In this document: piece by piece, positions 1 through 8,509 of the stretch
Position numbering within the stretch: position 1 is the first letter of the stretch
Layout: each line of letters starts with the position of its first letter
Virus record (IMG/VR): IMGVR_UViG_648276647_000011
Source: a virus
Lineage: Duplodnaviria > Heunggongvirae > Uroviricota > Caudoviricetes
Reading direction: 5' to 3' (one strand)
Length of the DNA stretch: 8,509 nt
The notes under the pieces: generated by a model
What the model was told of the DNA's origin: nothing
The model's input: the letters and a program-made list of their open reading frames with translations, nothing else
The model's database searches: none
Made by a program: the position numbers and the translations under genes

Positions 1-1053
1 ATGACGTTACCACTAAGAGATTACTATCCTATTGAGCGCGCGGCAAAGTTATTAGACTGCGATATTGACGATCTTATTCATTGGGCTGTGACAGGCTGCA
101 TTCGTATTTGTATAAAAATTGAATCTGCATATGGAGTATTAAATATCCCAGATGAAAAAGATGTGGTTAATTTCGATTGTCTGCGTAAGTTTATGGATTC
201 AGAACCGTGTAAATCACGGTTATCTGACCTTGATGCCATTTCAGAAAGGGCGGCAGAACACCATGGTTTTAATTATATAAAAACCAAGTCGAGAATTATA
301 TTTGATTCAATGTGCGAATCTCTAAGTCATTCATATGTAGCGCCCAAATTTGGTGACATGGCAATTGATACTGCATTTGCTTTGTTAAATTATTATAACA
401 GGGGGTTATATTATGGGGAGAATTATCACATATATAGTGTATATCGAATAGCAACGGATGAAAGAGCTGTGGCAGTTGTGCCACCAGTATTTAAAGATAT
501 TCAAGAAAAATACCATAAGTATTTTGTTGAAATAGGCGGCATTTTCGCTTTGGGGGGAAGTTTTTTTGCCAACTATGATTTTAATAAGAAGTTTAAAGCC
601 AACCGAATAATTAATAGCAATATTATAATTGCTTCTGACGTTGATATACATATAGGACTAATTGTTACTGAGGATGTTTCTTTTGATATTGGTGATTTAT
701 ATATCTTAAAGAATGATTTTTTAAAAATACAAAATGCTACAAACTCCAATAGCGAGTTAAGAAAAGATTATGTTAATCCATTGGCAGACACTTTATATTT
801 GTGTGCGGGTAACAATATATTAAGTTCTGAGGATGGAGAGAAAGATATATGCACCAATAAAAACAATATAGAACGATTATCTAAAACAATGAAGGATTTT
901 TTTCGTGCGATGCTTGTTATTCATTATAAAGAACTCGAAAACAATCCGGTAAAACTTGCTGATATATTGACCGCGGAAGCAAGAGAGGCAGGACTCAATA
1001 TGCGCTTTGATAAAAGTACTATATCAAGATGGATTAAGGCATCATCTCAGTAA
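1..1053 (+). CDS. hypothetical protein, 350 aa; AT-rich accessory gene with HTH-like segments at both termini and a possible nucleotidyltransferase-like GS...SDxDh motif in the middle (unverified)
   Basis: Uninterrupted ATG-to-TAA frame 1-1053. The ATG is the first base of the window, so the upstream RBS and promoter cannot be inspected. By eye the DNA is much more AT-rich than genes from 1149 onward. N-terminal YPIERAAKLLDCDIDDLIHW and C-terminal KSTISRWIK resemble helix-turn-helix segments. Residues 185-218 read GGSFF...IIIASDVDIHI (nt 553-654). No family recognised. Confidence 0.6.
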   Translation: MTLPLRDYYPIERAAKLLDCDIDDLIHWAVTGCIRICIKIESAYGVLNIPDEKDVVNFDCLRKFMDSEPCKSRLSDLDAISERAAEHHGFNYIKTKSRIIFDSMCESLSHSYVAPKFGDMAIDTAFALLNYYNRGLYYGENYHIYSVYRIATDERAVAVVPPVFKDIQEKYHKYFVEIGGIFALGGSFFANYDFNKKFKANRIINSNIIIASDVDIHIGLIVTEDVSFDIGDLYILKNDFLKIQNATNSNSELRKDYVNPLADTLYLCAGNNILSSEDGEKDICTNKNNIERLSKTMKDFFRAMLVIHYKELENNPVKLADILTAEAREAGLNMRFDKSTISRWIKASSQ

Positions 1054-1148
1054 GACCAGCAAGCATCTTAATAAGACCTTTAATACTTGCTTTCAAAACT
1101 CCGTAAAACAAAAATCTCCCCCGAAAGTTCAGAAACATAGGGGGAAAT

Positions 1149-1469
1149 ATGACTCAATCCGCATTCATTCCACCAACTCCAGAACAGCGTCGCACCATAC
1201 TCGCCGAGTATGGTTTTGACTGCGAAGAACGCATCAGGGAAGAGAAGTGTAAAAAGATGACCACGCTTTCACGCTCCCGGCGCTGGGAACTGGAGAAGAT
1301 CGGCGCTTTTCCTCCCCGTCACTCTTTGGGGCGTTGTTCATGTACCTGGCTGTTAAGTGATGTTTTGTGGTGGCTACGTAATCCGCCAGTTATTGCCAAA
1401 GTGAATAACCCGTACGAAAACGCCAAAAAGAAAAGGGAGAGAGAATCCGGTAGCGCCAGAGTTGAATAA
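1149..1469 (+). CDS. alpA: AlpA-family phage regulatory protein (Vis/excisionase-like), 106 aa, with a ~35-aa N-terminal extension
   Basis: ATG at 1149 preceded by SD-like GGGGGA (1140-1145). C-terminal half LSRSRRWELEKIGAFPPRHSLGRCSCTWLLSDVLWWL matches the AlpA pattern (LSRST.Y.L...G.FP.P..LG.R.V.W..SEV..W) from memory. An internal ATG at 1257 is an alternative start. Confidence 0.7.
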   Translation: MTQSAFIPPTPEQRRTILAEYGFDCEERIREEKCKKMTTLSRSRRWELEKIGAFPPRHSLGRCSCTWLLSDVLWWLRNPPVIAKVNNPYENAKKKRERESGSARVE

Positions 1470-1569
1470 GCGTTGGTGGTTTATTGCGTCCATCACTGGG
1501 TGGCAAAACTTACTGATCTGAACGTATTGCTACATGTGGGGGAAGGAGGCCAAGTACTGACAGCAGAGC

Positions 1570-1600
1570 AAAAAAAAGAAGCTCGCTAAAGCCAGCGAGC
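1570..1600 (-). terminator. intrinsic terminator oriented for minus-strand transcription
   Basis: Stem GCTCGCT (1581-1587), loop AAAGCC, stem AGCGAGC (1594-1600). On the + strand it is preceded by an A-run (1570-1578), which on the minus strand is a U-tract immediately 3' of the hairpin. There is no U-tract after the hairpin on the + strand. Confidence 0.45.
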
Positions 1601-1660
1601 CAACCAGTCAAGGATGTGCATTTAATGCACCTAAAGTCAGCAATAAGAAGTAATAGGCAG
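1570..1660 (-). ncRNA. candidate small RNA (~90 nt) on the minus strand in the alpA-icd intergenic region
   Basis: Minus-strand promoter-like elements: -35 TTGATT (1694..1689), 17-bp spacer, -10 CATAAT (1671..1666). An internal palindromic hairpin GTGCAT-TTA-ATGCAC lies at 1616-1630 and the terminator at 1570-1600. There is no minus-strand ORF here. Purely sequence-based prediction. Confidence 0.3.
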
Positions 1661-2016
1661 AAATGATTATGGCTTTTTTACTCTTTAAAATCAATCACTC
1701 AGCGCAAGTGAGCAAAAATAATGTGCAATATTGCTTGACTCGCTTTTTTGTCATGGCGTATCGTTTGCCCGCACCTCATAAAGCGGGTGCCGGGTTTAGC
1801 AGCCTGAACAATCAAGCGGGTAGCCGCTATATTTCCGTAATGCGGTTTTTTTGTGCCCGTAATTCCACCCTACCCCGTATTATGGCGGGGCGTAATGGGG
1901 GAGCCTTTGCGCTCGCTGGTTCCTTGATTGCCAGTCTGCTAACCCTGTTACGTCCCGCCACCATGTTTAGCAGCGTGCTGGCGAGACTCCGTAAACTTAA
2001 TCAAGGAGCCGCCAAA

Positions 2017-2190
2017 ATGGCTATATCAACACGCCCTGATTTTATCTGGCGCTTTATGCAGTGCCACGGTAAAAATATTCGCCTTCATACCGTTACCGCT
2101 GCCAGTGAGCGCGAAGCGCGCGCCATGCTTCCGGCATCCCGTCTGGTCTTTGTTGCCCGTATCCGTGTCCGGGAGGCGTGCCATGTTTAA
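2017..2190 (+). CDS. small protein, 57 aa, Icd-like (resembles the host cell-division-inhibitor Icd-like family common in P4-like prophages)
   Basis: ATG 2017 preceded by AGGAG (2004-2008). Sequence MAISTRPDFIWRFMQCHGKNIRLHTVTAASEREARAMLPASRLVFVARIRVREACHV; the ...ASEREAR...L.F.AR.RV motif is recalled from Icd-like proteins. The 5' part of the 175-aa track ORF (1663-2016) is treated as non-coding. Confidence 0.45.
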   Translation: MAISTRPDFIWRFMQCHGKNIRLHTVTAASEREARAMLPASRLVFVARIRVREACHV

Positions 2191-2365
2191 GCTCCTTATC
2201 ACCCTGATTAACTACCAGAACGGCGACGTTCGCCAGATGATTCATTCCTGGGAATATCCGACTTATGACGATGCATGGCGTGATGCCTGTCGTATGGCAT
2301 ATTCCCGCAATGACAAACAGGGGCGATTAACCCATAAATGCGCAGTAAAAATCATGGAGGGGTAA
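2183..2365 (+). CDS. hypothetical protein, 60 aa
   Basis: ATG 2183 preceded by GGGAGG (2171-2176). Its start overlaps the stop of the Icd-like gene by 8 nt. Track ORF 2105-2365 trimmed to the RBS-supported start. Confidence 0.5.
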   Translation: MFKLLITLINYQNGDVRQMIHSWEYPTYDDAWRDACRMAYSRNDKQGRLTHKCAVKIMEG

Positions 2366-2367
2366 CG

Positions 2368-2556
2368 ATGTACGAGATTCATATTAAATTGCGTAATGTG
2401 GTAACAGGAGAGGAAGAAAACTTCCACACGATACGTAAATATAAATCAAAAGGAAAAGCGGCAAGGGACGCTATCAGGTATACGGAAGAAATTGCGCCGA
2501 AATATCAATTGCCAGAAGAAGAACTCACAGCATCAGTGGTAAAGGTGAAGAAATGA
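2368..2556 (+). CDS. hypothetical protein, 62 aa, lysine-rich
   Basis: ATG 2368 lies 2 nt after the upstream TAA (2363-2365), with GGAGGGG at 2357-2363. Track ORF 2338-2556 trimmed. Confidence 0.5.
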   Translation: MYEIHIKLRNVVTGEEENFHTIRKYKSKGKAARDAIRYTEEIAPKYQLPEEELTASVVKVKK

Positions 2557-2771
2557 AAAGCCGTTCAATATCCCGTAAAAATAATGGCAGTGGTGAAAAA
2601 CGTTTCTTTGTGTTGGGTTATGCCGTTAATAAACGTGGGTTAACCAAACATGCACATGCAACGGTATACGGAACGGGACCGGGCGAAGCCATACGCCGCG
2701 CAGCCGAAGGGCTGGAAGAGCTGGGAATGACACATTTCAAAGCGTTGAAGGTGACGCAGCTTTCCGCCTGA
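2553..2771 (+). CDS. hypothetical protein, 72 aa
   Basis: ATG 2553 overlaps the upstream stop as ATGA (translational coupling). GGTGAAG purine-rich SD upstream. Confidence 0.5.
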   Translation: MKSRSISRKNNGSGEKRFFVLGYAVNKRGLTKHAHATVYGTGPGEAIRRAAEGLEELGMTHFKALKVTQLSA

Positions 2772-2838
2772 TTCCCGAACTACCAACTGATAACTGAATT
2801 AAATTTATATTTCGATCTTAACGGGTCGGGGAGTTTTT

Positions 2839-3138
2839 ATGTCTGAAAATCAGAATATCCGCAATATATACAAAAAAGAATACGCTGGTTTTTTCACGGA
2901 AGATTCCATTGAGAATCTTGAAGATGTAATAAATGTTATTGCACTCCTTTCAGCATTGACAGGTGAAATTAATACCAGTGAGAGAATGCCAGTGCAAATT
3001 AATGAAATGGAATCATTAACTAACATTCTTTATCGGGAATTACGAGCGATTAAGTCAGGAATGCATACTTCTGGCGGAATTTTTTCATGGCATAGTGCTG
3101 AAACCGCCGGGATTGCCAAAGCAATAAGTAACGAGTAA
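2839..3138 (+). CDS. hypothetical protein, 99 aa; AT-rich orphan gene immediately upstream of the primase
   Basis: ATG 2839 preceded by GGGGAG (2825-2830). Separated from the upstream operon by an AT-rich 67-bp spacer and followed by a hairpin terminator. Composition is clearly lower G+C than flanking genes. No recognisable motif. Confidence 0.6.
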   Translation: MSENQNIRNIYKKEYAGFFTEDSIENLEDVINVIALLSALTGEINTSERMPVQINEMESLTNILYRELRAIKSGMHTSGGIFSWHSAETAGIAKAISNE

Positions 3139-3140
3139 TT

Positions 3141-3180
3141 AATAAAAACCCCACTGCAAAAGGTGCAGTGGGGTGGAGTT
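3141..3180. terminator. bidirectional-looking intrinsic terminator; stronger in minus orientation
   Basis: 10-bp GC-rich stem CCCCACTGCA (3149-3158) / TGCAGTGGGG (3164-3173) with loop AAAGG. On the minus strand it is followed directly by TTTTTATT (reverse complement of 3141-3148). On the + strand the T-run (3176-3179) is separated from the stem and interrupted. Confidence 0.55.
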
Positions 3181-3186
3181 TTATAT

Positions 3187-5856
3187 ATGAAATCTGACAT
3201 CAGAAAAGAGATTATTAACCGTCTTATCCGTGATTACAACTTCAAAGAAGAAAATAACTACCTCCGGTATGGTGTTTGTCCGCAATGTGGAAAGAAAGAG
3301 TTGTTTACCAGCCTTGAAAGGCCGTACATCGTACACTGTGGGCGCGAAAATAAATGCGGTACAGACCTGCTGACCAAAGAACTTTACCCGGATGTGTTTT
3401 CATCATGGTCAGATCGTTATATCAGCACGAAAGACGAGCCATATGCAGCGGCGGCAGCTTATCTTCAGGAAGCGCGCAATATTGCTGTGGGGCCACTGAA
3501 GGGCGCATTTACTCAGGAGCGATACCAGGACAAGGAAAACGGCGAACAGGCCGCTACTGTGCGTTTTACGCTGGCTGACGGCGTGTGGTGGGAGCGCATC
3601 ATAGACCGGCCGGAACGTTTCGCGCGTAAGGCGAATTTTTCCGGCAGCTACAAGGGGTTGTGGTGGGCTTATCCGGGAGCTGATTTAAGCAAGGCCAACG
3701 AAATCTGGATTTGTGAGGGCATCTTTGATGCCATCAGCCTTAACCAGAATGGCATTGCAGCCGTTTCTGTCATGTCTGCCGTGAATTATCCTGATAAGGC
3801 GCTGGAAGAACTGGCAAAGCTGTGCGGAGATAATCCCCGTCCGGTTATTGTGTGGGCGCTGGATAACGGGCGTGCGGGTGAGCGTTACGCGAAAAAACAT
3901 TCAGAACGCAGCGCCGAAGATGGCTGGAGAACGGCGGCGGCGTTACCGGGTAAAAACAGCAATAAACGCGACTGGAATGATTTACACGTCGCCGGAAAGC
4001 TGCGTGGCCATGATGTGAAAAGATACCGTCATTACGGTGATTTATTGCTGGCGAAATCTCCGAGAGATAAGGCGCTGATAATATTTTCCTTTCGTGAGCG
4101 GAAGGAATTTCATTTTACTTTTGATAACCGTGTTTTCTGGTTCAAACTGGACATTGAGCGCTATATGAAGGCTGTTGAGCGTGCCAAGAATGAGCGAAAT
4201 GTTGATGAGGATGAAGCGCGCAAAATTGCACTTAAGGAATCTGGTGCAGTAAAAGAAATCGCAAACTGTAACCCAGCGCCGCTTTATTACATTCGAAATA
4301 ATGACACGGATGAAGCATGGTATTACTTCCGTGTTACGTTCCCGGATGGTGCTACGGTGAAAAACACCTTTACATCAGGACAATTAACATCCTCATCTGA
4401 ATTTAAAAAACGCCTGTTACACGTGGCAAAAGGCGGTATTTATACTGGAACGACTACGCAGCTTGACGCATTAATAAAAAATGACCTTCCCGCAATAAAA
4501 GAGGTTATTGGTCAGGATTTTATCGGATACAACAAGGCGATTGGGGCATGGCTGTTTAATGATATTGCTGTTTACAAGGGAAAAACTTATGAAATCAATG
4601 ACGAGGATTATTTTGAAATTGATGGCATAAACGCAAAACCATTAAGCGAAAAACCCACATTACAGATTAACTACAAAAAACCGGATGAGTTTACAGAGTC
4701 TTGGGTGGAAGATCTCTGGCTGGCTTTTGGTGAAAAGGGAATTATTACCCTGGCTTTCTGGTTGGGCTCCCTGTTCAGCGAACAAATCCGAGATAAAGAA
4801 GAATCCTTCCCCTTCCTTGAAGTCACCGGGGAGCCCGGAACGGGTAAATCAACATTGATTGATTTTTGCTGGCGGTTGTGCGGTCGTGACAACTATGAAG
4901 GCGTTGATCCAACCAAAGGATCAGAGGCGGGCTGGAAGCGTACCTTTGGACAGGTCGCCGGATTACCTGTTGTTCTGATTGAAGCGGACCGGGGAGACAA
5001 TGCGCAAAAAAGAGGTGCGTTTGACTTCGATAACCTGAAAAGTCTCTATAACGGCGGTGGTATCGGCGTTCGTGGTGTTAAGGCCAACAATAACAACACC
5101 TATGACCCGGATTTTAAGGGCGCTATCGTGATTGCGCAGAATGCGCGGGTAAACGCCTCTCCGGCAATTATTGAGCGCCTGATACGTATATACACCGATA
5201 AAAAACGCCATTCACCTGATACCCGCCTGGCGGCGAGACGGCTGGAACTTTACCCCGTCGAGAAGGTATCTGGGTTTATTCACCGAGCGGTAAGTCAGGA
5301 ACGGGCGATTATGCAAACGTTCCTAGAAGTATCTCCAGCTGAAACGGAACGCCTTTGCGGATGCGAAAATATTCGCCATCCCCGCATCGCTAAAAATCAC
5401 GCACAACTTATCGCGCTGGTCAGAGCGCTGAAATGCGTTATTGATATCCCGGATGAATGGCTTGATGCCACATGTCTGGAACTGGAACAAATGGCAACAG
5501 CGCAGGTTAAAGCGGCGGCGGCTGATTTACCGGAAGTGATGGAGTTCTGGGAGGCGTTCGACTTCCTGGACGGCATAACAAAATACGGTGTAAACCACTA
5601 CGGCAAGGGATGCCGTGAGGGGATTGCTATCAGTATTCCGCAACTGGCACAGGCTGCCGCCATTCACCGCGTGGAGATCCGAACTGACCGCGAAATGATT
5701 GAGTTGCTCGGAGCCGGACGTTCCCGACCTTTGACAGGCCGCAAAACCATTCGTAGTGAGGTGTCCAGACAGGCAAACGCCGGAAGAGGGGTCGCCGAGG
5801 CCAGAGAGCCGGAAGTACTGAAATGCCGGATATTCAGTTACAAGGAGGGGCGCTAA
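3187..5856 (+). CDS. phage/plasmid primase-helicase of the P4 alpha type: N-terminal zinc ribbon, TOPRIM primase, P-loop NTPase (helicase)
   Basis: Long ORF. Cys cluster CPQCG...HCGRENKCG (nt 3277-3360). TOPRIM-like ICEGIFDA (nt 3709-3732) and LDNGRAGE. Walker A GEPGTGKST (nt 4828-4854). ATG 3187 with SD GGTGGAG (3172-3178) is preferred over the track GTG at 3163, which lies inside the terminator stem. Confidence 0.88.
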   Translation: MKSDIRKEIINRLIRDYNFKEENNYLRYGVCPQCGKKELFTSLERPYIVHCGRENKCGTDLLTKELYPDVFSSWSDRYISTKDEPYAAAAAYLQEARNIAVGPLKGAFTQERYQDKENGEQAATVRFTLADGVWWERIIDRPERFARKANFSGSYKGLWWAYPGADLSKANEIWICEGIFDAISLNQNGIAAVSVMSAVNYPDKALEELAKLCGDNPRPVIVWALDNGRAGERYAKKHSERSAEDGWRTAAALPGKNSNKRDWNDLHVAGKLRGHDVKRYRHYGDLLLAKSPRDKALIIFSFRERKEFHFTFDNRVFWFKLDIERYMKAVERAKNERNVDEDEARKIALKESGAVKEIANCNPAPLYYIRNNDTDEAWYYFRVTFPDGATVKNTFTSGQLTSSSEFKKRLLHVAKGGIYTGTTTQLDALIKNDLPAIKEVIGQDFIGYNKAIGAWLFNDIAVYKGKTYEINDEDYFEIDGINAKPLSEKPTLQINYKKPDEFTESWVEDLWLAFGEKGIITLAFWLGSLFSEQIRDKEESFPFLEVTGEPGTGKSTLIDFCWRLCGRDNYEGVDPTKGSEAGWKRTFGQVAGLPVVLIEADRGDNAQKRGAFDFDNLKSLYNGGGIGVRGVKANNNNTYDPDFKGAIVIAQNARVNASPAIIERLIRIYTDKKRHSPDTRLAARRLELYPVEKVSGFIHRAVSQERAIMQTFLEVSPAETERLCGCENIRHPRIAKNHAQLIALVRALKCVIDIPDEWLDATCLELEQMATAQVKAAAADLPEVMEFWEAFDFLDGITKYGVNHYGKGCREGIAISIPQLAQAAAIHRVEIRTDREMIELLGAGRSRPLTGRKTIRSEVSRQANAGRGVAEAREPEVLKCRIFSYKEGR

Positions 5857-5858
5857 AC

Positions 5859-6862
5859 ATGCCGATCAGAAAGATGCATGATGGGCGGTGGCTGCTCGAT
5901 ATCAGGCCATGCGGACGTAAAGGGAAGCGCATCAGAAGAATATTTGACAAAAAATCGATAGCTACAGCAACTGAACGGTACATCATAGCGAACGCCGAAA
6001 AGCGCGAGTTTATACAGGGCTATCGTGACCGGAGAACGCTTAGCGATTTACTGGAATTGTGGTGGGTCTATCACGGTCAGCACAGGCGAAAGGCAAACAC
6101 GGATAAACAGCAGCTTGGCAAAATTATTAATGAGCTTGGAGCTGACATGTTTGCGGTGGAACTCGACAAATTAAAAATCATTGCATGGCGATCGCAGAAA
6201 ATTGCAGAAGGATTAAAGCCGTCCTCAGCAAACAGATACATGAACAGATTATCGGGGATGTTTACAGCCCTGAAAAAGATCGGTTTGTGGGATGCAGAGC
6301 ATCCGGTTCGTGGTATTCCTGTTCTTTATGTAAAGCAGCGGGAAATGGCCTTTTTATCAAAAAACGAGGTCACATTGTTGCTTGACGGGCTGAATGGAGA
6401 TCAACGAAGGGTTGCGCTCTTGTGTCTTTGTACCGGAGCCCGCTGGAGTGAGGCCAGCAGATTGTATGGAGAGCAAATAGTTCATAACAGAATAACGTTT
6501 CTGGAAACCAAAAACGGTAGAAAAAGAACGGTGCCTGTGTCGCAGGAAATATGCGATGCCGTAAAAACAAAAGAAACCGGGCGACTGTTTGATGTGAAGT
6601 ACAGAGAGTTTTGCCGGGCATTAAAAAAATAAAACCCGATTTACCGAGGGGGCAGGCTGCGCATGTATTGCGGCATACATTCGCCAGTCACTTTGTGATG
6701 AACGGTGGCAACATTCTTGCGCTACAAAAAATCCTTGGGCATGCGACAATTCAGCAGACTATGGCATACGCACATTTTGCACCGGATTATCTGGCAGATG
6801 CCATGAGATTTAACCCGGTAGCCAACATAGTGATCACCGAAGAAAAAGAGCCAGCAGAGTAA
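5859..6862 (+). pseudogene. int: tyrosine integrase, P2 Int-like, interrupted by a single-base frameshift at an A7 run (6623-6629); may be a pseudogene, a sequencing error or a recoding site
   Basis: Two consecutive ORFs (frame 0 5859-6632; frame 2 6611-6862) that together align without gaps to recalled P2 integrase (e.g. KPSSANRYMNRLSGMFTAL, CTGARWSEASRL, IKPDLPRGQAAHVLRHTFASHF, QTMAYAHFAPDY). Box II HxxR and the presumed catalytic Tyr (nt 6767-6769) are only in the second frame. ATG 5859 lies 2 nt after the primase stop, with AGGAGGGG at 5843-5850. Confidence 0.85.
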
Positions 6863-6891
6863 CCCGCAGAACGCTACATTCACAGCAAAAG

Positions 6892-6918
6892 AGGTCAGTT
6901 TCCCGCTGACCTTTTTTG
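6892..6918 (+). terminator. rho-independent terminator downstream of int
   Basis: Stem AGGTCAG (6892-6898), 7-nt loop, stem CTGACCT (6906-6912), followed by T-run 6912-6917. Confidence 0.75.
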
Positions 6919-7110
6919 TTGGCCAGAACCAACGGTAACAGCAATGCAATGGTGGCCATATTGCAGTGGTGCCGCCATCAATTTTTTGCTCCCCCTGATT
7001 ATCAGAAAGAGTCAAACAGTGGTGAGATACATTTCAATCACAGAGAGTTAATGAAAGTGAGACAGAGTGAGTGAGTTTAATTAACATTTTAAAGGGTCGC
7101 GCTAAAGTTT

Positions 7111-7430
7111 GGGGGGGGATGCGCAAAGCGGTTACAACGGTTACAAATTTAAAATTGCTTATTTTTGTATTATATATCAATATATTATAACTGGTCCGAT
7201 GAGTTACAATAGCGGTTACAACGCGGTTACATGTAACCGTTTTGTTAGGTTACAGGCGGTTACAGGTTAAGTTTTTAATTGATTGATAATAAAGTGCTTT
7301 TTGAAACCTGTAACCGTTGTAACCGCAGTGTAACCGCAAAGCGGTTACAAACAATATCCATTAAAATCATGTTTTTAAGTGGTGTTTTTGACTGTTGTAA
7401 CCGTTGTAACCGCTTTGCGCACCCCCCACC
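7111..7430. repeat. iteron array (heptamer GGTTACA/TGTAACC, 13 exact copies plus 1 variant) bounded by 36-bp inverted repeats; putative replication origin
   Basis: Inverted repeats 7111-7146 and 7395-7430 are 34/36 identical as reverse complements. GGTTACA at 7130, 7139, 7214, 7225, 7248, 7258, 7343 and AGTTACA at 7202. TGTAACC at 7232, 7309, 7318, 7329, 7396, 7405. Perfect palindrome GGTTACATGTAACC at 7225-7238. Hairpin TGTAACCGC-AAA-GCGGTTACA at 7329-7349. AT-rich blocks at 7147-7200, 7265-7308 and 7350-7390. Confidence 0.6.
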
Positions 7431-7653
7431 GGATTATGAGGCAGAGCCCCAAAACAACTGGTCTAACCTATAACAAAAATGCAACATCAATCATTGATTT
7501 TTTGGGGCTGTCAGTCACGGGGAGTTGCCCTGTTGTTTGGCAGAAAAATGAAGTATGTACATGCGCGGCGGGGATGGTAAAAAACGTAATACACGCGGCG
7601 CAGTTGCCATAAAAAATTTCTCAAAAGCACTCTTTTTGACGCTATTGTTCATC

Positions 7654-7680
7654 TGCACAAAAGTGCACAAATTTGCACAA
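7654..7680. promoter_or_regulatory. three direct TGCACAA repeats at exact 10-bp phasing; candidate operator or activator-binding array
   Basis: TGCACAA at 7654-7660, 7664-7670 and 7674-7680, so one helical turn apart. A fourth copy lies at 7746-7752. A 10-bp perfect palindrome CCAGTACTGG sits nearby at 7711-7720. Confidence 0.4.
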
Positions 7681-7973
7681 TTTTTTAGAGTAACTTTTTG
7701 CCCATCCGGCCCAGTACTGGCGCGCCCGGAGGGCGATTTCGTGCGTGCACAAAAAACGGTGAGTTTTTCGCGCGCAGGTGACGGGGGAACAGCACGCGTT
7801 TCAGGGGGGTAAATTACATTTTCGCTAAAGACTGCGGGAATGCCCGACCGGGTTAGTTTTATCGCCAGCCAGAGCCGTTCTTACGGCAAGAGAGAACTGA
7901 TACGGGGAATGTGACGAGTGAGCATGGGAACGGTGCGCCTGTGCGTAATACGCGGCGACTGCTGCGGGTTTAT

Positions 7974-8036
7974 TTGATACGGCCAGAGGGGGCGGCAGAA
8001 GATATAATAGGTTAAATTTCACACCAGTAAGAGGAG
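7974..8036 (+). promoter_or_regulatory. putative promoter and RBS of the ogr-like gene
   Basis: Perfect -10 TATAAT at 8003-8008. The only -35-like hexamer, TTGATA (7974-7979), is 23 bp upstream, which is non-canonical. SD GAGGAG at 8031-8036, 6 nt before ATG 8043. Confidence 0.3.
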
Positions 8037-8042
8037 CGTGAT

Positions 8043-8225
8043 ATGTCTTTCCCTTGCCCGGCCTGTGGCGCTTCAGCCCGCACCCGTGGTCGTTCGTTGG
8101 AAGAACACGAACAAAACATCTACAGAACGTATTACCAGTGCAATAATATTGAGTGTGGGGCTTGTTTTTGTACGCTTGAGTCGTTTGTACGCATTACTAA
8201 GCGCAGGAAGTCGAAAACTTCATAG
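8043..8225 (+). CDS. ogr: Ogr/Delta-family zinc-finger transcription activator (P2 Ogr / P4 Delta-like), 60 aa, single domain
   Basis: ATG 8043 with strong SD. Cys4 pattern C5-X2-C8-X24-C33-X4-C38. ARTRGRS...YRTYYQCNNIEC...FCTLES resembles P2 Ogr (ARTSRYI...ERYHQCQNVNC...F.TYES) from memory. Confidence 0.8.
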   Translation: MSFPCPACGASARTRGRSLEEHEQNIYRTYYQCNNIECGACFCTLESFVRITKRRKSKTS

Positions 8226-8275
8226 TGATTTGTATAACACAGCCAGCGAGTGCGACCGGCTGCGTTATTGCTGTA

Positions 8276-8509
8276 TTACGTCGTGTGGTTCTGGTCATTT
8301 GCCCAGGCCCACACATCCCCCGCTACATTGCGCCCGTTGCGGTCTTCTTCCTGCGTTTCCCCGGCCTTAATTCCCTGACTGATAAACATTCTGACGCACT
8401 GGGAGTAGTTCATCTCTCTGTCCTCACATATCTGATTTATTTTATGGTCGATTTCGAGCGGAATACGAATACAGCGTAATACGCATCGCATTTTCTTTTG
8501 TTTTTTCAT
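8276..8509 (-). CDS. hypothetical small protein, 77 aa, possible ribbon-helix-helix (CopG/Arc-like) DNA-binding fold; start at or beyond the window edge
   Basis: Minus-strand ORF whose ATG is the last 3 bases of the window. RCIRIPLEIDHKINQICEDREMNYSQCVRMFISQGI fits a beta-strand/helix/helix pattern. Convergent with ogr. Preferred over the overlapping + strand ORF 8225-8479, which has odd composition and no RBS. Confidence 0.4.
   Translation of the reverse strand: MKKQKKMRCVLRCIRIPLEIDHKINQICEDREMNYSQCVRMFISQGIKAGETQEEDRNGRNVAGDVWAWANDQNHTT

Follow-up and report, generated by a model that had tools for sequence, protein, structure and literature searches.

A probable immunity locus between alpA and the icd-like gene

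The DNA between alpA and the icd-like gene (positions 1470-2016 of the window, the whole 8,509-nt stretch of DNA that was analyzed) is very likely the immunity-control region of a P4-like or Gram-negative PICI satellite, with its main content on the plus strand. Most of the gap is taken up by a well-known switch, the RNA-based immunity system of P4/P1-type elements, which is encoded on the plus strand and places an immunity RNA of the P4 CI / P1 C4 type between the AlpA regulator and the replication operon. An earlier note on this DNA had described the gap as long and untranslated, had found no convincing ORF in it, and had proposed an antisense small RNA on the minus strand, analogous to the CI RNA of P4. 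The expected kind of RNA is indeed present between the regulator and the replication operon, but on the other strand and in another place (plus strand, 1878-1965, about 250 bp to the right of minus-strand 1572-1660). The note had missed the plus-strand RNA genes that fill 1735-2016, and its statement on ORFs is contradicted by a 175-aa frame (1663-2190), 354 nt of which lie in the gap; this frame stays open throughout the 17 relatives and is annotated in relatives by RefSeq as an Icd-like protein.

The window represents a P4-like or Gram-negative PICI-type satellite of E. coli. All the genes listed lie on the plus strand: a 350-aa ORF of unknown kind (1-1053) is followed by a gene for an AlpA-family regulator of the alpA/vis type (1149-1469; Pfam Phage_AlpA PF05930, 30.5 bits against a cutoff of 21), which forms the left border of the stretch, then by the stretch itself and the icd-like gene. 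On the 3' side of the icd-like gene are small ORFs, a large primase gene (3163-5856, plus strand), and then a split integrase and an iteron-rich region. Near-identical DNA is carried by 108 of 5,426 complete E. coli genomes, chromosomal in every case, and is also present in IMG/VR and metagenome contigs. Islands with 99% identity are carried, for example, by E. coli 600468 (NZ_CP025849, 563043-563744) and by the ST131 strain 2019_APHA. The segment 1470-1735 was found in no other context among the 5,426 E. coli genomes and had no phage match. A scan of genome contigs with the 5' stem of C4 returned a single locus, and a metagenome scan returned nine further homologous loci, the stems of which held no new variation.

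Seventeen distinct relatives were collected from E. coli genomes (L001-L009), from IMG/VR (L010-L018), and as L019, and 13 distinct versions of 1755-2030 were aligned for the analysis of covariation. The upstream contexts of the relatives form three groups. Members of group A have alpA immediately upstream, like the window. In group B, where homology begins at about 1526, the locus is preceded by another gene, an HTH gene of 222 nt, and by a long gap, and in group C, where homology begins at about 1660, by a P2-family capsid gene.

Immunity RNAs on the plus strand

Two Rfam families score above their curated thresholds in the gap, C4 antisense RNA and isrK, and both matches are on the plus strand. 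The isrK match (RF01394) is a leader at 1771-1852, with a marginal score of 52.1 bits against a gathering threshold of 50. In addition to a score at or above gathering, a promoter directly upstream and an intrinsic terminator at the end were found, as is characteristic of an IsrK/seqA RNA. The promoter of the immunity transcript (1735-1764, plus strand) is PLE-like and reads TTGACT-18-TATCGT; only 1 of 37 positions is variable in this region, and the promoter ends 7 nt 5' of the start of the IsrK model. The leader contains a hairpin, the target sites a1 (1796-1802) and b1 (1809-1816), and a terminator hairpin (1822-1847) with U7, whose GCCGC..GCGG and U7 are invariant in the relatives. The c4-a1b1 motif (RF03163) falls below its threshold at 1758-1810 (29.5 vs. 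46.7), although the a1 and b1 sites are backed by covariation with the C4 loops. An isrK score barely over its threshold and a c4-a1b1 model under its threshold are caveats on the immunity reading.

The C4/CI-type antisense immunity RNA occupies 1878-1965 on the plus strand and matches RF01695 with 74.7 bits against a gathering threshold of 45, over model positions 1-87 of 87. According to the model alignment, it folds into a long closing stem around two hairpins, with the b' loop (1920-1930) and the a' segment (1936-1942) single-stranded, and it carries a tRNA-like GCCACCA on its 3' side (1955-1961). The internal helices are paired in 97% of cells (39 pairs, 13 relatives), and two pairs in hairpin 1 are double-changed. 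Reading the sequence directly upstream of C4 revealed no separate promoter with normal spacing. Downstream of C4 lie the target sites a2 (1967-1973) and b2 (1999-2008), which together span 1967-2008 on the plus strand and correspond to inverted repeats I4 and I5. Site b2 overlies the Shine-Dalgarno (SD) sequence of icd, AAGGAG at 2003-2008, 8 nt before the ATG at 2017, and this start region with its AAGGAG is invariant among the relatives. The ATG opens a short icd/kil-like ORF of 57 aa (2017-2190, plus strand), the first gene of the replication operon, which matches the NCBIfam model NF033153 (phage_ICD_like, 53 bits against a cutoff of 25). At the DNA level, window 1790-1975 is about 80% identical to the annotated c4 region of P1/P7, in which c4, icd, and ant are annotated.

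The principal feature is thus of a kind already known, as C4/CI-IsrK immunity has been reported before in such islands. IsrK and C4 are equivalent to seqA and CI, respectively, in P4-like prophages (PMC3632133, PMC4825925), and the C4 and isrK profiles detect relatives of CI and seqA in Gram-negative PICIs (PMC10111431).

Covariation of the C4 loops with their targets

The loops of C4 and the two sets of target sites vary together. Among the 13 distinct relatives, 98.5% of cells are paired for a1/b1 with a'/b' and 99.5% for a'/b' with a2/b2; 8 of 15 and 8 of 17 pairs, respectively, are double-changed. Two controls were used, in which the partner was slid by 1-3 columns or the data were shuffled 500 times. 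Pairing in the slid controls was 26-54% overall (33-54% for a'/b' against a2/b2), and none of the 500 shuffles reached the observed covariation scores. The co-varying patches are b1 (1809-1816), the b' loop (1920-1930), and b2 (1999-2008), and likewise a1, a', and a2. They exist as at least seven b alleles and two a alleles on otherwise almost identical backbones, e.g., CTTGATTG in the window and CTCTTACG in L001. Such covariation between loop and target is what marks an antisense immunity RNA whose targets are specific to the allele. The heteroimmunity of P1 and P7 reportedly also involves allele-specific C4 targets.

Two other potential pairings were considered. The segment 1592-1614, in which I7 and I8 match C4 1911-1930, was rejected as an extra C4 target. 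Its arms are not collinear as a single duplex, 700 nt should contain matches this long by chance alone, and the variable b' loop contrasts with an invariant 1605-1614. The pairing of 1771-1785 with 2050-2064 (inverted repeat I2) showed no covariation, and its 3' arm is invariant coding sequence.

A long open reading frame through the locus

A long eta-like ORF of 175 aa (1663-2190, plus strand) is in frame with the icd/kil-like ORF and spans the promoter, the leader, and the C4 gene. No stop codon occurs in its frame in the 17 relatives, compared with 7 and 10 in the remaining two frames, the relatives behind this openness being closely related (85-99% identity). The frame survives the hypervariable patches, several of which contain out-of-frame TAA or TAG, and in L006 a -1/+1 indel pair leaves it open. 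Upstream of the ATG at 2017, 120 codons are open here, compared with 152 in P4 and 11 in P7.

In nearly all relatives, PGAP calls an "Icd-like protein" of 173-175 aa, and if this RefSeq reading were taken at face value, the product of 1663-2190 would simply be an Icd-like protein of 175 aa, with incidental matches to the RNA families. We find this very hard to credit. The Icd-like model covers amino acids 127-169 only, which belong to the short ORF from the ATG at 2017, and the 175-aa Icd-like protein of RefSeq is therefore no simple protein gene. The N-terminal 118 codons overlap the full-length C4 and IsrK matches, the variable patches co-vary as RNA pairing partners and not as protein, the internal ATG has kept its ribosome-binding site without change, and the icd gene of P7 has no such extension.

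The arrangement mirrors the nesting of eta and kil in P4, but as a putative analogy and not as homology. The ORF had no protein similarity to P4 Eta (BLASTP E = 3.8) and no Pfam domain, and the 193-nt gap between the end of alpA (1469) and its start (1663) leaves it without coupling to alpA. Because both the protein similarity to Eta and the coupling to alpA are lacking, an eta-like role can be suggested only by analogy.

Proposed mechanism of the switch

The family matches, the promoter geometry, the three-way covariation of loops and targets, the position of b2 over the icd ribosome-binding site, and the open frame directly support a switch of the following kind. The promoter at 1735-1764 would be constitutive and would start the leader at about 1771. 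Transcripts that end at the strong leader terminator would carry the target sites a1 and b1 and would constitute the IsrK/seqA-like RNA (1771-1852), and read-through transcripts would include the C4/CI RNA (1878-1965), which is probably excised by RNase P as in P1/P4, given the GCCACCA on its 3' side. The single-stranded a' and b' would then pair with a1/b1 upstream and with a2/b2 downstream. Judging from the biology of P1 and P4, pairing at b2 over the icd ribosome-binding site should block icd translation, and polarity or premature termination may then keep the downstream replication (primase) genes off, which would be the immune state. On transcripts derived from alpA, ribosomes translating the long ORF across the target sites might override the block, by analogy with P4, in which CI-dependent termination is averted when eta is translated from upstream transcripts (PMC10111431, citing Forti et al. 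1999). For C4 processing, termination, translational override, and any role of minus-strand transcription, we infer by analogy what may occur in this element.

A minus-oriented terminator upstream of the long ORF

The segment 1470-1662 is the only part of the stretch without an explanation under the immunity reading, which leaves a minus-oriented terminator and a conserved block at 1602-1630 unaccounted for. The terminator and its conserved neighborhood are a genuine, modestly interesting loose end. On the left, 1470-1571 is a variable spacer 3' of alpA, assigned to neither strand, which includes a purine tract at 1539-1550 and in which 21 of 46 positions over 1526-1571 are variable among the 17 relatives. 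Next to the spacer lies an intrinsic terminator that reads in the minus orientation only (1572-1601), just as the earlier note had claimed, with a stem-loop of 9 pairs at 1601-1580, a U-tract at 1579-1572, and the tail TCTTTTTTTT. A stringent scan of both strands of the window (8 or more pairs, 5 or more G-C pairs, and 7 or more T in 9) detected no other terminator, and none was found in 100 dinucleotide shuffles. Among 17 sequences of groups A and B, 0 of 16 stem positions and 3 of 6 loop positions vary, and the tract is 6-9 long. Minus-strand transcription of some kind most likely ends at 1601-1572. Two small ORFs in this area, 1473-1589 (plus strand) and 1510-1611 (minus strand, a hydrophobic 33 aa), were rejected, as the A/T-tract of 6-9 among the relatives breaks both frames.

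Immediately to the right of the terminator, the conserved block CAACCAGTCAAGGAT and the hairpin GTGCATTTAATGCAC (together 1602-1630, assigned to neither strand) have only 2 variable positions of 29, compared with 21 of 46 on the left (1526-1571) and 9 of 28 on the right (1631-1658). The block can be read either as the body or seed (UCCUU) of a candidate minus-strand RNA or, on the plus strand, as an SD sequence (AAGGA) with ATG/GTG at 1625. In L016, unrelated sequence stands in place of the hairpin and the AUCCUU segment. In group C, the hairpin is an unrelated one, CGGCCCG..CGGGCCG, with AAAAGAAAA before it, and is likewise a terminator for the minus strand only; it is located 17 nt after the capsid stop codon and shows stem-preserving variation among the members. 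Both nonhomologous versions, that of the window type and that of group C, would have UCCUU at a distance of 9-12 nt on the 5' side of the hairpin. A second terminator, which reads on both strands, lies at 3148-3174 within an operon that is otherwise entirely on the plus strand; its conservation extends to L002 and L016.

One explanation for this segment, which we consider possible but less likely than not, is a discrete minus-strand sRNA of about 87 nt that would be transcribed from a promoter at 1694-1666, start near 1658, and end at the terminator (1601-1572). It concerns 1572-1694 only and is compatible with the plus-strand immunity explanation. On read-through transcripts, the RNA would be complementary to the junction of alpA and eta and would face the eta-like ribosome-binding site with its 5' end, forming a second RNA layer that damps late read-through; alternatively, it might act in trans through the conserved single-stranded AUCCUUGACUGGUUGG segment. 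The predicted RNA (1572-1659, minus strand, about 87-91 nt) has a fold of -22 kcal/mol (z = -2.1). Consistent with such an RNA are this fold, the strong and unique terminator with its invariant stems and variable loop, the unrelated terminator in the same orientation and place behind a different upstream gene in group C, the shared position of UCCUU, and the sharp fall in variability exactly at the terminator. The candidate sigma-70 promoter (1666-1694, minus strand) bears on both sides. Its hexamers are present as the earlier note had described them (TTGATT at 1694-1689, a 17-nt spacer, and CATAAT at 1671-1666), and both are invariant in the 17 relatives, with 9 of 17 spacer positions different in group C and the spacing unchanged. 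However, a 9/12 match is at chance level (15 such matches found vs. 14.4 expected from shuffles), the -10 falls on the first codons of the long ORF as the reverse complement of codons 2-3 (ATT ATG), and the -35 is part of an invariant block of 20 nt, and because of these overlaps the conservation of the hexamers has other explanations. The second hairpin proposed for the RNA (1616-1630) does fold, but it is replaced together with AUCCUU in L016, is absent in group C, and has a variable position, A1625G, at which pairing is kept on the plus strand (T·G) and broken on the minus strand. A comparison of the hairpins among relatives, suggested as a check, bore out the conservation of the stems and of 1602-1630, but it yielded no compensatory changes for the candidate RNA; the terminator stems never vary. 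The C/U-rich stretch opposite 1539-1550, which the earlier note had assigned to the RNA, is not part of the roughly 90-nt RNA because it lies 22-33 nt beyond the terminator U-tract in the direction of minus-strand transcription. The candidate RNA matched no Rfam family, the one sub-threshold match (suhB/mmgR, E = 0.21) having been rejected as a generic hairpin-plus-terminator shape, and literature searches found neither a transcript nor the sequence. A discrete functional minus-strand sRNA is best viewed as a candidate.

The terminator may instead be an insulator or a relic, with the zone from alpA to c4 serving as a variable cargo zone that holds no functional sRNA, which seems to us rather unlikely. 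An insulator would stop antisense transcription from the right (e.g., from 1754-1727 or 2067-2039) before it enters alpA and int, in keeping with the further conserved minus promoter-like sites to the right and with the both-strand terminator at 3148-3174; yet a pure insulator leaves the strong conservation of 1602-1630 unexplained. A relic would be the terminator of a lost minus-strand cargo gene. In more distant islands (L021-L025), small minus-strand genes (YlcI/YnfO, SWIM, and hypotheticals) do lie between alpA and the c4 module, and in L024 they are followed at about 476-503 by a minus-oriented hairpin with T7, which was recognized by eye and is absent from the terminator scans. A relic should decay, however, whereas 17 sequences show no change in the stems and group C maintains its own version with stem-preserving variation. 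It is also conceivable, and in our judgment improbable, that the block 1602-1662 acts on the plus strand, where the SD sequence AAGGA (1610-1614) and the ATG/GTG at 1625 would serve a leader ORF of 13 codons with a stop codon that overlaps the start of the eta-like ORF (ATGA, 1663-1666), so that ribosomes would be loaded in read-through transcripts in replacement of the alpA-eta coupling of P4. The only change in hairpin 2, A1625G, turns ATG into GTG, which is still a start codon and keeps the T·G pair of the plus strand; 1625-1666 is free of indels in groups A and B, the ATGA overlap is present, and in 4 of 5 group C variants AAGGA is followed 8 nt on by ATG. Against this, 13 codons are open by chance about half the time, the SD spacing of 10 nt is long, ACG replaces ATG in L018, the whole arrangement is missing from L016, the group C ORF is in another frame and lacks the ATGA coupling, and the terminator is left unexplained. 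A 25-codon uORF in group C was itself rejected, as it is not conserved and has ACG in L018. The sRNA, the insulator or relic, and the plus-strand leader are not exclusive of the immunity explanation. More broadly, the satellites might carry a second small RNA opposite the alpA-to-immunity junction, in at least two nonhomologous versions that share the promoter, UCCUU, and the terminator; antisense to the eta-like ribosome-loading site, it would gate late read-through and form a two-RNA, two-strand switch on top of C4/CI, a proposal that we regard as doubtful.

Implications for annotation and cross-immunity

The value of the plus-strand immunity explanation is mainly corrective, as a seemingly empty stretch, or a 175-aa "Icd-like protein" in RefSeq, turns out to be a compact RNA switch of the kind known from P1 (C4) and P4 (CI). 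The sequence itself reveals the specificity alleles of the switch, which is of help for predicting cross-immunity among E. coli satellites and for repairing their annotation. A minus-strand RNA, if true, would be a new regulatory layer on a classical system, of moderate interest to specialists in phage satellites and sRNAs.

Comparison with known systems

If the minus-strand RNA is real, it would resemble the cis-antisense RNAs of plasmids and phages (RNAI/CopA, P22 sar, lambda OOP) in being short, ended by a terminator, and opposite a regulatory junction with overlap of a ribosome-binding-site region. In contrast to them, the candidate lacks a conserved kissing loop and covariation, and its body is partly replaceable.

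The leader corresponds to the IsrK sRNA of Salmonella Gifsy-1 by its match to the Rfam model, which is marginal (52.1 vs. 50). In Gifsy-1, the short RNA results from partial termination, and transcripts that read through form a longer mRNA and give rise to a processed RNA downstream (PMC4825925), an organization that the present locus would share. The genes downstream differ, being icd and the primase gene here and orf45-anrP in Gifsy-1.

With the immI region of P1/P7, the locus has in common the DNA identity over 1790-1975 given above, the order of a1/b1, c4, a2/b2 over the icd ribosome-binding site, and icd, and the allele-specific complementarity of loops and targets. Unlike in P1/P7, icd is followed here by small ORFs and the primase gene and not by ant, no C1 operator is annotated, and a strong terminator is located between b1 and c4. 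The long ORF spans c4 here, in contrast to the few open codons upstream of icd in P7, and the promoter region is nonhomologous.

The immunity region of P4 (PLE, seqA, CI RNA, seqB, kil/eta, vis) differs in other respects. The DNA of the window is much closer to P1/P7 than to P4, and the eta-like ORF has no protein similarity to Eta. This ORF lies 193 nt from alpA, whereas in P4 the ORF start (2313) overlaps ORF88 (ends 2265), and P4 has no minus-oriented terminator at that place. In its organization, however, the locus agrees with P4. With the same tools, P4 yields both Rfam families in an unchanged order; its promoter, too, has an 18-nt spacer and stops 7 nt short of the isrK/seqA match, and its leader terminator likewise has U7. 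In both elements, the promoter, seqA, and CI lie within a long ORF (eta, 214 codons in P4) that shares its frame with a short downstream ORF (PMC10111431), with an AlpA/Vis gene upstream and a primase gene downstream.

Immunity specificity and its annotation

At least seven b-type and two a-type specificity alleles were distinguished in the loop and target segments of the C4 antisense immunity RNA, by aligning 13 distinct versions of window 1755-2030. The b-type alleles differ in patches at 1809-1816, 1920-1930 and 1999-2008, and the a-type alleles at 1796-1802, 1936-1942 and 1967-1973. Outside these patches, the backbones carrying different alleles are 90-99% identical. The presence of so many alleles on such similar backbones suggests that immunity specificity diversifies rapidly or is recombined among E. 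coli satellites. In the related islands L021 (1113-1200 and 1594-1681), L022 (1126-1213 and 1588-1676) and L023 (1111-1198 and 1588-1676), two C4 genes were observed in tandem, each followed by an icd-like ORF, and these pairs may constitute a double immunity module.

In the RefSeq records of the relatives, PGAP labels the entire 173-175-codon frame "host cell division inhibitor Icd-like protein" (e.g., L001 2638-3159 and L003 2695-3216). None of these records carries a PGAP-annotated ncRNA feature, despite the location of the C4 and IsrK-like RNAs within the frame; this represents a systematic gap in annotation.

Sequences between alpA and the C4 module

The purine tract GGGGGAAGGAGG at 1539-1550 differs between relatives, yet consists only of purines in all of them (GAGGGGGAGAGG and GAGGAAAGGAGG, among others); no start codon follows it at the distance of a ribosome-binding site. 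A putative leader ORF of 13 codons was found at 1625-1666, starting with ATG or GTG, with the Shine-Dalgarno sequence AAGGA 10 nt upstream, and its TGA stop overlaps the ATG of the long ORF at 1663 (ATGA). This frame is open across the relatives of group A (alpA directly upstream) and group B (a different HTH gene upstream), with the sole exception of L016. Further downstream, a perfect 10-bp palindrome, GCAATATTGC (1724-1733), abuts the -35 element of the plus-strand promoter, and just upstream of it is an 8-nt hypervariable patch (1706-1713; variants include GTGAGCAA, GCGCGCCA, CATCGCCA and TCGCACAA). Together they look like an operator with a variable neighbor.

In more distant islands, the interval from alpA to the c4 module contains insertions of small minus-strand genes (L021, 1-776; L023, 187-765; L024, 595-1041; L025, 859-1038), including members of the YlcI/YnfO family, a SWIM zinc finger gene and hypothetical genes. 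Operator-like palindromes (ACTGGAATCCAGT) were also observed in the divergent promoter region of L024 (approximately 1060-1140).

Other features of the island

A strong hairpin at 3148-3174 (11 pairs, including seven G-C) overlaps the annotated GTG start of the primase gene, together with its Shine-Dalgarno region, and is kept in the relatives L002 and L016. It is a predicted terminator in both orientations, the better one being on the minus strand, and is a second candidate able to act on that strand in the all-plus operon. A frameshift has probably interrupted the tyrosine integrase frame, which now consists of two ORFs that overlap (5823-6632 and 6611-6862), and its location (5823-6862) differs from that in the relatives, where the integrase lies upstream of alpA. 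The AT-rich, ORF-poor stretch at 7122-7413 contains multiple iteron-like copies of GCGGTTACA(A) / TGTAACCGC, both direct and inverted, and probably serves as the island's replication origin.

A 15-nt inverted repeat (1771-1785 and 2050-2064, 87% complementary) has one arm at the 5' end of the IsrK-like leader and the other within the icd coding sequence. This putative pairing is reminiscent of the long-range helices reported in the isrK mRNA isoform.

Follow-up and report, generated by a model that had tools for sequence, protein, structure and literature searches.

The four short open reading frames (ORFs) at positions 2017–2771 of the window, which is the whole 8,509-nucleotide stretch of viral (Caudoviricetes) DNA analyzed here, are genuine small protein genes. 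It is quite likely that the element is a P4/PICI-type phage satellite and that the cluster is the promoter-proximal, coupled part of its immunity-controlled early (replication) operon. Judged from its sequence, gene 1 is the Kil/Icd-family first cistron, and the cluster appears to be gated by a C4-type antisense RNA that pairs with the Shine-Dalgarno (SD) sequence of this gene, the repression itself being proposed by analogy. The layout is familiar and the cargo is new: genes 2–4 encode conserved mini-proteins without an assigned function. The coordinates are summarized in Table 1.

Table 1. Features of the control region and the operon (positions in the window).
Feature	Position	Strand	Length, motif or match
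Long ORF, read as eta-like	1663..2190	+	175 aa; spans both RNA genes, ends as gene 1
Sigma-70-like promoter (putative)	1735..1764	+	TTGACT-18 nt-TATCGT; promoter scan
IsrK-like leader RNA	1771..1852	+	Rfam RF01394 isrK, 52.1 bits (gathering score 50)
C4-type antisense (immunity) RNA	1878..1965	+	Rfam RF01695, 74.7 bits (gathering score 45), E 1.3e-13
Downstream C4 targets	1967..2010	+	b2 TTAGCAG 1967-1973; a2 1998-2010
Gene 1	ATG 2017 to TAA 2188-2190	+	57 aa
Gene 2	ATG 2183 to TAA 2363-2365	+	60 aa
Gene 3	ATG 2368 to TGA 2554-2556	+	62 aa
Gene 4	ATG 2553 to TGA 2769-2771	+	72 aa
Fifth ORF	2839..3138	+	99 aa; 67-nt gap after gene 4; same operon
Primase-helicase (Toprim + P-loop)	3187..5856	+	phrog_1139, E 6.6e-299; Toprim_2, Toprim_3

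Four small genes in a conserved arrangement

The junctions claimed in an earlier note on this DNA are exact: genes 1 and 2 overlap by 8 nt (2183-2190), genes 2 and 3 are 2 nt apart (2366-2367), and genes 3 and 4 share an ATGA (2553-2556). ORFs of at least 50 aa that start with ATG cover 100% of the plus strand between 2017 and 2771, and a coverage of 90% was reached by one of 2000 dinucleotide shuffles. The junction geometry (-8/+2/-4), the frames and the ORF lengths are identical in all the full-length E. coli relatives that were read, and the conservation of frames, lengths and junctions extends to relatives at 52% protein identity. The proteins are under purifying selection, with dN/dS values across the genes of the cluster mostly between 0.1 and 0.5. 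Chance ORFs are ruled out by the shuffle test, the kept junctions and the dN/dS values. The same evidence agrees with the claim of a real co-translated operon, in which the coupling itself is suggested by analogy.

The claim that each gene has its own SD holds for genes 1, 2 and 3, which show strong anti-SD duplex energies of -7.7, -10.3 and -9.8 kcal/mol, and is weak for gene 4 (-4.5 kcal/mol; all ATGs in the window, -3.1 +/- 2.8 kcal/mol). The weak SD of gene 4 fits a dependence on coupling, while genes 2 and 3, with their strong SDs, could initiate independently of gene 1. The frames, whose disruption in close relatives the earlier note had considered, are kept in all full-length E. coli relatives that were read, but genes 2 and 3 are truncated or fused in some natural variants (P0007, P0008 and L023). 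Yersinia relatives lack gene 2. Thus, not all four genes are indispensable.

The four genes lie, as described earlier, between the regulator and the primase, but that description omitted the fifth ORF and the two RNA genes. An AlpA-like regulator gene is located upstream of the RNA genes, and the operon runs in the order RNA, kil/icd, small genes, fifth ORF and primase. The fifth ORF has no family match in Pfam, NCBIfam or PHROGs; it is kept in all relatives with dN/dS of 0.11–0.41 and has a 33% identical relative in L013, a more distant satellite. The RefSeq start of the primase corresponds to window position 3187, and the protein is collinear with P4 alpha with only remote similarity.

The closest relative is an E. 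coli element that is integrated between gcd and hpt and is 99.5% identical over 1650-3200; it runs from int through AlpA, the RNA/Icd zone and the primase to the late genes. Full-length matches occur in 66 E. coli genomes. In RefSeq, the whole island (L001) is annotated with Ogr/Delta and a P2-family capsid protein, with no Sid or Psu among the named genes. The presence of Ogr/Delta and a P2-family capsid gene in the element and its relatives indicates that the helper is probably P2-like. When one genome per species was scanned with the primase, a single locus, from Escherichia, came up.

Gene 1 and its proposed RNA control region

Gene 1 matches the Icd-like model NF033153 over positions 1-48 of 48 (E 2.9e-15; 56 bits, cut-off 25) and shares 45% identity with P7 Icd (E 2e-12), which bears out its earlier designation as Icd-like. 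P4 Kil matches the same model with an E value of 1.6e-21. The dN/dS of gene 1 is 0.1–0.17, and its variable columns are distributed 6/2/14 over the three codon positions. By analogy with Icd and Kil, the product of gene 1 probably inhibits cell division or kills the cell. P4 has the 8-nt overlap between the Icd gene and the next gene as well, and so do satellites with unrelated downstream genes.

The frame upstream of the gene 1 ATG is open for 110–127 codons in 13 of 14 satellite loci, in contrast to only 11–14 codons upstream of icd in P1/P7. Within the upstream 116 codons of the long ORF, the variable columns show no codon periodicity (33/34/34). The annotation of a 173-175-aa 'Icd-like' product as one ordinary protein was therefore rejected, since its upstream part is aperiodic and made of RNA genes. 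Because the codons are aperiodic and overlie RNA genes, yet the frame stays open in the satellites, we read the upstream extension not as a conserved domain of a protein but as an eta-like ORF through which ribosomes pass. The RNA target is better matched by the start of gene 1 at 2017, as proposed earlier, than by the RefSeq call of 173 aa; for annotation, the immunity-controlled start of the Icd-like gene is placed here.

From the predicted promoter, transcription would begin close to 1771, where the IsrK-like RNA starts. All satellite relatives keep the promoter hexamers, which align with the promoter region of P7. The 3´ end of the IsrK-like RNA consists of a hairpin and a U-run terminator, and the RNA contains the upstream C4 targets b1 (TTAGCAG, 1796-1802) and a1 (CAATCAAG, 1809-1816), where the match to RF03163 (c4-a1b1) reaches 29.5 bits, under its gathering score. 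The C4-type RNA, whose region shares ~79-81% identity with that of c4 in P1 and P7, has the loops a' (1918-1930, GGUUCCUUGAUUG) and b' (1936-1942, CUGCUAA). The SD of gene 1 (AAGGAG, 2003-2008) sits inside a2, and a 13-bp a'/a2 duplex with a predicted energy of -18.2 kcal/mol over 1998-2010 covers it.

Across 16 sequences including P1 and P7, which fall into nine a' classes, a1, a' and a2 covary three ways, as do b1, b' and b2. The predicted duplex energies for the nine classes do not overlap: cognate a'/a2 pairs range from -14.1 to -20.3 kcal/mol and non-cognate pairs from -3.8 to -13.0 kcal/mol. The predicted pairing between the C4 loop and the gene 1 SD would give the tight coupling of the genes a specific regulatory meaning. 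The RNA also shows a C-over-G skew over 1900-2260.

In the mechanism that we propose, the promoter would produce the IsrK-like leader RNA with targets a1 and b1, and the C4-type antisense RNA would be made from the same transcript by processing. The C4 loops would then pair with b2 and a2 just downstream; because a2 contains the SD of gene 1, C4 may block ribosome entry on gene 1. Genes 2–4 start -8, +2 and -4 nt from the preceding stop codon, so that their translation is expected to need ribosomes from gene 1. If gene 1 is untranslated, the naked C-rich RNA would be subject to Rho termination before the primase, by analogy with P1 icd-ant and P4 kil/timm, for which Rho termination on untranslated RNA has been shown. 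Once the block is removed, or if an upstream transcript allows translation of the eta-like ORF, ribosomes would cross genes 1–4 and transcription of the operon would reach the primase. The eta/kil/CI logic of P4, in which translation of kil/eta itself prevents termination, has been described (PMC10111431).

Families, predicted folds and possible roles of genes 2–4

The search with gene 2 returned eight clusters among 5.8 billion, and relatives with 45-46% identity occupy the same slot in the satellites L013 and L014. The dN/dS of gene 2 is 0.37–0.6 in most comparisons and 0.10 between the distant relatives L013 and L014. Two E. coli lineages differ by 17 nonsynonymous and 2 synonymous changes, where ~4 synonymous changes are expected, and the nonsynonymous excess is not significantly different from neutrality. 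The nonsynonymous changes cluster at residues 14-23, 41-45 and 58-60, and the variable columns show no third-position excess (15/12/14). The change counts and the column distribution suggest that the constraint on gene 2 within E. coli is weak or diversifying.

Gene 3 was found in 13 clusters, down to 52% identity, with the same length in most full-length clusters and dN/dS of 0.17–0.5. It varies greatly: a 61% identical copy stands beside a 100% identical gene 2, while the primase stays conserved. AlphaFold2 predicts a beta-beta-alpha-beta mini-protein (pLDDT 87.5). The gene 2 and gene 3 families are probable paralogs by profile comparison (hhalign probability 74%, E 2.7e-5). Profile comparisons of gene 4 with gene 2 or 3 and of Icd with gene 2 or 4 are not significant; the idea that all four genes are tandem Icd paralogs was rejected, as only genes 2 and 3 are related among the pairs compared.

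Gene 4 is predicted to have a disordered basic N-terminus followed by a beta-beta-alpha-beta core (pLDDT 85.7, core >95), and its model has a common topology with that of gene 3. Its dN/dS is 0.10–0.31 in all comparisons except that of the window with its relative L002 (0.63, only 6 substitutions). The only indels are in-frame HA-dipeptides, and 41 columns are invariant. The profile search found 15 representatives among 1.84 billion, two of which were confirmed in the same slot.

It is highly improbable that only the translation of genes 2–4 matters, with ribosomes preventing Rho termination and the peptides having no function. Such a role would resemble that of kil/eta translation in P4 (PMC10111431) and would fit an eta-like extension that is open without codon-level constraint and a gene 2 that is little constrained within E. 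coli. However, the low dN/dS of genes 3 and 4 (bar the one low-count comparison), the 45% identical gene 2 relatives with dN/dS of 0.10, the confident compact folds predicted for genes 3 and 4, and the invariant columns of gene 4 argue against it. The 'hypothetical proteins' behind the icd-like gene are real and conserved.

Searches of genes 2–4 against Pfam, NCBIfam, PHROGs and PADLOC, the last of which contains defense proteins and not anti-defense proteins, gave nothing above noise, and no match to Ant or any antirepressor appears in Pfam, NCBIfam or PHROGs. For genes 2–4 and the fifth ORF, there is no family match to PF25738 (epsilon) or DUF5375 (cnr), and BLASTP against P4 epsilon, orf151 and cnr gives nothing at E <= 1. 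The claim that only the first gene resembles a known family is right for curated families, but the corresponding slot of other satellites contains distant relatives of genes 2 and 4 and of the fifth ORF. The suggested structure prediction and Foldseek check yielded confident models of genes 3 and 4 but no match at E <= 0.001 in the PDB or BFVD. Function could not be assigned from the fold: the Foldseek matches are only to generic small alpha/beta proteins with E values of at least 0.004, such as eL20/LX ribosomal proteins, T7 Gp2, PurS and many unnamed phage proteins. PDB sequence profiles found nothing for the gene 2 and gene 4 families, and a literature search by RefSeq protein accession found no paper.

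Genes 2, 3 and 4 most likely encode small beta-beta-alpha-beta proteins that bind a further protein, be it from the helper, the host or the element's own replication machinery, and such a binding role is the weakest step of the proposed mechanism. Possibly, genes 2–4, and perhaps the fifth ORF, are effectors of helper or host takeover that do, for example, an epsilon-like job. P4 epsilon derepresses the P2-like helper prophage, and the slot between kil and the primase of P4 holds, to our knowledge, its only known helper-derepression factor. The genes of the window sit in the slot of P4 epsilon and orf151, the helper is probably P2-like, and neither the window nor the gene tables of close relatives yielded a homologue of epsilon ('Derepression', PF25738). 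The three clusters of changes in gene 2 are as expected of an arms-race interface, and there is weak, non-significant fold likeness to T7 Gp2 and to the 70-residue chain 8g9s_A from a type I-C CRISPR-Cas3 entry. However, the proteins resemble neither epsilon nor Ant nor any known effector in sequence, and no structural resemblance to these is significant; the nonsynonymous excess of gene 2 is not significantly off neutrality. Moreover, in L013 an epsilon homologue coexists with relatives of gene 2, gene 4 and the fifth ORF, so that these relatives are not simple epsilon replacements. A takeover role concerns the function of the proteins and is compatible with the RNA-control model.

P4 Cnr controls copy number through the alpha primase, and functional analogy to Cnr, with genes 2–4 as accessory or regulatory subunits of the satellite replication machinery, is unlikely. 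The genes would always be co-transcribed with a primase and lie immediately upstream of it, and P4-like elements commonly have small families without a name close to their primase (PMC8628076). The primases found beside genes 2 and 4 or their relatives differ in type: Toprim_2-type in the window and Zn-ribbon/Toprim_3/DUF927 in L013, while those of L016 and L018 are DUF927 or 'DNA primase family'; several unrelated primase types speak against a specific primase partner. In addition, the genes show no similarity to Cnr/DUF5375, and gene 3 is highly variable while the primase is conserved.

A role as early anti-defense proteins (anti-restriction or anti-CRISPR-like) that are expressed first on cell entry is very unlikely. 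The genes are small, evolve fast, have a narrow distribution and open the early operon, their nearest folds in the viral library are uncharacterized phage proteins of 55-90 aa, and 8g9s_A is a weak PDB neighbor of gene 3 (E 0.36). Nevertheless, there is no significant match to a known anti-defense protein, PADLOC reports nothing, and the points in favor are purely circumstantial.

It is quite unlikely, as a more specific proposal, that genes 2/3 and 4, and perhaps the fifth ORF, are new beta-beta-alpha-beta families that make up a helper-hijacking module of epsilon-less, capsid-carrying satellites. If so, the module could derepress or redirect a P2-like helper, and the loop-clustered changes in gene 2 and the sharp divergence of gene 3 beside identical flanking genes would reflect an arms race with the helper target. 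Among the candidates for helper communication without epsilon, the recurrent slot families (genes 2 and 4 and the fifth ORF, found with unrelated primases) are reasonable first ones. The small genes are tied to an RNA switch, and its specificity code (nine classes, 16 sequences) is readable from sequence.

Comparison with known immunity systems

The immI region of P1/P7 resembles the window in its homologous C4 RNA (74.7 bits, ~80% nucleotide identity), in the duplication of the targets before and after c4, in an a2 that coincides with the SD of the first cistron, an Icd-family gene whose stop is overlapped by the next gene, and in a specificity that derives from a covarying loop and target. 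The annotated order in P7 is c4, icd and ant1, which overlaps icd. In contrast to the Ant1/Ant2 antirepressor that follows in P1/P7, the window has three unrelated mini-proteins, the fifth ORF and the primase. The P7 sequence upstream of the promoter, in which the C1 operator of P7 is annotated, does not align with the window, and the Icd frame of the window is extended upstream into the long ORF, which P1/P7 lack.

The analogy with P4 drawn in the earlier note is apt: P4 Kil belongs to the NF033153 family, and the kil-containing ORF of P4 overlaps epsilon by 8 nt. The P4 left operon contains ORF88/vis, eta/kil with the CI RNA, epsilon, orf151, cnr and alpha. As in the window, an AlpA/Vis-like gene lies upstream, and the immunity RNA, which belongs to the same Rfam clan, is inside a long ORF that ends as an Icd-like Kil; the next small gene overlaps this ORF by 8 nt, and a string of small genes leads up to the primase-helicase. 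However, the window has no homologues of epsilon, orf151 and cnr, its primase is only remotely like P4 alpha, and its RNA is closer to P1 C4 than to P4 CI. Relatives of the window element carry a P2-family capsid gene, and the annotation of the full island names neither sid nor psu; P4-like satellites are defined by int, psu, delta, sid, alpA, epsilon as well as alpha (PMC8628076).

The isrK-orf45-anrP region of Gifsy-1 (Salmonella) also has an IsrK-type leader and terminator followed by a small upstream ORF, and experiments have shown that RNA-controlled translation of this small ORF is needed, via an AUGA junction, for the next gene (PMC4825925). The short IsrK RNA of Gifsy-1 acts in trans as an activator of translation, and the gene downstream encodes an antirepressor, whereas the window contains a separate C4 RNA whose complementarity points to repression at the SD. 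The closest relative of the window shares the hpt site and the gene order with Gram-negative hpt PICIs, which are arranged in Integration, Bro, Replication and Late zones. A study of PICIs at hpt (49 hpt PICIs) reports C4/isrK matches in several Gram-negative PICIs, hpt PICIs among them (PMC10111431), and does not describe genes 2–4. The regulatory design is already known from P1, P4 and IsrK, so that current views are not overturned.

Predicted antisense control of gene 1

Gene 1 matches the Icd-like model (E 2.9e-15) and shares 45% identity with P7 Icd, which agrees with its earlier assignment as Icd-like. P4 Kil (65 aa; by our delimitation the final 65 residues of the P4 'cI' ORF) matches the same model with E 1.6e-21. 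Two Rfam models, IsrK and C4, lie upstream of gene 1, and from a promoter-like site transcription is predicted to begin exactly where the IsrK model does. The RNA part shares 79–81% identity with the c4 region of P1, P7 and P1-like plasmids.

Features of the early region in window coordinates
Feature	Position	Strand	Description
AlpA-like gene	1149-1469
Promoter-like site	1735-1764		TTGACT-18 nt-TATCGT
IsrK-like RNA	1771-1852		Rfam, 52.1 bits (gathering score 50)
C4 antisense RNA	1878-1965		Rfam, 74.7 bits (gathering score 45)
Gene 1	2017-2190	+	57 aa
Gene 2	2183-2365	+	60 aa
Gene 3	2368-2556	+	62 aa
Gene 4	2553-2771	+	72 aa
Fifth ORF	2839-3138		between AlpA-like gene and primase; absent from the earlier note
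Primase	ATG 3187		equivalent of the RefSeq start

In an alignment of 16 sequences (the window, 13 satellite loci, P1 and P7), three blocks covary: C4 loop a' (1918–1930) and its target sites a1 (1809–1816) and a2 (1998–2010). Nine distinct a' sequences occur among the 16, and each is matched by its own a1 and a2. The predicted a'/a2 duplexes fall into disjoint ranges, −14.1 to −20.3 kcal/mol for cognate and −3.8 to −13.0 kcal/mol for non-cognate pairs. Loop b' (CUGCUAA or CUGUCAA, two b types) covaries likewise with its targets b1 and b2. The predicted a'/a2 duplex of the window spans 13 bp over the Shine-Dalgarno (SD) sequence AAGGAG (2003–2008) of ATG 2017. This covarying duplex over the SD places the immunity-controlled start at ATG 2017, the start assigned to gene 1 earlier, and indicates that the controlled step would be ribosome entry onto gene 1. 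The C4/IsrK module (1758–1965, 1967–2010) looks like a readable RNA 'immunity code', which could spare co-resident satellites cross-repression. The earlier note described the operon, Icd and the P4 analogy correctly and missed this RNA switch. Tandem Icd-like ORFs with an 8-nt overlap are found in other E. coli islands (L016 4296–5403; L020 1238–1898), which suggests that RNA/Icd modules are duplicated or stacked there.

The RefSeq annotation is a 173-aa protein that starts near 1669. We rejected it as one ordinary protein, because the 116 codons it adds consist of the RNA genes and show no codon periodicity in their variable columns (33/34/34 by codon position). The gene 1 frame is nevertheless open for 110–127 codons 5´ of the ATG in 13 of 14 satellite loci (29 codons in the exception, L021), and the other two frames close within 5–30 codons; in P1 and P7, the Icd frame closes after 11–14 codons. 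An open frame without a codon-position pattern suggests that ORF 1663–2190 is P4 eta-like and appears to be kept for its translation rather than its protein. In P4, kil is the portion translated from the immunity-sensitive promoter, and full-length eta translation from an upstream promoter prevents termination (PMC10111431). By analogy, we infer that the same behavior would hold in the window.

Conservation and proposed coupling of the small genes

Genes 1–4 were recovered at the coordinates and with the junctions first described: an 8-nt overlap (1/2), a 2-nt gap (2/3) and an ATGA overlap (3/4). ORFs of at least 50 aa cover 100% of the + strand across 2017–2771, and 90% coverage was reached in 1 of 2000 dinucleotide shuffles. 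Compared with the background of every ATG in the window (−3.1 ± 2.8 kcal/mol), the anti-SD duplex energies of genes 1, 2 and 3 (−7.7, −10.3 and −9.8 kcal/mol, respectively) denote a clear SD, and that of gene 4 (−4.5 kcal/mol) a weak one; the claim that every gene has its own SD thus holds for genes 1–3 and is weak for gene 4. A perfect hairpin with an 11-bp stem (ACCCCACTGCA...TGCAGTGGGGT, 3148–3174) stands in the gap that separates the fifth ORF from the primase; it lies immediately 5´ of the primase SD GGAG and ATG 3187 and may be an attenuator or translational control element.

The relatives read comprise other E. coli islands, an Escherichia sp., Yersinia enterocolitica and a metagenome contig. 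The −8/+2/−4 junctions and ORF lengths are kept in all E. coli relatives, except that gene 2 has 62 aa in L006; this conservation supports genes 1–4 as real genes. The junctions persist where protein identity is 52–61% for gene 3 and 68–72% for gene 4. P4 has two 8-nt overlaps, one between the kil-containing ORF and epsilon and one between epsilon and orf151; together with the shared Icd-like model, the matching gene 1/gene 2 overlap makes the P4 analogy apt. The 8-nt overlap of Icd with the next gene recurs in other satellites, where the next gene is unrelated to gene 2. Citron and Schuster (in 1990) and Biere et al. (in 1992) reportedly found that P1 C4 represses icd translation, which leads to Rho-dependent termination before ant. 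The C-over-G skew at 1900–2260 in the window is compatible with a Rho entry region and proves nothing. In isrK-orf45-anrP, the downstream gene requires coupling via an AUGA junction (PMC4825925). The most economical reading is that genes 1–4 would act as a relay, through which the state of one SD, on or off, is handed along the operon as far as the primase.

Pairwise dN/dS is 0.1–0.17 for gene 1 (variable columns 6/2/14 by codon position), 0.17–0.5 for gene 3, 0.10–0.31 for gene 4 (25/19/53), save 0.63 in the low-count pair of the window and L002, and 0.11–0.41 for the fifth ORF. Gene 2 has variable columns of 15/12/14; one lineage pair differs by 17 nonsynonymous and 2 synonymous changes, with clusters at residues 14–23, 41–45 and 58–60, and dN/dS is 0.37 in another pair and 0.10 between two distant relatives. 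These patterns argue that gene 2 is a real protein gene, for which constraint within E. coli is relaxed or diversifying. Gene 4 varies in length only by in-frame HA-dipeptide expansions: KHAHAT (about 2648–2662, codons 32–36) becomes KHAHAHAT and KHAHAHAHAT in the relatives P0023 and P0025. This polymorphism of a hexanucleotide repeat lies where the second predicted strand begins.

Disrupted versions of genes 2–4 are present but rare, with truncated clusters accounting for about 7 of 131, 11 of 169 and 5 of 315 members, respectively. In E. coli CFSAN027346 (L023 834–1208), genes 2 and 3 are joined in one 124-aa ORF by an additional G in the run of Gs that provides the SD of gene 3 (window 2356–2362). 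The Yersinia enterocolitica relatives (L003/L004 7715–8026) are without gene 2, with a gap of 99 nt 3´ of the Icd-like gene; the gene 3 homologue in these relatives has 70 aa and overlaps gene 4 by 26 nt. G+C is mosaic over 2017–3138 (gene 1, 46–66%; gene 3 and the fifth ORF, about 30–48%), and gene 2 can be 100% identical beside gene 3 at 61%, so recombination breakpoints appear to lie at the gene boundaries.

Relatives and predicted folds of genes 2–4

Searches of Pfam, NCBIfam, PHROGs and PADLOC returned nothing for genes 2–4. A word-indexed search of 5.8 billion clusters gave only 8, 13 and 15 clusters, respectively, nearly all from E. coli, and a full HMMER profile search (1.84 billion) gave 15 representatives for gene 4. 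Two newly found gene 4 representatives were placed on contigs. The first reads int, HTH, ASH/Icd, 63 aa, DUF4222, gene 4-like, 94 aa, epsilon-like and P4-type primase, with overlaps of 8, 8, 8 and 4 nt; the second has this layout in truncated form. By BLASTP among the small proteins, the 63-aa proteins on these contigs are relatives of gene 2 (45–46% identity, E 1e-18 to 1e-19), and the fifth ORF has a relative in the 94-aa protein (33%, E 5e-11). In further E. coli islands of the PICI type, the first post-Icd gene is a transitive member of the gene 4 family (E 2e-6 to the L013 member). These BLASTP relatives in other satellites indicate that genes 2 and 4 and the fifth ORF recur in this slot beside different primases. 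None of the three families has a member in P4 or resembles epsilon, orf151 or cnr. Between the families of genes 2 and 3, residues 1–39 align (74% probability, E 2.7e-5), and the two genes are probably a tandem duplicate; the other family pairs compared gave no significant alignment.

The AlphaFold2 models of gene 3 (pLDDT 87.5) and gene 4 (pLDDT 85.7; core >95, first 12 residues disordered) share a strand-strand-helix-strand topology. Foldseek against PDB and BFVD found no neighbor of either at E ≤ 0.001; the nearest above it were ribosomal eL20/LX, T7 Gp2, PurS, many unnamed small phage proteins and a 70-residue chain in a type I-C CRISPR-Cas3 entry (8g9s_A). Our best guess is that genes 2–4 encode small protein-binding modulators; helper-takeover, replication-accessory and anti-defence roles are not firmly rankable among themselves.

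The element among known systems

The region is chromosomal DNA of E. coli. Positions 1650–3200 are matched in 108 of 5426 complete genomes, and over at least 80% of the length in 58 of the 108. The closest relative, at 99.5% identity, carries the element between gcd and hpt; the element there encodes an integrase, a 350-aa protein, an AlpA-like regulator, 'Icd-like', four hypotheticals and the primase, followed by a second integrase-like gene, Ogr/Delta, a P2-family capsid protein and MazEF. This gene order at gcd/hpt identifies the element as a P4/PICI-type phage satellite. Both hpt-integrated PICIs and C4/isrK matches in Gram-negative PICIs have been described (PMC10111431). In the window, a 1-nt deletion (indel after 6622) splits the second integrase-like gene (5823–6862; intact at 334 aa in E. 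coli 600468) into 269-aa and 83-aa ORFs; the deletion is a sequencing error or has made the gene a pseudogene in this strain. At 7122–7413, 3´ of the primase and integrase-like genes, iteron-like copies of GCGGTTACA/TGTAACCGC cluster in direct and inverted orientation and form a candidate replication origin. A 60-aa Ogr/Delta-type zinc-finger ORF (8043–8225; Pfam E 3.3e-11) points to a P2-like helper. Relatives carry their own P2-family major capsid gene (L001, the island of the closest relative, 19731–20999; L005 6161–7210), preceded by an unnamed 236–291-aa ORF and located either ahead of the Icd operon or behind Ogr/Delta; neither of the two has an annotated sid or psu.

The window operon shares its regulatory design with P1/P7 immI and with the P4 left operon, both long known, and C4/isrK homologues in PICIs had been noted before. 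P7 is annotated in the order c4, icd, ant1, with a 4-nt ant1/icd overlap; in contrast to immI, the window element has no Ant gene. It also differs from P4, judged strictly, in having no epsilon and cnr, and its primase is only remotely similar to P4 alpha. The element is best filed as a satellite early operon of this kind, with uncharacterized cargo.

Follow-up and report, generated by a model that had tools for sequence, protein, structure and literature searches.

A satellite integrated in the chromosome of Escherichia coli carries, just ahead of its primase gene, a small AT-rich gene for a protein of 99 residues. Is this gene a recent passenger or a regular constituent of the satellite, and what could its product do there? 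The original prediction, made from the letters of an 8,509-nucleotide stretch of DNA (hereafter the window), took it for an inserted orphan and proposed a moron in the position of P4 epsilon, whose product could be a helper-specific derepressor or an anti-defence factor. We address these questions by examining the gene's surroundings, its relatives, its pattern of variation, and its association with a second gene farther downstream.

Gene order and RNA elements of the satellite

The window comprises most of the satellite. Strain 600468 contains a near-identical copy, which sits between gcd and hpt. A P4-type integrase gene occupies the left end, just beyond the window, and beside it is an AT-rich open reading frame (ORF) of 350 codons (positions 1–1053). 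This ORF has a GC content of 0.26–0.37, is replaced or absent in some relatives (loci L014–L016), and has no family match in Pfam, PHROGs, NCBIfam, or PADLOC; it is probably a variable cargo or defence slot of the satellite. Next come the gene for AlpA (1149–1469), an ORF labelled "Icd-like" by PGAP (1669–2190), three small ORFs, and the 99-aa gene itself (2839–3138, plus strand), which starts with ATG. The gene that follows on the plus strand (3187–5856) encodes a primase-helicase with Toprim and Walker A motifs (phrog_1139, E = 6e-299) that bears only a remote resemblance to P4 alpha. Immediately beyond it is int2 (5859–6862, plus strand), which encodes a second, small tyrosine recombinase corresponding to the integrase of P2/P88-type phages. 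The order is completed by Ogr/Delta (8043–8225) and, past the window, by a 236-aa ORF with no assigned function and a P2-family major capsid gene; it includes no psu, sid, or epsilon.

Two further features of the right-hand part deserve mention. The region between int2 and Ogr/Delta (7111–7430) is rich in iteron-like repeats, with dense copies of GCGGTTACA(A) in both orientations and 36-nt inverted repeats that are 94% complementary, and this array is a candidate for the replication origin. Also, members of the satellite family carry a P2-family major capsid gene of their own, beside a "hypothetical protein" ORF of 236–291 residues and Ogr/Delta. This capsid module is located downstream of Ogr in most loci (for example, 14971–16952 in L001) and upstream of Icd in L014, L015, and L021 (945–2883). 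The family is P4-like in architecture yet distinct from P4, and we found no description of such a type of satellite, or of the 99-aa protein, in the literature that we searched.

The Icd-like ORF encloses three RNA elements, all assigned by Rfam to the plus strand: c4-a1b1 targets (1758–1810), isrK (1771–1852; 52.1 bits against a gathering score of 50), and a C4 antisense RNA (1878–1965; 74.7 bits against a gathering score of 45). Given their presence, the element has an RNA immunity system of the P1/P4 type, with a C4-type antisense RNA and its targets (1758–1965) heading the early operon to which the 99-aa gene belongs. C4/isrK RNAs head anti-repressor operons elsewhere (PMC4825925), and the epsilon gene of P4 sits in the equivalent operon of that satellite (PMC8628076).

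The 99-aa family and the signals around its gene

The gene is, as originally remarked, unlike its neighbors in composition: its GC content is 0.363 and its GC3 is 0.30, as compared with a GC content of 0.49 in both flanking genes. It is not an orphan. A search of 5.8 billion proteins recovered 51 clusters of relatives at 55–99% identity, from E. coli and Salmonella. When 1.84 billion representatives were searched exhaustively with a profile, only 14 were recovered, and a second profile search, which added Yersinia, Serratia, and Erwinia, brought the total to 76 homologous clusters (at 90% identity), every one of them annotated as "hypothetical." A search of genome contigs for related loci returned only one locus. 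Relatives as distant as 26% identity, in all five genera, occupy the same slot in the same satellite architecture: an integrase gene, AlpA or a helix-turn-helix gene, Ash/Icd, small ORFs, the member of the 99-aa family, and the primase gene, often followed by Int2, Ogr/Delta, and the P2-type capsid gene. Even the homologues at 26–38% identity lie directly before the primase gene or one gene before it. The primase gene is the constant downstream neighbor, and the association holds across two primase architectures. Moreover, low GC content (0.34–0.42 versus 0.47–0.56) is seen in every allele and every distant relative, which makes it a trait of the family and not a sign of recent arrival. The 99-aa gene therefore belongs to the core of the satellite's early operon, where its synteny is deep.

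Purifying selection is evident from its dN/dS of about 0.25–0.35 (Nei–Gojobori), and the gene thus encodes a constrained protein. The protein is acidic, with a pI of 4.85 and a net charge of −6. Among 12 relatives examined, the net charge was negative in all (−1 to −8), and the pI was 4.6–5.4 in 11, the B allele of L015 having a pI of 6.1. AlphaFold predicts a helical hairpin formed by helices 21–45 and 54–74, for which pLDDT is 82–88; the model as a whole reached a pLDDT of 71 with the more diverse alignment (58 with a shallow one) and is of moderate confidence only. The base of the predicted hairpin is flanked by two conserved motifs, Y-x-GFFTE (residues 15–21) and SGGIFS (residues 78–83).

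Searches for a known function or fold came up empty. The family has no match in Pfam, PHROG, NCBIfam, or PADLOC, and no DNA-binding motif was found in the protein. Nothing was matched by tblastn among 50,697 phage records, a sequence search of the PDB gave chance matches only (E of about 1), and comparison of the model with the PDB and BFVD by Foldseek yielded no match with an E value under 1.9.

The spacer upstream of the gene (2772–2838, plus strand) is indeed AT-rich (GC content 0.36), and the strong ribosome-binding site noted in the original prediction is present as a Shine–Dalgarno sequence, GGGGAG (2828–2833), located 5 nt ahead of the ATG. No σ70-like promoter is predicted in the spacer. 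Across 12 E. coli loci the 73-nt spacer is almost unchanged. Abutting the Shine–Dalgarno sequence is a small stem-loop (2813–2828, CGATC/GGGTCG), and a stem-loop recurs at this position with other sequences in relatives: CGGCC/GGCCG in L019, TGACC/GGTCA in L004, TTGATC/GGTCAA in L009, and CTGCCTG/CAGGCGGCAG in L007. The position is conserved and the stems show compensatory changes; the stem-loop may be a regulator of translation or an attenuator.

The hairpin that had been assigned to the downstream end of the gene does exist, as a GC-rich stem-loop (3148–3174) with an 11-bp stem and 7 GC pairs, situated between the 99-aa gene and the Shine–Dalgarno sequence of the primase gene (GGAG, 3175–3178; ATG at 3187). 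It is doubtful, however, that it terminates the transcript of the 99-aa gene. An A-run stands in front of the stem, so that the structure reads as an intrinsic terminator for the minus strand, and its position is conserved with three unrelated stems (CCCCACTGCA/TGCAGTGGGG, CCCCCTGTA/TACAGGGGG, and AAGCGCCG/CGGCGCTT). When we scored five sequence-divergent versions (those of the window, L004, L007, L012, and L022), all five scored as minus-strand terminators and only some as plus-strand terminators. A promoter-like site on the minus strand (TTGTAA-17-AATAAT, 3239–3211) is found 24–52 nt into the ORF for primase, and L022 and L007 have such a site as well. Together with the terminator, it makes possible a countertranscript of about 60 nt covering the Shine–Dalgarno sequence and the ATG of the primase gene, as in antisense control of copy number. 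If such a countertranscript exists, the hairpin would belong to the control of primase and not to the 99-aa gene. A separate observation concerns L033 (E. coli E94), in which an IS903B element (3467–4435) is inserted exactly between the two genes.

Hypervariability and linkage to int2

The original prediction called for a comparison of the slot across related elements, and it is here that the gene stands out. Among 12 aligned E. coli loci, the 99-aa gene was the most variable gene and gave the sharpest peak of nucleotide diversity in the element: π was 0.2–0.45 over positions 2810–3130, peaking at 0.45 over 2952–3008, as compared with 0.03–0.08 in the flanks (the upstream gene, for a 72-aa protein, and the primase gene). 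The variation is concentrated in codons 33–58 (2935–3012, plus strand), which have a mean column entropy of 1.58 bits as against 0.38–0.49 bits in the conserved blocks. These codons form the predicted tip of the hairpin: they encode the distal part of helix 2, the loop, and the beginning of helix 3. Such an acidic helical hairpin with a variable tip, if the model is right, fits a protein that binds protein better than one that binds DNA.

Both dN and dS are raised in the gene. In its N-terminal half dN reaches 0.56–0.75, and dS for the gene is 0.3–2.7 versus 0.06–0.4 for primase. The high dS on near-identical backbones indicates that the alleles are old and have been moved by recombination. 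Indeed, an identical allele is found on diverged backbones (L016 and L021; dS of 0 in the 99-aa gene and 0.37 in primase), and alleles only about 35% identical are found on near-identical backbones (L022 and L029–L032); in L022 the flanks are 89–99% identical. The slot is thus variable among relatives, as the idea of a swapped cassette anticipated, and does not carry the same sequence throughout. On our reading, whole-gene cassettes pass from one satellite backbone to another through recombination in the conserved flanking sequence.

The variation is not independent of the rest of the element. At least four types of int2 can be distinguished, which are about 45–53% divergent in protein sequence. 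(In the window's copy, the loss of 1 nt from an A8 run at 6622–6628 shifts the reading frame; this copy is either a pseudogene or the product of a sequencing error.) When loci were divided according to int2 type, islands of fixed differences appeared in only two places across 8.5 kb: around the 99-aa gene (2773–3160) and around int2 (5761–6954). Windows outside these islands had at most one or two fixed differences. The islands are 2.6–2.7 kb apart, and Fst was close to 0 in the intervening primase gene and in the other flanks from about 1500 onward; the variable left end (1–1500) had an Fst of 0.2–0.3 with at most one fixed difference. Correspondingly, primase showed no fixed differences between classes of 99-aa alleles.

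The same association emerged from a census of 5,426 genomes, among which the 29 E. coli genomes with an A, A′, or B allele were exactly the 29 with int2 type 1. Four loci that were detected by their primase and had no blastn match to the 99-aa gene all proved to have the D allele and int2 type 3, a combination seen in five of five loci with the D allele and on two primase backgrounds. L033 carries a distinct allele with a fourth int2 type. Each of the four int2 types, then, pairs with its own set of 99-aa alleles. Mantel tests on 16 loci gave r = 0.82 (p = 1e-4) for the 99-aa gene and int2, r = 0.15 for the 99-aa gene and primase, and r = 0.05 for int2 and primase. At a fine scale the coupling is loose: alleles differ by up to 32% within a single int2 type, and the allele of L020 resembles that of L033 (int2 type 4) more closely than that of L016, with which L020 shares int2 type 2. 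The mapping of alleles onto int2 types is many-to-one and not perfectly nested. The linkage could also reflect ancestry, with two segments too divergent to recombine and surroundings homogenized by short patches of conversion.

Where do the int2 genes come from? Sequence comparison shows that int2 is derived from phage. UTI89 (L026) and about 290 other genomes have a P2-like prophage beside dmsA whose integrase gene, flanked by genes for C, Cox, and gpA, is 84% identical in nucleotide sequence to int2 type 2. The product of type 2 is 85% identical to the integrases of phages vB_EcoM-569R5 and P88, and that of type 1 is 81% identical to the integrases of Xuanwuvirus P88_4B11 and Chuche. The two groups of phages (UTI89/569R5-type and P88_4B11-type) have C repressors that are only 47% identical and Cox proteins that are unrelated, and hence the type of integrase marks the type of immunity in the likely helpers.

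To learn which phage modules reside in genomes that carry the satellite, we counted them with composite queries. The UTI89-type C–cox module was present in 7 of 16 genomes with a type-2 satellite and in 1 of 29 with a type-1 satellite (p = 0.0016; p = 0.02 after clones were collapsed). The P88_4B11-type module was equally common with type-1 satellites (7/29) and other satellites (10/31), the difference not being significant. Co-residence is thus half supportive, in that matching of satellite and helper is supported for one type only. The P88_4B11-type module was present in 17 of 60 satellite-carrying genomes as compared with 5.4% of background E. coli, a strong enrichment that is consistent with P88-like phages acting as helpers or with shared host lineages.

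Possible roles of the protein and comparison with known systems

What might the 99-aa protein do? Our tentative proposal is that it is a type-specific binder of a protein of the helper's lysogeny module (C, Cox, or Int), a reading on which the C4/isrK-headed operon, the acidity of the protein, and the variable tip of the hairpin agree. The conserved base of the hairpin, with its Y-GFFTE and SGGIFS motifs, would provide a common scaffold, and the hypervariable tip would confer the specificity of binding. Within a P2/P88-like helper, the candidates for the partner are the C repressor, Cox, and the P2-type integrase, and each satellite would carry the variant matched to the type of helper whose integrase allele it also has. 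From its linkage to int2, the gene is probably what determines the helper phage, or the recombinase, with which the satellite operates. The protein would then be a nonhomologous functional analogue of the anti-repressors encoded below C4/isrK-type RNAs (P4 epsilon, P1 Ant, and Gifsy AnrP), although it matches no anti-repressor in homology or fold.

The earlier suggestion of a helper-specific derepressor is plausible, with indirect support from the linkage to int2 type, the C4/isrK RNAs at the head of the operon, and the acidic protein. Two findings speak against it. The protein is no homologue of epsilon, and two loci of one sub-clade, L008 and L025, have a true epsilon gene (PF25738, E = 1.4e-19) between their member of the 99-aa family and the primase gene, so that simple replacement of epsilon is a weaker proposition. 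If the function of the family is uniform, plain epsilon-like derepression is probably not that function.

An extension of the proposal, which we regard as unlikely in this specific form, is that the 99-aa protein and the captured integrase constitute a co-adapted two-gene specificity module for one lineage of P2/P88-like helpers. For example, the helper's C or Cox would be neutralized by the one while the matching Int would be supplied for excision by the other.

Also to be weighed is the possibility that the linkage reflects co-adaptation inside the satellite and not matching to a helper, the 99-aa protein being a direct partner of the satellite's own Int2, as a directionality, accessory, or inhibitory factor. 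The linkage between alleles and int2 is complete across an undifferentiated primase gene, with four int2 types that each have their own alleles, and the two genes are read in the same direction in the early operon. But members of the family persist in L008, L009, L012, and L024, in which tblastn found neither int2 nor a remnant of it, and this argues against an obligate partnership. The variation of up to 32% within one int2 type likewise counts against Int2 as the partner. Directionality factors of the Cox/Xis type are small, basic DNA-binding proteins with a winged helix; the 99-aa protein is acidic, lacks a DNA-binding motif, and is, in a model of moderate confidence, an all-helical hairpin. 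We consider it rather unlikely that Int2 is the partner.

A role in anti-defence, or in competition between elements, strikes us as rather improbable. According to this explanation, the protein might inhibit a variable host or phage defence protein and would have diversified in an arms race unrelated to the identity of the helper. A small, acidic, hypervariable protein with old alleles and no homologues of known function is what one would expect of such a factor. The gene, however, is located in the replication/early operon and not at the integrase-proximal hotspot, it has no PADLOC match, and the linkage to int2 would be left unexplained.

Position, by contrast, is the chief argument for a regulator of replication like P4 Cnr, which would bind the downstream primase-helicase and control copy number or incompatibility. 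The order in P4 is orf88, cI, epsilon, orf151, orf106 (cnr), alpha; as cnr is the gene that adjoins alpha, equating our slot with the position of epsilon was imprecise. In 90% of P4-like elements, alpha is preceded by a gene of the Cnr family (PMC8628076). The synteny with primase across two primase architectures fits a Cnr-like role, as does the finding that co-resident satellites in a single genome (for example, ETEC4067) carry different alleles. Yet the protein does not match DUF5375/Cnr, and the 99-aa gene and primase do not co-vary. Primases 1–2% apart are paired with 99-aa proteins 40–70% apart, and the primase of L033 is identical in amino acid sequence to that of the type-2 locus L017, whereas their 99-aa proteins differ by 21%. 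The Mantel correlation with primase is low, and primase has no fixed differences. The lack of co-variation argues against a Cnr-like role, which we consider improbable.

Lastly, the notion of a recently acquired moron, a foreign cassette with a promoter and a terminator of its own, has in its favor the low GC content (0.36 versus 0.49) and the spacer and hairpin that flank the gene, but it is refuted by synteny and composition in distant relatives: all relatives carry the gene in the same place instead of in a patchy distribution, low GC content extends to the whole family, no promoter is predicted, and the hairpin reads as a terminator for the minus strand.

For P4 epsilon and a few PICI anti-repressors, it is understood how a satellite selects its helper and brings it under control. 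The 99-aa gene is a compact candidate for a determinant of helper range or recombinase specificity in an undescribed lineage of satellites that is related to P4 and possesses both a P2-type capsid gene of its own and an integrase of the helper type. If the two-gene module should prove correct, it would represent a class of helper-range determinants not described before, one that has no relation to epsilon and passes between satellites as a cassette. The two islands, linked across 2.6 kb of undifferentiated DNA, make predictions as to which pairs of alleles work together. Should the linkage turn out to have no cause but ancestry, the gene would nonetheless show clearly that a core gene of a mobile element can be hypervariable.

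How, finally, does the protein compare with known systems? P4 epsilon acts by binding the C repressor of the helper, which is the kind of type-specific protein binding that we propose for the 99-aa protein. It too is small (95 aa) and is encoded upstream of primase in an early operon below an immunity RNA of the C4/CI type. Unlike the 99-aa gene, which adjoins the primase gene, epsilon lies two genes before alpha, and the proteins share no similarity in sequence or profile. P4 epsilon matches PF25738 at E = 4e-50 and P4 ORF106 matches PF17345 (DUF5375) at E = 8e-63; none of 34 members of the 99-aa family matched either profile even at E ≤ 10, and hhalign comparison of the family with the epsilon alignment and with Cnr gave probabilities of 0.2% and 0.3%, respectively. 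(A weak hhalign match to epsilon, NILYREL..SG.H..IFS, vanished once diverse profiles were used.) Cnr (ORF106) resembles the 99-aa protein in its slot directly upstream of primase and in its length of about 100 aa, and differs from it in sequence and in working through alpha, the primase here showing no co-variation.

The P1 Ant and Gifsy-1 AnrP anti-repressors share with the 99-aa protein an operon headed by isrK and C4 RNA elements; they are larger and not homologous, and an anti-repressor role for the 99-aa protein is only putative. The closest parallel to the pattern of variation is provided by the immunity modules of P2-like phages, of which heteroimmune members have C repressors that are 43–63% identical on backbones that are more than 96% identical (PMC1904268). 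In those modules, as in the satellite, one short and very divergent segment that specifies specificity is set in a near-identical mosaic genome, but here the segment, which encodes an acidic, non-DNA-binding protein, belongs to a satellite and has a captured allele of an integrase gene as its partner.

Follow-up and report, generated by a model that had tools for sequence, protein, structure and literature searches.

The junction between orf99 and the primase gene of this element raises the question of what a strong hairpin does immediately in front of the start codon of a replication gene, and on which strand it acts. The original prediction placed a terminator of minus polarity in this gap and an antisense promoter facing it inside the first primase codons, which would together make a short RNA over the ribosome-binding site and the start codon of the primase. 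We have followed this proposal through the window, that is, the whole analysed stretch of 8,509 nucleotides, and through its relatives, which were drawn from E. coli genome matches, IMG/VR, encoding contigs and one metagenome scan. Lineages of relatives are referred to by L numbers.

Genes around the primase start

The primase gene and its flanks form part of a P4-like satellite prophage of Escherichia. The features of the junction are collected in Table 1. The primase matches Pfam Toprim_2 and Toprim_3 as well as PHROG 1139, DNA primase (E=6e-299), and its start at ATG 3187 is the start annotated by PGAP in relatives. The label alpha, under which the gene had been introduced, proves to be a misnomer. 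A BLASTP comparison with P4 alpha gives only short matches in the toprim and P-loop regions (31 bits), and a tblastn search of phages leads to the primases of phiCTX, RSY1, Smp131 and ESSI2, not to that of P4. The protein is a phiCTX/RSY1-type toprim primase, and its similarity to P4 alpha is only local.

For orf99 no match was found in Pfam or PHROG and no similarity to P4 epsilon or P4 cnr. Its counterparts in E. coli relatives are labelled hypothetical protein, and among close relatives it is the most variable segment. The gap of 48 nt between orf99 and the primase gene is filled by a perfect 11-bp hairpin. Positions 3139-3215 of this junction recur without change in E. coli strains such as 600468, ST131 2019_APHA and MIN10. 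With the stem just 12 nt from the ATG, there is no room for a promoter of the primase's own, and thus the primase is read within a plus-strand operon. Further upstream in the same element, isrK (1771-1852) and C4 (1878-1965) are identified by Rfam, and a scan of five relatives found both in four. Control of the same operon by small RNAs is therefore already a feature of the element.

Table 1. Features at the junction of orf99 and the primase gene, in positions of the window
Feature	Position	Strand	Remarks
orf99	2839..3138	+	upstream co-directional gene, from the ORF list; TAA stop 3136-3138
U-tract of the minus-strand terminator	3139..3147	-	minus strand UUUUUAUUA; A-run on the plus strand
Predicted cis-antisense RNA	3141..3204	-	about 62 nt; ends inferred from promoter and terminator positions
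Terminator hairpin	3148..3174	-	11-bp perfect stem, 7 G:C pairs, 5-nt loop
Shine-Dalgarno GGAG of the primase	3175-3178	+	8 nt 5' of the ATG; between the stem and the plus-strand T-run
Primase/helicase gene	3187..5856	+	889 aa; toprim domain and P-loop domain
Candidate antisense -10 AATAAT	3211..3216	-	from the Ile-Ile codons ATT ATT
Candidate antisense -35 TTGTAA	3234..3239	-	17 nt from the -10; on conserved D-Y-N codons
Pairing-module allele			TGGAGTTTT, with KSDIR
Pairing-module allele			GGGGGATTT, with KHNTR
Pairing-module allele			GAGAGGATTT, with KPDTR

Polarity and conservation of the hairpin

The hairpin that had been located at 3149-3173 is present, and the additional pair A3148:T3174 extends its stem to the full 11 bp. 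The 5' arm (3149-3158, CCCCACTGCA) and the 3' arm (3164-3173, TGCAGTGGGG) enclose the loop AAAGG. Its folding energy is about -18.4 kcal/mol, and it is not a chance structure: the folding z is about -5 on either strand and none of 200 shuffles folds as well. The strands differ in what follows the stem. On the minus strand, TTTTTATTAAT is found directly 3' of the stem at an offset of 0 nt. On the plus strand, (T)GGAGTTTTAT comes after the stem; the T-run begins 5 nt past the stem, and the Shine-Dalgarno GGAG parts the two. The tail of the plus-strand RNA thus reads (U)GGAGUUUUAU, with no U-tract directly 3' of the stem. The terminator discriminant d is +36 on the minus strand and -21 on the plus strand, and only a lax scanner that allows a 2-nt offset lists the hairpin on the plus strand. 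By sequence criteria, the hairpin qualifies as a canonical intrinsic terminator for minus-strand transcription alone. The Shine-Dalgarno sequence had been described as overlapping the 3' arm. This holds for the longer motif GGTGGAG, which overlaps by 2-3 nt, but the core GGAG lies just outside the stem.

The same polarity is observed among the relatives. A minus-polarity terminator occurs at the same spot in 37 of 87 distinct primase starts, and a plus-polarity terminator in none of the 87. The order A-run, GC hairpin, Shine-Dalgarno sequence, T-rich spacer and ATG is shared across lineages, with the Shine-Dalgarno sequence directly 3' of the stem in every lineage compared. In all 13 representatives of terminator-bearing lineages the A-run abuts the hairpin, so that 5-7 of the first 8 nt in the minus-strand tail are T. 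The minus d lies between +5 and +41 in these 13, and the plus d is below zero in 12 of them. The stems themselves comprise at least eight different sequences, and unrelated stems are found at the same place in other lineages. Compensatory changes are seen in L027, where an A:T pair has become G:C, and in L118, where two pairs are altered on both sides. Stems were compared directly, as MAFFT and RNAalifold over all hairpin types misaligned the non-homologous stems and returned a meaningless 4-pair consensus. With 37 distinct relatives, this variety of stems, the compensatory changes and no case of plus polarity, the minus-polarity terminator of the original prediction is well backed.

A perfect 11-bp palindrome-like repeat beside a start codon could also be taken for a protein-binding site at the DNA level, such as an operator or a recombination site, rather than for an RNA structure. 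We regard this as highly improbable. The stem is swapped wholesale between lineages while its complementarity, its GC-richness and the flanking A-run are kept, and close relatives carry compensatory double changes. Wholesale replacement together with compensation is the pattern of an RNA hairpin and not of a sequence-specific protein site.

Another alternative assigns the hairpin a role in plus-strand mRNA, either as a weak attenuator between orf99 and the primase or as a processing or stability element. It could then be an RNase E or RNase III site, a protective 3' hairpin of the orf99 message or a 5' hairpin of the primase message. Such a role would agree with the equal stability of the hairpin in plus-strand RNA, with the plus-strand listing by the lax scanner and with the constant position of the hairpin directly against the Shine-Dalgarno sequence; moreover, 2-4 U follow the stem in some relatives, and L106 reaches a plus d of +1. 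However, a terminator on the plus strand is found nowhere among the 87 starts, and in type B relatives not a single U adjoins the stem. A plus-strand role also leaves the constant A-run 5' of the stem unexplained, which marks a U-tract on the opposite strand. These observations make a plus-strand function of the hairpin improbable. The related suggestion, that the hairpin would partly terminate readthrough from orf99, finds little favour in the window, where the plus-strand tail begins with GGAG and d is strongly negative.

The minus strand also holds an open reading frame of 56 aa (3200..3030). It was rejected as a product, since it would cross the terminator and the alleles do not share its ATG.

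The candidate antisense promoter

The promoter-like pair TTGTAA and AATAAT with its 17-nt spacer is found exactly as it had been described. It matches the consensus at 9 of 12 positions and has the features of sigma-70 hexamers and spacing, namely A2 and T6 in the -10, at least 4 of 6 matches in the -35 and a spacer of 16-18 nt. The window holds 15 sites with at least 9 of 12 matches, and 14.4 are expected from shuffles; by itself, the candidate promoter in this window is not above chance. A weighted matrix ranks it fifth on the minus strand of the window and second on the antisense strand of the primase gene. An extended -10 is absent. Downstream of the -10, CTCTTTTCT offers no purine at +5 to +9 and the first one at +10, an unfavourable start region, and relatives carry G at +5 to +8. 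Judged by its sequence, the version in the window is the weakest of the candidate promoters among the relatives, with its AATAAT, its pyrimidine-only start region and a synonymous recoding result that is not significant for the window alone (p=0.28).

The relatives give a stronger signal. The -10 site reads TATAAT in eight diverged satellite lineages (L028, L029, L120, L125, L038, L042, L104 and L106), TACAAT in L126, TATGAT in L102, L103 and L119, and a broken TGTAAT in L031. In most of the TATAAT lineages, no or hardly any promoter-like site on the entire antisense strand of the 2.7-kb gene scores better, and an independent scanner, run on both strands of 6 kb from L028 and 5.4 kb from L104, placed it at the top of each. 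Across the 87 starts, terminator and promoter occur together in 26, the terminator only in 11, the promoter only in 1 and neither in 49. In the tree, loss of the T-run terminator in two satellite lineages goes along with promoters weaker than those of their sisters, with scores of 6.9 in L030 against 14 in L104 and of about 6 in L105/L107 against 10 in L106. Synonymous recoding was applied to 13 terminator-bearing satellite lineages, and the real codons score above random ones (p=0.018-0.42, median 0.10); the combined Fisher p is about 6e-5, a value that overstates independence because the lineages are related. For lineages without the terminator the Fisher value is 0.43. The recurrence of TATAAT in diverged satellites, its covariation with the terminator and the bias at synonymous sites speak for the candidate promoter site that had been put forward.

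Much of the promoter score nevertheless follows from the protein sequence, since random recodings of the motif E-I-I-x-R-L-x-x-D-[YF] already score 6-8.7. The D-[YF]-x-F motif accounts in part for the -35, as TTCAAA is read there in phages that lack the terminator, too. This leads to the main rival explanation, in which the minus terminator is real but serves as an insulator only. It would guard the early/immunity operon from stray antisense transcription of the primase gene, arising anywhere in this AT-rich gene or beyond, and TTGTAA-17-AATAAT would be a by-product of the codons for E-I-I...D-Y-N, with no dedicated RNA. The high scores of the amino-acid motif alone, the chance level of the window promoter and its synonymous p all suit this explanation. 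Deeper antisense promoter-like sites suit it as well, for example TTGCCA-18-TAAATT at 4429..4400, which has a counterpart at the same gene position in L033. In addition, the L032 group, which consists of phage-size contigs, keeps the minus terminator and has no convincing promoter nearby. Together with the broken -10 of L031, this means that the terminator can persist without a good local promoter. On the other side, the synonymous bias toward a promoter is seen only in terminator-bearing satellites, no promoter-like match ranks above the site in L028 and L104, and promoter strength drops with terminator loss in both sister comparisons. An operon or element border would also be a more natural place for an insulator than a position 12 nt from a start codon. 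We therefore consider a pure insulator unlikely, although it is a serious competitor.

Nucleotide diversity among close E. coli relatives was also inspected. Near the hexamers the synonymous diversity, taken at third positions, is 0.06-0.10, no reduction from the gene mean of 0.104. A 30-nt sliding profile of the diversity is low at 3198-3257 (0.016-0.03), and other stretches are equally quiet.

A predicted antisense RNA and its known counterparts

Weighing these observations, we lean slightly towards reading the locus, from its sequence, as a cis-antisense RNA unit of the sar/RNA-OUT type that would damp primase translation. A sigma-70-like promoter in primase codons 9-18 would face the minus-strand terminator. 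RNA polymerase would start near 3204 on the minus strand and stop near 3141-3145, just past the orf99 stop codon. The predicted RNA folds into one small hairpin at the 5' side, a tail that stays single-stranded, and the terminator. Its 5' part of about 30 nt is complementary to the Shine-Dalgarno sequence, the AUG and primase codons 1-6, and its 3' end consists of the terminator hairpin and the U-tail. For the other lineages, a hand estimate from offsets and distances gives a length of 58-65 nt. The single-stranded 5' tail would pair perfectly with the Shine-Dalgarno sequence, the AUG and codons 2-6 of the primase mRNA. Such pairing would block 30S binding and/or create an RNase III substrate, and less primase would be made. 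The dose of the antisense gene would go up with the copy number of the element, and strong plus-strand transcription would run into the weak antisense promoter. With these two properties the unit would damp leaky or residual primase and provide negative feedback on satellite replication. By analogy, the predicted RNA may contribute to copy-number control. No Rfam family matched at the predicted antisense locus at E<=1, and our literature search found no report of an antisense RNA at a satellite primase.

The predicted RNA of about 60 nt over the Shine-Dalgarno sequence and the AUG has the same layout as the annotated sar unit of phage P22. In the P22 record, arc (1862-2023, +) is followed by sar (2022-2091, -) with its terminator (2022-2059, -), ant begins at 2092 (+) and Psar lies at 2098-2126 (-). 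Both loci have two co-directional genes with a short intercistronic gap, a minus-polarity terminator in the gap that abuts the upstream stop codon, an antisense promoter within the first codons of the downstream gene, and an RNA of 60-70 nt (70 nt for sar, predicted here) over the ribosome-binding site of that gene. This layout is annotated and experimentally known in P22, whereas here the geometry is present at the level of sequence prediction. The two RNAs have no homology in sequence or structure, and at E<=1 the Rfam sar model RF00262, which scores 97.8 bits on the P22 control, gave no hit in the window and none in five relatives. The target in P22 is the antirepressor and here it would be the primase. 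Furthermore, sar contains two stem-loops and has its 5' end 1 nt ahead of the ATG, while the predicted RNA has one main hairpin and covers codons 1-6 too. Psar has an extended -10 (TGcTATACT, with the TG one base upstream of the -10), unlike the candidate promoter here.

In IS10/Tn10, the RNA-OUT promoter in the coding start reads outward over the ribosome-binding site and start codon of tnp, and the antisense RNA of about 70 nt has a dose that scales with copy number (multicopy inhibition). The outward promoter at the coding start and the short antisense RNA over the ribosome-binding site and AUG, as predicted here, are alike. RNA-OUT is however one long stem-loop, of which the loop pairs with the 5' end of RNA-IN. 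In the predicted unit the pairing region would be the single-stranded 5' tail, the hairpin would be the terminator, and the target mRNA would be internal to a polycistronic transcript. CopA of R1 and RNA I of ColE1 may share the logic of a constitutive, replicon-made short antisense RNA that limits a replication function according to copy number, and Rfam gave no match that would indicate homology. The leader with which CopA pairs (CopT) lies far upstream of repA, and CopA works through a leader peptide; the target of ColE1 RNA I is a primer and not an mRNA. Of the two comparisons made in the original prediction, the one with RNA-OUT is apt and, along with P22 sar, offers the closer architecture; that with CopA is loose, since CopA targets the leader and not the ribosome-binding site of the rep gene.

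The immunity RNAs C4 (CI) and isrK (seqA) of the P4/P1 type are likewise small RNAs on the same operon of the element. They derive from the operon leader by processing, are sense-strand RNAs and act on upstream targets, whereas the predicted unit occupies the primase start on the other strand. No such unit exists in P4 itself, where the cnr-alpha gap measures 14 nt and contains no hairpin.

The predicted pairing module of about 30 nt (Shine-Dalgarno sequence and codons 2-6, 3175-3204) exists in a few linked alleles (Table 1). A more far-reaching proposal, which we treat as speculative and rather doubtful, would be a layered circuit made of RNAs only. In addition to isrK and C4, it would comprise two short minus-strand RNAs, 1659->1572 upstream of the immunity region and 3204->3141, each with its own strong backward terminator, and the pairing alleles would be replication-incompatibility specificities between co-resident satellites. 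Two copies of the element in one genome were found in only 2-3 independent genomes. The idea that the pairing region (3168-3207) is a diversity hot-spot was discarded: at 0.11-0.14, its diversity hardly exceeds the mean of 0.10 and does not come near that of orf99 (up to 0.47). The region resembles the margin of the mosaic orf99 module.

By analogy, the predicted unit resembles a known kind of regulator, represented by P22 sar and IS10 RNA-OUT, and would introduce no new principle. P4-like satellites are widespread in enterobacteria, and the clade considered here includes isolates of Escherichia, Yersinia, Salmonella and Pectobacterium as well as unassigned metagenomic contigs. A minus-only terminator 10-17 nt before an ATG in a one-directional operon may serve as a search signature for similar units. 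If the RNA is real, it would represent a previously undescribed antisense control of a replication gene in a large satellite clade, acting on top of the known C4/isrK immunity RNAs. Besides its use on an antirepressor, the sar-type module would then have been put to use on a replication gene too.

The element and the gap ahead of the primase

The window, a P4-like satellite prophage of Escherichia, has a segment (2500-4000) that matches E. coli chromosomal elements over its full length at up to 98.5% identity, and its primase is 98% identical to the counterpart on an 8.5-kb IMG/VR contig. Nearly all sizeable ORFs are carried on the plus strand. The original prediction had named the primase gene alpha, but it encodes a toprim primase of PHROG 1139 with phage relatives in the phiCTX, RSY1, Smp131 and ESSI2 primases, and its likeness to P4 alpha is limited to short toprim and P-loop matches. 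The upstream gene orf99 matches no family and resembles neither P4 epsilon nor P4 cnr. A Salmonella transposon-library paper (PMC3632133) confirms isrK and C4 as the counterparts of P4 seqA and CI RNA. The top-scoring plus-strand promoter of the window lies just ahead of these two RNAs. Both are contained in an ORF annotated as 'Icd-like' in relatives; the C4 match terminates in ...CCACCAUG at 1965, so translation of this ORF probably begins at the in-frame ATG at 1963.

Features of the window around the primase start and the immunity region
Feature	Position	Strand	Remark
350-aa ORF		plus	
AlpA-type HTH gene		plus	
Second backward unit	1572-1694	minus	within one-directional operon
Its terminator	1601..1580	minus	strong, 9 bp, tail TCTTTTTTTT; in gap between AlpA-like gene and immunity region
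Its promoter-like pair	1694..1666	minus	TTGATT-17-CATAAT
'Icd-like' ORF	1663-2190		
Main promoter	1735-1764	plus	TTGACT-18-TATCGT
isrK	1771-1852		Rfam match, immunity region
C4	1878-1965		Rfam match, immunity region
Several small ORFs			listed between immunity region and orf99
orf99	2839-3138	plus	closes with TAA
A-run	3139-3147		
Hairpin	3148-3174		11-bp perfect stem, loop AAAGG
GGAG	3175-3178		
TTTTATAT			between GGAG and ATG
Primase	ATG 3187	plus	889 aa
Candidate antisense promoter	3239..3211	minus	TTGTAA-17-AATAAT
Promoter-like pair within primase	4400-4429	minus	TTGCCA-18-TAAATT
Second integrase-like gene	5859-6862		after primase; frameshifted near 6611-6632

The relative L001 has an intact integrase-like protein of 334 aa, whose residues 1-257 and 255-334 fall into two overlapping window frames at 98-99% identity; the split marks a pseudogene or else a sequencing error. 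In the Yersinia locus L027, a hok/gef-family gene (8904-9197, minus strand) lies downstream of primase and integrase, with an Rfam sok match below threshold (47 bits; gathering score 59). Across otherwise near-identical elements (L001-L024, L110-L121), the SD spacer and primase codons 2-6 (window 3170-3204) come in a few linked alleles: TGGAGTTTT with KSDIR, GGGGGATTT with either KHNTR or KNNTR, and GAGAGGATTT with KPDTR. L008, L009 and L021 carry recombinant combinations of these alleles with the orf99 end, and past this region diversity falls sharply at about 3200.

A minus-polarity terminator at the primase start

The orf99-primase gap of 48 nt is wholly occupied, and all features of the original prediction, hairpin and promoter-like pair, are present where it had placed them. 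The hairpin folds much more stably than shuffled controls (z about -5; 0/200 shuffles fold as well). Its predicted minus polarity is borne out: UUUUUAUUA follows immediately 3' of the stem on the minus strand and (U)GGAGUUUU on the plus strand, and the terminator discriminant is +36 for minus and -21 for plus.

The same polarity is kept in relatives. Primase starts were gathered from E. coli genomes, IMG/VR, contigs with intermediate homologues and one metagenome scan, and a hairpin was counted when it met terminator criteria within 75 nt of the ATG. A minus-strand terminator is found in 37 of the 87 distinct starts, and a plus-strand one, under the same criteria, in 0/87. The stem is CCCCACTGCA in the window, CCCCCCTGTA in 'type B' E. 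coli elements and TCCCCGCTGCA in Yersinia, with a single compensatory change from A:T to G:C; in L118, where the protein is 95% identical, two pairs are altered on both sides (CCCCACCGT/ACGGTGGGG). Other stems are AGCGCCG with varying loops (Salmonella contigs L028 and L031, Pectobacterium contig L106, several unassigned contigs), AGCGCCC/GGGCGCT (L038) and AGCGCCGT (L104). Among 13 lineage representatives, the minus discriminant is positive in all (+5 to +41) and the plus discriminant negative in 12, with +1 in L106. The SD directly follows the stem in every case and thereby spoils the plus-strand U-tract. The terminator call is strongly supported, and its minus polarity is well established at the sequence level.

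In L018, L019 and L113, G replaces T in the 5' arm of the window-type hairpin (CCCCACGGCA), disrupting one internal pair on both strands; the stem is thus not absolutely invariant. In L012 (990-1010; E. coli E92/E94), IS903B is inserted exactly at the primase ATG site, right after ...GGAGTTTTATAT, sparing hairpin and SD and severing the primase gene.

The candidate antisense promoter and the coding constraint

The predicted promoter pair is present, but such sites are at chance level in the window (15 observed vs 14.4 expected), so the pair alone is unremarkable. It ranks second on the primase antisense strand by weighted matrix, and its start region holds no purine at the usual distance. In most of the lineages compared, the site is the best or near-best promoter-like match on the entire antisense strand of the gene, and a second, independent scanner places it top in 6 kb (L028) and 5.4 kb (L104) on both strands. 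The spacer is 17 nt throughout. The -10 is AATAAT in Escherichia and Yersinia elements, TATAAT (ATT ATA) in diverged satellites of 52-77% protein identity (L028, L029, L120, L125, L038, L042, L104, L106), TACAAT in L126, where Ile has changed to Val, and TATGAT in L102/L103/L119; only in L031 is it broken (TGTAAT).

The -10 lies on the codons for E-I-I and the -35 on D-[YF]-x-F; in phage relatives that lack the hairpin, V-V or similar codons are found and a -10 is absent. When the 12 codons were randomly recoded with the codon usage of each gene, the amino-acid motif by itself yielded fair promoter scores of 6-8.7; the -35 above all stems largely from the protein motif. Across the 13 satellite lineages that bear the terminator, the real codons always fall in the upper part of the recoded distribution (p = 0.018-0.42, median 0.10, Fisher 6e-5, assuming an independence of lineages that is only partly true). 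Under the same assumption, lineages without the terminator (Fisher 0.43) and the phage-size group (Fisher 0.33) look random; the window itself gives p = 0.28. A neighbour-joining tree groups the terminator-bearing lineages into a single clade, within which L030, L105/L107 and L043 have lost the terminator; in the two satellite cases of loss the promoter also scores below that of the sister lineage (6.9 vs 14 and about 6 vs 10).

Phage-size contigs (L032-L041, L059, L122-L124; 20-38 kb) with a related primase of 52% identity have a minus-polarity terminator at the equivalent position (AGCACACAA, 19-nt loop, TTGTGTGCT, tail TTTTTATTT) and no convincing antisense promoter within the first 70 nt. 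This retention of the terminator without a convincing local promoter in the L032 group counts against an antisense RNA.

The top-scoring promoter-like pair on the primase antisense strand, TTGCCA-18-TAAATT, recurs in the 52%-identical L033 at the equivalent gene position (ATG+1210 to +1239) and may follow from the conservation of a protein motif. The second backward unit is predicted to give a ~88-nt RNA divergent from the main plus promoter; it has no Rfam match. L028 (Salmonella, 2376-2580) shows the same arrangement, with a terminator at 2409..2384 (T8 tail) and a promoter TTTACA-16-TATTAT with TG.

A putative antisense RNA over the primase start

A short cis-antisense RNA is the best-supported reading, and a plausible one. 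It would extend on the minus strand from about 3204 to about 3141, with a single-stranded 5' tail of ~30 nt pairing with the primase mRNA at its SD, AUG and codons 2-6, and would end 3' in the terminator hairpin and U-tail. The primase must be transcribed by read-through from upstream, since no promoter room is left after the hairpin. Sequence and comparison establish the geometry, the terminator polarity and the conservation of both; we infer that the promoter is active and its RNA accumulates, either blocking translation or triggering cleavage. Comparison adds support to this putative antisense RNA, whose case is weakest in this very window.

The same layout is found in P22 sar, where arc (plus) is followed by the sar terminator (minus), the 70-nt sar RNA (minus) and the ant ATG, with Psar within the first ant codons as the candidate promoter is within the primase codons. 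The two units are not homologous: the Rfam sar model matches P22 and nothing in the window or five relatives, and other Rfam families give no match at this site at E<=1. No counterpart exists in P4, where the gap between cnr and alpha is 14 nt. We found no paper that describes an antisense RNA at the primase of a satellite. Of the CopA-like or RNA-OUT-like architecture originally proposed, the outward-promoter logic of IS10 RNA-OUT applies, and CopA is a functional analogy only. By analogy alone, the RNA may serve copy-number feedback of the satellite.

Follow-up and report, generated by a model that had tools for sequence, protein, structure and literature searches.

Satellites are known to hijack the regulation, the capsid size and the packaging of their helper phages. 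In P4, whose immunity-type RNA is CI RNA, alpha, a terminator, crr, attP and the single integrase gene follow one another on one strand, a layout that an earlier note on this DNA, made from the sequence alone, had described roughly correctly. In the P2-like phages (P2, P88/Xuanwuvirus, ESSI2_ev239; Peduoviridae), C is followed immediately by int on its own strand; cox and the replication genes point the opposite way, and the int gene overlaps the arm repeats of its integrase. Transcription of P2 int starts at Pc, and excision of the P2 prophage is limited by the supply of Int. The integrase of PLE of Vibrio cholerae uses a directionality factor encoded by the helper. PICI and cfPICI elements are small islands that unite an integrase, an AlpA-type regulator and a primase/replicase with genes related to capsids (PMC10085698).

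There is strong support for regarding the window, by which we mean the whole stretch of 8,509 nucleotides analysed here (Table 1), as the core of an integrated island of ~13 kb that resembles a satellite of P2-like phages. The island sits between gcd and hpt, and just left of the window lies the gene for an integrase of 399 aa, Int#1, which is unrelated to the integrase encoded within the window (Int#2). The att repeats that flank the element, whose presence had been raised in the earlier note, duplicate the 5′ end of hpt and belong to Int#1 rather than Int#2; separate arm repeats occur at both island ends, and insertion of the island at the hpt 5′ end by Int#1 is strongly supported. The AlpA-family protein is presumably the partner of Int#1, and the Ogr/Delta activator marks dependence on P2-type late genes. 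In addition, the island encodes a P2-family capsid homologue with a 235-aa protein upstream of it. Members of this island family were found in about 63 of 5,426 complete E. coli genomes.

Table 1. Features of the window, with positions, strand and supporting evidence.
Feature	Position	Strand	Evidence and remarks
AlpA-family regulator/excisionase	1149..1469	+	Pfam Phage_AlpA, phrog_2790
isrK-type sRNA, operon head	1771..1852	+	Rfam RF01394, 52.1 bits vs gathering score 50
C4 antisense RNA	1878..1965	+	Rfam RF01695, 74.7 bits vs gathering score 45, E = 1.3e-13, full-length
hyp9x, acidic 99-aa protein, conserved ends, hypervariable middle	2839..3138	+	Alignment; pI 4.7-6.1
Stable 11-bp hairpin between hyp9x and primase start, just 5′ of primase SD (GGAG)	3148..3174	+	dG -21.7 kcal/mol, z = -5.1
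Primase-helicase, 889 aa	3187..5856	+	Toprim_2/3 (Pfam), sub-threshold DUF5906, phrog_1139 E = 6.6e-299
Junction (SD, primase stop, spacer, int ATG)	5842..5861	+	Direct reading; conserved in 28/32 loci
Int#2 allele A, 5′ part, frame 0: Int_N and first half of catalytic domain	5859..6632	+	Premature TAA 6630-6632
A7 homopolymer, site of 1-nt deletion	6623..6629	+	Relatives A8; in frame reads A_AAA_AAA then TAA
Int#2 3′ part, -1 frame: HVLRHTF, LGH, catalytic Tyr	6629..6862	+	Stop TAA 6860-6862
Intrinsic terminator, GC-rich stem between A-run and T-run	6883..6921	+	dG -24.6 kcal/mol, z = -6.7
Probable replication origin	7111..7430	.	12 exact CGGTTACA octamers, both orientations
Ogr/Delta zinc-finger activator	8043..8225	+	Pfam Ogr_Delta, E = 3.3e-11

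Like P4, the element is integrated and equipped with an integrase of the arm-binding type, a regulator of the AlpA/Vis type and an Ogr/Delta activator; its replication operon starts after an immunity-type RNA locus (here C4/isrK), and its large primase-helicase has a C-terminus that probably reads octamer iterons just downstream, comparable to P4 crr. It differs from P4 in that its primase belongs to another family, with no significant similarity to alpha, in that it has its own P2-family capsid homologue, and in that a second, P2-family integrase gene precedes the terminator. Of the seven components of P4-like elements (int, psu, delta, sid, alpA, epsilon, alpha), the island has Int, AlpA and Ogr/Delta, whereas alpha, Psu and epsilon/Ash were not detected in the island and a Sid-like protein is doubtful at most (E = 0.06). 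The island also differs from PICI and cfPICI: small and large terminase, portal and head-tail adaptor/connector genes are lacking, the annotation showing only the capsid homologue, itself of the P2 family, and the 235-aa protein upstream of it, and neither model includes a second integrase.

The start of the primase was taken as ATG 3187, as in RefSeq relatives, the longest ORF running from GTG 3163. The protein has an N-terminal Cys motif, a Toprim region at ~aa 172-270 (aa 180-277 match Pfam Toprim_2 with E = 1.5e-12 as well as Toprim_3 with E = 7.5e-9), the P-loop GEPGTGKS and a variable C-terminal region of ~240 aa. The earlier note had labelled it P4-alpha-type, which the comparisons do not sustain. 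In blastp against P4 alpha, alignment was confined to 27 aa round the P-loop, with E = 2e-4, and to a Toprim stretch of 95 aa, with E = 0.003; P4 was missing among the 41 tblastn phage matches; and Pox_D5 (PF03288), D5_N and Zn_Ribbon_Prim, all three found in P4 alpha, gave no match in the window primase at E <= 0.01. Of these, Pox_D5 is the alpha marker used for finding P4-like satellites (PMC8628076). The closest phage relatives are instead Peduoviridae primases (ESSI2_ev239, 51.5%; RSY1/phiCTX, 41-45%). By sequence, the primase is of the phiCTX/ESSI2 type that some P2-like phages also use, though it is organised like alpha.

Between 7111 and 7430 there are 12 exact copies of CGGTTACA, against 0.28 expected by chance, and 14 octamers when near-copies are counted; AT-rich DNA separates them, and a 36-nt inverted repeat bounds the probable origin. 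The octamer variant covaries fully with the type of the C-terminal 240 aa of the primase and not with the int allele: type I occurs with CGGTTACA, type II with RGGTTACA, and a third type (L069) without these octamers. This covariation suggests that the octamers are origin iterons read by the C-terminal domain of the primase, a region for which no PDB match was found by sequence. We also considered the octamers as arm repeats of Int#2, given that TGTAACCGCAGTGTAACCGC resembles the P88 arm pair TGTCCACGCAGTGTCCACG, and rejected this on the same covariation.

Direct reading of the window places the primase stop codon (TAA 5854-5856) two nucleotides ahead of the int ATG (5859-5861), with the SD AAGGAGG (5842-5848) inside the final primase codons, as the earlier note had described. 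The primase-then-int layout is common to all 32 related loci examined; 28 of them keep the stop-2 nt-ATG arrangement with AAGGAG, the remaining four have a 7-nt gap, and a gap of 22 nt was seen in one more distant sister island. The junction is conserved across four int alleles. The tie between integrase and replication gene proposed in the earlier note is supported. The same note had allowed that this might be the standard layout of an already characterised element family; it is indeed standard in a recurrent island family, but we found no published description of that family in the literature searched. The arrangement differs from that of P2-like phages, as int comes after the primase, and attP, C and cox are not nearby.

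We infer co-transcription of primase and int, because the intergenic room for signals is nil, the terminator lies directly after int, and C4/isrK is upstream on the same strand. The C4/isrK locus (1771-1965) and the terminator (6883-6921), which is conserved beside all int alleles, probably bound one RNA-controlled operon, whose same-strand genes include the Icd-like ORF, several small ORFs, hyp9x, the primase-helicase and Int#2. At the head of this putative operon, both RNAs score above their gathering scores and are accompanied by an icd-like ORF, as in C4-type antisense-RNA immunity; C4 is the kind of RNA that confers immunity in P1/P7 immI and in P4-like elements. The ORF that encloses the C4 RNA is called 'Icd-like protein' in RefSeq, and the overlapping ORF matches NCBIfam phage_ICD_like. 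A sub-threshold c4-a1b1 target match is located at 1758-1810.

The integrase copy in the window is frameshifted. The 1004 nt from 5859 to 6862 do not form one ORF: frame 0 ends at TAA 6630-6632 after 257 codons, with the catalytic HxxR...H...Y part falling in the -1 frame (ORF 6611-6862), because A7 at 6623-6629 replaces the A8 of relatives (L001, L002 and L006). Int#2 is intact in 29/29 complete relatives, and an uninterrupted frame with the catalytic R, K, HxxR, H and Y is present in these and in all four alleles, but not in the window copy. Judged by its reading frame, the window Int#2 is inactivated by a 1-nt deletion, or affected by a misread base, unless slippage along the A-run, in translation or in transcription, rescues it; a -1 slip on A_AAA_AAA would restore the exact wild-type protein.

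The P2-type assignment of this integrase has stood up well. Int#2 is 82% identical to Xuanwuvirus P88-type integrases and 51% to P2 Int, matches solved P2-type and HP1 integrases (PDB 5c6k, E = 8e-80; 5dor, E = 1e-57; 1aih, E = 4e-48), and shares with the integrases of P2-like phages the Int_N (PF24624) and tyrosine-recombinase catalytic (PF00589) domains as well as the catalytic residues. There are at least four Int#2 alleles, 50-60% identical pairwise. Alleles A and B show 82-86% identity to integrases of different E. coli P2-like phages, while the best match of allele C in the phage collection is 57%, with no close phage relative there. These alleles differ solely in the gene body (~aa 14-321), adjoin nearly identical flanks and have been replaced repeatedly at exactly one position, and the view that Int#2 is a swappable cassette is strongly supported. 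Within alleles, dN/dS is 0.06-0.10 at dS ~0.5, indicating purifying selection. In a species-level genome scan for int, the tandem was found in only one other species representative, Escherichia sp. MOD1-EC7003, the remainder being ordinary P2-like prophage contexts. Among sister islands with a DUF927-type primase, Int#2 is absent in two (L102, L103) and has an in-frame stop in a third (L100); the cassette is therefore dispensable for that lifestyle.

Homology to phage int ends at ~aa 321, where the phage arm repeats begin, and an island-specific C-terminal tail replaces the arm-repeat-encoding end of the phage gene. In the P88 and 569R5 phages, the 3′ end of int has paired copies of TGTCCAC or TGTCCAT. 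Searches of whole islands with allele A or allele B found no paired A-type or B-type arm motifs anywhere, and so no attP of this kind next to or over the int 3′ end; they also gave no P88 core-like match, and a search of the island for the P88 attP core and arms gave nothing significant. Apparent 'HFAPDY'-like remnants of int 3′ ends at ~6975-7010 and 7420-7446 were dropped, as they rest on an 11-mer seed of a kind that chance alone should yield ~20 times in 13 kb, and tblastn did not recover them. The coupled P2-family integrase carries no att site, and it is strongly supported that its gene arrived without the arm repeats and core site of the phage.

Besides hyp9x, no island segment was found to covary with the int allele. 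The hyp9x allele tracks the Int#2 allele (Mantel r = 0.67, p = 0.001; 10 haplotypes), and neither correlates with the intervening primase. Homologues of hyp9x also occur without Int#2 and are hypervariable there as well, so hyp9x is more than an Int#2 cofactor. The protein had no match in Pfam, PHROGs, NCBIfam or PADLOC, and none in phages by tblastn; a profile search over 1.8 billion representatives returned only 15 clusters, none with Pfam domains, and the AlphaFold2 model (mean pLDDT 51) was unusable for a fold search. Homology to P4 epsilon, P4 Cnr or P88 Cox was rejected (hhalign probabilities < 1%). A link between the helper's C repressor and Int as the cause of the covariation is weakened by phages with 97-99% identical Int whose C proteins are 47-49% identical; in related phages it is Cox, unlike C, that tracks Int.

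The reading we tentatively favour, while placing it somewhat short of probable, is that every round of island replication comes with synthesis of Int#2, which then works in trans on att sites carried by a matching P2-like helper. Its most likely role would be as a source of Int with which the helper prophage is excised, and its allele would set which helper types can be manipulated. The helper's own int is driven from Pc. Cox is required for excision but represses this promoter (PMC3936717), so a helper may need Int from the island. The link between Int#2 and helper att sites is argued by exclusion and is unproven. In a rough survey, most island-bearing genomes showed a single int-like place, so a matching resident prophage would usually be absent, which counts against this proposal. 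So does the fact that P4 exploits an unexcised P2 prophage, as helper excision is therefore no obvious need. The lack of a close phage relative for allele C, the dispensability of the cassette in sister islands and the frameshift in the window all weigh in the same direction. It is possible, if doubtful, that the exchangeable Int#2 and the hypervariable hyp9x form a specificity pair with which the satellite directly manipulates the integration state of its helper, excising or locking it. Such cross-talk, in which the site-specific recombination systems of a satellite and its helper meet, would resemble PLE; there, however, the satellite integrase is steered by a helper protein, whereas the island carries a copy of a helper-type integrase together with a separate integrase of its own.

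Int#2 could also act in trans against P2-like helpers or competitors, hindering integration or excision, for instance by blocking lysogeny or by keeping the helper genome unpackageable, which would leave capsids and tails for the island. Because circular monomers are the substrate of the P2 terminase, a helper that stays in the chromosome is no competitor for packaging. Helper-like alleles, the missing island att site and purifying selection are consistent with such a role, and the usual absence of co-resident matching prophages (rough survey) fits exclusion; nevertheless, a wild-type-like, catalytically complete integrase is no obvious inhibitor, and the PADLOC defence families gave no match beyond Toprim-domain or marginal ones, making this role unlikely. 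We regard it as quite unlikely that the substrate is the island's own DNA, with Int#2 resolving replication multimers to monomer circles, or otherwise aiding replication, through a site that lies in the origin or in the conserved flanks. Such activity would account for the coupling to the primase, Int#2 being placed between primase and origin and co-expressed with the former, and since P2-type packaging uses monomeric circles, monomerisation would pay off. Yet alleles of 50-60% identity stand beside near-identical flanks with no cis segment covarying with them, the iterons covary with the primase and not with Int#2, the arm repeats normally needed by P2-family integrases were not found, and sister islands manage without the gene.

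The frameshift in the window, the in-frame stop in L100 and the absence of the gene from L102 and L103 would suit a passenger cassette with no current role, left over from recombination with P2-like prophages, persisting by linkage and decaying in the window. This is very unlikely in view of the 29/29 intact complete copies, the low dN/dS (0.06-0.10) within island lineages, the junction kept across four alleles and the repeated replacement of alleles at exactly one position. The idea of the earlier note that the island borrowed an integration module from its helper, with Int#2 inserting it at a P2-type attB, is largely refuted and highly improbable. The relatives do encode a complete P2-family integrase, but only the int reading frame was acquired, without phage arm repeats or core site, and the att and arm repeats at the two ends of the island are those of Int#1. 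Islands were seen exclusively at Int#1-type sites (gcd/hpt or beside tRNA-Arg), whatever their Int#2 allele; islands that share an Int#2 allele can lie at separate places in the chromosome and have different Int#1; and none of the allele-B islands surveyed lies beside dmsA, where a B-type phage record ends.

If Int#2 has no role, the finding reduces to the description of a new island family. The definitions used by current satellite finders apparently do not cover this family, which has three of the seven P4 components and lacks the cfPICI set; with ~1% of complete E. coli genomes having the island, similar elements may be missed systematically. The covariation of iterons and primase C-terminus provides a ready system for the study of origin specificity. 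Should action on the helper in trans prove true, the int allele would be a simple, testable rule for helper range, and a satellite with a matched helper integrase in addition to its own would extend the known forms of hijacking to control over whether the helper is integrated, a mode of helper exploitation not described for P4, PICI, cfPICI or PLE.

The window as a whole has matches in 35 complete E. coli genomes (coverage of at least 80%, identity up to 98.3%), in which it forms the centre of a ~13-kb island between gcd and hpt. A direct repeat at the island flanks duplicates the first hpt codons, and GTGTATCAAT pairs at both island ends represent arm-type repeats for Int#1, the integrase encoded left of the window, which is therefore the integrase of the island. 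The 350-aa protein encoded next to it had no match in Pfam, PHROGs, NCBIfam or PADLOC and may be a cargo or defence gene; islands at tRNA-Arg carry other genes in its place. In the right part of the island, the P2-family major capsid homologue has an additional N-terminal region of ~130 aa and is only 34–40% identical to phage gpN, and the 235-aa protein before it shows a weak collinear likeness to P4 Sid (26% over 150 aa, E = 0.06). In other islands, the interval from AlpA to the Icd-like ORF instead contains a capsid homologue of 350 aa and a 291-aa protein. The CGTAATAC(A/G)CG motif, one copy of which lies ~90 nt upstream of ogr, and the TGCACAA repeats could be regulatory sites.

Features of the window and its surrounding island, in approximate island order (positions in the window; L001 is a related locus covering the DNA to the right)
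Feature	Position	Strand	Remarks
Int#1	ends 16 nt before window start		399 aa, Arm-DNA-bind_3 type
350-aa protein	1-1053		directly after Int#1
AlpA			next after 350-aa protein
'Icd-like' ORF, then small ORFs			after AlpA
RNA region	1758-1965		isrK, C4 and sub-threshold a1/b1 target match
isrK sRNA	1771-1852		Rfam, above gathering score
C4 antisense RNA	1878-1965		Rfam, above gathering score
hyp9x	2839-3138		99 aa; between small ORFs and primase
GC-rich hairpin	3148-3174		perfect, 11 bp; between hyp9x and primase start
Primase ORF	ATG 3187 to TAA 5854-5856	+	sequence reading; start as in RefSeq relatives
AAGGAGG	5842-5848	+	within final primase codons
Int#2			334 aa; after primase
Int#2 start ATG	5859	+	after primase stop
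Int#2 frame 0	5859 to TAA 6630-6632		257 aa
ORF with rest of catalytic domain	6611-6862		different frame; HVLRHTF, LGH, the Tyr
A7 run	6623-6629
A_AAA_AAA, then TAA	6623-6632		in frame
Terminator-like hairpin	6883-6921		A and T runs at flanks; dG -24.6 kcal/mol, z = -6.7
Mostly non-coding DNA			~1.1 kb, between Int#2 and Ogr/Delta
G8 run; C6 run	7111-7118; 7421-7426
CGGTTACA octamers	7129-7412		12 exact copies
CGTAATAC(A/G)CG motif	7585-7595, 7944-7954; L001 23475-23489, 25216-25232		four copies, right half of island
TGCACAA repeats	7652-7685		three copies
Ogr/Delta, 235-aa protein, P2-family capsid homologue (423 aa), MazEF	235-aa protein and capsid homologue: L001 23675-25656		right part of island, in this order

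The junction between the primase and Int#2, the P2-family integrase that follows it, is as the earlier note described: the primase stop, the integrase ATG and the AAGGAGG were all read in the window, and Int#2 is probably translationally coupled to the primase. The integrase itself is interrupted, with frame 0 halting at a TAA and the catalytic remainder lying in another frame. The A7 run in the window, compared with A8 in three close relatives, is the sole indel over the Int#2 gene, accompanied by five substitutions, and the copy in the window is defective. In frame, the run forms a classic −1 slippery heptamer beside the stop codon, at which a −1 slip would yield the exact wild-type Int#2 protein. 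The A8 of the intact allele is itself a slippage-prone homopolymer; the gene of phage P88 lacks an A-run at this place.

A junction probe located the 3' end of this primase, with an integrase after it, in ~63 of 5,426 complete E. coli genomes; among species-representative genomes, the tandem occurred in only one further Escherichia. Across 32 loci assembled from complete genomes, IMG/VR, metagenomes and read-archive assemblies, the integrase ORF begins 2 nt (28/32) or 7 nt (4/32) after the primase stop, and all 29 complete Int#2 copies are intact (333–334 aa). The islands are found at gcd/hpt or adjacent to tRNA-Arg, in the latter case with a P4-like Int#1 (52% identical to P4 Int); L092, an additional copy of the same island, neighbours ompT, with no tRNA called among the genes listed there. 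One STEC genome, CP091016.1, carries two copies with identical gene layout: L092, beside ompT, and L091, beside yfdC, the tRNA-Arg site of two other islands (L060, L063).

The P4-alpha-type label given to the primase in the earlier note did not hold. Its domains are Toprim_2/3 plus a sub-threshold DUF5906 P-loop region; Zn_Ribbon_Prim, D5_N and Pox_D5, all found in P4 alpha, are absent, and blastp against P4 alpha returned motif-level matches and nothing more. P4 is missing among the 41 phage matches obtained with tblastn, which are primases of P2-like phages (ESSI2_ev239, 51.5%; RSY1 and relatives, ~44–45%; phiCTX, 41%), and the protein matches phrog_1139 (E = 6.6e-299). The primase therefore works like alpha, yet stands outside the alpha family.

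The gene string opens with the C4 and isrK RNAs. Both fall within an ORF that RefSeq labels 'host cell division inhibitor Icd-like protein'; the upstream portion of this ORF may consist of RNA genes and not of coding sequence. The hairpin that separates hyp9x from the primase might serve for attenuation or processing, or terminate transcription in both directions. At the other end, the strong terminator-like hairpin after the Int#2 stop is kept beside all Int#2 alleles (A–D, the exchangeable versions of this gene). Beyond it, the CGGTTACA octamers lie in AT-rich DNA, with 0.28 copies expected by chance. From island to island, the variant of the octamer (CGGTTACA or RGGTTACA) changes with the type of the C-terminal 240 aa of the primase, regardless of the Int#2 allele. 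We read the octamer region as a candidate origin, with the C-terminal part of the primase as its putative reader, as in P4. The G8 and C6 runs lie at the outer ends of a 36-nt inverted repeat around the octamer cluster; the G-run varies among islands (G8 or G9).

The P2-type label for Int#2 was borne out: it shares 82% identity with the integrases of P88-type phages (P2-like phages with an allele-A-like integrase) and 51% with P2 Int, and matches the solved integrases 5c6k/5dor, presumably P2 integrase, and HP1 integrase 1aih. Alleles A–D are 50–60% identical among themselves, with between-island identity collapsing ~10–40 nt inside the gene and recovering over its final ~60 nt; at the place where the phage genes encode their arm repeats, all four alleles have a common tail peculiar to the islands (NPVAN...KEPAE). 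Allele B shares 85.7% identity with integrases from a different group of P2-like phages of E. coli, and ~340 genomes contain prophage integrase genes with 80–90% DNA identity over the allele-B gene body only; allele C has no close relative in the phage collection searched (best 57%). Catalytic residues are retained in all alleles, and within-allele dN/dS is 0.06–0.10 (dS ~0.5). In other species (L024, L050, L053), several marine gammaproteobacteria, short int 3'-end fragments (aa ~250–324) recur downstream of P2-family integrase genes, which suggests serial insertions at one att site.

In whole-island alignments, only Int#2 and hyp9x, an acidic protein with conserved ends and a hypervariable middle (94–123 aa across its family), are strongly divergent. 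Among E. coli islands, each hyp9x cluster pairs with one Int#2 allele (10 distinct haplotypes; Mantel r = 0.67, p = 0.001), and neither correlates with the primase located between them. The hyp9x family comprises only 15 clusters at 50% identity in 1.8 billion representatives, with no relatives detectable beyond it, and its structure model was unusable. It is always encoded just upstream of the primase, even beside a different primase family: a sister family of islands, which has GTGGGAACA repeats and a primase of the DUF927 type, encodes equally variable hyp9x homologues. There, Int#2 bears an in-frame stop (L100) or is missing altogether (L102, L103); these islands can therefore do without it, and hyp9x is more than a cofactor of Int#2. 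In L102 (1–4064), the sister island directly follows tail genes of P2-like type (tape measure, gpU, gpD) and therefore abuts a probable helper prophage.

In P88-type and other P2-like phages, int lies downstream of the C repressor gene on the same strand, divergent from cox and the replication genes. P4 has alpha, terminator, crr, attP and int, all on one strand; a survey of P4-like elements reports an integrase beside alpha only in rare, unrelated cases. The island satisfies neither the seven-component definition of P4-like elements nor the gene set of cfPICI, and in the literature searched we found neither this island family nor a satellite with a helper-type integrase described.

Integration of the island by Int#2, as the earlier note proposed, is largely refuted: the flanking repeats belong to Int#1, and neither the paired arm motifs of A-type and B-type phages nor a P88 core-like sequence occurs in the islands. 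That Int#2 is not the integrase of the island, and is without its own att site, is well supported. A gene without any function would sit comfortably with the stop and absences in the sister family, and poorly with the intact copies and low dN/dS. A cis role, such as multimer resolution, would suit the position of Int#2 beside the replication gene; the missing phage arm repeats speak against it. Action in trans could be antagonistic, which the likeness of alleles A and B to phage integrases would equally allow.

We favour, by exclusion, action of Int#2 in trans on the att sites of a matching P2-like helper. In P2, int is driven from Pc and excision is limited by Int. Excision requires Cox, a repressor of Pc (PMC3936717). 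The island would supply Int for helper excision. It is well supported that the island family resembles a satellite of P2-like phages, and that Int#2 is a selected, presumably co-transcribed end-piece of its replication operon.

Follow-up and report, generated by a model that had tools for sequence, protein, structure and literature searches.

An integrase gene, int2, is interrupted here at the point where a run of seven adenines (A7) passes directly into a stop codon, and a shift of a single base would restore the full-length enzyme. The question raised by this locus is whether the interruption is a programmed recoding site, a genuine mutation, or an error in the sequence record. The first-pass annotation had offered three readings: (a) a read or assembly error in the homopolymer; (b) a real 1-bp deletion; and (c) recoding. 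Readings (a) and (b) both survive the analysis presented below.

Anatomy of the split gene and its element

The window (the whole 8,509-nt stretch of DNA analysed) matches scaffold GL883893.1 of E. coli M605 at 8,509/8,509 bases (100% identity). The Logan assembly of read set SRR024152 provides a second sequence identical to the window, A7 included. The host of the window is a P4-like satellite prophage in E. coli M605, with its insertion point between gcd and hpt. It carries the features by which P4-like satellites are recognised: an end integrase, an AlpA-type regulator, an alpha-like primase, an Ogr/Delta activator and a C4/cI-type immunity RNA. A P2-family major capsid gene lies downstream of this satellite core. 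The gene order is:

Immediately left of window position 1, next to gcd: end integrase, 399 aa, intact in M605 and seen in L004 and L001
Second in the order, after the end integrase: an open reading frame (ORF) of 350 aa
After the 350-aa ORF: AlpA (Pfam AlpA)
After AlpA: immunity region (Rfam C4 antisense RNA and isrK)
Between the immunity region and the primase gene: small ORFs
3163–5856, + strand: toprim primase/helicase-like gene, 897 aa (Pfam Toprim)
Directly downstream of the primase gene: int2, the gene under study
6892–6917, + strand: terminator-like hairpin, AGGTCAG-N7-CTGACCT followed by a T-run (the stem is listed on the − strand; the T-tail of the + strand was read directly)
Between int2 and Ogr/Delta: about 1.2 kb of non-coding DNA
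After the non-coding stretch: Ogr/Delta (Pfam Ogr_Delta)
Beyond Ogr/Delta, outside the window: P2-family capsid gene and mazEF

Because the primase gene stops 2 nt short of the int2 start codon, the two genes are probably co-transcribed, and the terminator-like hairpin would close the primase-int2 transcription unit. The immunity region contains matches to isrK (52 bits, 1771–1852, + strand) and to the C4 antisense RNA (75 bits, 1878–1965, + strand) in Rfam, together an immunity RNA region of the P4/P1 type; both fall within a RefSeq ORF annotated as host cell division inhibitor Icd-like protein (1663–2190). Downstream of int2, the motif CGGTTACA occurs 12 times in both orientations between 7129 and 7412, against 0.28 expected, and the array is flanked by a 36-nt inverted repeat (7111–7146 and 7395–7430). 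By analogy with the P4 ori and crr, this array looks like an iteron-type replication origin.

Within int2, the elements of the split are:

5859–6632, + strand: upstream part of int2, 257 codons and TAA
6623–6629, + strand: A7 tract, where the run is one base short; read in the 0 frame, it has the form of an A_AAA_AAA heptamer
6630–6632, + strand: TAA stop put in frame by the lost A
6629–6862, + strand: downstream part of int2, in the −1 frame, reading IKPDLPRGQAAH...EPAE and a stop

Direct reading confirms the A7, the stop and the split gene that had been described at these positions: in the frame opened by ATG 5859, positions 6621–6632 read TTA AAA AAA TAA. The same ATG is the start of the int2 ORF in relatives, and a further open ATG lies upstream at 5823. 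From the arm-binding N-terminus, the upstream part runs through the core-binding domain and halfway into the catalytic domain; its 257-aa product has a record of its own, EGI18127.1, under the name 'integrase [Escherichia coli M605]'. Pfam assigns the core-binding domain, Int_N, and the leading half of Phage_integrase to the upstream ORF, and the terminal portion of Phage_integrase to the downstream one. In alleles with eight adenines (A8), bases 6630–6632 are shared between an ATA (Ile) and an AAA (Lys) codon.

Reading on in the −1 frame from 6629, or adding one A, gives ...RALKKIKPDLPRGQAAHVLRHTF... up to the stop at 6860–6862. The two operations yield an identical protein of 334 aa (translation of 5859–6629, then on from 6629). 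When this repaired protein is aligned to P2 integrase (PDB 5c6k), the match extends over residues 49–322 (E = 6.5e-80) and crosses the junction without a gap, which bears out the expectation that a −1 shift or an extra A continues the P2-Int-like alignment and restores box II and the catalytic tyrosine. By tblastn, the repaired protein matches P2 and P88-like integrases over residues 1–321, so that the homology to P2-family tyrosine integrases is full-length and includes the arm-binding N-terminus. Its active-site residues are R195, K218, H269, R272, H295 and the nucleophile Y304. The 257-aa truncated protein keeps R195 and K218, and the remaining four lie past the stop in the other frame. The R-K-HxxR-H-Y catalytic set is thus missing from any one polypeptide of the window as deposited and is present in the A8 relatives.

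The A7 heptamer is no commoner in the window than chance, with six A7/T7 matches observed and 7.9 expected from shuffled sequence. The idea of a split enzyme, in which an 83-aa C-terminal ORF is translated separately from TTG 6611, was set aside: the start is weak, the layout is not conserved and the fragment has no protein record.

Tract length among relatives

The first-pass annotation had proposed comparing the homopolymer in orthologous elements, and this comparison returns A8 in all intact relatives. The finished-genome set comprises 29 E. coli genomes carrying int2 at 97.4–99.4% identity. All 29 have A8, the matching span being one base longer than the query, and a 93-base probe centred on the A-run matches each of them with a single gap and none exactly (0/29). 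Direct alignment shows A8 within 140 identical flanking bases, and RefSeq annotates an intact int2 coding sequence of 1,005 bp (334 aa) in the A8 finished genomes. A8 is likewise found in 10/10 draft contigs encoding the exact repaired protein, in both matching metagenome contigs (2/2, too few for a frequency), and in Escherichia sp. MOD1-EC7003, the sole other species with this allele group when GTDB is represented by one genome per species. The remaining GTDB matches are integrases 35–52% identical from elsewhere in Proteobacteria. Altogether, A8 within a single ORF is found in all 29 finished genomes and at 13 further loci.

Among contigs more broadly, the exact repaired protein is encoded on 171 (339 index blocks) and the truncated protein on five or six. 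The interrupted, or OFF, form accounts for about 1% of contigs (5–6, against several hundred ON). A7 recurs in Logan contigs of SRR7012942 (L006 and two similar contigs) and of SRR31383135 (L007). L006 differs from M605 by 10 synonymous changes in int2 and is only 97.8% identical to it over 7 kb; in L007, int2 has a single difference from the M605 gene. Each of these two haplotypes has an A8 twin: L006 and the A8 contig L009 are identical over 7,284 nt except for a single A, as are L007 and the A8 contig L011 over 3,996 nt. M605 and its closest relative, L014, are separated over 12 kb by the A, one G-run indel and 28 substitutions, and within int2 itself, one substitution and the A are all that distinguish M605 from L011, L014 and L017.

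Because the A8 twins of two A7 haplotypes are identical to them over 4–7 kb except at that base, A8 is the ancestral state and A7 a recurrent contraction or miscall. The same comparison puts the number of separate origins, or miscalls, of A7 at two to three or more, each of them very recent.

The tract itself is a peculiarity of one allele group. In the alignment of homologues, only window-type alleles encode L-K-K-I-K as TTA AAA AAA ATA AAA. At the same position, the P88-like phage integrases (79–82% identical) read CTG AAA AGA GTT AAG or similar, P2 reads TTA CGC AGA GTG AAA, and both of the remaining satellite int2 types lack a homopolymer. In each of these P88-like, P2 and other satellite homologues the gene is one uninterrupted ORF. 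Since dN/dS of int2 among window-type alleles is 0.02–0.2, the gene is under purifying selection in relatives, with the intact form as its functional state.

Mutation, miscall, switch or recoding

Taken in aggregate, these data lead us to infer, with a probability of roughly 0.5, that the A7 of M605 is a genuine and recent replication-slippage mutation, real rather than a read error, and not programmed. The event would begin with an ancestral A8 in int2 (TTA AAA AAA ATA AAA, L-K-K-I-K) that loses one A outside any programme. The main product would then be the 257-aa truncated protein, predicted to be unable to cleave DNA because it lacks H269, R272, H295 and the nucleophile Y304. Any full-length Int2 would arise only by adventitious slippage, with either the ribosome slipping by −1 on A_AAA_AAA ahead of the stop or RNA polymerase occasionally adding an A. 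From this we infer that expression of full-length Int2 from the A7 allele is no more than leaky.

The alternative that survives best is a sequencing artefact, in which M605 really carries A8 and an intact int2, the reads undercall the 8-base run, and both assemblers reproduce the miscall. This is a serious contender, if somewhat short of an even chance. Long homopolymers are undercalled by 454 pyrosequencing, the method reportedly used in the Broad M605 project; a literature search on the M605 sequencing platform gave no relevant match. The Logan contig derives from a single early read set, SRR024152, probably the same data as the GenBank assembly, and is not an independent witness. Consistent with a miscall, A7 occurs in 0/29 finished genomes, and on two of its three backgrounds this base is the only difference from an A8 twin in 4–7 kb of sequence. 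M605 also has a second private homopolymer-length difference 1.2 kb downstream, at 7804–7809, where it reads G6 and every anchorable relative reads G5. The G6/G5 difference alters the last codons of a hypothetical ORF (7555–7812), which encodes 85 aa here and 90 or 119 aa in relatives.

Against an artefact, two other haplotypes also show A7, in read sets that are later than that of M605 and unrelated to it. Three contigs represent one of these haplotypes, and noisy long reads are an unlikely source for one of the three, which is 20 kb long. M605 further agrees with its relatives at the fixed-length runs of at least seven bases (G8 at 7111–7118, T8 in the flank, and every 7-mer), and its 4.5 kb of conserved chromosomal flank is free of indels. 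The A7 lineages with an A8 twin show zero additional divergence, which fits a very recent mutation and a miscall equally. Elsewhere in the window, a non-coding A8 between alpA and the immunity region (1570–1577) is A8 in six relatives, A7 in seven and A6 in one; tract slippage in DNA is therefore common in this element.

Whether mutation or miscall, the feature is an ordinary one of an already known kind. The A7 of int2 belongs to the class of homopolymer frameshift pseudogenes and draft-assembly miscalls, and nothing sets it apart from them: like these, it is a single-base change in a run of at least eight, in a gene otherwise equal to intact alleles, appearing sporadically and recurrently on different backgrounds.

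A further possibility is that A8 is kept as a contingency locus, with DNA slippage switching int2 off (A7) and on (A8). Such phase variation is very unlikely here. Recurrent frame-shifting changes in the tract are indeed seen, with A7 on three haplotypes and at least two or three separate origins, although read errors may account for some of the calls. The all-A codon choice is also kept by every window-type allele (up to dS = 0.11), but that dS is too low for retention of AAA codons to be informative. Common ON and OFF states, as a switch would produce, are not found; the rarity of OFF alleles among contigs and finished genomes alike agrees with mutation-selection balance. An A9 allele was not seen, A8 is short for a switch, and other int2 types have no tract at all. 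An extended version, in which a maintained A8 switch on a helper-phage-type integrase is combined with a trickle of full-length enzyme from translational slippage on A7, such that the satellite hedges between Int2-ON and Int2-low, is similarly far-fetched.

The least credible reading is programmed −1 ribosomal frameshifting, in which A_AAA_AAA and the stop would keep full-length integrase rare and give a truncated regulatory product; comparison with relatives effectively refutes it. The phase of the heptamer is right, and shifting by −1 yields exactly the full-length integrase. In this the site resembles those of dnaX and IS3-family transposases, where an in-phase X_XXY_YYZ heptamer of lysine codons allows a −1 shift to fuse two ORFs. 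In contrast to int2, the dnaX and IS3 sites use A_AAA_AAG, are accompanied by Shine-Dalgarno-like and/or hairpin or pseudoknot stimulators, and are conserved among relatives. The A_AAA_AAA form has been reported to be less shift-prone than A_AAA_AAG in E. coli.

A stimulator at such a site would be a hairpin or pseudoknot 5–9 nt downstream and/or a Shine-Dalgarno-like sequence 10–14 nt upstream. Downstream, the RNA folds of 6630–6720 (z = +0.57) and 6632–6665 (z = +0.93) are not more stable than shuffles, which removes support from the candidate hairpin suggested earlier. No recoding element was found near the site in Rfam, either at the gathering threshold over the whole window or at E <= 5 over 6450–6900. 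Upstream of the heptamer, direct reading shows GAGAG/GGG only and no GGAGG-like element, hence no good Shine-Dalgarno-like element in the 10–14 nt interval. The two-ORF layout is likewise not conserved: all relatives, the twins of identical haplotype included, have A8 and a single ORF, and the A-tract is missing from int2 homologues of P88-like phages, of P2 and of other satellites. Reading (c) fails on each of these counts.

That the A7 allele yields some full-length Int2 is nonetheless plausible, as an adventitious rather than a programmed product. The sequence C-AAA-AAA alone gives 25–60% −1 frameshifting in an E. coli over-expression vector (PMC1851650), and some −1 read-through of int2 is plausible by this precedent, although the pDEST17 figures come from T7 over-expression near a start codon, unlike the int2 site. 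RNA-polymerase slippage has been shown to be efficient with runs of nine A or T, and frameshifting that compensates for a homopolymer indel without being programmed is an established category (PMC5009743). In the C-AAA-AAA of pDEST17 attB1 (PMC1851650) and in G-run mutants of herpesvirus thymidine kinase (PMC5009743), slippage partly compensates a homopolymer indel. By analogy with these cases, compensatory slippage is the best description of what could occur on the A7 allele.

A second integrase in a P4-like satellite

The suggestion that loss of int2 locks the element in place is unsupported, as an intact 399-aa integrase is present at the element end next to gcd. Because this end integrase is intact, integration and excision of the satellite are probably unaffected by the break in int2. 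A sister element, L012 (GCA_012990665.1, AATOGO010000001.1), has the same core of primase, int2, ogr, capsid and mazEF genes, but its end integrase (420 aa) and its AlpA are not those of the M605 element, and it is inserted beside lacY, not at gcd/hpt. As L012 shares int2 and sits elsewhere with another end integrase, the comparison indicates that the end integrase, not int2, sets the insertion site; in sequence, L012 looks like a case of modular swapping of the integration module.

The satellite ends adjoin an integrase other than int2. Near-identical copies of GTGTATCAATnnGTGTATCAATAT lie just inside both element ends (L004, about 2893–2920 and 15612–15640), one upstream of the end integrase and the other between mazE and hpt; these repeats may be integrase-binding or att-associated. 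For int2 itself, a blastn comparison (word size 7) of 6800–8100 with the int flanks of Chuche, P88_4B11, Shae_phiSM and P2 returned nothing significant as an attP-like site.

The right part of the element, beyond the window (L001 10768–13385; L004 12816–15433), encodes a P2-family major capsid protein of 423–449 aa. A 236-aa ORF precedes the capsid gene in L001 and L004, and in both a PemK/MazF-MazE toxin-antitoxin pair occupies the right end. In the relative 52F4 (L002), the capsid module is located elsewhere in the element and a Hok/Gef gene replaces the toxin-antitoxin pair.

The int2 gene is an accessory tyrosine integrase gene of the P2/P88 type, second and internal in the satellite. The repaired protein shares about 51% of its residues with P2 Int (PDB 5c6k/5dor) and, over its full length, 79–82% with the P88-like integrases of Xuanwuvirus (Chuche, P88_4B11, PhiR44_2, Shae_phiSM). 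All share a length of 334 aa, the arm-binding N-terminus and the R, K, HxxR, H and Y residues. Whereas int of P2 and P88-like phages belongs to a C-int-attP module next to cox, int2 sits after the satellite primase gene, and blastn finds no phage-like attP after it. Unlike the phage integrases, int2 is interrupted in M605, and its C-terminal tail differs from theirs: the tail DYLADAMRFNPVANIVITEEKEPAE is common to satellite int2 versions and missing from the phage proteins.

At least three types of integrase occupy the int2 position in satellites, 47–54% identical to one another, and each has its own closest phage integrases:

Window type (window 5859–6862): Chuche, P88_4B11, PhiR44_2 and Shae_phiSM, 81–82%
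L018/L020 type (L018 2200–3210; L020 2218–3228): P88, 77%
L019 type (L019 2230–3231): vB_EcoM-569R5 and 705R2, 85.7%

A Chuche-type phage integrase gene (about 91% nucleotide identity) is present in 305 of 5,426 finished E. coli genomes. Among the first 60 of these 305 listed are at least five of the 29 satellite-bearing genomes (STEC306/307/308, STEC316 and 08_3323), a hint that the satellite co-occurs with a prophage of matching integrase type. Regarding second integrases of P4-like satellites, the literature search found only the remark that some P4-like elements are flanked by two integrases (PMC10085698), and that satellite census contains no description of a helper-type integrase inside a satellite.

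As a recoding candidate, the locus is of no importance, being a routine homopolymer indel or miscall. It carries a practical lesson: where an in-phase A7 and a stop are found in a broken gene, close relatives should be compared before recoding is invoked. Of more interest is the incidental outcome that a P4-like satellite family keeps a second integrase, whose gene immediately follows that of the primase and is subject to purifying selection. The satellite int2 types have as their respective counterparts the integrases of different P88-like (P2-family) phages, and the role of this second enzyme is worth an experiment.

Follow-up and report, generated by a model that had tools for sequence, protein, structure and literature searches.

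A 14-site iteron module as the probable replication origin of an integrated satellite of P2-type phages

Introduction

An iteron origin located beside the initiator gene of a phage satellite is already textbook knowledge for P4 and for the SaPI/PICI elements. In P4, Toprim primase, P-loop helicase and C-terminal DNA-binding domain belong to a single protein, alpha, which binds type I repeats at ori and crr. These two regions are separate, lie 4.5 kb apart and are both needed; crr, a direct 120-bp duplication, directly follows the alpha stop codon and is itself followed by attP and int. In the E. coli PICI EcCICFT073, the pri-rep-ori region, in which two iteron sets flank an AT-rich region, drives plasmid replication (PMC6092414). 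The design as a whole, an origin that lies just 3' of pri/rep and has its iteron sets on either side of AT-rich DNA, has been demonstrated by experiment for SaPIs and EcCICFT073 (PMC6092414).

In the P2-like phage phiCTX, a block within the attP-cosR interval is annotated as 'region 3 containing R3 repeats' (NC_003278, 35100-35390). An origin assignment for R3 was not found in the literature searched, to which the original 1990s papers did not belong. In the origins used by SV40 large T antigen and papillomavirus E1, inverted groups of initiator sites surround AT-rich DNA, and such inverted groups suit the head-to-head assembly of two helicase rings.

Here, a 320-bp non-coding block at 7111-7430 of the window, by which we mean the whole 8,509-bp stretch of DNA analyzed, was compared with these systems. 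Like P4, the element that carries the block is a satellite of P2-type phages, and a Toprim primase, a P-loop helicase and a (here predicted) C-terminal DNA-binding domain are found in one protein. Its repeats are likewise short, occur in both orientations and form pairs 9 bp apart. The P4 type I word GGTGAACA looks like the GGTTACA of the block; the window contains no copy of the P4 octamer TGTTCACC. The succession of alpha, crr, attP and int in P4 can be compared with the order primase-module-int2 in the related locus L006. In contrast to the two distant regions of P4, the block is one module with two opposed halves. With the SaPI/PICI elements, the element that carries the block shares the int-alpA-...-primase layout in one direction as well as AT-rich DNA between iteron sets 3' of the initiator gene. 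However, the initiator is of the phrog_1139, phiCTX type, and 12-14 sites in a fixed quasi-palindromic arrangement with three spacers stand against two simple sets; GGTTACA is absent from the supplements of PMC6092414. In phiCTX, the R3 block has the same 12-site layout and polarity (spacings of 9, 65, 11, 11, 9, 66, 12, 10, 12, 54 and 9 bp), its two large spacers hold the two annotated IHF sites, and the primase is of the same family (41% identical). The phiCTX module differs in its word, GGTAAT, in its distance of 4.4 kb from the primase gene and in being annotated as repeats only. The likeness to SV40 and papillomavirus, short inverted groups of initiator sites flanking AT-rich DNA, holds by analogy, whereas the sequences are unrelated, the hosts are eukaryotic and DUF5906 stays below threshold in the protein described here.

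Results

The iteron module and its host element

The window covers part of an element, about 12.5 kb long, that is integrated between gcd and hpt in E. coli. The element starts with a P4-type integrase, a 350-aa protein, AlpA and a C4-type antisense RNA with an Icd-like gene, continues with small ORFs, the 889-aa Toprim primase-helicase, int2 and the iteron module, and ends with a small ORF, Ogr/Delta, two ORFs, a P2-family major capsid gene and MazEF. The P2-type capsid gene and MazEF lie outside the window and were read from the full-length relative L001. The element is a satellite of P2-type phages. The int2 gene of the window is frameshifted by a 1-nt deletion within an A8 run, and it is no part of the putative origin. 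Rfam matches in the window were obtained for C4 and isrK at 1771-1965; a search of 7000-7600 gave no match. The features of this part of the window are as follows.

5859..6862 (+): int2, second tyrosine recombinase gene, P2-Int-like, between the primase gene and the module
7111..7430 (no strand): whole iteron module, putative origin, with 14 sites, three AT-rich spacers and inverted ends
7111..7146 (+): left arm with a G8 tract, GCGCAAAGC and two + sites at 7130-7136 and 7139-7145
7147..7193 (no strand): AT-rich spacer 1, candidate unwinding region, 87% A+T
7175-7187 (+): IHF consensus TATCAATATATTA in spacer 1
7202..7264 (no strand): inner left site cluster, with AGTTACA at 7202 (+) and GGTTACA at 7214 (+), 7225 (+), 7232 (-), 7248 (+) and 7258 (+)
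7225-7238: exact palindrome GGTTACATGTAACC, made up of sites 7225 and 7232
7266..7304 (no strand): central AT-rich spacer, between the mostly + and the mostly - site groups, 80% A+T
7276-7288 (-): IHF consensus TATCAATCAATTA in the central spacer
7309..7349 (no strand): inner right site cluster, with sites at 7309 (-), 7318 (-), 7329 (-) and 7343 (+)
7329-7349: hairpin with an exact 9-bp stem, in the inner right cluster
7351..7394 (no strand): AT-rich spacer 3 with a conserved AAAATCAT box, 73% A+T
7395..7430 (-): right arm with two - sites at 7396-7402 and 7405-7411, GCTTTGCGC and a C6 tract

The original prediction, made from the sequence of the window, had counted 14 GGTTACA heptamers in the module. 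Thirteen of these are exact, while the fourteenth, AGTTACA at 7202-7208, has one mismatch. Across the 8,509-bp window GGTTACA occurs 14 times, 13 of them inside 7130-7411 and on both strands, compared with a mean of 0.86 and a maximum of 4 for the whole window in dinucleotide-preserving shuffles. The extended consensus of the iteron is CGGTTACA. Alignment of the two arms (7111-7146 and 7395-7430) confirmed the predicted 36-nt inverted repeats with 34 of 36 positions matching, each with two sites 9 bp apart and a G8 or C6 tract, and both the palindrome at 7225-7238 and the hairpin at 7329-7349 proved exact. The whole unit, which had been described as palindromic and mirror-symmetric, is no true palindrome: ungapped identity of the module to its own reverse complement is 42%, and the sites follow the asymmetric, fixed pattern +++++-++---+--. 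The stretch 7147-7200, which had been called almost pure A/T, is AT-rich at a measured 81.5%, so that the wording was a slight overstatement; A+T content reaches 87% in 7147-7193, 80% in 7266-7304 and 73% in 7351-7394, with 55% for the whole window.

The IHF consensus WATCAANNNNTTR has only two exact matches in the window, which lie in the first and the central spacer in opposite orientations. DnaA boxes were not found in the module, nor was an enrichment of them. Weak promoter-like hexamers overlap the module at 7081-7108 (+) and 7314-7286 (-); the count of such hexamers does not exceed the shuffle level. As single-stranded DNA the module folds with -87 kcal/mol (z = -12.6), an automatic consequence of the inverted sites, and extrusion of a cruciform or hairpin is possible on energetic grounds.

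Conservation of the layout across elements

Relatives were drawn from species-representative genomes and from assemblies, and each locus was scanned for clustered k-mers. In 20 loci the phrog_1139 primase-helicase was accompanied by a module of the same layout, 286-338 bp long and with 10-14 sites. These loci comprise satellites of Escherichia, Salmonella, Yersinia, Providencia, Proteus, Klebsiella, Enterobacter, Xenorhabdus and Pectobacterium as well as two P2-like phages. The layout opens with a ++ pair at a spacing of 8-9 bp; about 63 bp of spacer separate this pair from three to five inner sites, among which a back-to-back palindrome is found. Beyond the central spacer come about three - sites and, 15 bp after them, a single + site, and another spacer, about 51 bp long, leads to the closing -- pair. 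Both the terminal ++ pair with its 8-9 bp spacing (20/20) and the polarity of the module relative to the primase strand (20/20) were the same in every locus, and an IHF consensus was located within the central spacer in 11 of 19 modules, that of phiCTX included. In E. coli relatives with 73-79% identical modules, all site positions are retained while the spacers drift; the IHF-bearing block of spacer 1 (7147..7193) is invariant among them.

The word itself differs by element, with GGTTACA, GGTCACA, CGTTACA, CCTTACA, ATTACA, GGTTACT and GGTAAT being observed. In L005 (strain STEC313), GGTCACA occupies 12 of 12 positions and GGTTACA none, and such a concerted change at all sites fits a single sequence-specific reader protein. 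Three word types are present among the Providencia satellites, and L009 and L017 carry two or three tandem modules of differing specificity.

The module directly follows the 3' end of the primase gene in at least seven related satellites, namely L006, L007, L011, L013, L017, L035 and L036. In the window, 1.25 kb separates the primase stop codon from the module, int2 being inserted between them. In Escherichia phage ESSI2_ev239 (L023), which has the word C[A/G]TCACA, the module is found 4.5 kb upstream of the primase gene, past the integrase, and in Paraburkholderia (L012) TGACGATG clusters lie downstream of the primase. Within the fetched flanks of the P2-like prophages L026-L028, L032 and L034 and of phage RSY1 (L025), no module was detected, and the simple k-mer scan gave no clear cluster in distant relatives from Pseudomonas, Methyloversatilis and Thiotrichaceae (L015, L016, L019-L021). 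By position, the module tracks the primase and not int2.

The primase-helicase and its C-terminal domain

The proposed initiator and the parts of it that are considered below map to the window as follows.

3187..5856 (+): primase-helicase, 889 aa, Toprim and P-loop NTPase, phrog_1139, proposed initiator
5521..5853 (+): predicted winged-helix-like C-terminal domain, residues 779-889
5812..5823 (+): co-varying patch, codons 876-879 (E-V-L-K), immediately preceding the conserved Cys-Trp of the last beta-strand

The primase-helicase matches phrog_1139 over its full length, and its phage relatives in tblastn are the 'primases' of phiCTX, RSY1, Smp131 and similar P2-like phages. A family search with the C-terminal 250 aa alone gave 9 matches and was too shallow, so the full-length query was used; at E <= 1e-10 the family comprises 848 protein clusters among the candidates scored. 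Only Toprim_2/Toprim_3 scored above threshold in the domain analysis, with DUF5906 at 17.7 bits against a cutoff of 27.6. A sequence search of the full protein against solved structures returned a chance P-loop match only. For residues 686-889, AlphaFold2 (23-sequence alignment) predicted a helical bundle followed by an H-b-H-H-b-wing-b unit (pLDDT 91.6), and the last 111 residues alone were predicted with a pLDDT of 93.3 and a pTM of 0.85. The best structural match of the C-terminal domain was the SaPI Rep protein; a Foldseek search against the PDB gave nothing significant and did not recover the origin-binding domain of P4 alpha. In the window protein, an Arg replaces the near-invariant Trp of the K-C-W-x-F strand.

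The protein had initially been taken for an alpha homologue, and this assignment was not upheld. P4 alpha matches Zn_Ribbon_Prim, Toprim, D5_N, DUF5906 and Pox_D5 (the C-terminal origin-binding domain); Zn_Ribbon_Prim, D5_N and Pox_D5 were not detected in the window primase-helicase. BLASTP aligned the two proteins only over 27 residues at Walker A and 95 residues at Toprim, confining the similarity to the Toprim and Walker A motifs. A profile of the C-terminal part, compared with the C-terminus of P4 alpha, gave a probability of 0.2%, and P4 was not among the 41 tblastn matches of the primase-helicase in 50,697 phage records. As far as sequence comparison reaches, the analogy with P4 is good and homology to P4 alpha is not detectable.

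Co-variation of the word with the primase-helicase

The four residues of the primase-helicase that precede the conserved Cys-Trp of the last beta-strand were designated x1-x4 and were compared with the word of the accompanying module, as given below (residues, word, loci).

EVLK, RVLK, EILK, DVVK, EVFK, EVIK: GGTTACA, ten loci from several clades
DTLK: GGTCACA, L005
ETLK: GTCACA, L035
DTFR: C[A/G]TCACA, L023
DVLR: CGTTACA, L009 and L017
EVVR: YGTTACA, L036
EVIE: CCTTACA, L033
EVQH: ATTACA, L008 and L010
ERLK: GGTTACT, L031
STVK: GGTAAT, phiCTX

In three separate clades, T in place of V at x2 is accompanied by C in place of T at word position 4; R in place of K at x4 is accompanied by C or Y in place of G at word position 1, also in three clades. 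phiCTX (STVK, GGTAAT) is an exception to the x2 rule, for which a rough, hand-worked Fisher value at clade level is about 0.02 with few independent events. In Providencia, primases of the CGTTACA type and the GGTTACA type differ by 7 type-specific residues, four of which are located at 871-876. In the satellites, the positions that distinguish the two types lie together in an uninterrupted tract, which runs from about primase codon 868 through the module, indicating that linkage contributes to the co-variation there, and part of it may result from a single recombination tract. In L023 the co-variation is not readily explained by linkage alone, since the module is 4.5 kb away from the primase gene. 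The E. coli case, with int2 between gene and module, would not so easily be attributed to linkage either. The original prediction of an array with its own specificity, tied to the primase-helicase of the element, is thus in keeping with the layout shared across genera, the concerted change of the word and the co-variation at the C-terminal tip, all of which are read from sequences.

Alternative explanations for the module

In complete E. coli genomes the module was present in 66 of 5,426, chromosomal in all of them and within the same satellite each time. It was single-copy with one locus per genome and formed one colinear piece in one orientation with no annotated feature beneath. Searches of plasmid and phage collections gave no matches, and a second iteron cluster was not found elsewhere in the element. 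The terminal inverted repeats and small size of the module could suggest a MITE-like mobile repeat, which the original prediction had named among the findings that would refute its own reading, or a chance low-complexity repeat. Given the single locus in the same satellite, the missing matches in plasmids and phages and a site count far above chance, the probability of this is negligible. The second 'places' listed by BLAST are the inverted arms aligning to one another: the arms of L002, for which two places were listed, share a 33-nt exact run, and L001 was listed with one place because the exact run of its arms, 27 nt, is below the megablast word size. A dispersed repeat was excluded on these grounds, and the interpretation as an array of sites survived the check. 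The same genomes bear on a possible inverton, in which inversion by int2 of the 248 bp enclosed by the 36-nt repeats would switch downstream genes on and off, comparable to FimB/FimE on fimS. Although a tyrosine recombinase gene, int2, ends 250 bp upstream of the module, and terminal inverted repeats of 36 nt around a unit of about 320 bp would be suitable, we regard an inverton as very improbable and exclude it because the orientation is fixed in the 66 genomes and the 20 loci. Moreover, int2 is absent nearby in L008, L010 and L036, lies 5 kb from the module in Providencia and is frameshifted in the window, and at least 12 internal copies of one word are atypical of invertons. Quite unlikely, too, is a recombination site for int2, either as arm-type sites of an attP or as a multimer-resolution site. 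In a P2-type attP, paired direct repeats are found on both arms with IHF sites between them, which the module resembles; it also lies near the integrase gene in two phages (beside attP in phiCTX) and adjoins int2 in E. coli. However, phiCTX has a separate annotation for the attP core with its R1/R2 repeats, which lie upstream of the module, and the module cannot be the crossover site since it is intact inside integrated elements. GGTTACA is shared by L001 and L003 despite int2 proteins that are only 51% identical, and an int2 homologue was absent from the fetched flanks (4-5 kb on each side) of L008, L010, L012 and L036. In Providencia and Proteus, the int2 homologue lies on the opposite strand, 2.5-3.5 kb upstream of the primase, whereas the module is at the 3' end of the primase. 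When the co-variation of the word was compared with two proteins, the primase and int2, it was the C-terminus of the primase that the word followed. Sites for int2 on attP arms were ruled out on the unlinked or absent int2 and on the same word occurring with 51%-identical int2.

The phiCTX module, with its annotated IHF sites and a distance of about 170 bp to cosR, recalls cosB of lambda, which contains R sites and an IHF site, and the satellite module could accordingly be viewed as a cosB-like array for terminase and IHF that lets the satellite use the terminase of its helper. We consider such a packaging site to be quite improbable, as the word varies within a host genus (GGTTACA and GGTCACA in E. 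coli, three types in Providencia) and follows the satellite's own primase rather than a helper function. In satellites the module is found at the 3' end of the primase, and no such cluster was detected around the portal and terminase genes of the fetched full P2-like prophages. Iteron arrays of plasmids also act as operators and partition sites, and weak promoter-like hexamers overlap the module, so that an operator or centromere-like array for another small DNA-binding protein, serving transcription control, handcuffing or partition, has to be weighed as well. This is unlikely: the genes next to the module differ between elements, par genes were not seen, the promoter-like hexamers are no more numerous than in shuffles, and the sole constant partner found is the primase-helicase family.

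Discussion

Taking the anatomy, the conserved layout and the co-variation into account, we consider it likely that 7111-7430 is the replication origin of an integrated satellite of the P2-dependent type, that it is read by the C-terminal domain of the primase-helicase and that IHF is a probable helper. Origin function itself, as well as binding, melting, the use of IHF and the direction of replication, is what we infer from the compared sequences. In the proposed sequence of events, the 889-aa primase-helicase would bind the 14 (C)GGTTACA sites through its predicted winged-helix-like C-terminal domain, and V877 and K879, ahead of the Cys-Trp of the last strand, would help to choose the word that is read. 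Since the left and right sites face opposite ways, the initiator would assemble as two opposed groups. IHF would occupy the AT-rich spacers and bend the DNA there, and melting would take place at the 87% A+T spacer 7147-7193, at the central spacer or at both. The helicase would then be loaded and the Toprim domain would prime synthesis, so that after induction the element would probably replicate bidirectionally in theta form, as in P4.

A more far-reaching and tentative proposal, which we hold to be possible but rather doubtful, is that a fixed-polarity module of about 300 bp with 12-14 sites is the origin design of the phrog_1139 family as a whole and that a two-residue code at x2 and x4, which alternate along the last beta-strand ahead of the Cys-Trp, sets its specificity. 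If the code were true, origin specificity could be predicted from sequence and re-engineered. Satellites with tandem modules (L009, L017) could in that case be replicated by the initiator of another phage or satellite resident in the same cell, in what would be a form of origin piracy.

The literature searched for the heptamer, for satellite iterons and for the phiCTX origin contained no description of the module, and no defined origin for the phrog_1139 primase-helicase family was found in it. To our knowledge, the conserved 12-14-site layout common to satellites and P2-like phages, including the R3 repeats of phiCTX, is new, as are the natural series of matched word and residue pairs and the occurrence of tandem modules of different specificity in some satellites. 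Nothing established is overturned by the finding, which adds to known biology.

In many P2-like phages the large phrog_1139 family takes the place of the P2 rolling-circle initiator gpA, and a widespread group of enterobacterial satellites is driven by it. A conserved and recognizable origin module would allow origins to be annotated in such elements and would account for the R3 repeats of phiCTX. At least seven words with matched initiators would form a series for studying how origin specificity evolves, and the matched pairs would show how satellites and their helpers avoid or exploit each other's replication.

Counterpart of the iteron module in phiCTX

The phage phiCTX carries an annotated region that was compared with the iteron module of the window, its putative replication origin:

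L024 (phiCTX) 12122-12395, corresponding to about 35107-35380 of NC_003278: 'region 3 containing R3 repeats', annotated with two IHF sites

This region displays the same 12-site layout as the module, with GGTAAT as its word. Because the layouts agree, the R3 region is suggested by sequence comparison to be the replication origin of the phage.

Sequences flanking the module

The following features are located on either side of the module:

5859-6862: int2, second tyrosine recombinase gene, with an indel near 6623
6863-7110: stretch from the int2 stop to the module, 250 bp
7445-7454 / 7500-7509: perfect 10-bp inverted repeat, AGCCCCAAAA / TTTTGGGGCT, with 45 nt between the arms
7655-7685: three TGCACAA direct repeats (cTGCACAAaagTGCACAAattTGCACAAtttttt); a small hairpin occupies 7663-7678

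In int2, a run of seven A residues was found in place of the eight present in the 98%-identical relative L001, which splits the reading frame into 5823-6632 and 6611-6862. This indel could be a sequencing error, a sign of gene decay or homopolymer phase variation. The 6863-7110 stretch contains several GTGAG/AGTGAG repeats (7020-7075). Since modules in phages are located near the integrase gene, and in phiCTX beside attP, this stretch could be a remnant of an int2 attachment site.

The 10-bp inverted repeat follows immediately to the right of the module, and its left arm is kept in L003, the closest aligned relative. The TGCACAA triple repeat lies between the module, which it follows closely, and the next ORFs. 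It is also present in the distant satellite L031 and may represent an operator or a late-promoter element.

Putative immunity module and capsid gene of the satellite

Rfam matches were obtained to three RNA elements:

1758-1810: c4-a1b1 target, weak match
1771-1852: isrK, 52 bits, above the gathering score
1878-1965: C4 antisense RNA, 75 bits, above the gathering score

An Icd-like ORF is located directly downstream of the isrK and C4 matches, and the 1771-1965 region resembles an antisense-RNA immunity module of the P1/P4 type.

Beyond the right end of the window, a further gene was identified in L001:

L001 11626-13607 region: P2-family major capsid protein, 423 aa (PF05125, E = 3e-73)

The capsid protein has an N-terminal extension of ~120 aa, and its gene lies between that of a 236-aa protein, for which no family match was obtained, and MazEF. 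In the relatives L005, L006 and L029 a P2-capsid-like gene is found at the left end instead. A capsid gene of its own is unusual for a P4-style satellite.

C-terminus of the proposed initiator and tandem modules

At residues 880-882 (window 5824-5832) the primase-helicase reads K-C-R-I-F, where nearly all family members have K-C-W-x-F. The same Arg occurs in the 97%-identical cluster P0010 (1,031 member sequences); the near-invariant Trp, which adjoins the proposed specificity patch, is therefore replaced in a common E. coli lineage.

Some Providencia satellites harbor two or three tandem putative origin modules with different words:

L009 7771-8673
L017 7850-8345

In both, a CGTTACA module adjoins the primase gene, whose product carries a patch (DVLR) matching this word, and complete or partial GGTTACA modules follow it; in L009 they also precede it. 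These tandem modules could be relics of past switches in specificity, or could offer a route to replication by the initiator of another element.

Follow-up and report, generated by a model that had tools for sequence, protein, structure and literature searches.

The region at positions 7653-7820 of the window (the whole 8509-base stretch of viral DNA that was analyzed) is predicted from sequence comparison, with a probability of roughly 0.85, to be the cos-site recognition arm of an integrated satellite that is packaged by P88-type helpers of the P2 family. The repeat array in this region is probably read by the helper for DNA packaging, not for gene regulation. The features of the region include the following, with offsets counted from the predicted cosN:

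7653-7820, no strand: whole cos block; no other stretch of the window resembles phage records at the DNA level
7654-7660, + strand: distal repeat 1 (TGCACAA) at -123; TGCAC is kept in helper-type phages, and prophages have a YGCAY peak at -124/-123
7664-7670, + strand: distal repeat 2 (TGCACAA) at -113; kept in helper-type phages, with a prophage peak at -113/-111
7674-7680, + strand: distal repeat 3 (TGCACAA) at -103; kept in helper-type phages, with a prophage peak at -103/-101
7681-7699, + strand: T-rich tract TTTTTTAGAGTAACTTTTT after the distal array; its T runs are at least 90% conserved in 84 unique phage segments and are found in all subgroups
7711-7720, no strand: central dyad CCAGTACTGG at -66; a dyad is found at -64/-66 in 21 of 55 portal-anchored prophages
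7746-7757, + strand: proximal TGCACAA (7746-7752) with an A run (TGCACAAAAAAC) at -31; kept in helper-type phages, with a YGCAY peak at -31/-29
7770-7776, + strand: GCGCGCA flank directly 5' of cosN; conserved in window-type and Klebsiella-type cos regions
7777-7795, + strand: predicted cosN GGTGACGGGGGAACAGCAC, a 19-nt cohesive end assigned by homology, with cut sites predicted to within a few bases
7796-7820, + strand: right cos flank, beginning GCGTTTCAGGGGGGTAAAT; the similarity to helper phages stops here

The window is approximately 98% identical to an island found in some 55 complete E. coli genomes and exemplified by E. coli JP538, where the island lies between gcd and hpt. The JP538 island encodes: (i) an integrase, a 350-aa protein, an AlpA-type regulator, an Icd-like protein, small ORFs, a Toprim primase-helicase and a second integrase, in this order, and (ii) after the cos block, an Ogr/Delta zinc-finger protein, a divergent 77-aa ORF, a 236-aa protein, a P2-family major capsid homologue and MazEF. 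This gene content is that of a phage satellite dependent on a P2-family helper. Neither sid nor psu is annotated in the JP538 island, and the only match found for att repeats of the element in JP538 is 12 bp in length and not convincing. The second tyrosine integrase is split in the window (5823-6862) into overlapping ORFs at 5823-6632 and 6611-6862, with the Int_N and Phage_integrase matches divided between the two; the JP538 counterpart is one intact 335-aa gene, and the window copy is a frameshifted pseudogene unless the split stems from a sequencing error.

Two other parts of the satellite are of note in their own right. The capsid homologue is encoded just past the right end of the window (JP538 locus L003, 13877-15858) and is 423 aa in length, with a match to PF05125 (E = 2e-72) and phrog_70 that leaves approximately 120-130 N-terminal residues outside of the domain; it is preceded by the 236-aa protein, which has no family match, and followed by MazEF. 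For a satellite dependent on P2, to supply a capsid protein of its own would be unusual. Immediately beyond the genes for the primase and the second integrase, at the place occupied in P4 by the crr iterons, the sequence TGTAACCG forms a field. It occurs at 7129-7412 in twelve exact copies, some in each orientation (0.21 expected; 12 reached in 0 of 200 shuffles), and these copies partly form long inverted repeats (7111-7146 with 7395-7430). The field is probably the satellite origin or cis-replication region.

The predicted cos block in phage and bacterial genomes

TGCACAA occurs four times in the window, always on the + strand, as found by reading of the sequence and by exact search, and at no other place in the 8509 bases. 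The count alone is unremarkable (1.91 expected; at least four copies in 24 of 200 shuffles). The phased arrangement TGCACAA-N3-TGCACAA-N3-TGCACAA is matched in none of 200 dinucleotide-preserving shuffles, even with three mismatches allowed. The three heptamers at 10-bp spacing that were described in an earlier, sequence-only reading of the window are thus confirmed at all of their coordinates, and the fourth copy and the palindrome CCAGTACTGG of that reading are found where it had placed them. The palindrome is located within an imperfect inverted repeat (7700-7709 with 7726-7734).

When the whole window is compared to 50,697 phage records by megablast and blastn, only 7653-7820 finds matches (80-83% identity), and the matching records are P88-like phages of the P2 family (Peduoviridae; several placed in Xuanwuvirus). 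The match begins at the first heptamer, and the P88-like phages share CTGCACAAAAGTGCACAAATTTGCACAATTTTTT, the fourth copy as GTGCACAAAAAA and then GGTGACGGGGGAACAGCCC. The conservation per column in 84 unique phage segments is 30-50% up to the first TGCAC and rises abruptly to at least 90% exactly at its T. The block is also matched in 467 of 5426 complete E. coli genomes, with a start at 7653 or 7654 and an end mostly at 7814-7820. The sequence-only reading had proposed that TGCACAA arrays be sought in helper phages, and it is the presence of the same array in helper-type phages that identifies the site.

The genomic context of the block is consistent among the phages. In all nine annotated phage records, the block sits between the cargo genes on the gpA side and the 3' end of the portal gene. 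When IMG/VR was scanned for GTGCACAAATTTGCAC, 120 contigs were recovered, with a P2-like phage context in 113; in these contigs, GTGCACAAATTTGCAC is downstream of gpA and upstream of the portal and large terminase genes where these are on the contig, and the 3' end of the portal gene, where present, is typically 380-460 or 1030-1060 bases (approximate values) past GTGCACAAATTTGCAC. Satellites account for three of the 120 contigs, two of the family of the window and one that is distant. The cos signal of P2 lies in this same gap between the gpA side and the portal and is the only region common to P2 and P4 (PMC9122126). The P2 record has cosL at 1-19 and the portal gene Q at 187-1221.

The predicted cosN GGTGACGGGGGAACAGCAC is identical at 14 of 19 positions to the annotated cosL/cosR of P2 and the end of P4 (GGCGAGGCGGGGAAAGCAC) by direct comparison, and at 18 of 19 positions to the P88-like phages. 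The cut positions are placed at 7777-7795 because these bases align to the experimentally known cohesive ends of P2 and P4; the exact cut sites, as well as the protein that binds at cos, are predictions.

The cos sites of P2 and P4 were described by Ziermann & Calendar 1990 (Gene 96:9, as cited in PMC9122126, PMC9594776, PMC5694545 and PMC3931495), and the literature recognizes a 55-bp core common to the two. The proximal copy with its A run (TGCACAAAAAAC) corresponds to TGCATTAAAA, the left edge of this shared core; the 55-bp core begins at the proximal copy, and the distal triple is outside of it. The minimal cos site of P2 is reportedly about 125 bp, a figure that is not used as evidence here. 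The cos region of the window resembles those of P2 and P4 in several respects: (i) the cohesive end is of 19 nt and G+C-rich, (ii) helper and satellite have no DNA in common other than cos, (iii) the helper cos is located between gpA-side cargo genes and the portal gene Q, and (iv) three phased words are found approximately 100-125 bases before cosN, with one copy and an A run approximately 30 bases before it. The positions of the words and dyads compare as follows:

Window (TGCACAA): distal words at -123, -113 and -103; dyad at -66; proximal word at -31
P2 (TGCAT): distal words at -123, -111 and -101; no clear dyad; proximal word at -29
P4 (TGCAT): distal words at -124, -111 and -101; imperfect dyad; proximal word at -29

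By contrast, the word itself differs (TGCACAA compared to TGCAT), the distal words are spaced 10/10 in the window, 12/10 in P2 and 13/10 in P4, the window offsets are shifted by two bases, and cosN differs at 5 of 19 positions. The satellite of the window is, furthermore, not a close relative of P4: the similarity of its primase to P4 alpha is slight, and a P2-family capsid gene of its own is present.

Two IMG/VR loci display variations on this arrangement. One (L120, of the IMGVR_UViG_2778261421... contig set; cos at approximately 3730-3900 of the locus) has a mosaic cos. The left half, with the repeats, dyad region and proximal copy, belongs to the E. coli P88 type and accompanies a gpA that is 90% identical, while the sequence from cosN onward differs (GGCGACGAGGGAAGGGCGC) and accompanies a portal that is 70% identical. 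This locus resembles a recombination junction at cosN, of the kind on which PMC9122126 speculates. The other (L116, approximately 2950-3100 in the orientation of the motif) is the distant satellite, with a primase 36% identical to that of the window. It has the TGCACAA triple and proximal copy at 0/10/20/91, while its cosN-like sequence and intervening DNA differ; thus, the same packaging word is present in a second satellite lineage.

Of the 468 E. coli records that carry this cos type, only 16 have it more than once. Thus, most satellite-bearing genomes seem to be without a resident prophage of matching cos, and the helper presumably arrives by infection.

Repeat geometry and repeat words among P2-like prophages

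To avoid selection by motif, P2-like prophages were anchored on the portal protein. The 80 loci were taken from one-genome-per-species contigs (Citrobacter, Serratia, Pantoea, Xenorhabdus, Photorhabdus, Morganella, Yersinia, Pectobacterium, Pandoraea, Collimonas, Variovorax and others), a cosN-like sequence was then located in each, and 55 unique loci were analyzed. The YGCAY starts of these loci cluster at -124/-123, -113/-111, -103/-101 and -31/-29. A 5-mer recurs at 9-12 bp spacing within -135 to -89 in 42 of the 55 loci, compared to 7/48 and 14/55 in displaced windows. The same 5-mer is found again within -52 to -19 in 31 of the loci (1/48 and 0/55 in displaced windows; mean of 0.24 and maximum of 3 in shuffles).

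The central dyad recurs in the same set. CCAG-NN-CTGG, with at most one mismatch, is found at -64 or -66 in 21 of the 55 loci, with one match elsewhere in the 160 bases, and a G+C-rich dyad occupies this place in 34/55 loci compared to 3/48 in a control window displaced by 200 bases. Thus, the palindrome of the window is also a conserved cos element. The central dyad is common to lineages with different repeat words and has diverged in the P88-like phages of E. coli.

The distance from distal repeat 3 to the proximal copy is 72 bases, a value that is constant in helper-type phages despite the differing DNA between the two. The overall spacing of 0/10/20/92 is invariant across phage subgroups, while the intervening 60 bases are unrelated; thus, the geometry is also under selection. 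The words are kept at fixed, helically phased offsets, as if for one reader, and this finding upholds the earlier proposal that the repeats are protein sites on one face of the DNA.

The repeat word varies by lineage, with the distal and proximal copies changing together:

TGCACAA: the window and the P88 group
TGCAT(G/T): P2, P4 and many Enterobacterales
TCACAA/TGCACA: Xenorhabdus
TGCGTCA, with TGCGTTAAAA: Collimonas
CCGTCA, with GGTCGGCA: Acidovorax and Variovorax

P2 and the P88-like phages share a host species and use different words, which argues for a phage-encoded reader and not a host factor. The satellite needs only packaging from its helper here and keeps exactly this block; thus, the terminase is the simplest reader of the words and the most likely one. 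By analogy with other cos phages, the small terminase subunit would be the probable part of the enzyme to read them, at odds somewhat better than even. This subunit is gpM (Pfam PF05944) in these phages and is 37% identical between P2 and a P88-like phage, a value that fits a different specificity and is uninformative alone; the portal proteins of P88-like phages and P2 are 45% identical. A search of the PDB found no gpM relative with a solved structure. A more tentative proposal, given slightly less than an even chance, is that the repeat word may serve as a packaging-compatibility code, in which one word is present in three distal copies (approximately -123/-112/-102) and one proximal copy (approximately -30) per cosN.

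Alternative readers and functions considered for the array

In phage lambda, cosB has an R3-I1-R2-R1 arrangement with sites for the small terminase subunit gpNu1, and IHF is needed between the terminase sites. The array of the window is similar to lambda cosB in that several short repeated words reside beside the nicking site and are thought to position the terminase, with bent DNA in between. By contrast, the two have no sequence or protein homology (P2 gpM is of PF05944), the window words all have the same direction, and the window array is on the side that will form the mature genome's right end. An IHF-like site was not recognized in the cos region of the window.

In one alternative, the reader of the words is not the terminase, but a protein of the host (IHF, Fis or HU type) that bends DNA and would give the cos region its shape. 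The phased T/A tracts that follow the array are compatible with such a protein, as is the IHF requirement of lambda cosB, and the central dyad, being common to lineages with differing words, is an element that could have a common reader. For the words themselves, a host protein is an improbable reader, since P2 (TGCAT) and the P88-like phages (TGCACAA) differ within the same host species, all copies change together, and the heptamer is unlike the IHF consensus (WATCAANNNNTTR).

A second alternative is that the array is a transcriptional operator for ogr, bound by the helper Cox or C protein, the satellite AlpA or the product of the 77-aa ORF. The 10-bp spacing of the three direct repeats, which places them on one face of the helix, would suit this role, and ogr is downstream on the same strand. 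A formal likeness is also found in P4, where three repeats of CACTTAAAG (9176-9205, annotated as 'ori type 2 repeat') have the same sense and an exact 10-bp spacing, as in arrays of the Cox/Apl/Xis type; these repeats are presumably the Cox boxes of P2 at the late promoter of P4. The P4 repeats, however, are at a promoter and are mirrored in the early switch and attP of the helper, whereas TGCACAA is mirrored only at cos. In phage vB_EcoM-569R5 (ON470599), the sole TGCAC cluster is at cos (23606/23616/23626 and 23698), with none in 12745-13712, which includes C and cox.

The surroundings of the array in the window also speak against an operator. No sigma-70-like promoter is detected in 7600-7760 on either strand. 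The sequence-only reading had assigned the array to the ogr upstream region, which is correct by position and not by function, as the Ogr/Delta zinc-finger ORF (Pfam PF04606) starts at 8043, approximately 360 bases past the array end at 7680 and approximately 290 bases after the fourth copy, with cosN and a terminator-like hairpin in between. The further proposal of an immunity or helper-sensing operator is not upheld, since no such promoter is found in 7600-7760, the phage copies of the block adjoin the portal module and not ogr, and the block has a match to cohesive ends. An operator at the array is thus very unlikely. The observation that the array differs from the TGT-N12-ACA dyads of the Ogr type stands, with no such dyad near ogr; the two found in the window, which were considered as late-promoter dyads, are at chance level and far from this gene.

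A better candidate for the operator of ogr and the 77-aa ORF is an 11-bp palindrome, GCGTAATACGC, which is found in exact form at 7943-7953 and 8474-8484 and as a variant at 7584-7594. One exact copy precedes the ogr ATG by approximately 90 bases, and the divergent 77-aa ORF has the other exact copy at its 5' end. With up to two mismatches allowed, GCGTAATACGC has nine matches in comparison to 2.2 expected, and nine are reached in 0 of 200 shuffles. The terminator-like hairpin between cos and ogr, with its T run, is at 7951-7966 on the + strand. A perfect TATAAT is present at 8004-8009 with no recognizable -35 hexamer and no TGT-N12-ACA dyad nearby; a TATAAT of this type, without a -35, suggests that the ogr promoter is activator-dependent.

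Still less likely is an intrinsic terminator or insulator, in which repeats 2 and 3 would pair as a hairpin (GTGCA-CAAATT-TGCAC) followed by a T run and halt transcription that comes from the adjacent genes before it crosses cos. A consensus scan does list this hairpin and T run for either strand, conservation extends to the T run, and the TGCAT words of P4 overlap a stronger hairpin after psu. The stem, however, has only five pairs and a predicted energy of -6.8 kcal/mol that is close to that of shuffled sequences (z = -0.57 on the + strand and -0.27 on the - strand). The folds of 7650-7695 and 7695-7745 are similarly no better than shuffles on both strands (z from -0.27 to -0.89). Repeat 1 and the proximal copy are outside of the hairpin and equally conserved, the sequence itself is conserved beyond pairing, and many phages have a separate and stronger hairpin, followed by a T run, immediately ahead of repeat 1.

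Iterons of a replication origin for the satellite primase-helicase are the least likely of these readings, for although the short direct repeats have a helical spacing and are approximately 800 bases past the integrase ORF that follows the primase gene, the TGTAACCG field is a separate and much stronger set of repeats and the TGCACAA array is common to phages that replicate with an unrelated gpA.

A coding function for the block was also considered and rejected. The ORF at 7555-7812 is annotated in E. coli JP538 (WP_000281924.1, 'hypothetical protein') and has no Pfam or PHROG match. Satellites and phages do not agree in the strand, frame and extent of the frames that are open across the block, and PGAP mostly annotates nothing at this place in the phage-type copies listed. 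The ORF across cos is probably a spurious gene call.

Proposed packaging mechanism and significance

The cos reading suggests the following series of events. Upon helper infection or induction, the satellite would excise and replicate as a circle. The packaging substrate of P2 and P4 is circular monomers (PMC2231350), unlike that of lambda. The helper terminase, composed of gpM (small subunit) and gpP (large subunit), would then recognize the four same-sense words on roughly one face of the helix. As the proximal copy is 72 bp (approximately seven turns) from the distal array, the DNA between the two may be bent or looped. The terminase would nick both strands at the predicted cosN to generate 19-nt 5' overhangs and would pump the satellite genome of approximately 12-13 kb into the capsid.

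Satellites that carry the cos of their helper are textbook knowledge; thus, the finding is ordinary in kind. The fixed-offset triple outside of the core and the concerted switching of the words may go beyond the published '55-bp core'. A false lead is removed in that the array is no hidden ogr switch, and a functional landmark is gained, namely the expected place of cutting and packaging and, with it, the ends of the transduced genome. A probable mis-annotation, the 'hypothetical protein' across cos in RefSeq genomes, is flagged as well. The landmark also defines the probable helper group as P88-like members of the P2 family rather than P2 itself.

The fixed offsets and concerted words provide a testable hypothesis of how the terminases of P2-family phages distinguish their own and their satellites' DNA from any other. 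Should the small terminase subunit read the word, sequence alone could suffice to match satellites to helpers. If the compatibility code is true, this satellite would be restricted to helpers of the TGCACAA type (P88-like) and excluded from P2 itself. Possible uses include the prediction of helper-satellite pairs and the design of cosmids of the P2/P4 type.

Follow-up and report, generated by a model that had tools for sequence, protein, structure and literature searches.

We identified in this viral DNA a 60-aa Ogr/Delta-type gene that is likely to encode a functional activator of a P4-related integrative satellite of about 12.4 kb, where it would belong to a hijacking module in which cos, ogr, a regulator gene, a Sid-like gene and a capsid gene follow one another. 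The reading as a P4-related satellite follows from the protein family, the homology of the cos region, the early region, the genes downstream, synteny, late-type dyads and the size of the element. We infer, in addition, that the protein activates transcription, which phage acts as the helper, that a neighbouring gene encodes a repressor, and that small capsids are formed. An earlier interpretation made from the letters of this DNA alone (hereafter the sequence-only reading) had taken the element to be satellite-like and not a phage, and this is borne out by a P4-type early region, a cos region and a Sid-like gene within an island of about 12.4 kb. The window, by which we mean the whole stretch of 8,509 nucleotides that was analysed, contains the following features:

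7111-7430, both orientations: array of iterons CGGTTACA, probably the replication origin of the element
7653-7820, plus strand: predicted cos region of the P2/P88 type, 82-88% identical to P88-like phages and collinear with the P2 and P4 cos
7777-7795, plus strand: predicted cohesive-end core GGTGACGGGGGAACAGCAC, corresponding to GGCGAGGCGGGGAAAGCAC in the P2/P4 cos
7943-7953, no strand: palindrome GCGTAATACGC with a GTAWTAC copy, candidate operator (motif clustering)
7974-7979, plus strand: TTGATA, separated from the -10 by 23 bp and unlikely to work as a -35
8003-8008, plus strand: TATAAT, probable -10 of ogr, 34 nt upstream of the ATG
8031-8036, plus strand: Shine-Dalgarno sequence GAGGAG, 6 nt upstream of the ogr ATG, read from the sequence
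8043-8225, plus strand: ogr/delta-like gene (ATG at 8043, TAG at 8223-8225) for a 60-aa protein with a single Cys4 zinc-finger domain (ORF list, Pfam)
8129-8135 and 8273-8279, no strand: further GTAWTAC copies
8232-8271, no strand: hairpin in the gap on which ogr and the small gene converge, which might terminate transcription from both sides (RNA folding)
8276-8509, minus strand: gene for a conserved 77-aa basic protein (RxxRIPHEID...YSQCV), candidate repressor, with homologues in the same position in five lineages
8474-8484, no strand: another copy of the palindrome GCGTAATACGC, lying within the 5' end of the small gene on the minus strand

The Ogr/Delta-type gene and its promoter

The 60-aa protein matches the Pfam family PF04606 (Ogr_Delta) over residues 5-51 with 43.4 bits and an E-value of 3.3e-11, the curated cut-off of this family being 26.3 bits, and its cysteines Cys5, Cys8, Cys33 and Cys38 are arranged as C-X2-C-X24-C-X4-C, so the single-domain Cys4 gene proposed by the sequence-only reading is confirmed. 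The same reading had remarked on a longer Cys loop than that of P2 Ogr. The loop is indeed longer, as X22 is found in P2 Ogr and in each half of P4 Delta, and the published motif of the Ogr/Delta proteins is C-X2-C-X22-C-X4-C (PMC3931495). However, it is not peculiar to this gene, since the Ogr of the P88-like phage PhiR44_2 and two satellite relatives also have X24. The nearest relative of the protein is the Ogr of P88-like phages, with 49-51% identity, followed by the N-terminal half of P4 Delta with 39% and P2 Ogr with 37%, and each half of P4 Delta can be aligned to it on its own. It does not have the C-terminal tail of the phage Ogr proteins, its length being 60 aa versus 72-86 aa, and it scores only 29.8 bits against the NCBIfam Ogr equivalog model NF007241, below the cut-off of 116. 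Judged by these sequence comparisons, the protein is a member of the Ogr/Delta family and not an orthologue of P2 Ogr. A word-seeded homologue search with it returned near-identical E. coli proteins only, and a sequence search of the PDB found no solved structure of the Ogr family. As RefSeq already names the protein an ogr/Delta-like zinc-finger protein, the gene taken alone is ordinary.

Upstream of the gene, the TATAAT at 8003-8008 and its 23-bp gap to the nearest -35-like hexamer at 7974-7979 are present as the sequence-only reading had described them, and TTGATA is the sole -35-like hexamer upstream of TATAAT. The same promoter region in E. coli JP538 (98% identical) has one extra G in the spacer, which extends it to 24 bp. 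A scan for the sigma-70 consensus upstream of ogr found no promoter with a spacing of 16-18 bp, in agreement with the earlier view that ogr has no usable -35. TATAAT occurs 9 times in the window versus 6.5 times expected, and a lone TATAAT is within chance. We therefore compared the ogr genes of five satellite lineages, P2 and PhiR44_2, and found a match of at least 5/6 to TATAAT 30-38 nt upstream of the ATG in six of the seven, namely, in four of the five satellite lineages, in P2 and in PhiR44_2. The Salmonella lineage has a 4/6 hexamer, TAATAT, at that distance (read by eye) and a 5/6 hexamer 47 nt out. All -35 candidates of the compared genes match at no more than 4/6 positions, and in the P2 record the ogr -10 is annotated 34 nt before the ATG, with a -35 signal of 3 nt only. 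It is this recurrence across ogr genes, and not the hexamer count, that leads us to take TATAAT as the probable -10 of ogr. In the sequences compared, a -10 without a -35 is a trait of the ogr family; being common to the P2 ogr promoter and to the P88-like phage, it does not bear out the earlier suggestion that the layout is a sign of special transcription. No late-type dyad was found upstream of ogr, and thus its -10-only promoter may be either weakly constitutive or in need of an additional factor. Two other candidates were rejected in this part of the analysis: a search of the window for TGT-N12-ACA gave two matches, neither of them near ogr and their number at the chance level, and a terminator-like hairpin at 7951-7966 folds no better than shuffled sequence.

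The island and the genes beyond the window end

Read from left to right, the window encodes a 350-aa unknown ORF, an AlpA-type regulator (PF05930) that is 32% identical to P4 ORF88, and the isrK and C4 RNA genes, which stand in the same order as in P4; then an Icd-like ORF, several small ORFs and an 897-aa Toprim primase; and, in its right part, a P2-type integrase, the iteron array and the cos/ogr region. The match of C4 in P4 lies at 8420-8507, inside an ORF annotated "cI gene product", and we take it to be the CI immunity RNA of P4. PADLOC returned no match for the unknown ORFs of the window. The internal P2-type integrase shares 81% identity with the integrase of some P88-like prophages, and in the window it is frameshifted by a 1-nt deletion in an A-run; given this frameshift, the window copy of the island may be decaying.

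The same island is present in E. coli JP538 with 96% identity across the whole window (96-98% for the locus), where it is located between gcd and hpt. From its left end, the JP538 island contains an integrase, the genes of the window, ogr, the opposite-strand 77-aa gene, a 236-aa gene, a 423-aa capsid gene and MazEF. A second variant of the island has another integrase and another chromosomal site but the same core. Both variants are about 12.4 kb long (12.3-12.5 kb), and the ratio of the island to a P88-like helper (12.4/36.0 kb) equals that of P4 to P2 (11.6/33.6 kb). The module was matched in 57 of 5426 complete E. coli genomes, and in 56 genomes the match covers 80% or more of the module.

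The sequence-only reading had regarded ogr as an isolated gene with no sid or psu. This is true inside the window, and for psu it holds throughout the island; however, in the JP538 locus only 168 bp separate the window end from the start of a Sid-like gene, the 236-aa gene, and the capsid gene is next. The inspection of downstream sequence that the same reading had recommended thus does not favour a gene without sid: the 236-aa and 423-aa genes follow the window directly in JP538 and in five more contigs, and the apparent isolation of ogr is due to the window ending where it does. The 423-aa protein is a "P2 family phage major capsid protein" (PF05125, E-value 2e-72). Its identity to phage capsids does not exceed 33-39%, and its N-terminus is extended by about 85 aa. 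A capsid scan of the species genomes returned one close relative only, and we found no structural gene other than the capsid gene on the island.

Simple searches said little about the 236-aa protein. The E. coli member had no match in Pfam or PHROG, BLASTP against Sid, Psu and gpO gave no match, a word-seeded homologue search returned near-identical E. coli proteins only, and a locus search of viral contigs with single Sid-like family members gave no match. An exhaustive HMMER search identified a family of proteins, 236-245 aa long, with members in E. coli, Salmonella, Klebsiella, Citrobacter and Edwardsiella. With hhalign, the profile of this family aligned to P4 Sid (244 aa) with an E-value of 3.5e-5 to 4e-5 and a probability of 70-72%; the alignment is collinear and includes a conserved W...GV.TEE stretch, and the corresponding comparison with Psu produced no alignment. 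PHROG 6165, which holds both Sid and Psu, was matched by five of 12 family members. An AlphaFold model of the 236-aa protein built from a 12-sequence alignment reached a pLDDT of 92.8 (a single-sequence model, at 49.5, was unusable), and the top Foldseek match of the former among 350,542 PDB chains was 7jw1_E, the Sid chain of the P4 procapsid, over 241 columns and the full length, with a TM score of 0.48, a probability of 0.98 and an E-value of 0.068; Psu ranked fourth. The profile, PHROG and model evidence is moderate for each line alone, but taken together with the size of the gene and its context it suggests that the 236-aa protein is very likely a remote homologue of Sid.

Predicted regulation of the module and its link to a helper

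Late promoters of P2 and P4 carry the dyad TGT-N12-ACA, and the known sites of the Ogr family have a spacing of 12 bp (PMC3931495). In four lineages we found T[GC]T-N12-ACA dyads before the Sid-like ATG, with their centres 81, 82, 93 and 113 nt away; by our own calculation, a 135-nt stretch would contain such a dyad by chance with a probability of about 0.07 per lineage. The present lineage has an N15 version of the dyad (a spacing of 15 and not 12) located 83 nt before the Sid-like ATG, and the dyad of the P4 Psid promoter lies 81 nt before its ATG. In PhiR44_2, both of the two late intergenic regions contain TCT-N12-ACAACAAAA (read by eye), and one E. coli satellite lineage has a TCT-N12-ACAACAAAC dyad. 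From these sites and by analogy with P4, we infer that the Ogr of the satellite or of its helper activates the operon of the Sid-like and capsid genes, and that the satellite protein can cross-activate the late operons of the helper.

The second regulator of the module may be the 77-aa protein. The sequence-only reading had called the neighbour of ogr a convergent gene of the RHH type; the gene is real, convergent and conserved, whereas the RHH label is unconfirmed, as the matches of its product to Pfam RHH_9 and CopG are below threshold (E-value 0.04-0.16), hhalign against Arc and CopG (with sequences entered by hand) was negative, and a phmmer search of the PDB gave no match. The hairpin that separates the two genes folds with -22.2 kcal/mol on the minus strand (z -2.99) and more weakly on the plus strand (z -1.1). 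The sequence GTAWTAC, often embedded in GCGTAATACGC, occurs 8 times in the 981 bp from the upstream region of ogr to the ribosome-binding site of the Sid-like gene, out of 18 copies in the whole 29.5 kb locus, and its copies flank and invade the dyad of the Sid-like promoter. It is also clustered in the Salmonella relative L144 and occurs in a variant form in Klebsiella, and it is absent in lineages L145 and L146, both of which still have Ogr and the dyad. Since the 77-aa protein is encoded in the middle of the cluster and is conserved, small and basic, it is the natural candidate for a GTAWTAC binder, and it probably represses the module through these palindromes.

Alternatively, the Ogr-like protein might itself bind the GTAWTAC palindromes and serve mainly as a local autoregulator or repressor, and not as a classical activator of helper late genes. 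The motif does contain TGT/ACA-like half-sites, 3 bp apart, its copies are strongly concentrated near ogr and the Sid-like promoter, and the Salmonella and Klebsiella motif reads TGTAATACA or TGTTATACA, whose half-site trimers are those of the late dyad. However, the half-sites of known Ogr-family sites are 12 bp apart (PMC3931495), a palindrome of 9-11 bp better suits a small dimeric repressor, such a conserved small basic protein is encoded right there, and the two lineages that lack the motif have Ogr and the dyad. We therefore consider this alternative improbable, although it fares better than the others discussed below.

Under the preferred reading, in which the gene encodes an Ogr/Delta activator of the satellite, the module would work as follows. 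The 77-aa protein would keep the module repressed via GTAWTAC until a helper is active, and ogr would be read from its own -10-only promoter, as in P2-family phages. When a P88-like (Xuanwuvirus-type) helper of the P2 family becomes active, Ogr would be made by the satellite, the helper or both; it would bind the late-type dyad before the Sid-like/capsid operon and recruit RNA polymerase, and the satellite Ogr would also turn on the late operons of the helper, as P4 Delta does. The satellite DNA, one third of the helper in length, would then be cut at the helper-type cos and presumably be packaged into small capsids.

The cos region provides a link to such a helper. We read 7653-7820, about 250 bp upstream of ogr, as the predicted cos of the element. 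It contains TGCACAA repeats at 7654, 7664, 7674 and 7746, and its putative cohesive-end core is identical to that of P2 and P4 at 14 of 19 positions (ungapped, counted by hand) and is conserved in the satellite relatives. In P88-like Peduoviridae the counterpart of 7653-7820 is non-coding and lies between the replication/moron region and the portal gene, and more than 100 contigs with P2-like prophages carry the same core at a distance of about 1.3 kb from the portal gene. In the Klebsiella relative a cos nearer to that of P2 is combined with an X22 Ogr, and in the E. coli and Salmonella relatives a P88-type cos is combined with an X24 Ogr; the two types thus change in step, which would be expected of lineages that each follow their own helper. 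Among the 53 satellite genomes, defined as those matching the window end at full length, 19 had a second match to the query, compared with about 8% of other genomes in a count that takes no account of clonality, and at least 9 of these 19 second matches are not a second copy of the module. The second matches are compatible with a resident helper but only suggestive of one. A search with the portal region matched 1146 genomes, and no satellite strain was among the 60 matches listed.

The order of ogr, small gene, Sid-like gene and capsid gene is kept in E. coli, Salmonella and Klebsiella, even though the Sid-like proteins of this conserved module are only 24-40% identical. The further loci that we examined fall into four subfamilies, one in Klebsiella, one in Salmonella and two in E. 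coli, and all four have a primase, a P2-type integrase, an Ogr_Delta protein (60-98 aa), the small gene, the Sid-like gene and, ahead of the cargo, a capsid gene of the P2 family (393-497 aa); a tRNA gene adjoins two of the four loci. One subfamily has a different type of primase and an ogr gene of opposite orientation, which still adjoins the Sid-like gene.

This conservation bears on the remaining explanations. The gene could be an inactive truncated relic, in which loss of the tail abolished activation and left the element wholly reliant on the Ogr of the helper. At 60 aa it is the shortest member of the family (72-98 aa in relatives), it scores far under the NCBIfam equivalog cut-off, and the internal integrase of the window copy is frameshifted. 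On the other hand, the 60-aa form is kept at 92-100% protein identity in two island variants at different integration sites, the module is found in as many as 57 complete genomes, and the four cysteines and the conserved core to residue ~52 are intact. C-terminal truncations of P2 Ogr stay active, which likewise counts against this explanation. A relic is thus slightly less probable still than an Ogr that acts on the palindromes.

It is very unlikely that ogr, cos and the capsid gene are leftovers of a decayed P2-like prophage beside an unrelated island, in which case ogr would play no part in the life of a satellite. Each of the three does have homologues among P2-family phages, and the internal integrase resembles that of some P88-like prophages and is frameshifted in the window. 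However, the gene order is unlike that of any P2-like phage, the capsid and Ogr proteins are only 33-39% and 49-51% identical to phage proteins, respectively, the module is compact, has intact ORFs and is shared by E. coli, Salmonella and Klebsiella with Sid-like proteins as divergent as 24-40% identity, the island has no further structural gene, and its size fits the P4/P2 ratio. Equally unlikely is a truly stand-alone activator that has no capsid-size module and only switches on helper late genes: the window does lack sid and psu, and psu is missing from the whole island, but in every related locus examined Sid-like and capsid genes lie within 170 bp of the window end, and the Sid-like promoter carries a late-type dyad.

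Comparison with known satellites and their helpers

The Ogr of P88-like (Xuanwuvirus-type) phages such as PhiR44_2 is the closest counterpart of the gene, as it belongs to the same Pfam family, has the X24 spacing and is preceded, at about 30-38 nt from the ATG, by a hexamer that resembles a -10 and lacks a good -35 partner. However, the phage gene sits right after gpD, whereas the satellite gene adjoins cos and the Sid-like/capsid operon and its product has no C-terminal tail. Like P4 Delta, the protein is a satellite-encoded Ogr homologue whose gene lies beside a Sid-type gene with a late-type dyad 81-83 nt before its ATG. Unlike P4 Delta, which consists of two tandem domains and 166 aa and is encoded inside sid-delta-psu, it has one domain and 60 aa, and its gene forms a transcription unit of its own, with an opposite-strand gene before the Sid-like gene. 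The delta of the P4-like element phiR73 is a single-domain gene, too.

The P4-like satellites have been defined by de Sousa and Rocha (PMC8628076, PMC10085698). In common with them, the island has an integrase, AlpA, an immunity region with isrK/C4 (CI) RNA, a P2-type cos, a delta-like gene, a remote Sid homologue and a length of roughly one third that of the helper, and one of its ends carries a toxin-antitoxin cargo. It differs from them in that there is no psu in the island or in any related locus examined, and the primase is not an orthologue of P4 alpha, with which it shares only a local match of 27 aa. For Ash/epsilon, we found no match among the scanned proteins of the window or among the Pfam matches of the near-identical island L135; PF10554 (Ash) is present in the Klebsiella relative and in one E. 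coli relative. Moreover, P4-like elements have been described as being without virion proteins (PMC8628076), whereas this island encodes a major capsid gene of the P2 family. Of the seven core markers of P4-like elements, no more than about four are present at normal thresholds, and on this count, made by hand, current satellite finders would probably miss the island.

Satellites that supply capsid proteins are the other point of comparison. The cos-type SaPIbov5 encodes Ccm, a homologue of the helper capsid protein that redirects the size or shape of the capsid (PMC8569155). The island resembles SaPIbov5 in encoding a capsid homologue, known here from its gene, and differs from it in the phylum of the host, in the capsid family and in the pairing of the capsid gene with a Sid-like scaffold and an Ogr-type activator. 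As in the cfPICIs, a capsid protein is supplied by the satellite; however, cfPICIs carry complete head modules, and here there are coat and Sid-like genes only. In neither SaPIbov5 nor the cfPICIs does a coat gene occur together with both a scaffold of the Sid type and an Ogr switch.

Capsid piracy is known to textbooks from P4 and P2, and the absence of virion genes is part of the definition of P4-like elements. It is conceivable, though we hold this view tentatively and place it a little on the doubtful side, that ogr is the late switch of a widespread, undescribed P4-related branch in Enterobacteriaceae, in which sid-delta-psu would have given way to cos, ogr, a small repressor, a Sid-like scaffold and a P2-family coat protein. 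The members of this branch would build satellite-sized heads from their own coat protein, caged by a co-evolved Sid, and would rely on a P88- or P2-type helper for nothing but the portal, protease/scaffold, terminase and tail. If so, these satellites would be insensitive to those mutations of the helper coat that escape Sid. The module would also be a compact regulatory unit, with an activator, a candidate repressor that has clear candidate operators, and one late promoter. Our literature search, whose scope excluded subscription journals, returned no description of an element of this type. Thus, although the ogr gene itself is already named in RefSeq, the satellite architecture around it appears to be an undescribed variant of the P4 kind, and the combination of a Sid-type scaffold, a coat protein of its own and a single-domain Ogr would make it an intermediate between the satellites that redirect capsid size, such as P4 and SaPI, and the capsid-forming cfPICIs.

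Iteron array and cos region

Between the internal integrase and the cos region lies a dense array of iterons, and short repeats are found immediately upstream of the predicted cos core:

window 7111-7430: iterons CGGTTACA/TGTAACCG, in both orientations
window 7654-7680 and 7746-7752: TGCACAA, present in four copies
window 7555-7812: ORF spanning the cos region, for which RefSeq gives a hypothetical protein of 90 aa

The iteron array, which contains a 36-nt inverted repeat (7111-7146 / 7395-7430), is probably the replication origin. Three of the four TGCACAA repeats are spaced 10 bp apart, and the repeats are unchanged between the satellite and the P88-like phages, the P2-family phages proposed as its helper type; they may constitute a terminase-binding site. 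The RefSeq ORF across this region is probably not a gene.

Internal integrase and immunity-region RNAs

window 5823-6862: internal P2-type integrase, which falls into two ORFs owing to a 1-nt deletion
window 1771-1852: isrK-like RNA gene
window 1878-1965: C4 antisense RNA gene

The integrase frameshift maps to an indel in an A-run at about 6617-6623, where the window has A7 and E. coli JP538 has A8, and the reading frame is unbroken in all related loci. The split copy reflects either a sequencing error or a gene in decay. Throughout the satellite family this integrase keeps its position adjoining the primase, and the integrases of P88-like prophages are up to 81% identical to it. Both RNA genes lie within an annotated 175-aa "Icd-like" ORF, the N-terminal part of which is probably untranslated. 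The pair is also present in P4 in the same order, with the P4 C4 match inside an ORF annotated as cI, and it recurs in P4 order in the Klebsiella and Salmonella relatives.

Possible cargo at the island ends

window 1-1053: 350-aa ORF between the integrase and alpA
L001 (E. coli JP538 locus) 17702-18294: toxin-antitoxin pair MazEF, after the capsid gene
L144 (Salmonella relative) 11223-11778: toxin-antitoxin pair RelB/ParE, after the capsid gene

Neither Pfam, PHROGs, NCBIfam nor PADLOC gives a match to the 350-aa ORF. Since it is carried by the gcd/hpt island variant but is missing from the other variant, it is possibly cargo. At the opposite end, the toxin-antitoxin pairs that fill the island past the capsid gene suggest a variable cargo or defence slot.

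Capsid protein and divergent gene layout

L001 16387-17658: satellite capsid gene, beyond the window
L146 (another E. coli lineage) 8318-9000: ogr and its small neighbour, side by side and encoded on the other strand from the Sid-like gene

The satellite capsid proteins are 393 to 497 aa long across the family. Compared with P2 gpN, the JP538 protein is extended at its N terminus by about 85 aa. This extension includes a coiled-coil-looking stretch and could be a built-in scaffolding domain. In L146, which has a D5_N-type primase, the intergenic region shared by ogr/small gene and the Sid-like gene contains a TGT-N12-ACA dyad, an arrangement similar to that in P2, where the P and O promoters are divergent.
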